From NCBI GenBank assembly GCA_963806185.1, contig CAWDXE010000005.1, positions 96,001 through 160,000 on the forward strand: a stretch of 64,000 nucleotides of DNA. The letters run 5' to 3'. The first letter of the stretch is position 1. Each line of letters starts with the position of its first letter. Below the pieces are notes generated by a model. The model searched no databases. It was not told the origin of the DNA and saw only the letters and a program-made list of their open reading frames with translations. Shown one piece after another: positions 1-64,000 of the stretch. This DNA is from an uncultured candidate division Zixibacteria bacterium (GTDB taxonomy: Bacteria > Zixibacteria > MSB-5A5 > GN15 > FEB-12). A program made the position numbers and the translations under genes.

Positions 1-2
1 AT

Positions 3-437
3 CCGTTTACGACGCTGATTCCGAATCTGGGGATCGTGAAATTCCGCGAAGGGAAATCGTGCGTGATGGCCGATATTCCGGGCTTGATCGAGGGGGCATC
101 CGAAGGCAAAGGGCTGGGGATTCAGTTTCTCAAGCATATTCAGCGGACGCGGTTGCTGGTGTATGTGATAGATATCAATGAAGAAGAGATTGCAAAGGCG
201 CTGGAGTTGCTGCAAGAGGAGCTGCGCACTTTCGATCCGAATCTCCCCAACCGGCCGTCGCTGGTGACTATCACAAAGATTGATACCCGGACGCCGGACG
301 AAGTAAAAGCCATTTCCCGCAAACTGCCAAAAGAGTATATTTACCTCTCTGCCGTCGCAGGGATGGGTTCCAAAGAATTTTTGAACGCTATCGAGACCGC
401 GCTTGACCATGACCGTCGACAAAACCCGACTGATTGA
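3..437 (+). CDS. obgE: GTPase ObgE (5'-truncated by window edge)
   Basis: Open frame from position 3 reads [10 protein letters not shown]...[26 protein letters not shown]...TKID, the Obg G2/G3/G4 motifs. Confidence 0.95.
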
Positions 438-1509
438 TACCATCGCACTGTTGCAGGTGCCGGGGGTGGGACGGGGACGGTTTGGGCAGCTGGTGTCGCG
501 ATTTGGCTCACTGGGGGCAGTGTTTGGGGCATCGATAGACGAGCTGGAAACTGTCTCGGGGATATCGCGGACGATTGCCAGCGCCATCAAGAACGACGTC
601 AATCCTACCAGAGCAGGAGAGACGGCCACCAGGATCGAACGGCTTGGCTGGGCGGTGTTGTTTCAGGATTCGCCGGAGTATCCGAAGCGGTTGTTGACGC
701 TGGCGGACGCGCCGGTAATTCTGTTTCGGCTGGGCGAGGCGTTCCGTGAAGATGACAAGCTGATCGCGATTGTAGGGACGCGGCATCCGACCGAGCGGGG
801 GCGGCATTTCACGCATGGGCTGGCGGCGGAGATGGCCAGACAGGGGCTCACCGTAGTGTCGGGGATGGCCGACGGGATTGATTCGTTTGCGCATAAAGGG
901 GCGCTGGAGGGGGGCGGGAAGACGGTCGCCGTGTGGGGTACGCCGCTGGATGTGATTTATCCGAATACGAATCGGGCGCTGGCGAAATTGATTGCGGAGC
1001 GCGGGGCGGTGTACTCGGAGTATTTGCCCGGGGTAGAAGTATCGCCGGCGTTTTTCTCCGAGCGGAATCGGATCATCTCGGGGCTTTCGGAGGCGGTGAT
1101 TGTGGTGGAGGCGGGGATCAAGTCGGGGGCACTCATTACCGCGGCGGATGCGATCGATCAAGGGCGTGATTTGTTCGCCGTGCCGGGGGCGCCGTGGATC
1201 GAGCAGAGTATTGGGACGAACGGACTCATCAAGCGGGGGGCACGACTACTCACCGGCATACAGGATTTGTTTGAGGAGTTACCTCGTCTGAAAGGCGAAG
1301 TGACGGTGCGACGGTTCCAGCAGTTGACGGAGTTGACTGATGCCGAGTCACAGTTGATCGAATTGCTGACCGGTGGGCCGCAGCAGATAGATTATCTTTC
1401 ACGAACTTCGGGCTTTGCCATGAACGAGTTGATGGAGTATCTTCTCGCGCTGGAGCTAAAGGGACTGGTCCAGGAGCTTTCGGGCAAACGGTATATGCTG
1501 GCGGAGTAG
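409..1509 (+). CDS. dprA: DNA-processing protein DprA (full length, HhH + SMF/SLOG + winged helix)
   Basis: Motifs [43 protein letters not shown], and C-terminal [13 protein letters not shown] at 409. Confidence 0.95.
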
Positions 1510-1516
1510 AGGATTC

Positions 1517-1783
1517 GTGAAGACGACGGCCAAGATTGTCAACCGATTGGGTCTCCATGCTCGTCCATCGGCGATGCTGGTGACGACCGCCGGGAAGTTT
1601 GCCTCGGAGGTGTATTTCACCAAGGATGGGCTCCGGGTGAACGGCAAATCAATCATGGGGGTGATGATGCTGGCGGCGGAGCAGGGATCGGACCTTGAGG
1701 TCGAAGTCTTTGGTGCGGATGAAGCGGCGGCCATGGAAGCGATTCTTGCAGTTATCGCCGGTGGATTCGGCGAAAACGAATGA
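1517..1783 (+). CDS. ptsH: PTS phosphocarrier protein HPr
   Basis: GLHARPS active-site His motif and NGKSIMGVMML regulatory Ser motif. Confidence 0.96.
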   Translation: MKTTAKIVNRLGLHARPSAMLVTTAGKFASEVYFTKDGLRVNGKSIMGVMMLAAEQGSDLEVEVFGADEAAAMEAILAVIAGGFGENE

Positions 1784-1872
1784 TATATTAGCTTGCCTAA
1801 GGCAATTCCAGCCAGATAGATTGTGATCATCCCGTCGGGGTGTGATCATCCCCCCTCGATCAGGGTAAGTAT

Positions 1873-3615
1873 ATGGCAGACAAACACAAAACTATTACCG
1901 GAAATCCGATCTCGTCGGGGATTGTGCTGGGTCAGACCCGTACGATTCTGCCGGGTGAGGTACGGGTAGCCGAGCTTCCGGTGGCGGCATCGGCTATTAA
2001 TGAAGAACTGGCGGCGCTTGATCGGGCGGTTGAAGATACGGTGGCCGAGATCAAGTTGCTTCGCGAGGCGGCCGGCAAGAAGATCGGCGGGCCGGTAGCG
2101 AAGATTTTCGACGCTCAGTTGTTGATCGCATCGGACGAGGATTTTCTCAAACAAGTCAGGGCACAGGTGACCCAGACGCGGCGCAATGCGGCATTTGTCT
2201 ACAATGGTATGGTGCAGAAGACGCTGGTGCCGTTGAACAACGCCAAAGAACCGTACATGCAGCAGATGGCCGGGGAGATTGAAGCGGTTGCGGCCCGGGT
2301 GCTGTCACACCTGGCCGGGTACAAGGAAGACGAGACGGCGCGGTTCCCGGCGGACACAATCATAGTTGGACATACGTTTACGCCGGGAGAAATACTGGCA
2401 TACCGGAACCGTCGAGCGGTCGGCTTTGTGATTGCCGAGGGTGGGAAGAACTCGCACATGGCGTTGATCGCGCGGTCGCTGATGATACCGGTGATTGTCG
2501 TCGCCGAGTCGATCAAGCAGATTCCGGACGGTGTGCGCATCGTGCTGGACGCCATTACGGGGCAAGTGGTGATCAATCCGACGCCGGAGGAAGTGACCGA
2601 ATACGGTCGAAAGCGGCGGCGGCAGGGGTCGGTGCTGGTCACACGCATCAGCAAATTAAGCCAGGTACCTCCGACCACCGCGGACGGCATGAAAGTGTAT
2701 GTCCAGGCCAACCTGGAGTTGCCGGGGCCGCTCGATGAGATCCTGTCGATGCAGAAATTCACGGTGGGATTGTATCGTACGGAGTTTCTGTACTTGGAAC
2801 ATGCCAGCTTTCCGGACGAAGAGGAGCAATACAGTTACTACGCGCGGATTGCGGAGACGTTCGCCGGCACGTACGTGGTGCTGAGAACGTTTGATCTGGG
2901 CTCGGACAAGGTCAAAGATGACGGCTTGATGCCGAAAGAGGACAACCCGGCGCTCGGGTGGCGCGGTATCCGTCCGATGCTGGCGATGTCGGACATTTTC
3001 AAGCAGCAGATTCGGGCGATGCTGCGGGCGTCGACCCGAGGGAATCTGAAGATCATGCTGCCGATGATTGCGGATATTTCCGAATATGAGCATGCGATGA
3101 AGCTCATATCGCAGGTGAAGTTTGAACTGCGAAAGAAGAACCTGCCGTTCGACGACACGATCGACGTCGGCATCATGGTAGAAGTTCCGTCGGCGGCCTT
3201 GATGGCCGACGAACTAGCGCAAAGGGTTGATTTCATGTCGGTGGGAACCAACGATCTGACGCAGTACACGTTGTCGGCCGATCGCAATAATGCGCGGGTG
3301 AGCGAGTTGTACAATCCGCTGCACCCGGCGGTGCTCAATCTTGTGCGCATGACGGTGGAAGCGTGTCGGAAATACCAGAAGCCGATGGGGATTTGCGGTG
3401 AAGTGGCAGGTGATCCGCTGGCGATACCGTTGTTCGTGGGCATGGGGGTGCGTCACTTGTCAATGAACCCGGCGAAGATATTCGACGCCTGCCGGCTGAT
3501 ACGAAAGGTTGATTCGGGGATGGCGCGCGCGCTGGCCGGTTCGGTGCTGGCGAGCGATACGGTTGCTTCGGTCCAGAAGAAGCTTCAGAATTACAATACG
3601 GAATTGGAAAAGTAA
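1873..3615 (+). CDS. ptsI: Phosphoenolpyruvate-protein phosphotransferase (PTS Enzyme I)
   Basis: GGKNSHMALIARS phospho-His motif, GLYRTEFL, EDNPALGWRGIR, SVGTNDLTQY, GICGE. Confidence 0.96.
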   Translation: MADKHKTITGNPISSGIVLGQTRTILPGEVRVAELPVAASAINEELAALDRAVEDTVAEIKLLREAAGKKIGGPVAKIFDAQLLIASDEDFLKQVRAQVTQTRRNAAFVYNGMVQKTLVPLNNAKEPYMQQMAGEIEAVAARVLSHLAGYKEDETARFPADTIIVGHTFTPGEILAYRNRRAVGFVIAEGGKNSHMALIARSLMIPVIVVAESIKQIPDGVRIVLDAITGQVVINPTPEEVTEYGRKRRRQGSVLVTRISKLSQVPPTTADGMKVYVQANLELPGPLDEILSMQKFTVGLYRTEFLYLEHASFPDEEEQYSYYARIAETFAGTYVVLRTFDLGSDKVKDDGLMPKEDNPALGWRGIRPMLAMSDIFKQQIRAMLRASTRGNLKIMLPMIADISEYEHAMKLISQVKFELRKKNLPFDDTIDVGIMVEVPSAALMADELAQRVDFMSVGTNDLTQYTLSADRNNARVSELYNPLHPAVLNLVRMTVEACRKYQKPMGICGEVAGDPLAIPLFVGMGVRHLSMNPAKIFDACRLIRKVDSGMARALAGSVLASDTVASVQKKLQNYNTELEK

Positions 3616-3641
3616 ACATTTTCAGATAAGGACATCACGTT

Positions 3642-4733
3642 TTGTCACAGTTAGACAATGTAGAGCAGATACGAGGGCTGGATCCGGATAACATGTACAA
3701 CCGGGTGTTCGATTTCCCGGAGCAGTTGGCGGAGGCAGTAGCGCTGGGGGAGAAATTCCAGTTCGACCGGTTGGCGTTTGCCGACGTGAAGAATATTGTG
3801 GTGATCGGCATGGGCGGATCGGCGATCGGCGGTGACCTGGCGCGATCGCTGCTGGGCAAAACGTTGGTGGCGCCATTCCAGGTGTGCCGCAACTATGAGC
3901 TGCCTGAGTATGTCGACGATGAATCGCTGGTGATTGCCTCGTCGTACAGCGGCAACACCGAGGAAACGCTGGCGGCGCTGGAGGATGCGATTGGGCGGAA
4001 GTCGATGATCATGGCGATGACGACCGGCGGCATCATGGAGGAAGTGTGCGGCGTGAATGGCATTCCGGTGCTGAAATTGCCGGGTGGTTTGCAGCCGCGC
4101 GCGGCGCTGGGGTATTCGTTTGCTCCGCTGATCGTCTTTTTCGAGCGGATCGGGCTAATCAAAGGGTATGTCAAGCAATTGGGCGATACAATTGCGCATC
4201 TCAAGACGCAGCGGGATTCGTACATCGAGGATTCGCCGGTGGCGCAGAACCGGGCGAAGAACCTGGCGACGATCATTCGCGGCCGGATGCCGATCATCTA
4301 CGGCGGACCGTCGCTGACCGACGTGGTGGCGGTGCGGTGGAAAGGCCAAATGTGCGAGAATGCAAAGAACATGGCGTTTGCCAACGTGTACGCCGAGTTC
4401 AATCATAATGAGCTGGTGGGGTGGTCGGATACGATCGCGCCGCACAAGGACAACCTGATCGTCATCCAGCTTCGGGACAAGGACGATCACCCGAAAATTG
4501 TCAAGCGGATGGACATCGTGAAGGGGATCATCGGGAAGCAGAATGTACCGGTGATCGACGTCCAGTCGACGGGCAACACGCCGCTGGATCGGATGTTCAG
4601 CCTGGTGCAGTTGGGTGATTTTGCGTCGTATTACCTCGCGATTTTGAATAATGTCGATCCGACGCCGGTCGAGGCGATCGAGACGCTGAAAAAGTCGCTG
4701 GCGAAAGGTGGTAGACGCCGATCGGCAGTGTAG
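3642..4733 (+). CDS. Bifunctional phosphoglucose/phosphomannose isomerase (SIS domain)
   Basis: GMGGSAIGG, SYSGNTEET, QPRAALGY, EFNHNE motifs. Confidence 0.92.
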   Translation: MSQLDNVEQIRGLDPDNMYNRVFDFPEQLAEAVALGEKFQFDRLAFADVKNIVVIGMGGSAIGGDLARSLLGKTLVAPFQVCRNYELPEYVDDESLVIASSYSGNTEETLAALEDAIGRKSMIMAMTTGGIMEEVCGVNGIPVLKLPGGLQPRAALGYSFAPLIVFFERIGLIKGYVKQLGDTIAHLKTQRDSYIEDSPVAQNRAKNLATIIRGRMPIIYGGPSLTDVVAVRWKGQMCENAKNMAFANVYAEFNHNELVGWSDTIAPHKDNLIVIQLRDKDDHPKIVKRMDIVKGIIGKQNVPVIDVQSTGNTPLDRMFSLVQLGDFASYYLAILNNVDPTPVEAIETLKKSLAKGGRRRSAV

Positions 4734-4960
4734 GGCAAACCCCATCGTCCATTCTTCAAGGGGTTTGCCTCTTTCTTCCTATTTGACGAGAGATGGCGGA
4801 CCCCTACCAGACCTCCTGCCCTTCATGGCGGACCCCTACCACCAGACCTCCTGCCCTTCATGGCGGACCCCTTGATAGATGGAAAATGGGGTCCGCCCTA
4901 CGTGCTCTCCCACGATACATGGCAAACCCCTCGTCAAATGGAAGATGGGGGTTGCCCTAC
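4730..4960. repeat. Cluster of GTAG-type REP-like palindromes (family A, three copies) with an internal 32/35-bp tandem duplication
   Basis: GTAGGGCAAACCCC...GGGGTTTGCC at 4730-4769; inverted copies ending GCCCTAC at 4862-4901 and 4921-4960; tandem units at 4793-4824 and 4825-4859. Confidence 0.85.
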
Positions 4961-4985
4961 ATCTGACTACATGTCGCACTCTGCG

Positions 4986-5013
4986 TTGACTTTGTGGATC
5001 AAAGCCGTATATT
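4986..5013 (+). promoter_or_regulatory. sigma70-like promoter, probably leaderless, for the membrane operon
   Basis: TTGACT-16nt-TATATT, then 5 nt and an in-frame GTG at 5019. Confidence 0.6.
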
Positions 5014-5018
5014 GGCAC

Positions 5019-5891
5019 GTGATCCTGTTGCGCCGATACTTCAGCACTTTCGCCGCCGCCGCCCTCTTTTGGCTGATCTGGGCTTCGACGGCGTTTTCGC
5101 AAACTGAGGAGACGGGCGCTTTCCGCAGTGACCGGATCAATGCTCTCGTTCTCATAGTTGTCTTTTCCGTCGTCATCCTCCTGTACACCAGGTGGGCCAA
5201 AGAGGGGAAGCCGCTGTTTATCCGGAAGATTGCGGGGCTCGACGCGGTCGAGGAAGCGGTAGGGCGGGCGACCGAGATGGGTCGACCGGTGTTGTTCATT
5301 CCCGGGATTCAGGAACTTGATGAGATATCCACCATCGCCGGCGTATCAATTCTCGGCCGTGTCGCTCGCATTGTCGCGCAGTACGATACTCCTATTTTTG
5401 TTCCCCTGCGATACCCTCTGGTGCTGGCCGCCAGCGAAGAGGTCGTTCAGCAGGCGTATGTGGAAATGGGTCGCGCTGACTCATACCAGAAAGATTCCGT
5501 CCGTTACGTGGCCGGAGAACAGTTCGCCTTTGCCGCAACGGTCAATGGGTACATGATGCGCGAACGTCCGGCGGCCTGCCTCTATATGGGTTATTTCGCG
5601 GCCGAGTCACTGCTCCTGGCTGAGACCGGCAATGCCGCCGGCTCCATCCAGATCGCCGGCACCAATATGCCGGAGCAGTTGCCGTTCTTTATCGCTTCGT
5701 GCGATTACACGCTGATGGGCGAAGAGCTCTATGCAGCATCGGCATATCTGTCCCATGAACCGGTCATGCTCGGCGGTCTCAAGGGGCAGGATTTGATGAA
5801 ACTGTTGATCATTGTCGCCATTATCCTCGGCGTCATTTTGGTCAGCTTTGGAAGCGGCGTCTGGTACACTGAAATGTTTAAGCAGGTTTGA
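5019..5891 (+). CDS. Membrane protein, DUF6754-like
   Basis: Signal/TM N-terminus and IRKIAGLDAVEEAVGRATEMGRPV...GEELYAASAYLS, recalled as DUF6754. The upstream part of the ORF-track call (from 4860) lies in REP DNA. Confidence 0.75.
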   Translation: MILLRRYFSTFAAAALFWLIWASTAFSQTEETGAFRSDRINALVLIVVFSVVILLYTRWAKEGKPLFIRKIAGLDAVEEAVGRATEMGRPVLFIPGIQELDEISTIAGVSILGRVARIVAQYDTPIFVPLRYPLVLAASEEVVQQAYVEMGRADSYQKDSVRYVAGEQFAFAATVNGYMMRERPAACLYMGYFAAESLLLAETGNAAGSIQIAGTNMPEQLPFFIASCDYTLMGEELYAASAYLSHEPVMLGGLKGQDLMKLLIIVAIILGVILVSFGSGVWYTEMFKQV

Positions 5892-5892
5892 T

Positions 5893-6559
5893 GTGCGCAC
5901 CACCGTTCCAGTCATTGTTGCCTTCCTCTCCGGCCTCATCATGGTGGTGTCGTTCTTCTTCCATCCCGAGAGATCATTCCTCGGGCAAACTCGAGGAAGA
6001 GGCGCTGGTCTGGGTCACTATCGTCGGCGGATTCACCCTGCTGCTCGGCGTGGTCTCGATCACGCGCTCCAATATCAGCTCGCTCGTGCAGCGCAAAGAA
6101 GGATGGCTGTACCCGGTATTGACCCTGACGTCCGTCTTCATCATGGCCGTCCCGGCTATGCTGCCGACGAGTTGGGTGTCGTGGTTTGGGACTGCCCAGG
6201 GGACGTCACTCTACGACTGGCTCTTTGTCAACCTGAGCACTCCGGCGATGGCCACCATGTTCGCCACCCTCGCATTCTACATCGCTTCGGCCGCTTATCG
6301 CGCATTTCGCGCCCGCAATCTCGAAGCAACGATTCTTCTCCTGGCCGCCACGCTGGTCATGCTCTGGCGCATTCCCATGGGCGAGGCCTTCCTTCGTCTC
6401 TTCAGCGACAATCTTCCCGAATGGATTAATTCTTACATCATGAACGGCGCCAACAACGCGGTCCAGCGCGGCATCATCATCGGCGCCGCGCTTGGTGCCG
6501 CCTCCATGTCTCTCCGGATTATGCTCGGTATCGAGCGGACCTACATGGGGAAGGGCTAA
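5893..6559 (+). CDS. Polytopic membrane protein (one +1 frameshift near 5984)
   Basis: GTG at 5893 reads VRTTVPVIVAFLSGLIMVVSFFF (hydrophobic). Removing one G from CTCGGGCAAA joins it to KLEEEALVW...SLRIMLGIERTY. Confidence 0.75.
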
Positions 6560-6562
6560 GCC

Positions 6563-7399
6563 ATGTCGTTCTGGGAGAAAGTCTCATCCATCGATCGACG
6601 CTGGATCTACCTCCTCATCGCCCTGGCCGTCATCTTTCCGCTGATCGTCCCGATGAAATATCCCGTCCAGATCACGCCCGAGGCCCGTCAGCTTTTCAAC
6701 GCCGTCGATTCCCTCCCCGATTCTTCGATCGTGATGCTGACTTTCGATTACTACCCGTCGACTATCGCCGAGACCGAACCGATGGCCCGCGCCGCCTTGC
6801 ACCATCTGTTCAGCAAGAATTGCCGGATCGTTACTCTGTCAACCATCCCGCTCGGCGGTCCGTCAATGGCCGAACGCGTCACACGCGACATGGCCGAAAA
6901 ATACCACAAGACGTACGGCGTCGATTTCGTCAATCTCGGCTTCAAAGCCAACTACGTCGCGGTGCTCAAAGGCATGGGCCAATCGATCGAATCGATTTAC
7001 CCGACCGACAATTCCGGCACGCCACTGTCCCAGCTGCCCCTCATGAAGGGTGTGAGAAACTACAGCGATTTTTCCTTCATCTTCGTCGTCGCCGATAACG
7101 GCATTATCGATTACTGGATTTCCATCGTAAACGCGCAATACGGCATACGTGTCGGCTGCGGTGCAACATCGGTCATGGCCCCAAAGTTGTATTCTTTCGT
7201 TAACGCCGGTCAGTTGACCGGACTGCTCGGAGGAATGAAAGGAGCCGCCGAATACGAACAACTAATCCATCATGAAGATTTGGCCATGAAGGGGATGGAC
7301 ATCCAGTCTCTCGTCCACCTGTTCATCATCGCCCTGGTCATTGTCGGCAATGTCGCCTACTTCGCCAGCCACCAGAACCGGAAGCGGGGGAATCCATGA
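6563..7399 (+). CDS. Conserved hypothetical membrane protein (N- and C-terminal TM, soluble central domain)
   Basis: 278 aa ORF in operon; GLLGGMKGAAEYE motif; hydrophobic ends. Confidence 0.8.
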   Translation: MSFWEKVSSIDRRWIYLLIALAVIFPLIVPMKYPVQITPEARQLFNAVDSLPDSSIVMLTFDYYPSTIAETEPMARAALHHLFSKNCRIVTLSTIPLGGPSMAERVTRDMAEKYHKTYGVDFVNLGFKANYVAVLKGMGQSIESIYPTDNSGTPLSQLPLMKGVRNYSDFSFIFVVADNGIIDYWISIVNAQYGIRVGCGATSVMAPKLYSFVNAGQLTGLLGGMKGAAEYEQLIHHEDLAMKGMDIQSLVHLFIIALVIVGNVAYFASHQNRKRGNP

Positions 7400-8031
7400 G
7401 CGGCATGGATATTTTCCAGATCTGGGTCGGTGCGCTCGTCACCCTGGCGCTGTTTTCTTTCCTGTATAAGGATAACCCGTTCTATAAAGTCGCCGAGCAC
7501 ATCTTCGCCGGGCTCTCCGCCGGATACTACTGGGGACTTATCTGGCAATCCGTCATAGTCCAGCAATTGTACATGCCGCTTGTCAACGATGGCAAGTGGA
7601 CGCTGATTTTCCCCGCGCTCCTGGGCATACTCATGTTTACCCGGTTCTTTTCAAAACTGTCGTGGATTTCGCGGATCTCGCTGGCGTTTGTGATGGGGAA
7701 TACGGCGGGCGTCTTTTTGATCTCGCAGCTTCATGGTTTGGTGCTGCCCCAGATGGGGGCCACCATGCGGCCGCTGGTCGACGGCGGATTTGCGGGCAGT
7801 CTGCTCGCATTTGTGGTGGTGGTAGGAGTCATTTCGACGTTGATATACTTCTACTTTTCCAAAGAGCACGTTGGTGCGCTGGGGGTGACGGCGAAAATCG
7901 GGATTTGGTTCATCATGATATCTTTCGGCGCCCATTTCGGGTATACGGTTATGGGACGAATTTCACTCCTGATCGGACGCGTCTACTTCCTGTACAATGA
8001 CTGGATTGGTTCATTTTCGCATATTCTGTGA
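7396..8031 (+). CDS. Conserved hypothetical polytopic membrane protein
   Basis: ATGA overlap with the previous gene; about 6 TM segments; SFLYKDNPFYKVAEH and FGAHFGYTVMGR motifs. Confidence 0.8.
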   Translation: MSGMDIFQIWVGALVTLALFSFLYKDNPFYKVAEHIFAGLSAGYYWGLIWQSVIVQQLYMPLVNDGKWTLIFPALLGILMFTRFFSKLSWISRISLAFVMGNTAGVFLISQLHGLVLPQMGATMRPLVDGGFAGSLLAFVVVVGVISTLIYFYFSKEHVGALGVTAKIGIWFIMISFGAHFGYTVMGRISLLIGRVYFLYNDWIGSFSHIL

Positions 8032-8091
8032 CATCCTCCCGCTTTTATTGTATACTCTTTCAGACAACTCAAACTTCAGCAAGCAGCCGAT

Positions 8092-9162
8092 ATGGACAAA
8101 CGGATTTATTTGCTCATTCTGATCGGCCTACTCGCATTCGGGTGTGGCCATAATCCCGACGACCCGGTTTACGATATATCGAAAAACCCGGACGGTTTTC
8201 CGGCCTTTGCGCTGGCGGTGCTCGACAGCATGCAAACCGAAAAGGTGAAGGGCCTGGAGCAGGTGGGATCGTCGTTTGCCAACTTGTACACTCAGCACAC
8301 GGAATTGCTCGATAGCAAGGAGTGGAAGCGGGTGGTGGAGCGACTGGGGTCGAAGTTTCGGTATTTCGGTGACCGGTACGCCATGGAGGGGTTACCGGGG
8401 TATGTCAAGGCGGCGGAGTGTTACCAACTGGCAGCGCTGGCGCGGCCGCAGGATGAGCGGGCCCGGACGCTCAAAGAGACTTTCCAGGGGTGGTGGAATA
8501 TTGCCCGCGACTCGGCCTTTGCGTCGACCTTCTGTGTGCCGGCGGCCAGTCCGCCGCTGTTGGCGAGAGTTGAGCTGTTGAAATCGTTTCTTTTGTCGGA
8601 CTCGCTTCGACAGAACTTTGGAAGGACCTACCTCCTGGACCAGCTTCTCCCCTCCGCCGAGAGCGCGGAACTGTTGACAGCCGCACGGTTGAGCGAGCTT
8701 CCGATGGCGGATCGGGCGTTTTTGGCCTCCCTGGGGCGAGGCAAGGACCCAATGACCCAATACGCGGTGAGCTTTACTCATCCGGCGATCGACCTGATCA
8801 CCTGCGCCATCGAGCCACTCGACGCCGGGTATTGGCGGGCGGAGCTATATTTCATTCCGCATAACAAGCTTGACTCCAACTACGTTGTTTCGTTGATGGT
8901 GCTTTCGGCCGATTCAGCGACGGTGCTGGCTTCGGGGGGGCATCTGACATCGTACGATTTCCGCCCTGACCCGCCGACAACCACGTGGCGGACCGACCGG
9001 GTGGCGGTGGCGTTTCAAGTGATCCCGTTTGCCAGCCGACCGGCGGCGGTGCGTGTGGGGCTGTATGACGTCGGCCCGACCGGGCCACATTATCTTACGA
9101 TTCTGGGGCATACAGAGAAGACATTTACCCTCGCCCTGCCCGAGACCCGGTTGGCGCAGTAA
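8092..9162 (+). CDS. Hypothetical lipoprotein
   Basis: MDKRIYLLILIGLLAFGC lipobox; 356 aa. Confidence 0.75.
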   Translation: MDKRIYLLILIGLLAFGCGHNPDDPVYDISKNPDGFPAFALAVLDSMQTEKVKGLEQVGSSFANLYTQHTELLDSKEWKRVVERLGSKFRYFGDRYAMEGLPGYVKAAECYQLAALARPQDERARTLKETFQGWWNIARDSAFASTFCVPAASPPLLARVELLKSFLLSDSLRQNFGRTYLLDQLLPSAESAELLTAARLSELPMADRAFLASLGRGKDPMTQYAVSFTHPAIDLITCAIEPLDAGYWRAELYFIPHNKLDSNYVVSLMVLSADSATVLASGGHLTSYDFRPDPPTTTWRTDRVAVAFQVIPFASRPAAVRVGLYDVGPTGPHYLTILGHTEKTFTLALPETRLAQ

Positions 9163-9253
9163 ACCGGGGCTTGGAGGCCCTTTTTCCCAAAGGGACTTGT
9201 CAGGGCTCGATTTCTTTCCTAATTTAGCGGCTCAACACAGGGGAAGTTCTGGC

Positions 9254-10228
9254 ATGAAAGTGATTATCCCGGTGGCGGGTGCGGGCACTCGTCTCCGACC
9301 ACATACGTATTCTCAACCCAAGCCGCTGCTGCATGTCGCGGGGCGGGCGATGATCGACCATATCCTTGATCCGGTGGTGAAGATCAAGCCGGACGAGGTC
9401 GTATTCGTCGTAGGGTTTCTAGGCGATCAGATTGAAGAGCATATTCGGCAGAAATACCAGTTTGCGGTCAAATTCGTGTCACAGAACCAGCTCCTGGGTC
9501 TGGGGTATGCGCTGGACCTGGCGCTACAGAGTATTGAGGGGGAAGAGATACTGATCATCCTCGGCGACACGATCGTTGATTTCAACCTTCAGGAATTCAT
9601 TTCGGCCGGCGACTATGTGCTGGGGTTACGTCAAGTCGATGACCCGCACCGGTTCGGAATCGCCGAAATCAAGAATGGGCATATTGTCGGGCTGGAGGAA
9701 AAGCCGGAGACGCCGAAGGGGAATCTGGCGGTGATCGGGTTGTATTATTTTCGCGACGCCCGGCTGTTCCGGAAGGTGCTGTCGGCGCATGTGGCATCGG
9801 GCAAGACCACCCGAGGCGAGATACAATTGACCGACGCACTGCAGGACATGATTCGCCAAGGGACAAGTTTCACGCCCTATCAGGTGAATGACTGGTATGA
9901 TTGCGGCAAGAAGGAGACGGTACTCTCGACCAACCGTCATCTGCTCACCGGGGTGAAGCCGCCGGTATCCTCGAACGGGTCATCGTATATTCCGCCGGTC
10001 TATATCGATCCGACCGCAAAGATCAAGTACAGTGTGCTGGGGCCGAATGTGTCGGTATCGGCGAACGCAGTGATCACCAGTTCGGTGATTCGGAATTCGA
10101 TTATCGGGGCGGACGCGGTGATTGAGAACATGATTATTGAGGATTCGATAATCGGTCAGCATGCGGTGGTGCGCAACGAGGCCAAGGTGCTGAACGTGGG
10201 TGACTCATCGGAAATAAGCCAAAGGTGA
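9254..10228 (+). CDS. Sugar-phosphate nucleotidyltransferase with C-terminal left-handed beta-helix
   Basis: MKVIIPVAGAGTRLRPHTYSQPKPL, EKP, WYDCG, hexapeptide repeats; ATG at 9254. Confidence 0.9.
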   Translation: MKVIIPVAGAGTRLRPHTYSQPKPLLHVAGRAMIDHILDPVVKIKPDEVVFVVGFLGDQIEEHIRQKYQFAVKFVSQNQLLGLGYALDLALQSIEGEEILIILGDTIVDFNLQEFISAGDYVLGLRQVDDPHRFGIAEIKNGHIVGLEEKPETPKGNLAVIGLYYFRDARLFRKVLSAHVASGKTTRGEIQLTDALQDMIRQGTSFTPYQVNDWYDCGKKETVLSTNRHLLTGVKPPVSSNGSSYIPPVYIDPTAKIKYSVLGPNVSVSANAVITSSVIRNSIIGADAVIENMIIEDSIIGQHAVVRNEAKVLNVGDSSEISQR

Positions 10229-10279
10229 CGAATTCGCCGCCGTCAGATATTGTGAATGGCAGAGAGGTGCAAAGGAACA

Positions 10280-12708
<2,429 letters not shown>

Positions 12709-12729
12709 GAATCGACGGCAGTATGTTTG

Positions 12730-12762
12730 AGCGGTCAGGCGATTGAGTCTGGCCGCTTTTTT
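12730..12762 (+). terminator. Intrinsic terminator after ahcY
   Basis: AGCGGTCAGGC/GTCTGGCCGCT stem followed by a T run. Confidence 0.8.
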
Positions 12763-12784
12763 GTTGGTGGGGTAAGAGAGGAGC

Positions 12785-13290
12785 GTGAGGTCAGACGCCG
12801 CGAGGGCGCAGACCAGGACCTCACGCAACGTGTGAATGGCGTCGGGCTTCGACTTCGCTCAAGTCGACGGTAAGATCATCGAGGAGGAGGCGCGCGGTCG
12901 AGCATGTGGTGGACGAATGCAGATTTGAGGTTGCTTCGTCCCCTTCGGCTCCGCTCAGGGTCCTCGCAATGAGGATAATACAGAACAGACGCTCTCGCAC
13001 CCACCCTCACCCCAGCCCAAAGGGAGAGGGTGAAGAGAAGAGCGTCAGGTCACACGCCGCGAGAGCGCAGCGCAGGGCCTGACGGAACGGGTGAATGGCG
13101 GGATAAGGGCCCCATGGATTCCGGACCGTTGGTCCGGAATGACAATAGTGGCTACGCTTCTGAGATCAGCGAATTGGGAGATCATTTTGCGAGATTAGAA
13201 GGGCAAACCCCTTGTTAAATGGAAAATGGGGTTTGCCCTACGCCTGCTGAGATGCTGAAGCCGCTAAGAGGCGACTTCAGCATGACGAGT
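12785..13290. repeat. Mosaic cluster of several REP-like palindrome families between convergent genes
   Basis: GAGGTTGCTTCGTC...CTCGCAATGA (12927-12972), CCCTCACCC...GGGAGAGGG (13004-13031), GTCAGG...CCTGAC (13045-13083), GGATTCCGGACC..GGTCCGGAATGAC (13116-13144), family A (13201-13241); all recur elsewhere in the window. Confidence 0.85.
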
Positions 13291-13315
13291 AACTCGGAGT
13301 TGGATAGGGCCAACG

Positions 13316-13477
13316 TCAGCAACTGACGCAGCAACAATTCGGCGATTTTCCGTCCGCCGTCTTGTCGCCCGGCTTCGGCAGTTTCTCGGGATCGATCGTG
13401 ATCACCAGCTTCTTGCCGTCGTCACTGCGCGAAATCGTGCAGAACGCTTCGGCGTTCGATTCACAACAATCTGACAT
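13316..13477 (-). CDS. Small Cys-rich protein (53 aa; 55 aa if started at 13483), putative metal/metalloid-binding
   Basis: Hand translation MSDCCESNAEAFCTISRSDDGKKLVITIDPEKLPKPGDKTADGKSPNCCCVSC*; strong RBS AAAGGAGGTGA at 13484-13494; below the ORF-track size cut-off. Confidence 0.8.
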   Translation of the reverse strand: MSDCCESNAEAFCTISRSDDGKKLVITIDPEKLPKPGDKTADGKSPNCCCVSC

Positions 13478-13500
13478 ACTCATTCACCTCCTTTCAATCA

Positions 13501-13516
13501 ATAGACGAGCGTCTAT
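13501..13516. promoter_or_regulatory. Putative ArsR operator (7-2-7 palindrome)
   Basis: ATAGACG-AG-CGTCTAT; a related copy ATAAACAACGTTCTAT (11/16 identical) lies at 13833-13848 over the arsR start. Confidence 0.6.
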
Positions 13517-13534
13517 ATAAATGGGCAAAAAAAG

Positions 13535-13828
13535 TCAACGTTTCTTGATGACGATGTCAAGCGTTCCGAGCTGCACACCGCAGCATTCGATGATGGCGTC
13601 CTTGTTGTATTGATAGTAGACCTCCCGTCCGCGCTTTTCACTGGTCACCAGGCCGGCCCGCTTGAGGATGTCAAGATGATGGGAGATCGACGGCTGACTG
13701 ATCGCGAATTGTTCGACGATCTCAGTTACGTTGAGCTCCTTCTTCTTGAGCAGTTCCAGGATGGCCAGGCGGGTTCGGTCGGCCAGCGCCTGAAAGATGA
13801 AACAGCACTGTTCTTTGGGGTCGGTCAT
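13535..13828 (-). CDS. ArsR/SmtB family metalloregulatory transcriptional repressor
   Basis: FQALADRTRLAILELL...SQPSISHHLDILKRAGLV..EKRGREVYY; vicinal CC at both termini; start may be 13828 or 13834. Confidence 0.93.
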   Translation of the reverse strand: MTDPKEQCCFIFQALADRTRLAILELLKKKELNVTEIVEQFAISQPSISHHLDILKRAGLVTSEKRGREVYYQYNKDAIIECCGVQLGTLDIVIKKR

Positions 13829-13957
13829 ATTCATAAACAACGTTCTATATGTCTATACGTTGGCCGAGTGAGGAAAGTTCCGGAGAATTGTCCCAGATCG
13901 TTCAGATTTGATTTCCTGTACCGTCGGGTACAGGTCGCAGGGGGAATTGCCCGCCAC

Positions 13958-13987
13958 TTGACGTAACGTAACATATTGTGATACAAT
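13958..13987 (+). promoter_or_regulatory. sigma70 promoter with extended -10
   Basis: TTGACG-18nt-TACAAT with TG just upstream of -10. Confidence 0.6.
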
Positions 13988-14078
13988 CAATTAAGGCTAA
14001 CGATGCCTATTGGCATACCCTTTGATAATAGACTGGGTCGAGAGTAAACGGAAATTGCACACTACCCAGGAGATACAT

Positions 14079-15206
14079 ATGGTGCGAGGGTTCTTTTTAG
14101 TGCTGACGGGAGCCGCTATGATAGTGGCAGTCGGCTGTTCGGACAAGTCGGTCGCTCCGACCACGGAGGATGCCACGTTGCATGGCGGGTATTCCGCCAC
14201 GAATGAGGCACCCGCTTTTGGCGACGCCACGCTGCTTTCGGCGGCTGGCGCTGAAGACGTTTATCCTGACCCCCTGGTGGCCTCACCGTTGTGTGATTCG
14301 CTGTTGGGGTTGACCCGCGTGCATGCCTATCATTTCCGCGCGGTCTGGGGGCATCTGGTCTGCGATTCGACCGAAGAGGTAGTGACCAACTGGGACGGAA
14401 GTCTCGAGCTTTCGCGCGGCGTTGCCCTGTTGCGGCGCGTCATCGCGTTTGAGCCGGCCACTGACTCCGCACTGCCGCGTATCACTCGTCAGAAAATAGA
14501 ATGGGCATCATCGACCCGTCCGTGCAGCGACGGTATCGGGGTCGATCTGATAGTCCCGCCGTCACCGCTGGTGGTTGATACCAGCATGTTGATCGGCGAG
14601 AACAACGACACAACTTATGTATTCGATACGCTTCCGCCGGTATCGGCGACGCTTGCTTTCGTGACCGGCCCGTACTCGCGGATCTTCAACGAAGCGGAGT
14701 TGGCAGCGCTCGACACAATAATCGAGTTACCGGACGGCAACGCCATCTCGTTTACCGCCTTCCCGATCTATGAAGTGCTGTGCCCGCGCGGATCGCTGAC
14801 CGGAGACTGGACGTACACGGCGGACAGCCAGGGCACGTTTATCGGCACGTGGCGCGACAACCATGGTTTCATCTCGGGGTATGTACGCGGTCATTTCGAG
14901 ATCGACGCCGACAGCCAGCATGTGTTTTACGGCAAGTGGATTGATGAATCGGGTCAATTTGAAGGATTCATTCAGGGACAATGGCGCGAGCGGCACTATG
15001 GTCGCGGCAACGGTAAGGGGATGCATCGCTTCGGCTGGTTTAACGGCGACGTACTTACTGCGGACAATGCGGTCATTGGTCGGGTCAAAGCCAAATTCAC
15101 GGCGGGGAAGGAATCCGATGAAGCCGGTTTCTTCCAGGGGCGCTGGAAAGTGAAGTGTATTGGTGAGTCGGGCGACTACGACGACCACATGGAGGACGAC
15201 GACTAG
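14079..15206 (+). CDS. Hypothetical lipoprotein
   Basis: AGGAG RBS before ATG 14079; lipobox VAVGC; repeated G-x-W beta-strand motifs in the C-terminal half. Confidence 0.8.
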   Translation: MVRGFFLVLTGAAMIVAVGCSDKSVAPTTEDATLHGGYSATNEAPAFGDATLLSAAGAEDVYPDPLVASPLCDSLLGLTRVHAYHFRAVWGHLVCDSTEEVVTNWDGSLELSRGVALLRRVIAFEPATDSALPRITRQKIEWASSTRPCSDGIGVDLIVPPSPLVVDTSMLIGENNDTTYVFDTLPPVSATLAFVTGPYSRIFNEAELAALDTIIELPDGNAISFTAFPIYEVLCPRGSLTGDWTYTADSQGTFIGTWRDNHGFISGYVRGHFEIDADSQHVFYGKWIDESGQFEGFIQGQWRERHYGRGNGKGMHRFGWFNGDVLTADNAVIGRVKAKFTAGKESDEAGFFQGRWKVKCIGESGDYDDHMEDDD

Positions 15207-15263
15207 CTCACCGAGTTCAGAAAAATAAGCGTGCACCGTTCGTGACGCGGTATACGCAACAAA

Positions 15264-15301
15264 CCGGCCTGGCGCCCGCGGTGTCAGGCCGGGACTTTTT
15301 T
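15264..15301 (+). terminator. Intrinsic terminator
   Basis: CCGGCCTGGCGCC/GGTGTCAGGCCGG stem then GACTTTTTT. Confidence 0.75.
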
Positions 15302-15510
15302 GGGGGAGTTTCTCGTTGAAGACGTAAGACGCCGGCAGTGGTGACGAGGAAATGATTGCTTCGCAGCCGGCCCACTTGGCGTCCGAGAAGACGCAGATGA
15401 AACCTTTTTGCGACGCCGGTGTTAAAAAGGAGAGAGAAACATACCCCCTCCTGTCTCTGTCCCTTGGACAGCCCAGCGTTGGGCAGGGTCGGCAACGACT
15501 CTGCCCAATG

Positions 15511-16356
15511 TCATTTCAGGGTTGAATCGAGGGAGGAGATCAGCGAATCCAGTTTGAATTCCTTGCCCAATTTTCCTTTGAGCAACACATAGAGGTCGCG
15601 GGCTTCGCGTTTTTTTGGGAACTCCTTTTGCGCGGCGAGGACATTGGCGAGATTCAGTTTGTAATAGGTGTTGGCGGTGTCTTTGGCCATCAGGCTGCGC
15701 AGAAGCGCTTCGGCTTGTTTGTACTCCCCTTTAGCGGAGAGAAACGTGGCCCGATTGCCGGTGAAGCGATCATCCTCGCCGAATTTTGCAATAGCGCTGT
15801 CGATGAGCATGAGGGCCACGTCAGGCGAATCGACCTGGGCCGCGTAATTGGCGGTCATTACCCAGAGGCCGGGATTACTGGTATCCTGGGTGAGTGCCTT
15901 GCGCGCCCAGTAGTAGGCGTTGCCGGCGTACTGCAGTTTGGCCCACAAATCGGCTTGTTCCGCGTAGTACTTGCTTTCCGGTTCACCGGACCCGATCAAC
16001 CCCTGAACGGCGGACAGGGCGACTTGCCAGTTCTCGATACCGGTGGCAACTTCGAGCAATTCCTGGTTGAGTTCGCGATCGGCGGGGTACAGCAGTTGTG
16101 CTCGCTTCAGGAAGATAAGCGCGGAATCGTATATCTGGTCGCGTCGGTAGGCCATGCCAATGAAATAGAGGACATCTCGCTCAGAAGGTTTCTCCTGGAG
16201 CACTTTGTGGAAGAAGACGCGAGCCTCTTTGTACTGCTTATTCAGGAAGGCTTTCTGGCCTTCCTTCTTGAGTTCTTCGACATTCATTTTATTGCTGCAG
16301 GCGGCGAGGCACAAGAGCAGCAGAACAATTGGGCCGCAGAATTTTGCGATGCGCAT
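15511..16356 (-). CDS. TPR-repeat lipoprotein
   Basis: Lipobox LAAC; helical TPR-like repeats (YFIGMAYRR..YDSAL..LKRA). Confidence 0.85.
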   Translation of the reverse strand: MRIAKFCGPIVLLLLCLAACSNKMNVEELKKEGQKAFLNKQYKEARVFFHKVLQEKPSERDVLYFIGMAYRRDQIYDSALIFLKRAQLLYPADRELNQELLEVATGIENWQVALSAVQGLIGSGEPESKYYAEQADLWAKLQYAGNAYYWARKALTQDTSNPGLWVMTANYAAQVDSPDVALMLIDSAIAKFGEDDRFTGNRATFLSAKGEYKQAEALLRSLMAKDTANTYYKLNLANVLAAQKEFPKKREARDLYVLLKGKLGKEFKLDSLISSLDSTLK

Positions 16357-16418
16357 ATGGGATGAGTATACCCAAATGTCGCTTGGAATTCAAGGGGTGC
16401 ACAAATACCTTAACGCCC

Positions 16419-17981
16419 ATGATTCGACTAATTACCGCCCTTTGGCTTCTTGCCGCAGGTTCTGTTTTGGCGATCCCGTGGCCTCTCCCCCAGCGGCCGG
16501 CTGTGGTGGTCGATCAGGATTCCGACCAGCGAAACGGCGCAGAGTCGGGACGGGATGCCGCGCTGGCTGAGGCGTGGGCGCGATACCTGGAATTCTATCT
16601 GAATGCGATCGGTTACCCGCCGGCAATAACGGCCACACATCGTGACTTGCTCTCAGCCAGGCAACTGGCGTCAGATTCAGGATGTGACATGTTGGTGTTC
16701 GTCGAGGTGTCGGGCGGATTCAGACACAAGACATCATTACAGGTGCTTGAGCATCGGCGTCATCGATTCGTCACTACCGGCGGATTGCTCGAACTGAAGG
16801 TGAAATATGCGCTGATGGAGCGGCGCGGCGAGACGTGGGTAATCGTCTCGAAGGGAACGGTGAAGGAGAGTGCCGATCCTGACTGGATTGACCGATTGGG
16901 CAGACCGGTCCCTGAAGCAGTGCGACAAGGGGCGCAACTTATGGCGGAGCCGATTGAATACGTACTTCAGCGATGTGCGGAGCGAGTGGTTGTGGAGATG
17001 GGTTTTCGAGCGCGTGACGCCCGATCAGCGGACACGGCGGCGCCGTCGATACCGATTGAAGTGGCCGCGGATCTCTCATACATAGCGGCCCATCGAAATG
17101 AATGGTCACAGCTGGCGGAGCTGACGGTGGGAACGGCGGCGGCGTTTTATGCGGCTGAATTCGGCGTTCGGGTTCACGCTATCGACGTGCAGCCGGCGCG
17201 CGCTTCATTTGGCGGCGCGGTGCCGATCAGGGATTTGTACGAAGCGCTCTCTTATCAGAACCTGAAGCGCGGTGATACGGTGCTGCTCTCACTCTACGCA
17301 TCGCCGAGCCCGATCGAGCACGCCCTCGGACGGGATCATGAGGAGATTGGTCTGAGCGAGACCGGGGAGAATTTGATCGTCGTGCGCGATCTTCCGGTAC
17401 CGCAATCGAGGGACTGGCGCTGGTCGGCCCAATTCACGGGATTGAATTTCGCTCACGAGCTGGGTCATCAGCTTGGGGCGATTCATGTCTCGGATGCGCG
17501 GTCGCTGATGAACCACACGCTTTCGTGGTTGGTGCCGGACGGTATCGATGAACTGAATACGGCCATCATCAAGGCGAAGCTAGAGCATCGGCTGCGTCCG
17601 ACAGATACGGCGGCTTACGCGGGATTTGTGGCGGCGACGATTGATTCGTCGGGGTACAATCTGGCGGACATTCCACAGTTCTTTTATCGCATGCTTCCGC
17701 TCAAGGAAAATTCCGCGGGGCCGAAGTCACCGTTTGCGCGGATCAAGCCGGTGTACTTTTTGGCGGCGCGCGGATATGGTCATCTCATTCATGGAGAGTT
17801 GCCGGCCGCGGCCGAATTGTTTCGGCAGGCGGTAGCCTCGGAGCCGGAGCAGGCGAGCCTGCATTACTACCTGGCCCATTGCACGGGGGGTGAAGAATCA
17901 CGAAGAGCGTGGCAGACGGCCGCCAGTCTCGGCTACTGGCAGGCACAGATTGCCATGAGCCAAAGCACACGCAAGCGCTGA
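16419..17981 (+). CDS. Secreted metzincin (M12/reprolysin-like) metallopeptidase with C-terminal TPR
   Basis: Signal peptide MIRLITALWLLAAGSVLA; HELGHQLGAIH zinc motif; SLM Met-turn. Confidence 0.8.
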   Translation: MIRLITALWLLAAGSVLAIPWPLPQRPAVVVDQDSDQRNGAESGRDAALAEAWARYLEFYLNAIGYPPAITATHRDLLSARQLASDSGCDMLVFVEVSGGFRHKTSLQVLEHRRHRFVTTGGLLELKVKYALMERRGETWVIVSKGTVKESADPDWIDRLGRPVPEAVRQGAQLMAEPIEYVLQRCAERVVVEMGFRARDARSADTAAPSIPIEVAADLSYIAAHRNEWSQLAELTVGTAAAFYAAEFGVRVHAIDVQPARASFGGAVPIRDLYEALSYQNLKRGDTVLLSLYASPSPIEHALGRDHEEIGLSETGENLIVVRDLPVPQSRDWRWSAQFTGLNFAHELGHQLGAIHVSDARSLMNHTLSWLVPDGIDELNTAIIKAKLEHRLRPTDTAAYAGFVAATIDSSGYNLADIPQFFYRMLPLKENSAGPKSPFARIKPVYFLAARGYGHLIHGELPAAAELFRQAVASEPEQASLHYYLAHCTGGEESRRAWQTAASLGYWQAQIAMSQSTRKR

Positions 17982-18030
17982 GGAAGAGTGAGGAGAATTG
18001 ACATTGTCTCAAAAGCCCATACATTCCGAT

Positions 18031-18936
18031 ATGTCCAACCCGCAGGCATTTAGTTCGACAACGAAGGTGATGGCCCTGATACGTTTCGGGGGCGTTAAGG
18101 CCCGTTCGCTCGAAGCCTTGGTGCGCCGCTACGGCGATCTGGATGCGATTCTATCGGCTGACACCGGCTCTTTGATGAGTATCGACGGCATGTCGACTAC
18201 GGCCGCCGGCAAGATCGCAAAGACGGTGCGGCACCTGAAGGAAGCAGACGATTATCTTGCCGAATTGCGGTCGCGCGAGATCAGCCTGACGACGCGCTTC
18301 GACGAGGCGTATCCGGAAGTACTTTTCGAATTGAATGATCCGCCGACCATGCTGTATGTGCGCGGGCAGATGCCGGAGATTCGGCATAAGTCGGTCGCGC
18401 TGGTGGGCGATGAGCCGGCCTCGGACGAGGCACTTACGATGATGAGCAGGCTGAGTAAGACGTTCACCCAGGCCAAAGTCCAGGTGGTGGCGACACTGGT
18501 TGGCGGCGCGGACGCGGCGGCACATCTGGCGGCCCGAGCGGCGGGGGGAAAATCGTACGCCGTGATCCCGACCGGGTTTGATCAGCTGGACGGTTTAGAG
18601 TTACGCACGCTGGCAATCGACATCGTCAATGCGGGCGGGGTAATCTCCGAGTTTCCGCCGGAAGAGAAGTCGGGTGACACTCATTTTGTGCAGACAAATC
18701 GCATTCTGGCCGGCCTCTCTCACGGAGTGGTGGTCACCGAGGTTCATAAACAATCGGCGCGTGTGCGCGACGTGCTGACGTTCTGCAATCAGATCGGGAA
18801 ACTGGCCTTTGTCATGATCGACCCGGCCCTGGGGGCCTTTGCCGACGATGAATCACTTGCCTTTGCGATCGATCACGGGGCGATTCCGATCACCGGCTAC
18901 GATCGCATCGGCGACATTATTCGTTCGCTCGTGTAA
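18031..18936 (+). CDS. Divergent DprA/SMF-like protein lacking the C-terminal winged helix
   Basis: HhH-like N-terminus, YPEVLFELNDPPTMLYVRG, GGVISEFPP, NRILAGLS; several DprA motifs are degenerate. Confidence 0.8.
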   Translation: MSNPQAFSSTTKVMALIRFGGVKARSLEALVRRYGDLDAILSADTGSLMSIDGMSTTAAGKIAKTVRHLKEADDYLAELRSREISLTTRFDEAYPEVLFELNDPPTMLYVRGQMPEIRHKSVALVGDEPASDEALTMMSRLSKTFTQAKVQVVATLVGGADAAAHLAARAAGGKSYAVIPTGFDQLDGLELRTLAIDIVNAGGVISEFPPEEKSGDTHFVQTNRILAGLSHGVVVTEVHKQSARVRDVLTFCNQIGKLAFVMIDPALGAFADDESLAFAIDHGAIPITGYDRIGDIIRSLV

Positions 18937-19556
18937 TGCCTAAGGACACTGACAGTTATTTCACGGTCGCATCCGAGGCGACGGTGGAAATCAAGATCAA
19001 GGCCTCACGTTTCATCGGGGAGGTCTGTCCGGCGTCCACGCTTGACGAAGCCCTCATTCAACTGGAAGCCATCCGCAAACGGGAATACGCCGCAACTCAT
19101 CACTGTTTCGCCTGGCGGGGCGACGCCGCCAGACCATCGGAATTCAAATACTCGGACGATGGGGAACCATCCGGAACGGCGGGCAAGCCGATTTACGATG
19201 TATTGTGTGGTGCTGGGCTGGTGCGGACGTTGGTCGTGGTCACACGGTACTTTGGGGGCACCAAGCTGGGCACCGGTGGGCTAGTCCATGCATACGGTGA
19301 CGCGGCGCGGGCGGTGTTGCAGCAGGCGGGCTCTCGAGAACATTTTCTCACTTTCACATTCCGCCTTAAATTCAATTATTCCCTGTACGACCAACTCAAT
19401 GTGAAGCTGCACAAGCTGGAAGCGACGGTGCTCGATAGCCAGTTTGCCGATACAGTGACGTTGTGCGTTGAAATACGACGGAGCCGCGATGAGCAGTTTC
19501 AAGCGATGTTTATGGAACTGACCGCCGGGAAGGGCATCTGTGAGCGTATCGGCTAG
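18936..19556 (+). CDS. yigZ: YigZ/IMPACT family protein
   Basis: IKASRFIG, ATHHCFAW, SDDGEPSGTAG, VTRYFGGTKLGTGGL. Confidence 0.95.
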   Translation: MPKDTDSYFTVASEATVEIKIKASRFIGEVCPASTLDEALIQLEAIRKREYAATHHCFAWRGDAARPSEFKYSDDGEPSGTAGKPIYDVLCGAGLVRTLVVVTRYFGGTKLGTGGLVHAYGDAARAVLQQAGSREHFLTFTFRLKFNYSLYDQLNVKLHKLEATVLDSQFADTVTLCVEIRRSRDEQFQAMFMELTAGKGICERIG

Positions 19557-20466
19557 AGAGAAACGAATCGACGTGCTGGGGCTGGGTATCATGCCGATCG
19601 ATATCCTGCTGACAGTGCCGTATTATCCGGAGTCGGGGGCAAAGATCGACGCAACCGCATTCTGTCTCCAAGGGGGCGGGCCGGTTCCCAACGCGCTGGT
19701 CGGGTTGTCGCGGCTGGGCTGCCGCACGGCGATCATTGCGGCGGTCGGGAATGATTCGATGGCGCAGGTGCACCTCGACGAATTGAAAAAGGAAAAGGTA
19801 GACGCGCGGTACTTGGTGCACAAGAAAACGGCATCCGACACGGCATCGGGGATGATAGAAATCGGCACGGGGAGGCGGACGATTGCGCTGTATCGTCGGA
19901 CGAGTATTCGTCCGAGCGATCTTAAGCCGCTCACCTATCCCCGGCCGCGGCTCGTGCATCTCGACGGTCGCGATCTGGATGCATGCATCAAGCTTGCCCG
20001 ATGGGCGAAGCGAGCAGGTGCGCTGGTATCGTTTGACATCGGGTCCGTGCGCAATGACGTCTCGCCGATTTTTCCGTTGGTTGATCATCTGGTGGTGGCA
20101 GACGCGTATGCGTTTTCGTTTACCGGCGAGACAGAGGTGCGGAAGGCGATTGGTGAACTTCGCCGTCACTGCGCGGGGACGATTGTGATCACGGAAGGAT
20201 TGAGAGGTTCGACGGGACTCGAGCAGGACGAGTGGGTATACCAACCCGCCTATCGCGTGAGCGCCGTAGACACGACTGGTGCGGGAGACGCATTTCACGC
20301 CGGGTATTTGTACGGCCTCTTGCGTGGAGACAGACTGGCGGAACGGTTGAAGCTGGGGGCGGCGGTGGCGGCACTCAAATGCACCGGCCCGGGCGCGCGC
20401 ACGAGTCTTCCCAGCCGGGCGAAACTTCGGGCCTTTCTGAAAAACCTGCCGGAGGCGTATGCTTGA
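19540..20466 (+). CDS. PfkB family carbohydrate kinase
   Basis: GGGPVPNA..LSRLG, AVGND, VDTTGAGDAF signature. Confidence 0.93.
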   Translation: MSVSAREKRIDVLGLGIMPIDILLTVPYYPESGAKIDATAFCLQGGGPVPNALVGLSRLGCRTAIIAAVGNDSMAQVHLDELKKEKVDARYLVHKKTASDTASGMIEIGTGRRTIALYRRTSIRPSDLKPLTYPRPRLVHLDGRDLDACIKLARWAKRAGALVSFDIGSVRNDVSPIFPLVDHLVVADAYAFSFTGETEVRKAIGELRRHCAGTIVITEGLRGSTGLEQDEWVYQPAYRVSAVDTTGAGDAFHAGYLYGLLRGDRLAERLKLGAAVAALKCTGPGARTSLPSRAKLRAFLKNLPEAYA

Positions 20467-21049
20467 GTGGTTGAATCAGATTGACGTGGCGCTGTTCCAC
20501 GCGATCAATGTCGGCCTGGCGAATCCGGTGACCGACTTCATCATGCCGATAGTCACCAATGATTACGTACTCCGGACCTGTTTTGCCATGGCGATGGTGA
20601 TTCTGTTTTGGCGAGGAGATCGGCGGGTTCGCTGGTCGGTGCTGTTTGCGGCGCTGGCGCTGGCGATTTCGGATTGGACATCCTCAAGCCTACTCAAGGA
20701 TATGGCGCAGCGACTTCGCCCCTGTCATGTGCTGACGGATATACACTTGTTGGTGAACTGCGGCGGGGGGAAGTCGATGCCGTCGTCGCACGCCACCAAT
20801 GCGTTTGCGATTGCGGCGTTCTATGGCATACCCTTCAAGCGGTACCGATGGCCACTGGTTTGCATAGCCGCGCTGATTGCCTTGAGTCGGGTGTTTTGCG
20901 GTGTGCACTATCCCGGAGATATCGTGGTGGGGGCGGCGGTGGGGATCATCGTCGGCGCGATTATGACTTCCCTATTCAAGATGGTCACGACCAAATTCCC
21001 CGGCCCCGGCAAAGCGGATGAGACAGCTACCCCGGCCAAGGAGCACTAA
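20459..21049 (+). CDS. PAP2 family membrane phosphatase
   Basis: K...R.RP, SMPSSH, SRVFCGVHYPGD motifs. Confidence 0.93.
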   Translation: MLEWLNQIDVALFHAINVGLANPVTDFIMPIVTNDYVLRTCFAMAMVILFWRGDRRVRWSVLFAALALAISDWTSSSLLKDMAQRLRPCHVLTDIHLLVNCGGGKSMPSSHATNAFAIAAFYGIPFKRYRWPLVCIAALIALSRVFCGVHYPGDIVVGAAVGIIVGAIMTSLFKMVTTKFPGPGKADETATPAKEH

Positions 21050-21549
21050 TGCCGATAGAGATTCAGATCGTCAAGGGGGACATAACCCACGCCGACACGC
21101 AGGCGATCGTCAACGCCGCGAACAACAATTTCTGGATGGGTTCGGGTGTCGCCGGGGCAATCAAAGCGGCCGGGGGTGTTGTGATCGAGGAGGAAGCGAT
21201 GCGCAAGGGTCCGGTAATGCCGGGAGAGGCAGTTTGGACGGGGGCCGGACAGCTGCCGTTCAAGGCGGTGATCCACGCGGCGGTCATGGGGCAGGATCTG
21301 CACACCAACGATAAACTGATTCGCCAGGCAACGATTGCGAGTCTCAATATTGCCGAGAAGCTCAAACTGGAGTCAGTGGCGTTTCCGGCGTTTGGCACCG
21401 GGGTGGGGGGATTCCCATTGCCGGCGTGCGCCAATCTGATGATCGGCACCGTGCGCAATTTCGAATCGATTGCCCATCACGTGAAGCGGGTGCAATTCTG
21501 CCTGTTCGACGAAGTCTCGTACAAGATCTTTCTGGATCGGCGGAAGTAG
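21049..21549 (+). CDS. Macro domain protein (ADP-ribose deacylase-like)
   Basis: GDIT, AIVNAAN, GSGVAGAI, VIHA, AFPAFGTGVGG. Confidence 0.93.
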   Translation: MPIEIQIVKGDITHADTQAIVNAANNNFWMGSGVAGAIKAAGGVVIEEEAMRKGPVMPGEAVWTGAGQLPFKAVIHAAVMGQDLHTNDKLIRQATIASLNIAEKLKLESVAFPAFGTGVGGFPLPACANLMIGTVRNFESIAHHVKRVQFCLFDEVSYKIFLDRRK

Positions 21550-21552
21550 CGA

Positions 21553-22080
21553 TCACTTGTCGAAAGCCTGAAGCCGGGTAATGCTGGAGTCGAGCCAGGC
21601 GACTACCGAATCTTTGCGCGTTCCTTCGATTTTTGTCCCCCAGTGCATCAGGCGGTAGCTCCAGAGCGGCATCCCCCCTTCGTCGATTTCATCGTGCATG
21701 CGGTGGAGCAATTGGATAGGTTCGCCCTTGCCGCTGAAAGGGAAGCCGTTGGTCATATCCAGTTCTTTTCGACCTTCTTCGATGTGCCCGCTGAGGAACT
21801 GCTTTACGCCGGGGAGTTTGGCGTACCAGGGGAATTTCGTCTTTTGACTGTGGCAGTCGAAGCAACTCCGTTCAAAGACCGGTTTGAGCAGCTGAAAGCC
21901 GGAATCGATTTGGGAATATACGGCCAGTTGGGCCGCGGCGGTGAAGCTGTCCAGAGTGACGGACGGTGCTTTGGTCTCGCCAGCTTTTTCACTTTCATCG
22001 TCGTCTGAACACGATATCACCGCAGTCAGCAGCAGGATTGCGATTGGCAGCAGAAAAATGATTCGCCCAGGATTGCGCAT
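21553..22080 (-). CDS. Heme-binding (Haem_bd-like) c-type cytochrome lipoprotein
   Basis: Lipobox VISC; RSCFDCHS CxxCH; PWYA; MPLWSYRLMHW. Confidence 0.85.
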   Translation of the reverse strand: MRNPGRIIFLLPIAILLLTAVISCSDDDESEKAGETKAPSVTLDSFTAAAQLAVYSQIDSGFQLLKPVFERSCFDCHSQKTKFPWYAKLPGVKQFLSGHIEEGRKELDMTNGFPFSGKGEPIQLLHRMHDEIDEGGMPLWSYRLMHWGTKIEGTRKDSVVAWLDSSITRLQAFDK

Positions 22081-22100
22081 AGCGATACCTCAAAGCGGAG

Positions 22101-23018
22101 TTAGATTAATTCAAAGACGCGGGCCAGCCGTCCGCCGGCAGTGTCCAGTTTTTGCAGAGCGGTTGACCGGTCGCAATTCAGTTTGTACATCACCATCGCC
22201 AGTTTGAGCGATCCCCCGGCCCGTTCCATCAAGGCATCAACCTGATCGGCCGGCACGCTTAATTCGTCGATGAGAATTCGTCGCGCCCGCGCCGCCAGTT
22301 TGTCGGATTTTACCTGCAGATCGACCATGAGATTGCCCCAGGTCTTGCCGAGCAGAATCATGGCCGTTGTTGAGATCATATTCAGGGCCAATTTCTGAGC
22401 GGTACCGGATTTCATTCGGGTCGAGCCGGTGACCACTTCGGGGCCGACAGGCAGTTCAATGAGGATGTCGACGTCGAGAGGTTCGGCCGGGGCATTGCAG
22501 ATGATGAAGGCGGTGGGGCACCCGAGTGAACGAGCGTACTGCACACCGGAGACGGTATAGGGAGTACGGGTGGAGGCGGCGATACCAATCACCATGTCTT
22601 TGGAGGACAAGGCCTGTTGCTTCAGGTCGGCAATTGCGGCGTCGCGCCGGTCCTCTACCCCTTCCTGCGAGAGGGTCAGGGTGGCATAGCCGCCGGAGAT
22701 CACGCCGATAATTTGTTTCGGGTCGGTACCGTAGGTGGGCGGGCATTCGGCGGCGTCGAGGACCCCCAGCCGACCGGAGGTGCCGGCGCCAATGTAGAAG
22801 ACGCGCCCGTTGTTGCGCAGGGTCTGAGCGAAGAGTTCGGCGGCCAGGGCGATTTCGGGGAGGGCTTGTTCGACGACCAGCGGTACAATTTTATCTTCAT
22901 CGTTGATTTTGCGAGCAATCTCAAGCGGGGGAAGGCGGTCGATGTCGGCGGTATGCGGGTTGGCCTGTTCGGTGGCCAGTTTGCGGAGTTGTGAAATGAG
23001 GTCGTGGTAGGTTGACAT
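22101..23018 (-). CDS. murQ: N-acetylmuramic acid 6-phosphate etherase
   Basis: TEQANP, GAGTSGRLGVLDAAECPPTYG, GPEVVTGSTRMKSGTAQK, NLMVD. Confidence 0.97.
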   Translation of the reverse strand: MSTYHDLISQLRKLATEQANPHTADIDRLPPLEIARKINDEDKIVPLVVEQALPEIALAAELFAQTLRNNGRVFYIGAGTSGRLGVLDAAECPPTYGTDPKQIIGVISGGYATLTLSQEGVEDRRDAAIADLKQQALSSKDMVIGIAASTRTPYTVSGVQYARSLGCPTAFIICNAPAEPLDVDILIELPVGPEVVTGSTRMKSGTAQKLALNMISTTAMILLGKTWGNLMVDLQVKSDKLAARARRILIDELSVPADQVDALMERAGGSLKLAMVMYKLNCDRSTALQKLDTAGGRLARVFELI

Positions 23019-23102
23019 GGGCGCAAGGTATTTCACGCCGGGATGTCAGGCAAACAAAAACGCGCCCGAGGGCGCGCTGGTAAAACAAGTCGATTTCGAC
23101 GA

Positions 23103-23906
23103 TTACGGCTGAGCGACGACGTGAACCGAGTCACGGGCGAGCACGCGGACAGCGCCAAGGTGGCCGGATACTTTGGTCTTGGCGATATCGTCGGCCAATT
23201 GCGAAGGCAGCGGCACCGGCAAGGCAGTGCGGCTGAGCAGAGAGTCCGGCGCGCCAGTGAGAGCGTAGACATAGACGTAATACCAGCCGGTATCCGGGAG
23301 AACGCCACCGGTCGGATAGAACGCGTCTCGTTGTACGGTCGCCGCGGTGGCACCGTTGGTGGCATACTGACTAAAGCCGTGGCCGGTATATCGGTTCGCC
23401 CGTTGGACTGCAGACACGACGTAGGCCTCGGCGTAAAGTGCACCGGACCAATCGAGAATAACATCCTCGGCGCCGTTCACGGTCCTGTTCGGCGGAGTGA
23501 TGTTCGTGAGCGTGTACGTCCCCGGCATGACGACGATCTCCGAATCGGCGAGAATGTCGGCATCGGCGAAGACAAACTGGAAGTTGCCTGCGCCGTAGCG
23601 ACTGGCGACGGTGAACATCCGGCCATAGACGGAATCGCTGGTGAAAGGCGTGGGAATGTACGCCAGGGTATCGAGGCCGAGTTTGGCCTTGGCGGTTTTC
23701 AGGACGACGTTGTCCTTGGCGATGGTGGTCAGGACGATGGTGGTATCCCGGTTGGGATCAATAACCGTAACGCCTTTCAGCTTGTAACGGCCGGTGATTG
23801 AACCGCCGCCGTCATCCTTATTCGGGTAGGAATTGCACCCGGCAAAGAGGGCAATGATGGCCGCGGCCAGAAAAATGAAGATATTTTGAGTATGCTTGCA
23901 GTTCAT
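23103..23906 (-). CDS. Hypothetical lipoprotein
   Basis: MNCKHTQNIFIFLAAAIIALFAGC lipobox; beta-rich mature domain. Confidence 0.8.
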   Translation of the reverse strand: MNCKHTQNIFIFLAAAIIALFAGCNSYPNKDDGGGSITGRYKLKGVTVIDPNRDTTIVLTTIAKDNVVLKTAKAKLGLDTLAYIPTPFTSDSVYGRMFTVASRYGAGNFQFVFADADILADSEIVVMPGTYTLTNITPPNRTVNGAEDVILDWSGALYAEAYVVSAVQRANRYTGHGFSQYATNGATAATVQRDAFYPTGGVLPDTGWYYVYVYALTGAPDSLLSRTALPVPLPSQLADDIAKTKVSGHLGAVRVLARDSVHVVAQP

Positions 23907-24187
23907 TGAAATTCGTCGCCTTACCTTGAGATATCGGCAACTATTATACAAAATTCACCGCTAGTTCGATGACCGGGTGAATTGGTGGAACGGCTTGCGG
24001 CATGGGCGATTGGCTGGCGGGAGCCGGTAGGACGGCAGCGGTTGGGTGGGGGGGCGCGGAGAACTAATTCGGTCTATGCTTAGATTCTTGTTGTGTAGTT
24101 CAGCAGTTAGCGATAGACTGGCCGGTGTCCGATCAACCGCCGGAGGCGGTTGACACCCCGACGACAAGAATTTGGTATAATACATGT

Positions 24188-24283
24188 AGTTTGGCGGCCA
24201 GATAGTTGTAGCCATATGACTTCTGCGCCGCTTTTGAGCCCCGTACCGACTCCCTCCCCCCCGGTGCGGGGTCTCTTTTTTTT
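24188..24283 (+). ncRNA. Candidate small RNA, copy 1 (two hairpins, C-rich terminator loop)
   Basis: Extended -10 TGGTATAAT at 24173-24181 (TTGACA at 24150-24155); hairpin 1; terminator stem with loop ACTCCCTCCCC and T8 tail; 88 bp identical to 25783-25870. Confidence 0.65.
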
Positions 24284-24320
24284 CCTGCCGGGGCAGGCCG
24301 GGAGGCCTGCCGCCCACAAG

Positions 24321-25595
24321 TCATTTGATCAGGAGCATTTTGCGGCAATCGGCATAGCCGCCGGCTGAGAGTCGGTAGAAATATATGCCGCTCGGGGAAG
24401 TGCGGCCGGCGTTATCGGTCCCGTCCCATGCGACGACATATTTGCCGGCGGATCGAGCATCGTCAACCAGAGTGCGGACACTCTGGCCGAGGAGATTGAA
24501 TATCTCCAGAGTGACGCTCGATCGCTCTGGAATATCGAATTCGATCGTCGTGGACGGGTTGAACGGGTTCGGATAGTTCTGTCCGAGCCGAAAGTGATCG
24601 GGTAAGGAGTGATCGTTGTCGTTTACGCTGGTGGGGTTCAGATCGGCATACCAAAGACCATCGGAGCGTGCGGAATAGAGACGCCCGCCGAGGACGGCAA
24701 GGTCAAAGGGGAAGGGGCCGGGAACGGAGTCGATGACTTCCCAACCGTTACCGGTTGAGGTGTAGTAATACGCTCCATAGATGACAAAGAAGATAGAGGC
24801 GTAGACGCGATCCTGATCGGCGGCGACCGAACCGTTGGCGATCAGGTGCGGAGTGACCTCATCGCGCTCCCAGGTCGCACCGGAATCGTGACTGATGTAG
24901 AGCCCGTTGCCGGCGGCGCCATACACGAGGCCATTCCGGCTCGTCATATCCAGCATGCCGGCTCCGCGAGGATCGAAGGCCGAGAAAGGGAATTCGGTCC
25001 AACCGGTCGAATTCGGGGCATTCCGAAAGATCGAACTGTTGAAGCCTGCTCCGGATATCAGGTAGTTGTCGTGGTTATAGACCGACAGAATGTTGGAAGC
25101 CGTGTTATCGGGCATGCCATCTCTGAAACTATGCCAGACAGAGCTTCCGCCGAGGTCCATGACAGATATGCCGGCGCCGAAGGTGCCAACATAAAGGCTG
25201 TCGCCACGGTTGGTCAAATCACCTATGTCATTCGAGCCAAGGCCGGTCAGACCGGTATTGCAGGGACCCCAGGAAAGGCCGTTATCGTCCGACTCAAACA
25301 CTCCCTTGGTGTACGTGCCGGCGAAGAGGCGGTCACCTACCTTGATGATGCCGGATAGCAGGTTTACCTCGGGATCAAGGGCGGCTAGCGTATCCCAATT
25401 ATTCTCTTGTCGGTCAAAGCGATAGAGCAGACCGCCGGAGGCGGAATAGAGGGTGTCGTGGTACGTGTAAAGATGGGTAGTTTCGCCGGTCGGAACCTCG
25501 GTAACCTGATGCCAGGTCAGGGCTGCACGACTGCGGGTAGCCAGAACCGTGACCAGGCCGAGCGAAATGATTAAGAGAAGGGTTGTCTTTTTCAT
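24321..25595 (-). CDS. Secreted beta-propeller/BNR-repeat protein with FlgD-Ig / T9SS-like C-terminal sorting domain
   Basis: Signal peptide; SDDNGLSW and SHDSGATW Asp-boxes; LGQNYPNPFNPSTTIEF...WDGTD...SGIYFYRL...KMLLIK. Confidence 0.88.
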   Translation of the reverse strand: MKKTTLLLIISLGLVTVLATRSRAALTWHQVTEVPTGETTHLYTYHDTLYSASGGLLYRFDRQENNWDTLAALDPEVNLLSGIIKVGDRLFAGTYTKGVFESDDNGLSWGPCNTGLTGLGSNDIGDLTNRGDSLYVGTFGAGISVMDLGGSSVWHSFRDGMPDNTASNILSVYNHDNYLISGAGFNSSIFRNAPNSTGWTEFPFSAFDPRGAGMLDMTSRNGLVYGAAGNGLYISHDSGATWERDEVTPHLIANGSVAADQDRVYASIFFVIYGAYYYTSTGNGWEVIDSVPGPFPFDLAVLGGRLYSARSDGLWYADLNPTSVNDNDHSLPDHFRLGQNYPNPFNPSTTIEFDIPERSSVTLEIFNLLGQSVRTLVDDARSAGKYVVAWDGTDNAGRTSPSGIYFYRLSAGGYADCRKMLLIK

Positions 25596-25776
25596 AGAGG
25601 AGTAAACGGATCAATGTTAGATATGTTCCACGAGATACGTAGTTTGGCGGAAAGATGTTCCTGTGCGCGGCAGGTTTCATATTTGGCAGGAGCGCAAGGC
25701 TGCGGCCCTACAGCCTATCCCCTGCCGGGGCAGGCCGGGAGGCCTGCCACCCACATTGATTTGGTATAATATACGT

Positions 25777-25870
25777 AAGTTGGGCGGCCAGATAGTTGTA
25801 GCCATATGACTTCTGCGCCGCTTTTGAGCCCCGTACCGACTCCCTCCCCCCCGGTGCGGGGTCTCTTTTT
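25777..25870 (+). ncRNA. Candidate small RNA, copy 2
   Basis: TGGTATAAT at 25762-25770 followed by the same 88-bp two-hairpin unit and a T5 tail. Confidence 0.65.
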
Positions 25871-25940
25871 CTATTGGAGATCAGGGTCCGGGACGGCGGA
25901 TTTCGGATTAGACCGGAGCACAAAGCTCCTGCCCTACGAC

Positions 25941-27002
25941 CTAGCGGCCACGCGTCGTCGAGTCGCCTGGGTCAGCATACGGCGGGGTGGATGTGATGCC
26001 GAATCTCTCCAGCAGTTTATGCGACGGTCGGTTGACGCGCGCCCGGTAGACGTTGGGTTTGTCGGTCGCGGTCAATCTCCCCCGGGTGATGGCGCGCAGC
26101 CGCTGGAACTGTGCCGAGTCAGCTACTTCGGCCAGGATTTCGTAGGTCGTTGTGTCCTTGACCTGCCCGGCTTGCTGGCTGCGGGCGATCGCACCCCACT
26201 CCTCCATCGTGTGCGCCTCTGCCGGGTGGAAGTCGTACTCGCCTTTGTAGCGTACGTACCACTGGTTGTCCGCGGAGAAGTTCTCCAGCCGCTGGGTGCA
26301 CGGCTTTTGCTCCAGTTCCCGCATGCGCGCAAGGTCCAGTTCTGCCTGGGTGGCTTTGCGCGTGCGCGCCCAGCCGCCGCTGGGCAGCCGGTGGTACCCT
26401 TCGCGCTCGTAGGCCGCCGCTAGCGATTCGGCCGAGTCGGCAGCACGCTGAGCCTGCTGGGCGGCCCGGATGCTGTCAGACGTCAAGTTTAAGATGGAAT
26501 CGCCCGCCGGCGGCTGCGCCGAAAGTCGCGCCGCCAACTCATCGCGCGCCACTATGCGTATGTCGTAAGCCAGCGACCGAAAGGCACCGGCCTCCGGCAC
26601 AAACGAGTGGATGTTGCAGTCGTCGCGGTCGCCAAAATTGAAGCAGTAGGTCAACCCGCACGTGTCGCCCGGCGGGAGAATGACCTGCAGCTCGTGGGTA
26701 TAGGTCTCGCGCGCATCGAACGTCTCCTGCCAAGTCGCCTCCCCGACGAACTGCAACCCGCCCCACGGCTCAAAGCGCACCGTGAACGACGGAACCTTCG
26801 TATACTTGTTGCGCGTCAAGGTCAGCACCACCGGTACCGGCTGACCCGCCGGCACCAACTCTGCCACGGTGAACTTGTAATCCACCTGGAAGAGCCTTCT
26901 CGGCGGACTGGACTGCACGGACCCGCAAATCAGCAGAAGTACGATAGAAAACATGACATTCAAGAAGATCAATCGTTTCGACGAAGAGTGGGGCGTCGCC
27001 AT
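25941..27002 (-). CDS. Hypothetical secreted protein
   Basis: Long ORF with N-terminal hydrophobic segment (FSIVLLLICGSVQS); start uncertain. Confidence 0.65.
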   Translation of the reverse strand: MATPHSSSKRLIFLNVMFSIVLLLICGSVQSSPPRRLFQVDYKFTVAELVPAGQPVPVVLTLTRNKYTKVPSFTVRFEPWGGLQFVGEATWQETFDARETYTHELQVILPPGDTCGLTYCFNFGDRDDCNIHSFVPEAGAFRSLAYDIRIVARDELAARLSAQPPAGDSILNLTSDSIRAAQQAQRAADSAESLAAAYEREGYHRLPSGGWARTRKATQAELDLARMRELEQKPCTQRLENFSADNQWYVRYKGEYDFHPAEAHTMEEWGAIARSQQAGQVKDTTTYEILAEVADSAQFQRLRAITRGRLTATDKPNVYRARVNRPSHKLLERFGITSTPPYADPGDSTTRGR

Positions 27003-27272
27003 AGGACGCCAACTTGTGTTTCGCAGCGAGACTCCAATCATAAACACTTTCTCAACAGCTATGTGCAATCTGTGCGCGGCAGGTCTCCTGACCTGCCCGT
27101 TCCCTGTCTGAAACATAGCTGACATTGTCTACGGAAGCAAGTGATGAGCTCGCGGATGGGCCGGATTTGCGGCCCACTTGAATCCCAAGGGAGGGCTAGA
27201 AGGCCGGGCACCTACATAAGATAGGCAGGAGCGCAGGGCTCCGGCCCTACGCTCCGCCCAGAAAACGAGAGG

Positions 27273-28672
27273 CTAGAATTTGGCCCAGCGCGGGACGCGC
27301 GGGAACGGGAGTACGTCGCGAATATTCCCCATACCAGTGATGTACATGATGGCGCGTTCGAAACCGAGGCCGAACCCGGAATGCGGCACCGTGCCGTAGC
27401 GGCGACTATCCAGATACCACCAGTAGGCAGAGAGATTGGTGATCCCCTTTTTCGTCATGCGATTTTCGAGAACGTCGAGCCGTTCTTCGCGCTGTGATCC
27501 GCCGATGATCTCGCCGATCTTGGGCACGAGTACGTCCATAGCCCGAACGGTCTTGCCGTCGTCGTTGAGCCGCATGTAGAACGCTTTGATCTCTTCGGGG
27601 TAGTCGTAGACGATGACCGGCTTCTTGAAGGCTTTTTCGGTGAGAAATCGTTCGTGCTCCGACTGCATATCAACTCCCCACTTGACCGGGATATTCGAAC
27701 TTCTCCCCTGACTTCTCGAGAATCTTTATCGCATCCGTATAAGAGAGGCGCTCGAATTTTGCGCCGGCGACACCCTCGAGTGTAGCACGGACGGACTTGT
27801 CGACCCATTCGCCGAAGAAGTCCATTTCGTCTTTGCATTCGGTCAGGGCGAAAGTGAAGATGTTCTTGAGGAAGTCCTCGGCCAAATCCATGTTGTCATC
27901 GTTTTCGGCCCAGGCCATTTCCGGCTCAACCATCCAGAATTCGGAGGCATGGCGGCTGGTGTTGGAGTTTTCGGCGCGGAAGGTGGGGCCAAACGTGTAG
28001 ATGTCACCCAGCGCGGTGGCCAGCAGCTCTCCCTCGAGCTGGCCGGAGACGGTGAGAAAGGCCTCGGCTTCAAAGAAGTCCTGTTCCCAGTCCGGGTGGC
28101 CCTCTTTGAGCGGCAGGTTGGTCAACGGAAGCGTGGTGACGCGGAACATGTCGCCGGCGCCTTCGGCATCGGAGGCCGAGATGATCGGCGTGTGGACGTA
28201 GAAGAAACCGCGTTCCTGATAGTAGCGGTGAACGGCGTACGACAATTTGGAGCGTATCCGATTCACGGCGCCGAAGGTGTTGGTGCGGGGTCGAAGATGG
28301 GCGATCTCGCGCAGGAATTCCATGGTGTGGCGTTTTTTTTGCAGCGGATAGCTGGCGTCGGCGACGCCGACCAGGTCGATCGTGGCGACGGCGATTTCGT
28401 ATTTCTGGCCCTGCCCCTGGGACGGAATCAGCTTACCGATGAGGCGAACTAGAGGCACCGGTGAGGATTTCGTTGAGGACGGGGAAATTCTCCGGATTGG
28501 CGACGACGCCCTGAATGTTCTTCATGCAGGAACCGTCGTTGACCTCTATGAAGGCGATCCCCTTCGAGATGCGGACGGTCCGCACCCAGCCGAGGATAAT
28601 AACGTCAGTGTCGACCGGCACGCGGTCGTGTACGAGAATGGCGGCGATCTTGGTTCGTTGCTTGTAGTTCAT
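27273..28672 (-). CDS. asnS: Asparagine--tRNA ligase (two +1 frameshifts, near 28451 and 27688)
   Basis: Three consecutive frames give [15 protein letters not shown] / [39 protein letters not shown] / [24 protein letters not shown]. Confidence 0.93.
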
Positions 28673-28893
28673 GCTGCTTTCTCCAGAATTCCCGAATTTC
28701 CCCGGGCGTGTCTGGCGCCTTCGGGAAAGACCTACAGTATACAGCAGAACCGGCCTGAAACGCAATGGCAACCCCGACCGACCGGGGCGGCGGCTTGGTG
28801 AAGCGAGGAAAGTCCGGCGCGGTGTCGCTTGCGCCGCCCCATGAAGTCCATTATCCTTGCGGCAACTAAGGAATCGATGAAAAAGGAGAGATC

Positions 28894-29376
28894 ATGGCCG
28901 ACCCGAAGGATATTGCCAAAGTGCTGCGAAAGCTGCAGTACGGCGTGTATGTGGTAACGATGGGCAAGGGAAATGAGGGAAACGCGTTCACCGCGTCGTG
29001 GATTTCGCAAGTCAGTTCCCTGCCGCCGATGCTGGCGCTGGCGGTGAATAACAAGCACCAGTCGGCCCGCCTGCTGAATGAGCTGGACGCGTACGCAGTG
29101 AATTTGATTCCCGAGGGGCAGGATGCGGTGGCAAAAGCGTACTATGGCCCGGCGGAATCCGGATACGAGAAGCTGAAAGCCAAGAATGTGGCGGTGTCGA
29201 GCGGCACAGGGACGGCGCTGCTGGCGGGCGTGATGGGGTATCTGGATTGCCGGATCGTGAATCGAGTCGGCTGCGGCAACCATACGCTGTATATCGGAGA
29301 GATAGTCGCGGCGCATCTTGATGCGGACGGGCGGATTCTGACGACTGAGAAGAGCGGGATGTTGTATCTCGGGTAG
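28894..29376 (+). CDS. Flavin reductase-like protein
   Basis: YGVYVVT, NAFTASWISQVS..PP, GNHTLYIGEI; AAGGAG RBS. Confidence 0.9.
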   Translation: MADPKDIAKVLRKLQYGVYVVTMGKGNEGNAFTASWISQVSSLPPMLALAVNNKHQSARLLNELDAYAVNLIPEGQDAVAKAYYGPAESGYEKLKAKNVAVSSGTGTALLAGVMGYLDCRIVNRVGCGNHTLYIGEIVAAHLDADGRILTTEKSGMLYLG

Positions 29377-29415
29377 GGTGTATCAGACGGCCCACGGCGC
29401 GGAACGGGTCGCTGT

Positions 29416-29446
29416 AAGAAAGAACGGCTCGTCTTTCGACGAGCCG
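29416..29446 (-). terminator. Intrinsic terminator of the PEP-CTERM gene (possibly bidirectional)
   Basis: CGGCTCGTC/GACGAGCCG perfect stem with TTCTTTCTT tail on the minus strand. Confidence 0.7.
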
Positions 29447-29476
29447 CTCAGAAGGGTATTGTGAGTCGGGGAAATG

Positions 29477-30154
29477 CTAGTTCTTGAAGCGACGAACTAT
29501 ACCCAGGCCGACCGTACCAAGTCCGAAGAGGAGCATGGTAGTCGGTTCAGGAACCGGAGGTCCCGGAACTGATTCGGCGTTGTGGGAGAAGGGGGCCTTG
29601 CAAAACTTGTCGGGATCGTTATTGGCTACGCTGTAACCGTAGGCATCAAAACCGACCCAGGCATACGAAGTTTCGATCTGAAATTTCCAGATATTTCCCT
29701 TCTTGGCCGCACCCGGATTGACATAGTCGTACACATCGACAGTGTTAATCGGGTCGGTCGCATCCGCAACTTTGGTATCAAAGTAATGGGACGGGTAATA
29801 CCCGTGGCCGGGCATGGTACCGGGATCCGGCTGGAGCGCCGGCGGCGGAGTGCCGTAGAGATAATCAGCCGCGTTGACGGATTTGGTAGATCCGCCGAAC
29901 GGGGTGATTTTCAGCCAACCGTCGGTCGGGGTCTGATCCGGCTTGAGCACGGACACCAAGTGGATGTTGTGCAACGCCTTGGAGTCGACGTTGGCGGCCA
30001 CCACCCACAGCTCGAAGGAACTCGTATGAGTCTCCCACGACTGAGTCGCAGCGTTGAGGGTGGCTTCCGGGCTGAAGAGTTGAAGGTTCGGCACCGCAAA
30101 CGCTGCCGGAACTAGCAGAAGCAACATGAGGGTGCTGAGCAGAACTCTTTTCAC
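29477..30154 (-). CDS. PEP-CTERM (exosortase target) protein, choice-of-anchor N-like
   Basis: Signal peptide ending AFA; C-terminal VPEPTTMLLFGLGTVGLGIVRRFKN; GTG start with GAGGG RBS. Confidence 0.9.
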   Translation of the reverse strand: MKRVLLSTLMLLLLVPAAFAVPNLQLFSPEATLNAATQSWETHTSSFELWVVAANVDSKALHNIHLVSVLKPDQTPTDGWLKITPFGGSTKSVNAADYLYGTPPPALQPDPGTMPGHGYYPSHYFDTKVADATDPINTVDVYDYVNPGAAKKGNIWKFQIETSYAWVGFDAYGYSVANNDPDKFCKAPFSHNAESVPGPPVPEPTTMLLFGLGTVGLGIVRRFKN

Positions 30155-30228
30155 TAACCCTCTCTTTCTCGTGACGACTTGGTTTATCTTGTTTCCGCGG
30201 AAGCTACAGTTATCCAGTTGTGATATGA

Positions 30229-30242
30229 GCAAGTTCCGTGCC
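30229..30242 (-). promoter_or_regulatory. sigma54 -24/-12 promoter of the PEP-CTERM gene
   Basis: Minus strand GGCACGGAACTTGC (GG-N10-GC); PEP-CTERM genes are commonly sigma54-driven. Confidence 0.75.
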
Positions 30243-30485
30243 CCCGTTGAGGAGCGATCGCCGCGCCACAGGAATCGCCGTTAACTTGTTGTACAACATG
30301 TGCTTCACGCGAACTTACGGCGGGGCGGCCTAGCCGAGCTGGGTTCGTGTGAAGGTGGGTATGAAGTGGATTGCGGAGTTTTGATTGTATTGGTCCAATG
30401 AAATTTGGATTTCCCCGGTCTATGACCAGGGAACGGATCGGGCACACGCAAACCGGACGAAAAATAAGTGCCGGCGGTTCATTTT

Positions 30486-30520
30486 CACTGACAGCATCTG
30501 TCAGTGCTCCGCGGTAAGAT
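30486..30520 (+). promoter_or_regulatory. recA promoter: 9-3-9 palindrome plus -10, RecA-NDp/PafBC-like
   Basis: CACTGACAG-CAT-CTGTCAGTG, then 8 nt and TAAGAT. Confidence 0.65.
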
Positions 30521-30574
30521 GGGGTGAGGAAAGTGATGGCGTGAGACGCAAATTATAGATATTGTAACAGGCTT

Positions 30575-31669
30575 ATGGCAAAAGAGAAACCAGACACTAG
30601 GAAAGGCAGGCCGGAAATGGCGAGTGCGACGGCCACATTGGCGCCTGATCGGAAGAAGGCATTGGACGCTGCTTTGACGCAGATTGAGCGATCGTTTGGC
30701 AAGGGGTCGATCATGCGGATGGGCGACGGGACCGTTAGTGAGATAGAGGTGATCTCGACGGGGTCGCTGGGCCTGGATTTCGCGCTGGGGGTGTGGGGTA
30801 TTCCGCGCGGCCGGGTGACCGAGGTATTTGGTCCGGAGTCATCGGGGAAAACGACTCTGGCTCTGCATATCATCAGCGAGGCGCAGAAGGTGGGCGGAGT
30901 GGCGGCCTTTATCGACGCCGAGCATGCGCTGGATGCCAATTATGCACAGGCGCTGGGGGTGGATCTGAGCAATCTACTCATTTCGCAGCCGGATAACGGC
31001 GAGCAAGCGCTGGACATCACGGAGACACTGGTTCGGTCGGGCGCGGTGGATATCATCGTGGTCGATTCGGTGGCGGCGTTGACGCCGAAATCCGAGATCG
31101 AAGGCGAGATGGGCGACAGCCATATGGGGCTGCAGGCTCGTCTGATGTCGCAGGCGTTGCGCAAGCTTACCGCGATTACGTCGAAGTCGCATACGGCGAT
31201 CATATTCATCAACCAGATTCGGATGAAGATCGGGGTGATGTTCGGCAATCCGGAGACGACGACCGGCGGCAACGCGCTCAAGTTTTACGCCACGTGCCGG
31301 CTGGATATTCGCAAGATAGCCTCGATCAAGGAAAATCAGGATGTGATCGGATCGCGCACACGGGTACGAGTGGTGAAGAACAAAGTGGCGCCGCCGTTCC
31401 GTGAGGCGGAATTTGATATTGTCTACGGCAAGGGGATTTCGCGCTCCGGCGAGCTTGTTGACATGGCGTCGAATTACGGCATTGTCGAGAAGTCGGGATC
31501 CTGGTTCAGTTATAAGGGTGACCGGCTGGGGCAGGGGCGTGAAGCGGCGAAGCGGTTTCTCGAGGAGAACCCGGCGACGTTTACGGAAGTACTGGCCGGG
31601 GTGAAAGAGAATCTCGGCATGAATCCGGCGGCGGCAGTACGCCGGTCCGAAGACGAGGATACCGACTAA
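30575..31669 (+). CDS. recA: Recombinase RecA
   Basis: [45 protein letters not shown]; alternative start 30617. Confidence 0.99.
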
Positions 31670-31691
31670 GCGAGATTGCCAGCGGATCGTG

Positions 31692-31732
31692 AAATCGGGT
31701 CGGTCCTCAGGACCGCCCCGATTTTTGCTTTT
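31692..31732 (+). terminator. Intrinsic terminator after recA
   Basis: AAATCGGGTCGGTCC/GGACCGCCCCGATTT stem with T-rich tail. Confidence 0.75.
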
Positions 31733-31742
31733 GTCCCGGCGA

Positions 31743-32102
31743 TCAAGAGGTGATCAGGCGGGAGAGCAACTGGCGATAACGGGCGATCAGGACGTAGGCG
31801 AAGCGGGCGAGCAAATGAAGACCGGGCACGGCGAGCAGTCGCCCGATGGGACGGCTGGACGGGAAGAGGGATGCGACTGCGGCTACAGCATCGATGCCGC
31901 TGACGATCGACTGATCGGGCAGGATCAGGTGGAGGCGTCGGGTGAGCGTCCTGGTTTCGGGAAGCACAATGTCTTCTATCTTGAAGGCGGCCGAAAGGGG
32001 GACGGATTCGATAGTACCGTTCTGGTCGAGTTGTCGGCAACGCTCTGCGAATGCCCGACAAAGTGGACAAGAGTCATCGTAGATCAAGCGGTATAGTGGC
32101 AT
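31743..32102 (-). CDS. DUF393/DCC family thiol-disulfide oxidoreductase-like protein
   Basis: LIYDDSCPLCR (DxxCxxC) and C-terminal Y..IAR.R. Confidence 0.85.
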   Translation of the reverse strand: MPLYRLIYDDSCPLCRAFAERCRQLDQNGTIESVPLSAAFKIEDIVLPETRTLTRRLHLILPDQSIVSGIDAVAAVASLFPSSRPIGRLLAVPGLHLLARFAYVLIARYRQLLSRLITS

Positions 32103-32324
32103 GCTTATTATGTATAACGGTTGTCAAGTGACCGATGTTCACGTGCTTAGCGAGACCGACCAGATCGGCCGTCGGAAGGCAGGGTAAGTATCGCGTGGTG
32201 AATCCGCTTGTATAATGGGGAAATGGTGGGTATGTTCTGAGCCATGGGCGGTGACCGGCGACGCCGGGAATTGTCCGACGGATCGGAGAAAAGGCATACC
32301 CATAAAGGCAATAGGTAGACGGTA

Positions 32325-32350
32325 GGAACTTCTGAACGCACCGGTTTGTT
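32325..32350 (+). promoter_or_regulatory. ECF (SigH/SigR-like) autoregulatory promoter
   Basis: GGAACT-17nt-GTT upstream of the ECF sigma gene. Confidence 0.6.
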
Positions 32351-32407
32351 TATGTAAACGGACCGCAGTGATGTTCAGGCGTCGGAACGTAAGGAGATTA
32401 GGTGCTG

Positions 32408-32998
32408 ATGCCTGACCTAAAAAAGCAGGATATCAACGGTAAGCGGAAGGGCTTCGAGCGCGAGGCGCTCCCGCATATGGATGCGCTGTATCGGACAGCT
32501 CTGCGGATGACGAAGAACGAGAATGACGCGGAGGATTTGGTACAGGAAACGTTTGTTAAGGCGTACCGCTTCTGGGACAAGTTCGAACAGGGTTCGAATT
32601 GTCGCGCCTGGCTGTTCAAGATTATGACCAACATATTCATAAACGATTACCGGTCAAAGTCACGGACGCCGGTATCGGTGAATGTTGACGATATTGATGA
32701 CAACTACTTGTATGGTCAGTTGGCAAGCCAGGGGCCGGAAGACAATCCGGAACGTCAGTTGTTCGCGAAGATATTCGACGACGACGTGAAAAAGGCGATC
32801 GAGGAACTTCCGGATGATTTTCGACTGGTGGTAGTGCTGTCGTTTCTAGAAGGATTTTCGTATCAGGAGATTGCGGATATTGCCGACCTTCAGTTAGGGA
32901 CGGTCAAGTCCCGACTTCATCGAGGACGTAAGTTGCTGCAGAAGCAGCTTTACGAATATGCGACCAGAAACGGGTTTATTAAGGACACCGCTAAATGA
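32408..32998 (+). CDS. ECF RNA polymerase sigma factor (SigH/RpoE-like)
   Basis: DAEDLVQETF, RAWLFKIMTN, FSYQEIA, GTVKSRLHRGR. Confidence 0.95.
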   Translation: MPDLKKQDINGKRKGFEREALPHMDALYRTALRMTKNENDAEDLVQETFVKAYRFWDKFEQGSNCRAWLFKIMTNIFINDYRSKSRTPVSVNVDDIDDNYLYGQLASQGPEDNPERQLFAKIFDDDVKKAIEELPDDFRLVVVLSFLEGFSYQEIADIADLQLGTVKSRLHRGRKLLQKQLYEYATRNGFIKDTAK

Positions 32999-33792
32999 AC
33001 TGTCAGGATGCACTCAGTCTGCTGTATGAGATAATAGACAAGGAGGCGTCCGAGATCGATGTGGCTCAAGTGAAAGAGCACCTGGAGCAATGCAAGCATT
33101 GCTTTGAGGTATACAAGGTCGAGGGCGCGGTACAGGAATTCATTCTCGAGAAGATCAGGTTACACGAATCGACGGTTCGAGCGGAGTCGCTCAAGCTGAA
33201 GCTGGTGGCGCAGCTCGACACGATCGACACGGAGTGCAAGAAGGAGCAGCGAAAGCTCCCTTTCGGTAGGCTCACGCTGCTGCTGGCGGCTGCAGCGTCA
33301 TTGGTAATCGTCGTCGGCGCCGCACTCTTCGGCGCCAGCCTGTATCGTCACCACAACGTCTACATGCCGTTGGAGCAGGCGCACTGGGACGCGAGTGAAG
33401 CTCTCAATAAGTCATCAGATGTAACTCTGGCCTCGACCGCGGTGAGCCAGGTCATGAGTAATTGGCAGTATGCCGTACCGCAGACGCTGGGTGTTTTTTC
33501 GCTGGCGGGCGGCCGAGTAGAGCAGATCAGCGGTGTAGCAATGGGGCATTTCGTCTACCGCTCGGGAGCGGAGGTGGTGTCGGTGTTTGTCGCGCCGGCC
33601 AATCAGTTCCGGATACCCGATGATGTGCAGGAGAATGTTACCGTAGTCAACGGCGTTCAGTTCTTCGATCACAATTGCCGGGGCTGCCGGCTGGTATATC
33701 ATCAGGAGGGGAAGGTGGTGGTGATTTCGGCGTCGGTCGATCACACGCTCGATTTGACCCAATTTGCGACAATGAGCCGCGGGGCAATCTGA
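32995..33792 (+). CDS. Zinc-binding (zf-HC2/ZAS) transmembrane anti-sigma factor
   Basis: ATGA overlap; MNC...HLEQCKHC; single TM; periplasmic domain containing CRGC. Confidence 0.9.
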   Translation: MNCQDALSLLYEIIDKEASEIDVAQVKEHLEQCKHCFEVYKVEGAVQEFILEKIRLHESTVRAESLKLKLVAQLDTIDTECKKEQRKLPFGRLTLLLAAAASLVIVVGAALFGASLYRHHNVYMPLEQAHWDASEALNKSSDVTLASTAVSQVMSNWQYAVPQTLGVFSLAGGRVEQISGVAMGHFVYRSGAEVVSVFVAPANQFRIPDDVQENVTVVNGVQFFDHNCRGCRLVYHQEGKVVVISASVDHTLDLTQFATMSRGAI

Positions 33793-33840
33793 TGTGAGTT
33801 ATGGTTGAATATTGAACCCAGAAGGGATTTCTTGACCGGC

Positions 33841-34875
33841 ATGGTACGCTATGCCGGTTTTTTTGTGGTTGTTGTACTAGCTGTTGCCTCTCCCCTCTTT
33901 GGCCAGCCGTATATGGACAGTGCCAAAGCGGCACTGCTGGTGCAATCGCAGCATCATCTGTTTAATGATGACTTTCCCCGGGCCGAGTCGCTGGCCACGG
34001 TATTCCAGAGTAAGTATCCGGGAGATCCGGGCGTCTGGCTGTTGCGCTCGGCGATCATGATGGCCGAGATGTACCACGCCGAGGATGAATTGTACGATTC
34101 GACGTATAAGGCGGCGATTGACTCGCTGCAGGACGGCGCGCTGCGCCTGCTGACGGCGAGCAATGACAGCACGACAAAGGCGTGGATGTGCCTCTGGCGG
34201 GCGTCGGCGAAGGCGTACGAGTCGCTCTGGGAGGCGAAGTTTGGCGGGACGTATAGAGCGGTGAAGCTCGGGTTTGCGGCGCGATCGGAGTGTGAGAAGG
34301 GGCTGGCGTACGACAGCACGGTGGATGATTTGTACGTGGGGCTGGGGACGTATCATTACTGGAAATCGGCCAAGGCGGGATTTTTGCGGTGGATTGGCAT
34401 ATTCAAAAATGAGAAGGTGAAGGGGATTCGCGAGTTGTACCGGGCCTCGGAGCAAGCAAACATTTCGCGTGAGACGGCGGAGAGCGGCTTAATCTGGATA
34501 TGGCTCGACATGAAGCAGTACGATTCGACGGTGGCGAAAGCGACCCGTATGGCGCAGCGGTTTCCGCAAGGAAAGTCATTCTACTGGCCGCTCGGCACGG
34601 CGTATTTCGCAATGGAGAATTACGCGGAGGCGGCGCGAGCATTCGAGCGGCTGAAAGCCATGCTGGAGGGCGAGCCAGGCAATTACTACAACTGGATTGC
34701 CTGTGATTCGTGGCTGGCGCGATGTTATGAGAGGCTGGGGCGGGTGGACGAAGCTGAGGTGGTGGGGTCGCGCTTCAAGACGTACGCGATGAAGATACCG
34801 GAGCGGACGCAGGACCGTCAGAAATCAAATATCAAGTATCTGCAAAAGTGGGCGCAGCGGTATGCGGCGGAGTGA
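33841..34875 (+). CDS. Secreted TPR-repeat protein
   Basis: Signal peptide; helical repeats (DLYVGLGTYHYW, LGTAYFAMENYAEA). Confidence 0.8.
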   Translation: MVRYAGFFVVVVLAVASPLFGQPYMDSAKAALLVQSQHHLFNDDFPRAESLATVFQSKYPGDPGVWLLRSAIMMAEMYHAEDELYDSTYKAAIDSLQDGALRLLTASNDSTTKAWMCLWRASAKAYESLWEAKFGGTYRAVKLGFAARSECEKGLAYDSTVDDLYVGLGTYHYWKSAKAGFLRWIGIFKNEKVKGIRELYRASEQANISRETAESGLIWIWLDMKQYDSTVAKATRMAQRFPQGKSFYWPLGTAYFAMENYAEAARAFERLKAMLEGEPGNYYNWIACDSWLARCYERLGRVDEAEVVGSRFKTYAMKIPERTQDRQKSNIKYLQKWAQRYAAE

Positions 34876-35022
34876 GAGGGTGGCCGAGCGGGCTCCGGTC
34901 AACTGTCGTTACCGCATTTGATTAGCGCAAGAGCCATGTGAATCAGGCACTCACCACAGAGACAATACCAATTATCTCCGCAAAGTGTCGGCGGTAGAAG
35001 ACCGTCAGATACATTTGGATAA

Positions 35023-35051
35023 TTGACAGGTGGGCCGACAATTCATATCTT
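35023..35051 (+). promoter_or_regulatory. sigma70 promoter
   Basis: TTGACA-17nt-TATCTT; AAAGGAG RBS downstream. Confidence 0.7.
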
Positions 35052-35098
35052 AAAGGAGGTACTTGCCGACGTAAGATCGCATTAAAAGGAGAACTAAC

Positions 35099-35935
35099 AT
35101 GTTGCCAAACGCTCGCGCGGGTCGAGTGGTATGGTCGCTACTTGTAGTTCTGGCCGCAGCTATGCCTGCGGCTTCGCAAACCTCTCCGACCATTCTTCCG
35201 CCGATCATCACCGATCATCAGACTAGTCCCCACGACGGTGCCGCAGCCGTCATCGCCGACTGCAACGCCCTGCTGACCTTCCCGGTCTGTCAGAATTCTG
35301 AAGAACAGGAACTCGTCACACTCATTAACCAGGCACGTGCCGACAGCGGCCGAGCCCTGCTGTTTTACGACTACCGTCTGGCTGTCGGCGCTCGCTGCCA
35401 CTGCGCCGACTGTGCCACCACGCCCTGCTTTCAGCATGACGATTGCGACGGCACGTACTGGACGGAGCGATATGTCGCTCAGGGGTATACCGGGACCCTG
35501 ATGGAGGTCATGGGCGCGGGATACTCCAACCCTGCTTCAATGTTTAATGCCTGGTTTGCCGACTCGCTCCGTCGGTCGATGATATTGACCGCAGGGCTCA
35601 AACATATCGGCGCCGGGTATGTCAGCCAGGCCGGCAGTCCGGCGGTCCGTTACTACACAGTGGCGTTCGGATATGCCAATGAGACCGCGGTAGGCTCACC
35701 GTGCACCTGTTGTCAAAACTGGGTGGGCAATGTCGACTGCGATCCGGCCGACGGAGTTGATATCGGTGATCTAACGACGTTGATTGACAATCTCTTCATC
35801 AGTTTCACCGCACTGTGCTGCACGGAAGAGGCAAACTGCGATGGCGATGCCGGGAACAACGTTGATATTGGTGATCTGACCTCGCTCATCGACAATCTGT
35901 TTGTCAGTTTCGCCTCGTTACCGGCGTGCCAGTAG
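35099..35935 (+). CDS. Secreted CAP (SCP) domain protein with C-terminal Cys-flanked dockerin-like repeat
   Basis: LINQARA...FQH...FNAWF.DS.RRSMIL....HIGAG; twin GNVDCDPADGVDIGDLTTLIDNLF repeats. Confidence 0.85.
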   Translation: MLPNARAGRVVWSLLVVLAAAMPAASQTSPTILPPIITDHQTSPHDGAAAVIADCNALLTFPVCQNSEEQELVTLINQARADSGRALLFYDYRLAVGARCHCADCATTPCFQHDDCDGTYWTERYVAQGYTGTLMEVMGAGYSNPASMFNAWFADSLRRSMILTAGLKHIGAGYVSQAGSPAVRYYTVAFGYANETAVGSPCTCCQNWVGNVDCDPADGVDIGDLTTLIDNLFISFTALCCTEEANCDGDAGNNVDIGDLTSLIDNLFVSFASLPACQ

Positions 35936-36019
35936 TACGCAGTTAGGGTCGGTGTCGGGTTTCCGCGTGCGCCTGCGACGTAGTCCGGGGGCCGACGAGC
36001 GAAAAACCATCCTTCCTAC

Positions 36020-36330
36020 GAGCCCTCACCCTGGCCCCCTCCCTAAAGGGAGAGGGAGTAAGAGGGGCAGCACATCGTGTCGGGTTTCTCCGTCCCGCTG
36101 ACGCGGGACACCGGAACCCGACCTACCCTACTGTCATACCAGCAAAAGCTGGTCGGTATCCAGGGGAGAATGGGATCAATGGAAAGATTTGAGGTTGCTT
36201 CGTCGCGTCGCTCCTCGCAATGAGTGATAGGTCGTGTGAGGAGCTCCGTCAGGCACGGGGCCTGACACCACGATTTGACTTGCAGGGTTGTCCTACCCTG
36301 GATTCCCGCTTTCGCGGGAATGACAAAGGG
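36020..36330. repeat. Mosaic REP-like cluster between convergent genes
   Basis: CCCTCACC..GGGAGAGGG (36023-36057), GAGGTTGCTTCGTC..CTCGCAATGA (36191-36223), GTCAGG..CCTGAC (36248-36267), GGATTCCCGCTTTCGCGGGAATGAC (about 36300-36324). Confidence 0.85.
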
Positions 36331-36375
36331 GGGCGGGGATGACATTAGTGAGAGAGCGGCGTGCGCCAGATGTTG

Positions 36376-36851
36376 TCAGAGCAGGTGTTCGAATTCGATT
36401 TCGTCGCGCAAAGGGATTCCGTTTTCGCCGACTAATGGGATCGAGGGTTTCAACTTCCGCAATTGCTCCAGCGCGTTCGGATAGACGGCGGAAATCACCA
36501 AGCCTCGTCGCTGGTAGAAGCGGATGGCCGACAGATTATCATTGGTGGTGATCATCCAGACCCGGCGGCAGCCGGCGTGTCGGGCGGCATCGACAACAGC
36601 ACCGAGCAGCTTTGTGCCTATTCCCTGCCATTGTTCAAGTGAATCGATGGTCACAATTTCGTATTGACCATCGGTAATCTCAAACGTCACCAATCCAACC
36701 GGCTGAGCGGCTGATGCGGCGATGAAGCCGGGAAGTCTGGCGGGATAATGGCGTTTCGCTCGAGAGATGACAAACTCAGCGCCCCAGAGACGGGTGGTCT
36801 GAGCGGTGATCCAGGGTGTTCGGAACTGCTGGTGGGACGAATCGTTACCAT
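36376..36851 (-). CDS. GNAT family N-acetyltransferase (probable -1 frameshift near 36814)
   Basis: QWQGIGTKLL, TTNDNLSAIRFYQRRG, GENGIPLRDEIE. ATG 36851 gives MVTIRPTSSSEHP, which joins WITAQ if one C is added to CACCCTGG. Confidence 0.85.
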
Positions 36852-36965
36852 AGTGTGCGGCTGGAATCCTGATGGATGGTAGCCACTTAAGAATAGGATC
36901 GGAGAAAGCGACGGTCAACCGGTAAATGCAATTGACCCCACCTGCGCCCGTCGCCATATTGCCGT

Positions 36966-39900
36966 ATGAGCAACTTTGCAAATTACGTTCATCTCCATAC
37001 ACACAGTCAGTATTCCCTGCTGGACGGTGCCTGCCGGCTGGATGCCGTTATAGCGCTGGCCAAAGAGTACAAAATGCCGGCGCTGGCGATCACCGACCAC
37101 GGCAACATGTTCGGGGCAATCGAGTTCTACAAGGGGGCGCGCAAAAAGGGGATCAAGCCGATTATCGGATGCGAGGCGTATGTCGCGGGCGGGAGTCGAC
37201 TGGACAAGAAACCGTCGAACAAGTATCCCCGACGGCGGCTTTCACCTTCTACTGCTGGTCAAAAACGAGATCGGTTACCGGAATCTGGTCAAGCTGTGTT
37301 CGTCGGCGTATCTGGAAGGCTTTTACCATCGGCCGCGCATCGACAAGGAGATTCTCCGCCAGCATAGTGAGGGGTTGATTGCCACCTCGGCCTGCCTCAA
37401 GGGTGAGGTGAATTGGCATCTGGGCATTGGTGACACGGATGGCGCGGTGGCGTCGGCTCGGGAGTTGGGTGAGATTTTCGGGCCGGGGAATTTCTATCTG
37501 GAGATTCAGAATCACGGTCTGGAGAAAGAAATTCAGGCGATTCCGAAGATGGAAGCGATCGCCCGCGAAACCGGTTTGCCTTTGGTGGTAACCAACGACT
37601 GCCATTATCTCCGCCAACAGGACGCGGAGGCGCACGACGCGCTGCTGTGCATTCAGACCGGCAAGCTGGTGGAAGATCGCGACCGGATGAGGTATAGCAC
37701 CGACCAGATCTATTTCAAGACCGCCGCGGAGATGGAGCAGACGTTTGGTGATTACAAGGGAGCGCTGGAGAATACGGTGGCCATCGCCGAGGCGTGCAAT
37801 CTGGAGCTAGAGCTGGGCAAGCTGAAGCTGCCGATATTTCCGATACCGAGACCGTTTGTCGACGCCGATGTATTTCTGCTTCACCTGTGTGAGCGGGGAT
37901 TGGTGGAGCGGTACGGCGCGGTGACGCCCGCACTTCAGGAACGGCTCGAATACGAGCTAGGCGTCATCAAGCAGATGGGGTACGCCGGGTATTTTCTGAT
38001 CGTGAAGGACTTCTGCGACTATGCCCGTTCGCAGGGAATTCGCGTGGGACCGGGTCGTGGATCGGCAGCGGGGTCGATTGTCTCGTACGTGTTAAAGATT
38101 ACGGATATCGATCCGATTCGGTTCGGGCTGTTGTTCGAGCGGTTTTTGAATCCCGAGCGCATTTCGATGCCTGATATCGATATTGATTTTGCCGACAAGG
38201 GGCGCGACCGGATTATCCAGTATGTCATCGAGAAATACGGTAAAGAAAATGTCTCGCAGATTATCACGTTTGGCACGATGGCGGCGCGCGGTGTGATACG
38301 GGACGTGGGGCGAGTGCTGAGTATCCCGTATGGCGAAGTTGACCGGATAGCGAAGATGATTCCGATGGCGGCGGAGATGACGCTGACCAAGGCGGTCGAG
38401 ACGGTACCGGAACTGGCGGAACTAAAGAAGAAAGATACGCGAGTCGAACGGCTGATTAACTATGGCATCACGCTGGAAGGGCTGGCGCGGCACTGTTCGA
38501 CGCACGCGGCGGGGGTGGTGATTGCACCGTCGGCGCTGACCAATTACGTGCCGTTGTTCAAGGGGTCCAACGACGAAATCACGACGCAGTACGATATGAC
38601 GATGGTCGAGGAGATCGGCCTGTTGAAGATGGATTTTCTCGGGTTGCGGACGTTGACGGTGATTGACGAATCGCTGGCGCTCATCAGGCAGAATTTCCCC
38701 GACGCGCAGGTGGATATCGACGGGCTGTCGCTGGATGATCCGGAGGTCTACAAGTTATTCGCCCGCGGCGAGACGGTGGGGGTGTTCCAGTTTGAATCGA
38801 GCGGCATGCGCGACTATTTGCGCCGGCTGGAGCCGACCGCATTCACCGACCTGGCAGTGATGAATGCGCTGTATCGTCCGGGGCCGCTTGATGCCGAGGT
38901 TGACAATGGCAAGGGCCAGAAGGTCAACATGATCGACATCTACATCGAGCGCAAGAAGGGGACGATGGCGGTCACCTACCTGCACCCAAAACTGGAGAGC
39001 ATCTTGGGGTCGACGTACGGCGTGATCGTCTTCCAGGAGCAGGTGCTTCAGATAGCCAACCAGCTGGCGGGGTATTCGCTCGGTCAGGCCGATTTGCTGC
39101 GCAAGGCGATGGGGAAAAAGATTGTTGAGTTGATGGCGGCGCAGAAGAAGCAGTTTGTCGACGGGTGTGCGGCGAATGGGGTGACGGAGGATGTTGCCAA
39201 CCATGTATGGGAACAGATCGAAACGTTTGCCCGGTACGGTTTCAACAAGGCGCACTCGGTATCGTATGCCTACATAGCGTATCAGACGGCGTGGCTGAAG
39301 GTGTACTATCCGAAGGAGTTCATGGCGGCGACGATGACGTCGGAAATCACCGACTCCGACCGTATCTACACGTTGCTGGAAGAAGCGCGGCGGATGGGGA
39401 TTGACGTATTGCCGCCGGATGTGAATTCGTCGCAGATCGATTTCTCCGTGGTGGGCGGGGCGATCCGGCTGGGGCTGCACGCGGTGAAGAATGTCGGCGA
39501 GACGCCGGCGCGGTCGATTGTGCTGGCGCGTGGGTTGACCGGACCGTTCAAGGATATGGCCGACCTGTGCAGTCGGATCGAGCCTCGGTTGCTGAATCGG
39601 CGGACGCTGGAATCGCTGGTGGCGGCGGGGGCGTGCGATTCGCTGGGGGCGAACCGGGCGCAGAAGTTTGCGGTTGTGGAGGCTATGCTTGAGTACGGGC
39701 ACAAGGTGTTCAGCCAGGCCAACACGGCCGACCTATTTGCGACTACGGGGGTCGCTGTTTCCCGGGTTGCGCCGGTACTGCCCTTGCTCGACGAGTGGCC
39801 CTCGGGTGAGAAGCTGGCCAAAGAGAAGGAGATGCTGGGATTTTACGTGTCCGGGCATCCTCTTGACCGGTATAGGGATGAGCTGGGATCGTTTACGACG

Positions 39901-40455
39901 GGGAATATGCTTTCGCTGAAGGGGATGCGGGATTCGGCGGAGGTGACGGTGGGGGGAATTTTTGCGACGGTTAAGAAAATGACCGACAAAAAGGGGAATT
40001 TGATGGCTTTCGCGTCGCTGGAAGACTTTTCCGGAACGGTGGAAGTCATTATATTCTCAGAGTGTTACGACCGTTGTCGGGAGCAGATCGAGGTCGACAA
40101 GATGGCGTTGGTCACCGGCCGGGTCTCGACCCGCGAGGGTGAGATGCCGAAGTTGGTGGCGACGCAGGTTCATCCTCTCGAAAAACTGCTGGAACGCTTC
40201 AAATGCCAGCTAGTTATAAAGGTGAATGCCGGGTCAACCGACAACCTTGATAAAGCGTTGAGCTCGCTGGCTCAGTATCCCGGCGAGACGCCGGTTTTGC
40301 TGGCGGCTCGGCAAAATGGGGCCGAAGTATATATCAAGTCCCGCAAGTATGCGGTGAACCTGAATCTGGAGTTATTGAATCGACTCAAGGAGCTGCTCGG
40401 TGATTCGTCCGCTTACCTTCGCCCGCTGGGGGTCAAGGACAGCGGATTGCAGTAG
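36966..40455 (+). CDS. dnaE: DNA polymerase III alpha subunit (one +1 frameshift at 37227-37230)
   Basis: PHP domain HLHTHSQYSLLDG..TDHGNMFG in the first frame; GPGRGSAAGS, MPDIDIDF, LLKMDFLGL, YGFNKAH in the second; extra C in TATCCCCGAC. Confidence 0.96.
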
Positions 40456-40515
40456 CCTCGTACACACCTCGCAGACACCCGAGACCACCAACCTTTCGCT
40501 GGACAGGACCAAGTC

Positions 40516-41079
40516 ATGAAGTCATATCGCATACTGGCCATACTATTCGTCGCCCTGGCATTGACCAGTCTGGGCCTGTTCGCCGCCGATCAGAAATCGA
40601 CTCAGAAACAGAACGAGATATCGAAGCCGACCAATCCGAATGAGATTACCTGGTTCTCCTACGATCAGGCGCTGCTGAAGGGGAAAAAGGAAAAGAAGCA
40701 TGTCTTTATCGATTTCACCGCGACCTGGTGCGGCTGGTGCAAGAAGATGGACGCCGAGACATTCAAAGATCCGGAAGTCATCAAGATGATGAATCAGTAT
40801 TTCGTGGCGTCGAAGGTGTGGGACAATTCGGAGACGGTGTTTGATCTGGACGGATACAAGATCGCGGAGAAAGATCTCGGCCGCTCACAGTTCGGCGTGC
40901 GGTCATACCCGACGTTCTGGTTTGTCAATCCGGACGGCAAGAAGGTAGGGCCTCTCCCCGGCTACCAGACATCGGACCGTTTCCTTCGCGCGCTGGCCTA
41001 CGTCAAAGATTACAGTTATGACACGACGCGGGTGAAGCCGGCGGATTCGACGGCCACGGCAAAAGGATCAAGCAAATAA
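40516..41079 (+). CDS. Periplasmic thioredoxin-fold protein (SoxW/DUF255-like)
   Basis: Signal peptide; DFTATWCGWCKKM; VRSYPT. Confidence 0.88.
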   Translation: MKSYRILAILFVALALTSLGLFAADQKSTQKQNEISKPTNPNEITWFSYDQALLKGKKEKKHVFIDFTATWCGWCKKMDAETFKDPEVIKMMNQYFVASKVWDNSETVFDLDGYKIAEKDLGRSQFGVRSYPTFWFVNPDGKKVGPLPGYQTSDRFLRALAYVKDYSYDTTRVKPADSTATAKGSSK

Positions 41080-41156
41080 TGTCGCTGCCTGGGGCGCGGT
41101 TACGGCGCGGCCAGCCTGAGATCATACATAACGATACCCGGGACAAAGGAAAGATC

Positions 41157-41792
41157 ATGAAGTTACGGTTACCTCTCGCGGCAATGTCAGCTATTCTGAT
41201 AGTGTTGCTTATTGCCTGCAGTTCCAACGAACCGCAAACGGGCGCGGCACAGAAGACGCCCGATCGGGATCCTGCGACAACGTCGGGAGTACAGGCCTCC
41301 ACGCCCAGCTCTGCGGAAGCCACGCAGGCAGACGTGCCGTCCGAAACGCCGCAGGTGGCGAGCTCTGACGGACAGGCAGCGAGCTTGATTCAGTTTACCG
41401 CGACCGACCTGACCGGGCAGGCGCGCAGCTCGGTCGAATGGATGGGCAAGCAGCCGGTGGTGATCAATTTCTGGGGGACATGGTGCCCACCCTGCCGCAA
41501 AGAGATTCCCGATCTCGTGAAAGTATATAACGAGTTCAAGGGACGGGGCGTGCAGGTTGTCAGTCTGGCGCTCAATGATACGCCTGATCAGGTAAAGGAT
41601 TACGCGCAGAAGGCGCAGATGGATTGGGTGATGTTGATGGGTGATCAGGATATTGCCCAGACGTTTGGCGGGATTCGCGGCGTACCGACGACGATTTTTT
41701 ATGATCGCAGCGGTAAGGAAGTCGGGCGGTTTGTCGGCGGGCGCGATTACGAGACGTTTAAGAAGGCGTTTGAGATGATTGCGGGGTCTTAG
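41157..41792 (+). CDS. TlpA/ResA family disulfide reductase lipoprotein
   Basis: Lipobox LIAC; NFWGTWCPPCRKEIP; GVPTT; AAAGGA RBS. Confidence 0.92.
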   Translation: MKLRLPLAAMSAILIVLLIACSSNEPQTGAAQKTPDRDPATTSGVQASTPSSAEATQADVPSETPQVASSDGQAASLIQFTATDLTGQARSSVEWMGKQPVVINFWGTWCPPCRKEIPDLVKVYNEFKGRGVQVVSLALNDTPDQVKDYAQKAQMDWVMLMGDQDIAQTFGGIRGVPTTIFYDRSGKEVGRFVGGRDYETFKKAFEMIAGS

Positions 41793-41821
41793 CGACCTGC
41801 GATATAATTGTGACAACTTTG

Positions 41822-41850
41822 CCGGCGAGTGAAAGCTCGCCGGTTTTTTT
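41822..41850 (+). terminator. Intrinsic terminator
   Basis: CCGGCGAG/CTCGCCGG stem + T7. Confidence 0.85.
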
Positions 41851-42231
41851 GTGGGGGGCTAGCGCCGGCGGTTCAGGGAAAGTTCGAGTCGGAGGTTTCG
41901 GGCAAATGACGGAATGGGGCCTCATGGATTCCGGACCTTCGGTCCGGAATGACAATGAGGTAGAATTCGCGGAGCATTGAAGGGCATGTCCGCTTTTTGC
42001 ACATGATACGCAGGGAAACGGGTATGAGGAGTGCAGGGCGAGGAAAATCCTGAGCGTGAGTTTGCATACATTTGATTGCCCAGGCCGGTTCCCGGCTTCA
42101 CCATTGTTTGCCTTCAAGTCCGACTATGAGAACTTTGAATCTCCCCTTCCGATTACAGCGACGCAAGTTACGAAGCCAGACTGGTGCATGGTTACAGCGC
42201 TCTTCGTCGGAGATGTCGAGGGCGACTGATG

Positions 42232-42245
42232 GGCACGGTCTTTGC
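42232..42245 (+). promoter_or_regulatory. Putative sigma54 promoter
   Basis: GGCACGGTCTTTGC (GG-N10-GC), about 105 bp upstream of the 42350 ORF. Confidence 0.55.
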
Positions 42246-42349
42246 GCTAACCCCGATCACGAGGAATAGCCAAGCGGCGGCCACCGAGGCCGGATTGGCG
42301 AGCAAGATTTGAACAGTTCTCGAACGCGGGAAGAAAGAGAGTAGGTAAC

Positions 42350-42628
42350 ATGTCGGTCAATGATTATGTCGTCTGCGATGGCTGCGGAAAGATTATCACG
42401 CGCCCTGAAGACGGGTTCATGATCAAGGGGAACATCTGGGCGGCCGACCCAGGCGAGAATCGCGCGCTGTTGGTCGGGAATAACTACCCGGAGACTCGCA
42501 ATTTTGCCGTGACGCTTGCCGAGATCGGCGAATCGCATCTGTGCACGAATTGTATGGTACGGCATCTGGGGTTGGGCCAGGAATTCATGACGACTCATGT
42601 CGACAAGCGGTTGGCGCGTTCGGCGTGA
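42350..42628 (+). CDS. Small hypothetical protein with two CxxC motifs (putative zinc ribbon)
   Basis: VCDGCGK ... HLCTNCM; purine-rich RBS region. Confidence 0.7.
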   Translation: MSVNDYVVCDGCGKIITRPEDGFMIKGNIWAADPGENRALLVGNNYPETRNFAVTLAEIGESHLCTNCMVRHLGLGQEFMTTHVDKRLARSA

Positions 42629-42717
42629 CGGACACAGACATCTATTAGAGCATACGATAGAGCAACGCAACGGCGGGTGATGAGCCCGCCGTTGGTGTTT
42701 GTGGGGGGGGATTTGTC

Positions 42718-42960
42718 GCCCTTCGACTGCGCTCGAGGCGGCGAGATATGGGAATGATCGCATAAGAAGATAAATGATTGGGGCTGGTTGAAGGATTTCC
42801 CCACCTGGATTCCCGCATTCGCGGGAATGACAAACAAGGGGGGAATGACAAACAGGGCGGGAATGACATTCATGGCCGGCGTACGTCTCGTGCGCCAGCA
42901 GGCGTGAAGAGAGAGGTTGCTTCGTCCCCTTCGGCTCCGCTCAGGGTCCTCGCAATGAGT
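42718..42960. repeat. REP-like cluster including an 18-bp tandem triplication
   Basis: GGATTCCCGCATTCGCGGGAATGAC (about 42807-42831); GGGAATGACA at 42823, 42841, 42859; 42913-42958 matches 12927-12972. Confidence 0.85.
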
Positions 42961-42985
42961 ATTGTGAGGCACGCATGTGATTCTG

Positions 42986-44926
42986 TCACAGGAGTTCGGG
43001 CAGATTGCGGAATTGCTCCAGAGACGACGGATTGGCGAGGGCGTCGAGGTTAGTAACCTCCAGACCGTGCACGATGCGTTGGACGGCCAATTCGACCTTC
43101 TTCGCGTTGATCGTACGCGGGACTTCTTTGATCTGCAGAATGATCGCCGGGACGTGACGGGTCGTTGTCCGGCTGCGGATCGTCTCACGGATTTTCAGCT
43201 TCAGCGGTTCATCCAGAGTCAAACCCTCGCGCAAAACGACAAAGAGCACCACCCGGACATCGTTGCGATAATGCTGGCCGATGACAACCGAATCGACAAC
43301 GTCAGGCAGTGATTCCACCGGCGTGTAGATTTCCGCCGTACCGATACGCACGCCGCCGGGGTTCAGCGTGGCGTCGGAGCGACCATAGACAATCACCCCG
43401 CCATGCTTAGTGATCTTGATATAGTCGCCGTGACGCCAGACACCGGTGTACGTATCAAAATAGGCGGCACGATATTTCGCACCGTCCGGATCATTCCAGA
43501 ACGAAACCGGCATCGAGACAAACGGCGCGGTGCAGACCAGTTCGCCGACTTCATCAATGACCGGCCGACCGCGATCGTCGAACGTTTCGACACTCATGCC
43601 CAAGCCACGACACTGGATTTCCTCTGAGTAAACCGGCAGATTTGGATTGCCGAGCATGAAGCAGGAGATGATGTCGGTGCCTCCGGAGATTGATGATAGT
43701 TGAATATCGGATTTCACTTTGTGATAGACCCAGGCAAAATCATCAGCCGAAAGCGGCGAACCGGTGGACAAGATAGCGCGCAACGATGTCTGGTCGCAGG
43801 AATCCGACGGCCGGAATCCGGCGTGACGGCAGGACGACAGAAACTTTGGACTGGTGCCAAAGACCGTGATCTTGTGGTCGTCAACAGCCCGCCAGAGCAT
43901 CTCAATATCCGGATAGGCCGGACTGCCTTCATAGAGGAACAAAGTCGCGCCGACCTGCAGGCCACTGACCAGCCAGTTCCACATCATCCAGCCGCACGTG
44001 GTGAAGTAGAAGAGGACATCCTCGCGACCAAGGTCGGTGTGGTAGACATGTTCTTTGTAGTGCTGGAGGAGCGTCCCCCCTGCGCCGTGGACAATGCACT
44101 TCGGTTTGCCGGTGGTGCCGGACGAATACATGATGTAGACGGGGTGATCGAAGGGGAGTTGGGCGAAGGCAATTTCGGTGGCGGTTCGGTCGAGGAGATT
44201 GGGCCAGAGCATGTTGCTTCCGGAAACCTTCGGTGCCTCGGCCAGGAAGGGGACAATGATCGTATGTTGGACGCTGGGAATACTCGCGGCTATGTCATGA
44301 ACGCGATCGAGCAGGTGGTGAGCTTTTCCCTGATATGAGTAGCCGTCGGCAGCGATGAGAACTTTGGGTTCGATCTGGCTGAAACGGTCGAGCACGCCCT
44401 GCGCGCCGAAGTCGGGCGAACAGGAGGTCCAGAGGGCGCCGAGGGAGGTAGTGGCGAGCATGGCGATCGCGGTTTCGGGTATATTGGGCAAGTAGCCGGC
44501 GACGCGGTCCCCCTCCCCTACGCCTAGTTCGCGCAGGCCGGTGGCGCAGGCGGCGACCTGAGCGTAGAGTTCGCGATAGGTGAAGATCCGCACGGGGCGA
44601 TGTTCGCATTTGGCGATGATGGCAACCTGATCGTCGCGATACCTGAGGAGATTCTCGGCGAAGTTCAGTTTAGCATCGGTGAACCAGCGCGCGCCGGGCA
44701 TGGTAGCACGGGTCAGGACGCTGGTGTACGGTTGCGAATGGATGATCTCTGCATCCTGCCAGACCAGTTCCCAGAAGGCGGCTGGATCGGTGCACGACCA
44801 GGCGTGAAGTTGTTCGTAGTCGGCGAAAGATCGTCCGGCAGCGCGCTCGGCAAGGTGGGTGAACCGGGACATATGAGAGGCGATGACGCGGTCGGGCGAC
44901 GGTGTCCAGAGGGGGAGTTCGGTCAT
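42986..44926 (-). CDS. aacS: Acetoacetate--CoA ligase
   Basis: LNFAENLL, SSGTTGKPKCIVH, FTTCGWMMWNW, SISGGTDI, GRSDATLNPGGVRIGTAEIY. Confidence 0.95.
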   Translation of the reverse strand: MTELPLWTPSPDRVIASHMSRFTHLAERAAGRSFADYEQLHAWSCTDPAAFWELVWQDAEIIHSQPYTSVLTRATMPGARWFTDAKLNFAENLLRYRDDQVAIIAKCEHRPVRIFTYRELYAQVAACATGLRELGVGEGDRVAGYLPNIPETAIAMLATTSLGALWTSCSPDFGAQGVLDRFSQIEPKVLIAADGYSYQGKAHHLLDRVHDIAASIPSVQHTIIVPFLAEAPKVSGSNMLWPNLLDRTATEIAFAQLPFDHPVYIMYSSGTTGKPKCIVHGAGGTLLQHYKEHVYHTDLGREDVLFYFTTCGWMMWNWLVSGLQVGATLFLYEGSPAYPDIEMLWRAVDDHKITVFGTSPKFLSSCRHAGFRPSDSCDQTSLRAILSTGSPLSADDFAWVYHKVKSDIQLSSISGGTDIISCFMLGNPNLPVYSEEIQCRGLGMSVETFDDRGRPVIDEVGELVCTAPFVSMPVSFWNDPDGAKYRAAYFDTYTGVWRHGDYIKITKHGGVIVYGRSDATLNPGGVRIGTAEIYTPVESLPDVVDSVVIGQHYRNDVRVVLFVVLREGLTLDEPLKLKIRETIRSRTTTRHVPAIILQIKEVPRTINAKKVELAVQRIVHGLEVTNLDALANPSSLEQFRNLPELL

Positions 44927-44938
44927 AGCACGATTAGA

Positions 44939-45913
44939 TCAGCGGCGTCCGTGGCGGACTCGTTCAGCAAACAGGGCGACTTTCCAGGCAAATTCAGTAT
45001 CGTCGTAGTCGAGCGCACGGCGGGCGGTCAGGTCGAACAGGCAGTCGGAGGCGGGATGATCATTGCGAAGCAGAGCAAAGGCGGCCCGGAGCATGTGCGG
45101 ATATTCGCCCAAACGTTCGTAGCGATGGAACGATTCAAGTGATTCATCGGCGGCCGGGACCGATTCAATGAGAGCGTCGATTTCGGAATCGGTTGGCATG
45201 GTCATCGTATTGCCGAACTGCGCGATATTGTTCGCGGTGAAGATATCTGATTTGCGAATGAATTCGGGCAGGGCATCGTAGCCGATCCCTTTTCGCTCGA
45301 TCGGCTTTTTCACTTTGAAAATCGCGCTCCCTACCGCACGGCAGTAGTAGTCGCCGCTCATACGGGCGACCAGGTCGATGCGCTGGGGGTCGATGACGCC
45401 GTTGACAATGATATCCTCGGCCACGTGGAATTTGACCACCTCGCAGATAGCCAGGTTGCCGGAGCCGTGCTTTTCGCCCAGCGTGATCATCTGACGCAAG
45501 ACACACTCCATCTGGAAGGGAGATTGGGCAACGCGCGAAGGACGCACGAGGTCGGAAGGAACCGGAGTCAGGCCGGACTTGGTGAATTCGTTGACGCCGG
45601 TCGGGTATTCGGTGGAAGCGAGGCTGACTTGCTGGACCATGTCGTAGGTGACGGCGTTGATGACGCACTCTTTGGTCGCGAGAAGGTTGGTGTAGGTGTC
45701 CTTGGTGCTGCCATCGCGGACACGTCGCGACGGTGAGAAGGCGACGGTGGGAGGATTGGCGCCGAAAGCGTTGAAAAAGGAAAAGGGGGACAAATTCGGC
45801 AGTCCGTCCAACGCACAAGTAGAGACCAGGGCGATGGGGCGCGGGCCGACACCGCCGAGGAGAAAGTTCTGGACGTCCTTAATGGGGACGTCACCCGGGA
45901 TAACGTGGAGCAT
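44939..45913 (-). CDS. Flavin reductase family protein
   Basis: PRPIALVST, NLSPFSFFN, ECVIN, QMEC; the ORF-track extension to 46084 is REP DNA. Confidence 0.9.
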   Translation of the reverse strand: MLHVIPGDVPIKDVQNFLLGGVGPRPIALVSTCALDGLPNLSPFSFFNAFGANPPTVAFSPSRRVRDGSTKDTYTNLLATKECVINAVTYDMVQQVSLASTEYPTGVNEFTKSGLTPVPSDLVRPSRVAQSPFQMECVLRQMITLGEKHGSGNLAICEVVKFHVAEDIIVNGVIDPQRIDLVARMSGDYYCRAVGSAIFKVKKPIERKGIGYDALPEFIRKSDIFTANNIAQFGNTMTMPTDSEIDALIESVPAADESLESFHRYERLGEYPHMLRAAFALLRNDHPASDCLFDLTARRALDYDDTEFAWKVALFAERVRHGRR

Positions 45914-45964
45914 GGGAGTATGTAATCGCCGGCGGGGTAGTTTGGCAAGCGGTTTTGTTTCGGT

Positions 45965-46680
45965 CACTCGCCTACGGGCCCTCACCCCGGCTCTCTCCCG
46001 GGGGGAGGGAGTAAGAATAGCGTGTGAAGCCTTACAGTCAGGCTCGCAGGGAGCCTGACCTTTCCGGACACGCGCTAATGCCATGCCCTACCGGCCCTCA
46101 CCCCAGCCCTGTAGGGCTAACCCCATTGTCCATTTATCAAGGCGTTTGCCATATTCTCTTCTCGACTTTACGCTTGGCGGACCCCTTGATGAATTGAAAA
46201 TGGGGTCCGCCCTACTCGTTCTACTACCGGCCCTCACCTCAGCCCTCTCCCAGAGGGAGAAGGAGAAAAAGCAGCACGTGAGGTTGAGAGTATTTGCGCA
46301 AGACGGAATGAGGGCCCCATGGATTCCGGACCGGGTGTCCGGAATGACAATGATGCAAGGGTTCTTCACTCTGAGATTCCGGACCTTCGGTCCGGAATGA
46401 CAATGCAAGAAGCATGTTTTGGGTCGGCTGGCGCACGAGACGTACGCCAGCCACAGGATTTAAATGAAAGGTGCGGTCAGGCACGAAGGCCTGACCGCAC
46501 ACGTATTCGGTCTCGTCTGCGCCCGACCCGGCGGAGTGCGGCGATGAGAGATTATTGTGCGAAATGAAAAGGGCAAACCCCTTGTTAAATAGAAAATGGG
46601 GTTTGCCCTACGCCTGCTGTCAGGCTCGCAGGGAGCCTGACCTACTGTCTATCTTCAGGGGCGCAAGGCCCCTGACCTAC
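45965..46680. repeat. Large mosaic REP-like cluster downstream of glmS
   Basis: Family A at 46111-46150, about 46176-46214 and 46571-46611; GGATTCCGGACC..GTCCGGAATGAC at 46321 and 46375; GTCAGGCTCGCAGGGAGCCTGACC at 46037 and 46619; CCCTCACC..GGGAG at 45979 and 46230. Confidence 0.88.
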
Positions 46681-48507
46681 CTATTCGACGGTGACGGATT
46701 TGGCGAGGTTGCGCGGTTGGTCGACATGGCAGCCGCGCATAACGGCTATATGATACGCCAGCAGCTGCAGCGGAATCACCGACAGGAGCGGGGTCAACAA
46801 ACGGAAGGTCGGCGGAACGTAGATGACGTGATTGACGTGTTCGGCGATTTCGTGGTCACCCTCAGTGGCTATGGCGATCACCTGACCCTGACGGGCACGG
46901 ACCTCGGAAATGTTGGACATAACCTTGTCATAGACGGGATCTTTCAAGGCGATAACGACCACCGGCATATTTTCGTCGATCAAGGCGATCGGGCCGTGCT
47001 TCATTTCGGCCGCCGGATACCCCTCGGCGTGAATGTAGGAGATTTCCTTGAGTTTCAACGCACCCTCGAGCGCGACCGGGAAATTAATGCCGCGGCCGAG
47101 GTAGAGGAAGTTGTTCGCCTTATAATAGGCCGCAGCGATCTTCTTGATCGATTCCTCGGTTGATAGAATCCGTTCGATCTGTGCGGGGATCTGATTCATG
47201 GCGTCGATCATTTCGCGGCCCTGTTGCATAGACCAGGAGCGCATCCGGCCCATCAGATTGGCGATCAGCGCGAGGACCATAACCTGCGAAGTGAAGGCCT
47301 TGGTGGAGGCAACACCGATTTCGGGGCCGGCGTGAATATACACGCCGCCGTCGGACTCACGAGCGATGGTCGAACCGACCACGTTGACAATGCCGAGCGC
47401 AGTGGCGCCATGTTTCTTGGCTTCGCGCATGGCGGCCAGCGTGTCCGCGGTTTCGCCGGATTGGGAAATGGCAAGTAGGATGGTGTGATCGTCGATGATC
47501 GGCGAGCGATAACGGAATTCGGAAGCGTACTCGACCTCGACGGGCACGCGGGCAACTTCCTCGATCAGGTATTTCCCGATGAGCGAGGAATGCCACGACG
47601 TCCCGCAGGCGGTGATAATGATGCGCTTGATGCGGAGCAATTCGTCGTACTGCAGGTTAAGGCCGTTGAGACGAGCGACGCCGTCATCGAAATTCAACCG
47701 ACCGCGAATAGCATTGCGGAGCGTGCTCGGCTGTTCGTGGATTTCCTTCAGCATGAAGTGATCATAGCCGCTCTTTTCGATTTGGTCGAGCGACCAGGAA
47801 ATCTCTTCGATGGTGGGCGAGATTTTTACGTTGTGAATGGTCGTGATCTGGTAATCAGTCGGCGTAATGGTCGCGATTTCGCCGTCCTCGAGATAGACCA
47901 CGCGATTGGTATATTCGAGCATGGCGCTGACGTCGGAGGCCAGGAAATTCTCATCATCGCCATGACCGATGACCAGCGGCGAGCCCATGCGGGCGGCGAC
48001 AATCTGGTTGGGGTGCAGCGAAGAGACGACGGCGATACCGTAGGTTCCCTCCACCTGAGTAAGGGCGGCGCGAACCGCCTCAGTCAGGTCACCCTTGTAA
48101 TTGAGATGGATAAGGTGAACCAGGATTTCCGTATCGGTTTCAGTCTTGATGACGTAGCCGGCGCGAACCAGGTACTCTTTCAGGGTACGGTAATTTTCGA
48201 TAATACCGTTGTGAACCAGGGCGATTTCGCAATTCTCGTCGGTGTGAGGGTGGGCGTTCACCTGGTTTGGTTCGCCGTGAGTGGCCCAGCGGGTATGCGC
48301 GATACCGTGAGTGGCGTTTAATTCCAGTCCGGAGAGAGCCGCTTCGAGTTGAGCGATCTTCCCCACCGACTTGGAAACAAACAGACCGTCGGGATCGAGC
48401 AGGGCGATACCGGCCGAATCGTAACCGCGGTATTCAAGCCGCTTAAGGCCGTTGAGAAGTACCGGTACTGCTTTTCTTGGTCCTACGTATCCTACAATTC
48501 CGCACAT
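46681..48507 (-). CDS. glmS: Glutamine--fructose-6-phosphate transaminase
   Basis: MCGIVG, RLEYRGYDSAG, HTRWATHG, SQSGETADT, VDQPRNLAKSVTVE. Confidence 0.99.
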   Translation of the reverse strand: MCGIVGYVGPRKAVPVLLNGLKRLEYRGYDSAGIALLDPDGLFVSKSVGKIAQLEAALSGLELNATHGIAHTRWATHGEPNQVNAHPHTDENCEIALVHNGIIENYRTLKEYLVRAGYVIKTETDTEILVHLIHLNYKGDLTEAVRAALTQVEGTYGIAVVSSLHPNQIVAARMGSPLVIGHGDDENFLASDVSAMLEYTNRVVYLEDGEIATITPTDYQITTIHNVKISPTIEEISWSLDQIEKSGYDHFMLKEIHEQPSTLRNAIRGRLNFDDGVARLNGLNLQYDELLRIKRIIITACGTSWHSSLIGKYLIEEVARVPVEVEYASEFRYRSPIIDDHTILLAISQSGETADTLAAMREAKKHGATALGIVNVVGSTIARESDGGVYIHAGPEIGVASTKAFTSQVMVLALIANLMGRMRSWSMQQGREMIDAMNQIPAQIERILSTEESIKKIAAAYYKANNFLYLGRGINFPVALEGALKLKEISYIHAEGYPAAEMKHGPIALIDENMPVVVIALKDPVYDKVMSNISEVRARQGQVIAIATEGDHEIAEHVNHVIYVPPTFRLLTPLLSVIPLQLLAYHIAVMRGCHVDQPRNLAKSVTVE

Positions 48508-48521
48508 GGGAGTTCCTCGTT

Positions 48522-49880
48522 CTAGGCAAAAAACCGCATGACCTGCCTGGTCAAGTTATCGGTCAAAGATTGATCGTTTGTCTCTACTATACATCGGAAG
48601 ATCGGCTCGGTATTTGACGAGCGGAGCTGGAGCCAGCCACGGTCAAAATCGAAGCGGAGACCGTCGCGACGGTCAAGATTGTATGTTCCAAGAAGGTTCA
48701 TGGCGGTTGTTTCGAAGTCCTGCAGTCGTTTGATAAAATCACCCGGGAGAGCTGCTTTGGCTTTTATAGTATAGTACCGGGGAAAGGTTTCAGCAAGACG
48801 GCTCAAGGTGGTCCTGGTTTCGGCCAGGGCAGTCAATACCAAGGCGGCGGCGACCAATGAATCCCGGCCGGCATGGAACGAAGGGTAGATCACGCCGCCG
48901 TTGCCTTCGCCGCCGATGACGGCTCGCTTTAACCTCATCATTTCCACCACGTTAGACTCCCCCACCCGGGAATAGAACACTTTCGAGCCGTGTTGAGCGG
49001 CAACGTCAGCGGTAGTGCGCGAGGTCGAGAGGTTTATCACGGTGGGGCCCTTTGTTTTCCTTAAAACACCCATAACCGCGATGGTGAGCGTTAGTTCCTC
49101 GCTGATGGCCTCTCCCTTATCGTTGATGAGCGCCAACCGGTCGGCATCGGGATCACAAGCCATGCCGAGATCGGCCTTATGTTTTTTGACCGCTTTCGCG
49201 AGGCCGGTCAAATTTCTGGGAGTGGGCTCCGGTTCGTGCACGAAGTTGCCATCACCGTCGCAATTGAGCTTGATGACTTTCACCCCCAACTTTTCCAGAA
49301 GCATGGGAAGCGCGAGGGAGCCGGCGCCATTGATGGCGTCGACAACCACTCTGAATTTGCGTCGCCTGATGGCACTCCGATTCACGGTTTTCAGAGCAAG
49401 CGTTTTTGCGACATGTTTCTCGATCCAATTGCTCTGGCGAGTGATTTTGCCGAGCCGATCATGCGGGACGAGGTTGAATTTACCCGACTCGAAAATCTCG
49501 TTGAGCTGCTTATACTCGTCGGGGGTAATGAATTCGCCGCGTTTGTTGAAAAACTTGAGGGCATTCCACTTGATCGGATTATGCGATGCGGTTACACAGA
49601 TACCGCCGATGGCTTTCAATTCCTTGACGGCGATTTCGACGGTCGGGGTCGGGACGATGCCGATGTCGATGACGTCGATGCCGGTGGCGATGAGGCCGGC
49701 AACGACAGCCTGCTGGACCATTTCGCCGGAGGGCCGACTATCGCGGCCGATGACCAGTGTACCCTTTTTGAGAAACGTGCCGAACGCGCAGCCGTAGGCG
49801 GTGATCATGGTTGGATCAAGACCGTTGCCGACAACACCGCGAATTCCTGAGGTAGATTTTACCAGTTCGATTTGGTTCAT
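48522..49880 (-). CDS. glmM: Phosphoglucosamine mutase / alpha-D-phosphohexomutase
   Basis: SGIRG, TASHNP, DPDADR, GGEGNGG, RSSNTEP; directly upstream of glmS. Confidence 0.85.
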   Translation of the reverse strand: MNQIELVKSTSGIRGVVGNGLDPTMITAYGCAFGTFLKKGTLVIGRDSRPSGEMVQQAVVAGLIATGIDVIDIGIVPTPTVEIAVKELKAIGGICVTASHNPIKWNALKFFNKRGEFITPDEYKQLNEIFESGKFNLVPHDRLGKITRQSNWIEKHVAKTLALKTVNRSAIRRRKFRVVVDAINGAGSLALPMLLEKLGVKVIKLNCDGDGNFVHEPEPTPRNLTGLAKAVKKHKADLGMACDPDADRLALINDKGEAISEELTLTIAVMGVLRKTKGPTVINLSTSRTTADVAAQHGSKVFYSRVGESNVVEMMRLKRAVIGGEGNGGVIYPSFHAGRDSLVAAALVLTALAETRTTLSRLAETFPRYYTIKAKAALPGDFIKRLQDFETTAMNLLGTYNLDRRDGLRFDFDRGWLQLRSSNTEPIFRCIVETNDQSLTDNLTRQVMRFFA

Positions 49881-49941
49881 GATGATAATATCGGATGTTC
49901 TATGTTAAAGAGTAGTCAAAACTCGGGTCAATTCTCGTCAA

Positions 49942-50775
49942 TTATCGCCGCGCACGAGGTGTGCGACGAGCGGTGCTTTTGCTATGTGGAACGCCGGAAA
50001 GAACGGCCATCATGGCGTTGTGCAGATGAGTATTGGAAGCGAGGAGGTCGCGGTCGAAGATGGAATAGGGGCGGCCGTCGATGCGGGAGAGTCTCCCCCC
50101 GGCTTCGCTGACCAACACGCTCGCCGCGGCGGTGTCCCACGGGTGCAATTTTAATTCCCAGAAGCCGTCGACTCGGCCCGCGGCGAGCCAGCAGAGATCG
50201 ATCGCGGCCGAACCGGGACGGCGGATACCCTGTGCCTGCTTCGCCATGCGCGCGAAGAGGCCAAGGTTGTTGCGGCGGGCGGTGCCGATGTCGTAGGCAA
50301 AGCCGGTCGCCAGCAGGGCGCGATGGAGTGATTTCTCGCCGCTGACGTGCAGACGGCGGCCGTTGCAGAAAGCGCCGCCGCCGGCGACGGCATGGAATAA
50401 CTCATCGCGCTCCGGATCATAGACCACGCCCAGCAGCGGCTGCCCGGCCAGTTCAACGCCGATGGAAACGCAGTAGACGGGGAAGCCGTGGGCAAAATTG
50501 ACGGTACCGTCGAGGGGATCGATGATGAAGCGTAAGTCGGCATTCCCCTGCTGATGCGGAGTCTCTTCGGTGATGATGGCAGCCCCGGCGTAGTGACGGC
50601 GGATTTCGCCGACGACGTATTTCTCCGACTTGAGGTCGAATTCGGTGACGGGGTCAATGCGCCCTTTGTACCGGATGCCCATTGTCCGCGTGAAGCCGGA
50701 TTTGAGGATTTTGCCGGCGCCTCGAGCTGTGGCGGCGGTGAATTTCAGCAAGTCGTTCTTCAGCGCAGAATTCAT
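49942..50775 (-). CDS. suhB: Inositol monophosphatase family protein
   Basis: IIDPLDGTVNFAHG, RRPGSAAIDL, LHPWDTAA. Confidence 0.92.
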   Translation of the reverse strand: MNSALKNDLLKFTAATARGAGKILKSGFTRTMGIRYKGRIDPVTEFDLKSEKYVVGEIRRHYAGAAIITEETPHQQGNADLRFIIDPLDGTVNFAHGFPVYCVSIGVELAGQPLLGVVYDPERDELFHAVAGGGAFCNGRRLHVSGEKSLHRALLATGFAYDIGTARRNNLGLFARMAKQAQGIRRPGSAAIDLCWLAAGRVDGFWELKLHPWDTAAASVLVSEAGGRLSRIDGRPYSIFDRDLLASNTHLHNAMMAVLSGVPHSKSTARRTPRARR

Positions 50776-50780
50776 GAGCG

Positions 50781-52589
50781 TTATTTCGCGACCGAGGCAT
50801 CGGCCGGGTGAGCGGTCTGTTTTTTGTACTGCATCTGGTAGAGCTTGTGGTAAATCCCGCGCTTCTGCAAGAGTTCAGCATGGGTGCCCATTTCGCGCAA
50901 TTCGCCGTGATGGAGGACGATGATCTTGTCGGCCTTTTCGATTGTGGAGAGGCGGTGGGCGATGACGATCGAGGTTCGTTCGCGGAGGAGTTCGTCGAGG
51001 GCGGTCTGGATGAGTCTTTCGGTTTCGGTGTCGACCGAACTGGTGGCCTCATCGAGAATGAGCAGATCGGGATTAAACGCCAGTGCCCGGGCAAAGGACA
51101 GCAGTTGTTTCTGCCCGGTGGAAAGAGTGGCGCCGCGCTCCTGAATGGCGGTGTGGATGCCGTCGGGCATACGGTCGAAAAACCGGTCGTAGCCGACCCG
51201 CTTGAGGGCATCGATCACTTGTTCGTCGGTGATATCCTTATTGCGCAAGCGGACGTTGCCGGCGAAGTCACCGCTGAACAAATAGACATCCTGCAAAACG
51301 AGCGCGAGGTGAGAGCGGAGATTGTCGACGTCGATCTGCTTCAACTCGACGCCGTCGATACGAATGCTCCCTTTCTGATAATCATAGAAGCGATAGAGGA
51401 GCGAAATGAGGGAGCTCTTCCCCGCGCCCGTGGCGCCGACGACGGCGATCTTCTGTTTCGGCTCGACGGTGAAGCTTATATTTTTCAGCACCCAATCTTC
51501 CTTGTTGTAGGCGAACCAGAGATTGTCGAATTCAATGCGCCCTTCGAATGCTTCAATTTTGCGGGCGCCGACCGGCGTGGCGAGGGCGGGAGGCGTGTCG
51601 AGAATCTGGAAGATACGCTCGGACGAAGCCATGGAGGCCTGGAGGATATTGTATTTTTCGCTCAGGTCCTGAATGGGTCGGTAGAAGCGCTGGACGAGCT
51701 GCAGGAAGGCGACGAGTTCGCCGAAGGTCAACAGGCCCTCCTGGATGCTGAAGCCGCCGAAATAGAGCAGCAGCCCGGTCGACAGCACGCCGATGAATTC
51801 AACCGCCGGATAGAAGACGGCGTAGTAATAGACCGAGCGGAAGTGCTGGTTGCGGAGGTCGGCGTTGATATCGTCAAAGCGCTTATAGGTGCGATCCTCC
51901 TGCGCGAAGAGCTGGACAATGCGAATGCCGGTCAGGTGCTCCTGCAAAAAGGCGTTAAGACGGGCGACCTTGATGCGGACCTCGCGGTAGACGTCGCGGA
52001 CTTTCGCGCGAAAGACGAAGATGGCGGCAATCAGAATCGGCAGCACTGAGAAGGTCACCAGCGCCAGACGCCAGTTGTAGTAGAGCATGGCGCCGACGAT
52101 GAGGAGAAGGGTGAATACGTCACCGATGATGGTGACGACACCCGAAGAGAAGAGTTCGTCGAGGACGTTCACGTCGCTGGTCACGCGGGTCAACAGGCGA
52201 CCGACAGGGTTCTTGTCAAAATAGCCGAGGTGCAGTTTCTGCAGATGGCGGTAGATCTGCATACGCATGTCGTACTGCACCTTCTGGCCGAGGACCATGG
52301 TGATGTAGGTCTGACCATACGATGCGCCGAAGGTAATGAGCATGACCACCAGGTAGGCGAGGACGATCATCAGAAAACCGTTAGGGTCGCCGACCTTGAT
52401 GTAGTCGTCGATGCCGATCTGCACGAGAAAAGTGAGGGCAATCTGCGTGATCGAGCCGAGCAGGAGCAAAAAGACGGCGAGTGACACCGACGCCTTATAG
52501 GGGCGGATGTAGGTGAGCAGCCGTCGCATGAGGCGGTTGTCGTAGGCCTTGCCGAGGGCTTCTTCTTCGTGCAGAGTCGGTTCAGCCAT
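50781..52589 (-). CDS. ABC exporter, fused TMD-NBD (heterodimer subunit, canonical Walker B)
   Basis: GATGAGKS, LSTGQKQ, ILDEATS, IAHRLS. Confidence 0.95.
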   Translation of the reverse strand: MAEPTLHEEEALGKAYDNRLMRRLLTYIRPYKASVSLAVFLLLLGSITQIALTFLVQIGIDDYIKVGDPNGFLMIVLAYLVVMLITFGASYGQTYITMVLGQKVQYDMRMQIYRHLQKLHLGYFDKNPVGRLLTRVTSDVNVLDELFSSGVVTIIGDVFTLLLIVGAMLYYNWRLALVTFSVLPILIAAIFVFRAKVRDVYREVRIKVARLNAFLQEHLTGIRIVQLFAQEDRTYKRFDDINADLRNQHFRSVYYYAVFYPAVEFIGVLSTGLLLYFGGFSIQEGLLTFGELVAFLQLVQRFYRPIQDLSEKYNILQASMASSERIFQILDTPPALATPVGARKIEAFEGRIEFDNLWFAYNKEDWVLKNISFTVEPKQKIAVVGATGAGKSSLISLLYRFYDYQKGSIRIDGVELKQIDVDNLRSHLALVLQDVYLFSGDFAGNVRLRNKDITDEQVIDALKRVGYDRFFDRMPDGIHTAIQERGATLSTGQKQLLSFARALAFNPDLLILDEATSSVDTETERLIQTALDELLRERTSIVIAHRLSTIEKADKIIVLHHGELREMGTHAELLQKRGIYHKLYQMQYKKQTAHPADASVAK

Positions 52590-54352
52590 TAGAGTTTCTC
52601 AATCTCCTGTTCCAGAAGCTGGGACTGATAGAGTTCGGCGTAACGCCCGCCCTCGCGCATCAGGTGTTCGTGGTTGCCCTGTTCAACAATGCAGCCGTCC
52701 TCGAGATAGAGGATGACGTCCGCCTCCTTCACCGAAGACATACGATGGGAGATGATGAAGGTGGTGCACTTCTTGATTCGACCGTGGATGCGATTATTTA
52801 TTTCATCTTCAGTTTCGGTGTCGACGGCGCTGGTGGCGTCGTCGAGCACGACGATAGCCGGATCAATCAGCAACGCGCGCGCAATGGCGGTCCGCTGTTT
52901 CTGGCCCCCGGAAAGGGTGATACCGCGTTCGCCGACAATGGTATCAAACGAGGCCGGGAACGTGGCAATATCCTTGGCCAGGGCGGCGGCGGTGGCGACA
53001 TCGGCGACCTCGGCCGGAGGGGCGTCGAAGCGGCCAAAGCGAATGTTGTTGGTCATCGTGTCGGAAAAGAGAAACGCTTCCTGCGTCACAAAGCCGATCT
53101 GTCGCCGCAGGGCGTTGAGATCCCAATCGTTGATATCGACGTCGTCGACGAAGATCATACCTCGTTCGACCGGGTATTGCCGGGCGATCAGCGAGACGAG
53201 GGTCGTTTTGCCCGATCCGGTCATGCCGACCAGGCCGATGGTCTGGCCAGGATCAATGACGAGCGAAATACCGTTGAGGACGGGGCGGGTATCGTAGGTG
53301 AAGCGCAGATTGCGAAATTCGACTCTACCGCGCATGTCACCGGCGTACGGATTTTCGGCGGCGGTCTGAATGATCGGTTCCGTCTTCAGAATGTCGTTGA
53401 TACGATCAAGGGAGGCGGTTCCGCGCTGATAGAGTGAGATCACCCACCCAATAGCCATCATCGGCCAGAAGAGGTAGCCAAGGTAGGAGAAGAAGGCGAC
53501 AATCGTACCGAGCGGGAGTTTGCCGTTGATCACGTCCATGCCGCCGAAATAGAAGACGACCAGGGTGAGGCCGGTGGCAATGAAAGTAATGAGTGGGAAG
53601 AACGCGCCGTAGAGGCGGCCCATGGCGACATTGTGACCGGCGTAGTCGGAGGAGATTTTCGCGAAGTGATCGATCTCCTCATCTTCCTGTCGATAGGCGC
53701 GGACCACCCGGGCGCCGGCAAGGTTTTCCTGGGCGACCGCGGTGAGGAGCGAGAACTGCTCCTGAATTTTGATGAAGCGCTTGTGAACGAGACTACCCAG
53801 GCGGTGAACCACAAAAGGAAAGAGAACCGATGGAATCATGGCATAGAGGGTGAGCTTGGGCGACAGGTAGATCATCATCGTCAGGGAGACGGCAATCGTG
53901 ACGATGGTGTTGGACATCTGCATAATGCCGGGGCCTATCATCATGCGGACCGCTTCGAGATCGTTGGTGGCACGGGCCATGATATCGCCAGTGCGGGTGG
54001 TATCGTAATAGGCCGGCGACAATTTGAGGAGGTGTCGGGCCAGTTCGCCGCGGAGGTCGTATTCGAGCTTGCGGGACATCCAAATGATAGTCCGGCGCAT
54101 GAGGAAACGAAAGACGCCCGCCACCAGGGCCAGGCCGACCATAAGCAGGACGTAGAAAGTCAATTCCGGCGCGGGGCCCTGGTTCTGGAGTACGTCGAAT
54201 ATCAGCTTGAGGATATACGGATTGACCAGGAGCAGACCGTTGGCCAGAATGACCGCCACGCCGCCGAAAACGAGGTAGGCGCGGTACTGACGAAGATATG
54301 GAAATATGACGCTAAAGCGGCCTTTGGCCGCCGCTTTGTTCTTTTCCGACAT
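52589..54352 (-). CDS. ABC exporter, fused TMD-NBD (heterodimer subunit, degenerate Walker B)
   Basis: GMTGSGKT, LSGGQKQR, VLDDATS; MdlA/YheI-like TRTGDIMARATNDL. Confidence 0.95.
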   Translation of the reverse strand: MSEKNKAAAKGRFSVIFPYLRQYRAYLVFGGVAVILANGLLLVNPYILKLIFDVLQNQGPAPELTFYVLLMVGLALVAGVFRFLMRRTIIWMSRKLEYDLRGELARHLLKLSPAYYDTTRTGDIMARATNDLEAVRMMIGPGIMQMSNTIVTIAVSLTMMIYLSPKLTLYAMIPSVLFPFVVHRLGSLVHKRFIKIQEQFSLLTAVAQENLAGARVVRAYRQEDEEIDHFAKISSDYAGHNVAMGRLYGAFFPLITFIATGLTLVVFYFGGMDVINGKLPLGTIVAFFSYLGYLFWPMMAIGWVISLYQRGTASLDRINDILKTEPIIQTAAENPYAGDMRGRVEFRNLRFTYDTRPVLNGISLVIDPGQTIGLVGMTGSGKTTLVSLIARQYPVERGMIFVDDVDINDWDLNALRRQIGFVTQEAFLFSDTMTNNIRFGRFDAPPAEVADVATAAALAKDIATFPASFDTIVGERGITLSGGQKQRTAIARALLIDPAIVVLDDATSAVDTETEDEINNRIHGRIKKCTTFIISHRMSSVKEADVILYLEDGCIVEQGNHEHLMREGGRYAELYQSQLLEQEIEKL

Positions 54353-54398
54353 TAACCCTCACAAAACAGGCAGAGAGCTATTTAACACCGGTGCGGGA

Positions 54399-56630
54399 TT
54401 AATAGTTCAGCAGATTTGCCAAAAGGTGAATCGCATCGATATTCAGATCGCGAATCATATCCACGAGGGGGATACCGCAGTAGATCACCTGGCCGTCACC
54501 CAGCGGCGACACCGAGAGCAGGACCCCACCGGAGGTGGTAGTATACAAAGCCTGTCCCGGAGACACAATCGCAGAAGCGACAGTTTGGCGACGTTCAAAG
54601 AAGGAAGTGAGGCCGGACTGGGAAATTTCGTACGGTTTTTGCAGCAAGGGGTGGGCACCATCCGTCAACCCGAGACTCTCCCCCGTCAATCGTTCGATGG
54701 TGGGGCGAATGCCGATAGGGAGAGCATCGGCCGGCCATTGATCGGGCTGGCCGAGAACGACAATGGAACCGCCGTGGCGGACATAATCTTCCAGACGGCT
54801 GGCAACCTCCACCAGTTTGGGGTAGTCGGTGACAGCGCCGGAACCGATCAGGATGACGTCATAAGCGTCGAGATCGGCCGTCAAAAGTGATCTTAACGTC
54901 AGCGGCTGGTTGTTGGCGGTGGTCATCCGGAATATATCTTCGAGGAAGCCGGTTGAATCCGGGAGATAACCGATGGCGATAGTATCGGGTACCTGGCAGC
55001 CGGCGACACGCATGATGCCGGTATCGGCGGCCACCGTGCGGCCATCGACTTGAAGTTCGATAGTCAGCGGATGAATGCCCAATTCGAGCAGATTGGAGAT
55101 CGAGAACGGGATGCGGAGGATTTCCGCGGTTCTCCCCTTATCCAGATCGACCTCGGCACGATAGGCGCCGGCAAAGACACCCTCAGGCGTCTCCAGTTTG
55201 ACGTGCACCGTGCCGGACATTTCCGGCGGCTTGGTGATTACTGCTTTCCAGTTCATAGCCGACACGACTTTATCGACGTTAATCGCCGCCGACGGAGGGA
55301 CAAAGAAGAAGTCGGGGACGAGTTCGATATCGAGGTCGGGCGATTCGCGCAGCGGCGCGGCCGTGTTAACAAACATGGGAACTCGGGCGTAGACGATCTC
55401 CGCGCTGAAGCGGAGCGAGTCGGGCATGGTCGATTCGAGATGCTCGCGGTCGACGTCGATCAGATACTCGCGCACGAAGCGCTGGTGCGGCTGAACCTTG
55501 CGGGAGACCGAATCAACGAGGATCGCGGTGGTATCCCAATATGGGTGAAAACGGAGGTAGGACAGCTCAATCTCCATCGGGCCGTTGACTTCGAGCGACG
55601 AAACAAATTTCAATTTGGGGCCGTTGGGGGATTCTCGCACGGCGATAACACCGGAGTACTTAATGCCGAGTTCAGTCAAAACGGCCCGCTCGGCGCGAGC
55701 GACGAGGTCGGACAGGTATGCGTCGAAATCCTCGTACTGCTTGAGCGACGTCTCGGCGCGTGCTTGTTCACGAAGCGCCAGGAGTTCTTTGAAACCATTG
55801 GTAAAGTTGTCGGCGCGATCGCGGCCGACAAGACGGCGAGCCAGTTCCATCAGCGAAATATAGTTTCGCGCTCGTTTATCGAACGATTCTTTGAGCGGGC
55901 CATCGGAGAGAACCGAGTCAAAGACCGGTAACAGGCGCAGGCGTTCGAGCCCTGACAGGAAATTCGGATCGGCGCCCGACGTGCGGCGGAAGACGACCTC
56001 GTAGCGCACCAGTTGTTCCTTGGCGGGGACGAAGCGCGCTTTGGGAATGAGGCGGTTGATTTCAGCCTCGATACGCGTTTGATACCGCTGGTAGAGGGCG
56101 TTCTGGTGAATGGAAATGGAACCGGCGGCGGTCGATGAGGTGGAGTCGCGGTCGGTGCGCCGGTAGACTTTGCTGATGTTAAAGAGTGTGCCCGATTTGG
56201 GATCGTTTTCCGAAAGACGCCGGTAGAGGGAGCGTTCGAGCTTGTTCGACGGTGGGTCGGCGAAGATGACTATGTCCGGGCGGCGATCGGCAAACAGTCG
56301 GGCCAGGATGGAGTCGACCCGGGAAGTATCCCGCGTGTTAGCAGACAGGGTGACATGCCAGAGTTGAAGGTCAGGCAAACCGTTGGACGAAAGGCCAAAT
56401 GTTTTGGCATCGTCAATAGTCACCAGATCGACGCGGGCGCCGTATTCGTCGTTCAGGTGATAGATGGTCGGCCAGTCGATGCGCTGGGGATCATTATAGA
56501 GGTAGAGAACGCGAAGATCCGACAGGGCATAATTGAGCAGATCGGTGGCCGAACCGGAAGTGGCTATCAGGCAGAGCGCCGCAAGGAGCCAGAGAATCCG
56601 GCCAAGGCGATGAACGCGAGAATTCGTCAT
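54399..56630 (-). CDS. Large secreted protein resembling PIG-L-family multidomain proteins, catalytic motif absent
   Basis: Signal peptide; N-terminal RVLYLYNDPQ strand; C-terminal class I GATase-like IGYLPD..DLDAYDVILIG..YVRHGGSIVV..LLANLL. Confidence 0.7.
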   Translation of the reverse strand: MTNSRVHRLGRILWLLAALCLIATSGSATDLLNYALSDLRVLYLYNDPQRIDWPTIYHLNDEYGARVDLVTIDDAKTFGLSSNGLPDLQLWHVTLSANTRDTSRVDSILARLFADRRPDIVIFADPPSNKLERSLYRRLSENDPKSGTLFNISKVYRRTDRDSTSSTAAGSISIHQNALYQRYQTRIEAEINRLIPKARFVPAKEQLVRYEVVFRRTSGADPNFLSGLERLRLLPVFDSVLSDGPLKESFDKRARNYISLMELARRLVGRDRADNFTNGFKELLALREQARAETSLKQYEDFDAYLSDLVARAERAVLTELGIKYSGVIAVRESPNGPKLKFVSSLEVNGPMEIELSYLRFHPYWDTTAILVDSVSRKVQPHQRFVREYLIDVDREHLESTMPDSLRFSAEIVYARVPMFVNTAAPLRESPDLDIELVPDFFFVPPSAAINVDKVVSAMNWKAVITKPPEMSGTVHVKLETPEGVFAGAYRAEVDLDKGRTAEILRIPFSISNLLELGIHPLTIELQVDGRTVAADTGIMRVAGCQVPDTIAIGYLPDSTGFLEDIFRMTTANNQPLTLRSLLTADLDAYDVILIGSGAVTDYPKLVEVASRLEDYVRHGGSIVVLGQPDQWPADALPIGIRPTIERLTGESLGLTDGAHPLLQKPYEISQSGLTSFFERRQTVASAIVSPGQALYTTTSGGVLLSVSPLGDGQVIYCGIPLVDMIRDLNIDAIHLLANLLNY

Positions 56631-56685
56631 GCCGCGAATATAGACGGAAACTCTAAGCGGTGTCAAAATTAAACTGGGCGGCTCA

Positions 56686-57048
56686 CTAGAGGATGGTTTC
56701 GTCGGTGGCCCGCCAGGCGGGATCGACAATACAGAGGAAGACAAGAGGGAGCGGACCGATATTGCGGATGAATTGAACGGCACCGGGTGGGATTTCGATC
56801 GTATCGCCCTGCCGAACGACGGCAGTTTCCGCTCCGACGTGCATCTCCCCCTCGCCCTCGAGAATGTAATAGACTTCATCCGTGGTCAATTTATGGGGGA
56901 GCGATTCTCTTCCGGGCTCGACCGTGGCGTGGGCCAGCGAATAGCGGCCGTCGAACGGGAATTCGCGATCGGGATGGAGCAGTTCGCGGAGGCGAGTGTG
57001 GTCGCCGGCGAGGAATTCGGGGCAGTCGGTCAGTCGGCGGATGCGCAT
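56686..57048 (-). CDS. Cupin domain protein
   Basis: SLAHATVEPG..PHKL..DEVYYILEGEG..IPPG..Q.IRN. Confidence 0.9.
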   Translation of the reverse strand: MRIRRLTDCPEFLAGDHTRLRELLHPDREFPFDGRYSLAHATVEPGRESLPHKLTTDEVYYILEGEGEMHVGAETAVVRQGDTIEIPPGAVQFIRNIGPLPLVFLCIVDPAWRATDETIL

Positions 57049-57085
57049 ATATAAAGAAGCCGCCCGGCGAGGGCGGCTTATGTAC

Positions 57086-57871
57086 TCAGATGGCCTGGTT
57101 TTCGCGTAGTTTCTTAAACAGCTTATCGGCGATTTCCTCCGGTGAGGCACCCTCGATAATCTCGCCCTTACTGCGTGGCGGGGGCGGAGACACCTTGGTC
57201 GTTTTGGTGCCGGAATGGGCACCGACGGTGTCGGCGGAGATGCCAAGATCGGCGGCCGACCACTTCTTGATCTCTTTCTTCTTGGCGGCCATTTTTCCTT
57301 TTAATGAAGGAAGGCGGGGTTCGTTGATTTCTTTCACGACTGAGACGACCGCCGGGAGGCCGATTTCGACGATATCGTAGCCGTCCTCAGTAGTGCGATA
57401 GACAACTGCCTTTTGGGGATCGATTGATTCGATCTTCTTCACGAAGAGCGCCTGAGGAATATCGAGAAGGGCCGCGACCGCGCCGGGAACCTGGGCGGAG
57501 TCGGAGTCGATCGCCTGTTTACCGGCGAGGATCAGGTCATAGGCGCCGAGTTTTTTGAGTCCGGCGGCGAGAATACGGGCAGTCGCTTGCGGGTCGGAGC
57601 CGGCGAAGGCGGGGTCGGTGAGCAGGTAGGCATCGTCGGCCCCCAAAGCGAGACAGTCGCGAAGGGCCGATTCGGCCCGTTCGGTGCCGACAGTCATGAC
57701 GACACAGGTGCCGCCCTGCTTTTCTCTGATACGCAGGCCTTCTTCGACGGCGTATTCATCGAAGGGATTGACAAAACCGGGGCCTTGGGGCAGGACGACC
57801 TGATTGGCGGCCTCATCGACCTTGATCAGAGCGATTTCGGGGACCTGCTTTATGAGCACAACGATGTTCAT
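57086..57871 (-). CDS. etfB: Electron transfer flavoprotein beta subunit
   Basis: MNIVVLIKQVP, NPFDEYAVEE, GKQAIDSD, NEPRLPSL; GGAG RBS. Confidence 0.96.
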   Translation of the reverse strand: MNIVVLIKQVPEIALIKVDEAANQVVLPQGPGFVNPFDEYAVEEGLRIREKQGGTCVVMTVGTERAESALRDCLALGADDAYLLTDPAFAGSDPQATARILAAGLKKLGAYDLILAGKQAIDSDSAQVPGAVAALLDIPQALFVKKIESIDPQKAVVYRTTEDGYDIVEIGLPAVVSVVKEINEPRLPSLKGKMAAKKKEIKKWSAADLGISADTVGAHSGTKTTKVSPPPPRSKGEIIEGASPEEIADKLFKKLRENQAI

Positions 57872-58423
57872 ATGTTCTCCATAGTAAACAGAATGATAGG
57901 TGGGGAATATGGCAAACGGGGTGAAGGCTGTCAAGGATGGGGTTGGGAGGGGGATTTTTGCTGGCTTGGCGCTAGGAAAGAGCGTGAAGACACGTGTCGC
58001 CGTCGGAAAGTGCGGCACCAGACGGAACGGCGTGGAGAGTCGTCGGGCGCAGCGTTTGATCGATGATTGTGGCAAGAAATGGCCAACCGATTGTAATGCT
58101 TCACGATAAAATTGGCAGTGGGATTTGATCGCCACACAACAGGGTCGCAGTGTCATCAGCGACAATTTTGGTCAGCGATAACTATTTCCACGTTTAGCGC
58201 ATCTTTGGCGTTTTTCCCTTGGCACATTATAGCGGGTGATCGTAGACTACTCGTACATGACAGGTGGCCGGCGGGGATACGTGGAGATTCCGGCGCACGC
58301 GTTCTCAGGCTGTCATCTCACACATATTGCGAAGGCACGCGCAATCGTTTTCGCCGAGCCCAATCAGTTTCGGAAGTCGGATATTGTGGCAAACGAAACG
58401 GCATCATATTTATGGAGTCCTCA

Positions 58424-59038
58424 ATGAGACGAATTGTATTGATGTGGTGTGTAGCGATGCTGCTGATTGTCGCGAGTGCATTCCCCCAGCAGTACCTTCT
58501 GACTCTTACTGATGTGCAATGTGTTGAAGCGTCCCTCGACATGATACGAAAAGGCGTTCAACAAGGGAGCGTCGATCGCGTCATGAAGGTTATGGGGGAG
58601 AGCGTGTCCATCAAGAGTGCCAAAAGCAAGACTGATACTGAGATTGCACGAGACCTCGGACTGATATTCGCCAATTCCGCGAGGAGGACTGTCTCGGGAA
58701 TGGCTCAAGCAACGGTTAAGAGCGACTCCACTGCGTCCGATCCAGGTCTCGGAGACTTTGATATCCTGTCTTCGAAAATAACCATACGAGAAGACTCTGC
58801 GTTTGTTGACTGTGAGTTGGTGCTCTGGGATGCTTTCCCTAACGGATCGGCAGGATCTGGTTCAAGGACCGCAGAGCACTTGGTTCTATACTCACCCGGC
58901 ACTGGTCACCCCGAGCAAACAGCTTCACGTGACCCATTGAGGTGGCGCTTGGTCAAGTGTGGCACCTTATTCGATTTCGTCGGCGAAATCGGCGGGCAAA
59001 GCACGGCCAATGCTAGCAAAAATGGGGGCCAGCAATGA
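58424..59038 (+). CDS. Hypothetical secreted protein
   Basis: GGAG RBS; signal peptide MRRIVLMWCVAMLLIVASA. Confidence 0.7.
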   Translation: MRRIVLMWCVAMLLIVASAFPQQYLLTLTDVQCVEASLDMIRKGVQQGSVDRVMKVMGESVSIKSAKSKTDTEIARDLGLIFANSARRTVSGMAQATVKSDSTASDPGLGDFDILSSKITIREDSAFVDCELVLWDAFPNGSAGSGSRTAEHLVLYSPGTGHPEQTASRDPLRWRLVKCGTLFDFVGEIGGQSTANASKNGGQQ

Positions 59039-59745
59039 AACTCATGCTCGTCTTTGCATTTATGGCACTTGTTACTACATTGAATCCCCAGTGCGGTGAT
59101 AGTGGCCCTGGAAACGGGACACAAGCGCTGGATACCTGTCTTTGCGAATACGATCAGGTCATAAATCGCAACATATTTCCCGATTACAGTACCCAATATC
59201 TCAATGATGCGTTCAGTCCTGGTAAGATTTACTTTTCCGTCAATTTTAATGACCTTTACATATCCCCAACACCTAATCCACTAACAGGGGCAAACGTTGA
59301 TTCTTTCGTCCGTGCCCATGCGCTCTGGAGTGACGATGAATTGACAAAGCAAATTTATCTCGCTAGTGTCAACCGGTTTGACACATACGGTGTCTTGGGC
59401 ATTTCGACTGAAACTGCACCCCCTCACCATGCTTGGTCAATGATCTTCTGGGATAATATTACGGAAGTGGCGGATGATCATCAGGAACTCGAGAACAGAA
59501 AACTTGAACTAAGACAAGAAAACGTAATTCATGAGTTAGGCCACGGGCGAGGGCATTTAACTCATCTCTGCAACGGCTTTGCCGTAGATACTAATCATGA
59601 TGACCCAAGTCCGTCAAGTACATGCGTCATGGCTGCTAATGTGGCTGATGTGCCATGCGCTGAAGACGGTGTGGATGAGAGCCCGCTGGAAGATAAGGCC
59701 TTCTGCGACAAGTGTGTTAACAACCTTTTGAATCGCAAGTGGTAA
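59035..59745 (+). CDS. Secreted zincin-like metallopeptidase
   Basis: HELGHGRGHLTH, CVM Met-turn, FCDKC (archaemetzincin-like Cys pattern); ATGA overlap. Confidence 0.75.
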   Translation: MKLMLVFAFMALVTTLNPQCGDSGPGNGTQALDTCLCEYDQVINRNIFPDYSTQYLNDAFSPGKIYFSVNFNDLYISPTPNPLTGANVDSFVRAHALWSDDELTKQIYLASVNRFDTYGVLGISTETAPPHHAWSMIFWDNITEVADDHQELENRKLELRQENVIHELGHGRGHLTHLCNGFAVDTNHDDPSPSSTCVMAANVADVPCAEDGVDESPLEDKAFCDKCVNNLLNRKW

Positions 59746-59759
59746 CGAGGAAGAGTCAG

Positions 59760-60653
59760 ATGAGATACATCGGAATTTATCCCCTGTTGGCGGCCGCTCT
59801 GATCACGATCTTGGCTTTGCCATCCGCGCATGCCCTGGATCATCGATGGGACGTAGAGGTCGCATTGTCCAAAAATCAATATGTGCTGCGTGAGCCAATC
59901 TGGCTTGATGTCACACTCACCAACGTCGGTGTCGACACGCAAAGAACGGATGGATTGATCTTTCCTAATCATCAACGATTCATGATCGAGCTCAAGGATG
60001 CCTCGGGGCATACCATGGGGCACACCGGCCTGAGATACGAAATAGCGCCTCATCCGGGCTATCTCACAATAGAGCCTGGACAAGCAGACTATAAAAGTTT
60101 CAATATCCTCCCTCTGTTTGCATTTTCTGAGAGCTCCTTTCTTCTGCACTCGACAGTTCCGTTCATCCCGACCGGTTTGTACACAGTTCAAGTTTACTTT
60201 GAGGGTACCGCTTCCGCGATTCTTAATTTTTCGGTGATAGTGCCAACAGGCCAGGCGCGGGAAGCACTCGATCTCATCGAGCAGGCAAGGGGTTACTGGG
60301 CGAAGGACAACCGTTCAACCGCGGGTCAGAAGTTAAAGGAGGCTGTAGAGCGATTTCCCGATGGCCCGTACGCAGAGCTGTGCTGTCGACTTTCATTGGA
60401 GTTTGCTCCGGAAGCGTGGCCCGATGGAATGCAAGGAACCTGCGATAAGACATCACGGCCAAGAGACTTGCTTGAGAAATACCCGAACTCCGGTAATTCA
60501 GGTGGCTGGATCGAGGACATTACCCGAGATATGGATCTGCAGGCGAAAAGCGCTTTCCTTGATTCGTTGGCTGAAGCGCACCCCAATTCCCGCAGCGCAA
60601 AATATGTCAAGGTGGCGCTGGATCGACTGAACAGCCAGAAGGCAGGTGAGTGA
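59760..60653 (+). CDS. Hypothetical secreted protein (Ig-like N-terminus, helical/TPR-like C-terminus)
   Basis: Signal peptide ending AHA; YVLREPIWLDVTLTN; repeated E.(F/Y/H)P.(G/S) turns. Confidence 0.75.
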   Translation: MRYIGIYPLLAAALITILALPSAHALDHRWDVEVALSKNQYVLREPIWLDVTLTNVGVDTQRTDGLIFPNHQRFMIELKDASGHTMGHTGLRYEIAPHPGYLTIEPGQADYKSFNILPLFAFSESSFLLHSTVPFIPTGLYTVQVYFEGTASAILNFSVIVPTGQAREALDLIEQARGYWAKDNRSTAGQKLKEAVERFPDGPYAELCCRLSLEFAPEAWPDGMQGTCDKTSRPRDLLEKYPNSGNSGGWIEDITRDMDLQAKSAFLDSLAEAHPNSRSAKYVKVALDRLNSQKAGE

Positions 60654-62254
60654 TGCGAGCTCTATTTCAGGCTTTACTAATCGGCACGGTCGTAACGTCT
60701 CTTGCCGTGGAGAGCGGCGTCTCACAGAGTCTGAGCCAATACGCTCTGATTAAACGGAAGATCTATATCAATCCCGAAATCTGGGAACTGAATTCGTCAG
60801 TGACCAATCAGCAATTGGGCGTGAGTCTCTTCAGTTCACCCCGGTCCGGCGTTTATGTATTTGACTTCGATTTTGCCACGTGGTCGTCCCGTTCTACACT
60901 TCTGGCTGTCGTTGATCCTGACTGGAACCGCGTTGTGTACACGCACATGGCGACGGCTGAGACAAAGGCTTTCGGCCACTTTGGTGCCGGCACAAATCAA
61001 TTCAGGTGGCCAAAGAGCATTGCGGCTCACGCCATTAGCGATGGCTATACCAGCGAGAATTTCTACGACGTCTATGTCGCAGACACCTACAACAGTCGAG
61101 TTTATAGGGGGGTGTATTCGCCTCCGGAGTGGCTTTCCCCCATGTCGCTAACTACCGCTACGGTAATGACCGGCCACGGGTTGTGGTGTCCGATTGATGT
61201 TGCAATAGACAATGGGCAGACCTACCGCCCCGACACGGACGACAAGGTTTGGGTGTTGAATGGTGACAATACGCTCCTGAACTTCACGTATAACGGAACC
61301 TTTATTCGCTCGGTCGCTTTACCGGAGGGGTGCCATGCGACCGCTCTCATACATAGCTACTGGTCACGGATGCTATACGTTGCGGACACGGCCAACGATA
61401 TGATCTATCGCTATGACTATAGTTATTCGCAAGGTACTTATGTGAAAGGTTGGCCGGAGGGGGAGACGTCGAACTCGATTGTGGATATACAACTCGATCC
61501 GTGGGGGTATCTATGGGCTTTGGATGCGTCATCGGTCATCACGAAATACGATTATGACCTGACCCCTCTGTGTCAATACTACCAGTCCGGCCAACTCGGA
61601 ACGTGCTCTGGTTTTTCTATCGCGCTCGGTGTTGCGATGTCTTGTGATATGTACATATCAGAGCCCTGGACCTCTTCCAGCGGTATACAACATTTCGCTA
61701 TCGGGACAGACATCCTGGACTTGCTGGTGACGCACAACGTCTGGAGCAGTCGCCACCAGATCAGTTATACCCTAGTGGACCCCTCCCTCTTATATGCCGC
61801 GATTTACCAGTACCACAATTTCGGCGCCAAGATTAAGACGCTGGTGGATTCCAACTTCACGATGGCCGGTCAGACCGGACACAGGTGGGACGGCACCAAT
61901 GACCTCAACCAGCAAATGCCTACCGGCAACTACTCCTACCGTATCATCGCTACGAGCGGCTATGGAGAGGCTGGGCAGCCCGTGAATCAAGTAGTAAAAA
62001 CAGGTGACATTTACCACGTTGCGAACTGCTGTGTAGGCATGACCGGCAATTGCGATGGTGACCCGAATGACAACGTCGACATTGGTGATCTAAGTGCCCT
62101 ACAGAATTATCTGTTTATCACGTTCGAACCGTTGCCGTGCATGGCCGAGGGTAACTGCGATGGCTCGACGGACGGCAATATAGACGCGTCAGACTTTACG
62201 GCCCTGATCAATCATCTCTTCATCACTTTTGAGCCGTTGTCCGATTGCGAATAG
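60650..62254 (+). CDS. Secreted NHL/beta-propeller protein with FlgD-Ig-like and dockerin-like C-terminal domains
   Basis: FRWPKSIA, VYVADTYNSRV, LYVADTAND; WDGTND..PTGNYSYRI; twin GNCDG..DIGDL..L..LFITF repeats. Confidence 0.85.
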   Translation: MMRALFQALLIGTVVTSLAVESGVSQSLSQYALIKRKIYINPEIWELNSSVTNQQLGVSLFSSPRSGVYVFDFDFATWSSRSTLLAVVDPDWNRVVYTHMATAETKAFGHFGAGTNQFRWPKSIAAHAISDGYTSENFYDVYVADTYNSRVYRGVYSPPEWLSPMSLTTATVMTGHGLWCPIDVAIDNGQTYRPDTDDKVWVLNGDNTLLNFTYNGTFIRSVALPEGCHATALIHSYWSRMLYVADTANDMIYRYDYSYSQGTYVKGWPEGETSNSIVDIQLDPWGYLWALDASSVITKYDYDLTPLCQYYQSGQLGTCSGFSIALGVAMSCDMYISEPWTSSSGIQHFAIGTDILDLLVTHNVWSSRHQISYTLVDPSLLYAAIYQYHNFGAKIKTLVDSNFTMAGQTGHRWDGTNDLNQQMPTGNYSYRIIATSGYGEAGQPVNQVVKTGDIYHVANCCVGMTGNCDGDPNDNVDIGDLSALQNYLFITFEPLPCMAEGNCDGSTDGNIDASDFTALINHLFITFEPLSDCE

Positions 62255-62427
62255 CCCACCAGAATGATGGGCGAGGAACCCACGGCAAGCGGTGGGCCAC
62301 CAGCCGTCGGGATCATAGGCTGTGGTCTAATATCAATTTTCGGATGGTAAGAGAAAGTTGTCCTGGCCGGGTTTCAGTGTTCACCCATTTGAGACCCGGT
62401 CGTAAATCTAAGCGCAGGAGATCTACA

Positions 62428-62691
62428 ATGGAATGCGCATCAAAGGCAAAGCTCAACTGGTGGTTTATGGCGGGATCGCTGGCGGCCGTGCTCGCCACCT
62501 ACCTCATCAACAGCCACACCCCGTACCACTTTCTGGGCGGTGCCATCGGCGGTGGATTGCTGGCACTGTCGGGGCAGTTGTTCCTGATGCCCGGCGGGTC
62601 GAAATCGGTGCCTCGGGTAGCGGGCCTGACCGTGGTGGCGGCGGTCGCCACCGGGGCGGTGTTTGCGGGGCTTTTCCGCATCCTGTCGTAG
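62428..62691 (+). CDS. Small membrane protein (about 3 TM)
   Basis: AGGAG RBS before ATG 62428; hydrophobic segments. Confidence 0.6.
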   Translation: MECASKAKLNWWFMAGSLAAVLATYLINSHTPYHFLGGAIGGGLLALSGQLFLMPGGSKSVPRVAGLTVVAAVATGAVFAGLFRILS

Positions 62692-62792
62692 GACGAGGCG
62701 GCGGGGTGGTCCGCATCTCTGTATCGGCGCGGTTTTTGTGAGATCACGAAGACCTATCGGCAGCATCCGTCCGCTTAGAAGCGGACATCGAT

Positions 62793-62889
62793 GCTGCCCT
62801 ACGTTTGAGATGCAGCTCTACTCCTGAGTCGCTGCCCTACGTTTGAGATGCAGCTCCACTCCTGAGTCGCTGCCTTACGAATGAGATGC
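62793..62889. repeat. 38-bp tandem repeat (about 2.5 copies) anchored on a REP end (GCCCTAC)
   Basis: GCTGCCCTACGTTTGAGATGCAGCTCYACTCCTGAGTC at 62793 and 62831, partial at 62869. Confidence 0.85.
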
Positions 62890-62944
62890 TGACAGCAGAA
62901 GTGATACATTGCGGCTCACACGATTGTCTAAGTGAGGACTGATC

Positions 62945-63538
62945 ATGAGAAAAGGGTATTGGGTTGCATTGACACTCTTCTTCGCCGCGGCGAACGTGTT
63001 CTTGCTGTGGCGTTCAGGGCAGACGGGACATCACTCAGAGCCACCAATTCTCGCGACCATAGACGGTGTCACAGCGGACATTCGGGGGATGTATACGTAC
63101 CCGGGGATCGGAAAGGCGATGCTGCCGGAATCGCTGTCGGTAAGACAGCCGGCACTCTCGATGGTGGTCTGCTTTGATGCCAGGCTCGATTGTCCTATGC
63201 GGCTGACGGAGATTGAGGTCATCAAGAAACTGCTGCCGGCATTCTCTGAGCGCGGCCAGATTATTACCGCGATGGCGCGGCAGGCCGACTCGGCGGCGAT
63301 TCAACATTTTCTCGACTCGACAGGCTGCGGGCTGCCGTTGGTGGTCTACGATTCGGCCGACGGTGAGCAATTGGCGCAGATGGGCATTGGGCCGCAAGGG
63401 ACGCCATTCAAAATCATTTATGATTCAACGTTTACCGCAGTGTATATGCGCGGGGCCGACCCGACCCCGGAAAGCCAGGAACAATTCCGCGCGGTGGCGA
63501 TGCGACTCAGTGAACTGGCGATGAAGGGGGCATTGTAA
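62945..63538 (+). CDS. Hypothetical membrane-anchored protein, possibly degenerate thioredoxin fold
   Basis: GAGGA RBS; N-terminal TM; DCP..L.E and TPFKIIYD resemble TlpA-like motifs without CxxC. Confidence 0.65.
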   Translation: MRKGYWVALTLFFAAANVFLLWRSGQTGHHSEPPILATIDGVTADIRGMYTYPGIGKAMLPESLSVRQPALSMVVCFDARLDCPMRLTEIEVIKKLLPAFSERGQIITAMARQADSAAIQHFLDSTGCGLPLVVYDSADGEQLAQMGIGPQGTPFKIIYDSTFTAVYMRGADPTPESQEQFRAVAMRLSELAMKGAL

Positions 63539-63604
63539 TTCGAACGTGGAATCAAACATGAGCGATGAACCTGTGTAGGCACTCTCACGTGAAGGGTTCA
63601 AAAC

Positions 63605-63847
63605 ATGCGCATCTGGTTGGACCCAATTGCCATTGTCCTGCTGGCGGCTGGACTGATCATGCTGCTCCTGTCGGGATCGTATAGAACTGAACAGGGGAAG
63701 AAGACACTCTGGTATCGGCAGTGGGTGCCGTTCTACAAGAACAATCCCTACTACTCGGAACGGGGGCAGAAACTCGTGCGGCTGGCCTCGCATTCGATCG
63801 CCCTGGGAGCGATCGTGCTGATCGCGTCGTGGTTCGTTGGTGAGTGA
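63605..63847 (+). CDS. Small hypothetical membrane protein (2 TM)
   Basis: 80 aa ORF with two hydrophobic segments. Confidence 0.55.
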   Translation: MRIWLDPIAIVLLAAGLIMLLLSGSYRTEQGKKTLWYRQWVPFYKNNPYYSERGQKLVRLASHSIALGAIVLIASWFVGE

Positions 63848-64000
63848 TAGAAGACCCGCGAGCTGAAAGATCGCCACGGCGCGAAGCGCGCCTCGCGATG
63901 ACGCGTATGGTTGTTCGGAGTACATCGAGATGCTGAAGGCCGATAGGAATCGGTTTCAGCGTGACAGTATTGTTTGCCGCCGTTATATGGGCCGCGGGAC

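Follow-up and report, generated by a model that had tools for sequence, protein, structure and literature searches.

The window, a 64,000-nt stretch of a contig from an uncultured candidate division Zixibacteria bacterium, contains a plus-strand repeat unit in two copies, separated by a minus-strand gene for a predicted secreted protein (Table 1). The copies are identical over 88 bp (24193-24280 and 25783-25870), exactly as the original prediction had stated, and 96% identical over a 112-nt segment starting at the -10 element. This element, a perfect extended -10 that had been claimed ahead of each copy, was indeed located there; TGGTATAAT starts at 24173 and 25762 and at no other position in the window, and the 9-mer occurs 13 times on both strands of the genome, two of these occurrences being those at the repeat units. 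The search for further copies that had been proposed, carried out with blastn, nhmmer and a covariance model, recovered only the two known copies and no third in the 3.6-Mb, 82%-complete genome, the next covariance-model match scoring 21 bits and lacking the C-rich loop. It is likely that the sRNA gene of this genome was duplicated recently, together with its -10 element.

Table 1. Features of the sRNA locus and its surroundings in the window.
Feature	Coordinates	Strand	Remarks
Lipoprotein-like gene, conserved divergent neighbour	23103..23906	-	Without Pfam/NCBIfam family; 36 homologues adjoin family members
Copy 1 upstream element, TTGACA overlapping GACAC	24150..24156	+	At the position of the relatives' ECF -35 (GAAAC), one base off; 28 same-length relatives aligned
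Copy 1 extended -10 TGGTATAAT	24173..24181	+	Its GTA at the position of the relatives' ECF -10 (GTT/GTA)
sRNA copy 1, about 96 nt	24188..24283	+	Putative +1 near 24188; 63 bits with model R1 (copy 1 is among the units from which R1 was built)
Hairpin 1 of copy 1	24193..24232	+	Outer GGCG/CGCC stem covaries; interior variable
Terminator hairpin and U-run, copy 1	24236..24283 (hairpin 24236-24275)	+	Open C-rich loop 24249-24261, predicted pairing seed
REP-like palindrome, 35 bp	24284..24318	.	Repeated directly at 25721-25755; genome has 5 matches of 20 nt or longer
Predicted secreted protein, 424 aa, FlgD_ig/Por_Secre_tail C-terminus	24321..25595	-	Lineage-specific gene between the copies
ECF-type motif TGGAAC-N17-GTT	25605..25630	-	35 nt upstream of the 424-aa gene
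REP-like palindrome, second copy	25721..25755	.	Takes the place of the -35 region of copy 2
Copy 2 extended -10 TGGTATAAT	25762..25770	+	Without a -35 element
sRNA copy 2, about 93 nt	25778..25870	+	Loop at 25839-25851; from fold and model match
Gene for asnS-type class II tRNA synthetase, a conserved neighbour in convergent orientation	27273..28672	-	48 homologues in 101 loci; three reading frames here
SigH/SigR-like ECF sigma (32408-32998) and zinc-finger anti-sigma (32995-33792)	32325..33792	+	Own GGAAC-N-GTT motif

Two hairpins form in the plus strand of the unit (z = -7.6 and -7.3, with 0 of 200 shuffles as stable), pairing probabilities lie near 0 or 1 without any alternative structure, and the minus strand of copy 1 gave a z of -3.6. 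The proposed two-hairpin fold with a C-rich terminator loop was thus upheld (z about -7.5), except that the loop is unpaired over 13 nt and is two C longer than first noted. The U-run that follows has 8 residues in copy 1 and 5 in copy 2. A looser genome scan for C-rich-loop terminators returned seven rows at five places, two of which were these copies and the other three of which fold more weakly; such terminators are not generic in the window's genome.

The units had been described as antisense to the local genes, and while they do lie on the opposite strand they do not overlap those genes. They had also been placed upstream of secreted-protein genes; the divergent starts lie about 280 and 180 bp off, and belong to the lipoprotein-like gene and to the gene for the FlgD-Ig/Por-type protein. 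When the genome and the family loci were compared, the C-terminal sorting-type domain was the only part of the 424-aa protein that has relatives. The gene for this protein is flanked by the 35-bp palindrome as a direct repeat.

Distribution and structure of the RNA family

Covariance model R1, which was built from 33 units, matched 93 of 108 genomes of the Zixiibacteriota family at E ≤ 0.05 and 89 of 108 at E ≤ 1e-4. At the stricter threshold 20 of the 89 genomes hold 2-4 copies, arranged in 7 of those 20 as tight tandem arrays, and the other 69 have a single copy; the idea of multicopy sibling RNAs is supported in part. A strict pattern was present in 49 of 107 other family genomes and, within three sister families, in 0 of 52; its reversed form, used as a control, gave 0, and blastn against 61 genomes located the terminator half in several relatives. 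A pattern scan of the GTDB collection yielded 42 stretches, of which 36 are titled Candidatus Zixiibacteriota or bear unnamed or MAG labels, and the two-hairpin unit is present in all but one or two of those 36. The six non-Zixibacteria matches came from unrelated genera, were without the family's hairpin 1, scored 18-35 bits and were treated as chance. Outside the family the best R1 scores were 33 bits, with matches in 10 of 52 genomes of the order at E ≤ 0.05, and in the phylum sample weak matches reached 32.7 bits (genome G198) and 32 bits (G182). Being common within the family and weak outside it, the RNA is, for the genomes searched, a trait at the level of the family. A search of metagenomes for close relatives of the window's own hairpin 1 gave 0 matches.

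A set of 117 units was kept after removal of duplicates and weak non-family rows. Model alignment A2 (111 distinct rows) shows two-sided changes in 16 of 18 pairs and has 95% of its cells paired, as against 37-52% for controls that were slid and 0 of 500 among shuffles. Having been fitted to the structure of the model, A2 leans towards the model, and because the genomes are kin the shuffle statistics overstate significance. A MAFFT alignment displayed double-sided change in 9 of the 18 pairs. On the model alignment both stems covary. Many of the changes are from G-C to G-U, which fits the plus strand as the RNA. Of the 117 units, 111 retain the C-rich loop sequence, CCCUCCCC or CCCTCCCC, and 114 have a U-run after the terminator; in every one of them the loop is open. 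The interior of hairpin 1 varies, this hairpin being reduced to a stub in some genera, and a second motif, GAGCA(C/T), is retained within it in 40 of the 117 units. An anti-AUG second seed in hairpin 1 turned out on inspection not to be conserved, and a tRNA- or Y-RNA-like fold was set aside as the unit has no T-loop.

Promoters and sigma factors

An ECF-type motif, (G/T)GAAAC or GGAAC followed after 17-18 nt by GTT or GTA, was found upstream of 72 of the 117 units, compared with 4.9 +/- 2.1 in shuffles. As the pattern had been derived from this same set, it was tried on new metagenome units and occurred in 15 of the 19 held out, compared with 0.8 +/- 0.9 in shuffles, two of the four misses being near-duplicates. 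By type, 45 of the promoters are GAAAC, 18 GGAAC and 9 other; by locus, the motif accompanies 68 of 96 core-locus units and 4 of 21 dispersed ones, these units being kin and not independent. The strict motif is missing from 45 of the 117 units, both window copies among them. The bipartite -35/-10 motif expected of an ECF-sigma regulon is therefore a property of the family and not of the window copies. As to whether the promoter is conserved among copies, the extended -10 proved particular to the window's genome (a TATAAT or TGn-10 pattern was present in 7 of 117 units), while its relatives usually have an ECF-type promoter. The link of the RNA to ECF-sigma promoters did not feature in the original prediction.

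The promoters described for SigH and SigE of Corynebacterium, GGAAC-N18-19-GTT (PMC10012870), have the same form as the sRNA motif, and ECF sigmas are reported often to autoregulate (PMC7776599). Within the family, the same pattern lies upstream of 30 of 30 SigH-like and 25 of 25 RpoE-like ECF genes, in both groups as the GGAAC type, and in genome G000 oxidative-stress genes have GGAAC..GTT sites in front of them and envelope genes TGAAAC sites (a hand-picked subset of 71 matches). The SigH-like group includes the SigH/SigR-like ECF sigma of the window, which is encoded separately from the RNA gene and is a candidate for reading sRNA promoters of GGAAC type. In 47 of 117 units the closest gene on the upstream side encodes an ECF sigma, accompanied by a soluble zinc-finger anti-sigma; the idea of this adjacent sigma as an autoregulated reader of the motif is not supported, the motif lying upstream of its gene in just 1 of 30. 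The 45 GAAAC promoters depart from the GGAAC type of the two autoregulated sigmas, so that no one sigma stands out as cognate, and different copies may be read by different sigmas.

A loop-anchored alignment showed that copy 1 has GACAC for GAAAC, 18 bases 5' of GTA, and it is this substitution that creates the TTGACA at 24150; with 20 nt between it and TATAAT, this hexamer is too distant to be a canonical sigma-70 -35. In copy 2 the same upstream region has been lost to the REP-like palindrome. It is likely, judging from these alignments, that an ancestral ECF promoter drifted to a sigma-70-type extended -10 before the duplication, and such drift would uncouple the RNA from the stress sigma in the window's genome.

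Comparison with known RNAs

The Rfam check that had been proposed returned no family at its cut-off. The unit had no match at the gathering threshold in Rfam 15 (which includes RsaE, 6C, cuckoo/ar14 and LhrC where modelled), and E-value scans of the window stretch and 20 homologue loci all stayed below cut-off. The claim of an undescribed sRNA family of about 95 nt with an invariant C-rich loop is therefore supported by the covariance-model distribution, the covariation and the lack of an Rfam match. In the open-access literature searched, short of the supplementary data of the Breaker-lab surveys of 26 and of 50 genomes (PMC8632094, PMC11109978), no description of a Zixibacteria sRNA was found.

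Several characterised RNAs resemble the unit in part. LhrC1-5 of Listeria monocytogenes are described as multicopy RNAs of two stem-loops with a CU-rich loop in the terminator, which binds the Shine-Dalgarno region of the target; they are stress-induced and Hfq is dispensable (PMC4132741). In contrast to the three redundant UCCC sites and the two-component system LisRK described for LhrC, the present family has one invariant C-rich loop and an ECF-type promoter. In RepG of Helicobacter pylori pairing is reported to occur at the terminator's C/U-rich loop (PMC8295292); RepG targets a phase-variable G-repeat in one leader, whereas here no conserved G-repeat target and no sequence family match were found. 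GsrN of Caulobacter likewise has an ECF promoter, that of sigma-T, and a C-rich loop which pairs with G-rich mRNA, but the loop is at the 5' end and the RNA is processed and stabilised by Hfq, according to PMC5869019. The 6C RNA of Actinobacteria pairs by C-rich loops without chaperones and differs in that more than one such loop is reported in use (PMC6486639). The unit had no Rfam match to either GsrN or 6C.

The closest likenesses in layout were to ErsA/Pseudomon-1 (RF01719) and the atoC RNA motif (RF01733). ErsA is described as an sRNA of the ECF sigma-22 envelope-stress circuit (PMC13613067), and in the covariance-model alignment its terminator, like that of the unit, has a CCCCG stem with a CCCUCCCC loop. 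The scores were 24.7, 22.2 and 28.1 bits against a cut-off of 50, and ErsA differs in its longer 5' single-stranded part, in having at least one Hfq-dependent target and in its phylum (PMC13613067). Hfq-assisted regulation of this kind finds no counterpart here, Hfq having been detected in 0 of 41 genomes searched, with a control positive in 5 of 14. The atoC motif also comprises a -10-like element, a hairpin and a terminator with a CCCUCC loop, but is deltaproteobacterial and filed as cis-regulatory, as reported in PMC2864571. None of 41 genomes exceeded the cut-off of 50 with the atoC model, the best score being 26.5 bits, with 30.4 bits on one locus. Thus ErsA and atoC share the unit's architecture and not its family membership.

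The family shares two traits with trans-acting sRNAs that have C-rich loops (LhrC, RepG, RsaE and 6C). Its units are stand-alone and intergenic, with a promoter motif and an intrinsic terminator (as motifs, not measured activity), and a conserved unpaired C-rich motif sits within a covarying structure. It is a hitherto undescribed sRNA family belonging to a well-known class of regulators.

Pairing, targets and RNA-binding proteins

The C-rich loop resembles the 16S tail found in the window's genome. In genome G000, with start sites taken from our own simple gene calls, predicted loop pairing at start sites was 2-4 fold over control windows. Loop matches of at least 7 nt fell in 79 start-site windows as against 17 and 17 control windows, and duplexes of -16 kcal/mol or stronger in 61 as against 21 and 32, of 3039; the enrichment is weak support, because any Shine-Dalgarno-like word gives it. 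Across 10 genomes, perfect 8-nt complements before ATG numbered 98 compared with 85 control matches, slightly above expectation from the control. The 30 candidate ORFs obtained from 60 such matches have no orthologous start site in common, and a conserved target was not found. Among 11 testable orthologous groups, G-rich upstream windows were confined to the PDZ-domain gene of an RpoE-like operon (median -12.0 kcal/mol, 15 sequences), and this gene is not called a target, as the site may lie 5' of the gene's own promoter.

Taken together, we consider it probable that the unit specifies an RNA of about 95 nt with two hairpins which, in most relatives from an ECF stress-sigma promoter, represses mRNAs by means of its C-rich loop without Hfq or ProQ (ProQ was found in 0 of 5 genomes). 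On this account an ECF stress sigma would transcribe the RNA in most relatives, the terminator loop would pair with G-rich ribosome-binding sites, and a site so covered would be blocked for translation, the repression presumably proceeding independently of chaperones.

A far-reaching form of this reading, which we regard as speculative and rather unlikely, is a general anti-Shine-Dalgarno brake. The RNA would then not be a regulator of few targets; under ECF stress its loop would compete for every strong G-rich ribosome-binding site against the 16S tail, and leaderless messages, that of the neighbouring ECF sigma among them, would be spared. Duplicates would repeatedly be rewired to other inputs, as the one-base change from ECF to sigma-70 may illustrate. 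If true, it would amount to a chaperone-free, global translational switch in a phylum without an sRNA in the literature searched.

It is similarly unlikely, perhaps slightly more so, that the RNA is induced by stress and that its C-rich loop, instead of pairing with mRNAs, serves to bind a protein, for instance Rho or a KH-domain protein of the KhpA kind, or to sponge a regulatory RNA that is rich in G. The loop is invariant though no conserved mRNA target was found, genes for KhpA-type proteins and CsrA are present in 5 of 5 genomes, hairpin 1 keeps the GAGCA(C/T) motif in those 40 units, and the G-rich tract of RsaI is reported to bind C-rich sRNAs (PMC8383071). The C-rich terminator loops of RepG and LhrC, however, have been shown to pair with mRNA (PMC8295292, PMC4132741), and no loop of the window's unit contains the GGA that would speak for CsrA. 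Repression of mRNAs through the loop remains the preferred reading.

Genomic context

ORFs were called mechanically at 101 loci. On the upstream side the closest ORF is divergent in 83 of 99 cases; on the downstream side it is convergent in 72 of 98 and lies on the strand of the RNA in the other 26. As neighbours, asnS recurs with 48 proteins, the lipoprotein-like gene with 36 and the ECF gene with 33, and 96 of 117 units lie in a fixed chromosomal order of lipoprotein or ECF operon, RNA and asnS, between the last two of which the genes vary freely among genomes. This conserved context, with no plasmid match and no true viral match, argues against both a 5' leader and a mobile cassette.

A cis-acting element in place of a free RNA, whether a 5' leader or promoter-proximal attenuator or a terminator that insulates convergent units from each other, might be envisaged from the strong terminator that faces asnS at a fixed spot, from the same-strand downstream ORFs and from the look-alike atoC motif, which Rfam classes as cis-regulatory. 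We hold this to be improbable. The atoC-like position 5' of a same-strand gene is not that of the family, given its predominantly convergent downstream ORFs; units occur in tandem arrays of 2-4, most with a promoter motif of their own; there is no alternative fold; and an invariant loop would be needless in a plain terminator.

The original prediction had offered, as a second possibility, the RNA of a mobile cassette, and had named a high-copy MITE as a refuting case. A cassette, MITE or REP-type repeat travelling with secreted-protein genes would accommodate the recent 88-bp identity, the 35-bp direct repeat around the intervening gene and the highly variable genes just downstream of the RNA, but it is largely refuted and very improbable: the genome has two copies only, inheritance appears vertical at the one locus of those 96 units, no plasmid matched the RNA unit, the lone viral-contig pattern match lacked hairpin 1 and scored 17 bits, and a scan of 16 proteins of the window and 18 of the neighbour clusters showed neither an integrase nor a transposase. 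A type I toxin-antitoxin antitoxin, or a minus-strand mRNA for a small peptide behind the G-run, is equally hard to credit, since despite a strong Shine-Dalgarno-like G-run on the minus strand and the multicopy layout no conserved small ORF overlapping or opposite the RNA was found, as had been predicted, with a start codon 4-14 nt past the G-run in just 7 of 117 units, the first ATG of the minus strand spread evenly over the three frames (38/35/35), and G-U substitutions and the U-run favouring the plus strand.

Implications

The combination of a stress promoter with a C-rich terminator loop is also seen in ErsA, LhrC and RepG of unrelated phyla, so that the present family is likely another case of convergence. 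The window would represent a snapshot of regulatory rewiring, in which a fresh duplication follows the turning of an ECF promoter into a sigma-70-like extended -10. An uncultured phylum without Hfq or ProQ in the genomes searched thereby gains a well-defined regulatory RNA that runs through a whole family and that has the look of the arm by which an ECF stress response represses.

ECF sigma operon adjoining the sRNA

In about one-third of loci, the sRNA lies back-to-back with a gene pair encoding an ECF sigma factor and a soluble 85-aa zinc-finger anti-sigma factor, after which an MMPL transporter is the next gene in relatives. Among those listed, TGAATC or TGCATC was kept ~30 nt upstream of the ATG of this ECF gene in every case (30/30), and the upstream region usually displays a -10-like box and no Shine-Dalgarno sequence. 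The message of this sigma gene is probably leaderless.

Coordinates of features in the window and in genome G000
Feature	Location	Strand	Basis
ECF sigma + soluble 85-aa zinc-finger anti-sigma	G000 C6:32270-33140; also loci such as L114, L034, L032
SigH/SigR-like ECF sigma + RsrA-like zinc-finger anti-sigma	window 32325-33792	+	NCBIfam match, upstream motif
Orphan ORF, between sRNA copy 2 and asnS	window 25941-26885	-
asnS, split over three reading frames	window 27273-28672	-
Clusters of REP-like repeats	window 4730-4972, 12927-13256, 41909-42962, 46037-46680

Dispersed copies and similar loops

The ECF motif was absent from 17 of the 21 sRNA copies outside the core locus (for example, at loci L074, L093, L177, L181, L194 and L196-L198); TTGAC was found upstream of 13 of these 17, and several dispersed copies adjoin genes for PAS-domain signalling proteins. 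The first unit of four-copy arrays (L038:8408, L080:3142) is preceded by GCCGAT(A/T)A, which resembles a sigma-28 -10 element.

In 3 of 14 genomes of sister family f3 (L147, L148, L149), an alanine tRNA, its GGC anticodon assigned by eye, has downstream of it a terminator whose loop is of the CCCCTCCCC type. Loci L153 and L157 carry a 3' UTR terminator with a similar loop. These are possibly trailer- or UTR-derived equivalents.

Other features of the window

The three-frame state of asnS probably reflects assembly indels, and homopolymer lengths in this genome should thus be read with caution. The orphan ORF has 64% GC (genome, 56%); neither a paralogue in its own genome nor a match in the compared loci was found. 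Short palindromic REP-like repeats of several families are clustered. The sole Rfam match above gathering score in the window, to HIV-1 SL4 at 12984-13003 (-), spans only 20 nt at 32 bits and is almost certainly due to chance.

A SigH/SigR-like sigma factor

TIGR02947 was the top NCBIfam match of this ECF sigma factor, with a score under the cut-off, and its RsrA-like anti-sigma partner also carries a hydrophobic segment and a C-terminal domain. A GGAAC-N-GTT motif precedes this sigma gene in 30/30 orthologues. Among 71 genome matches to a related motif, for which Pfam assignment covered 18 chosen by hand, GGAAC..GTT lies ahead of thioredoxin, two superoxide dismutases, ferritin, Fe-S genes and an Rrf2 regulator; envelope genes lie downstream of TGAAAC-type sites. 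A thiol/oxidative-stress regulon in Zixibacteria is likely.
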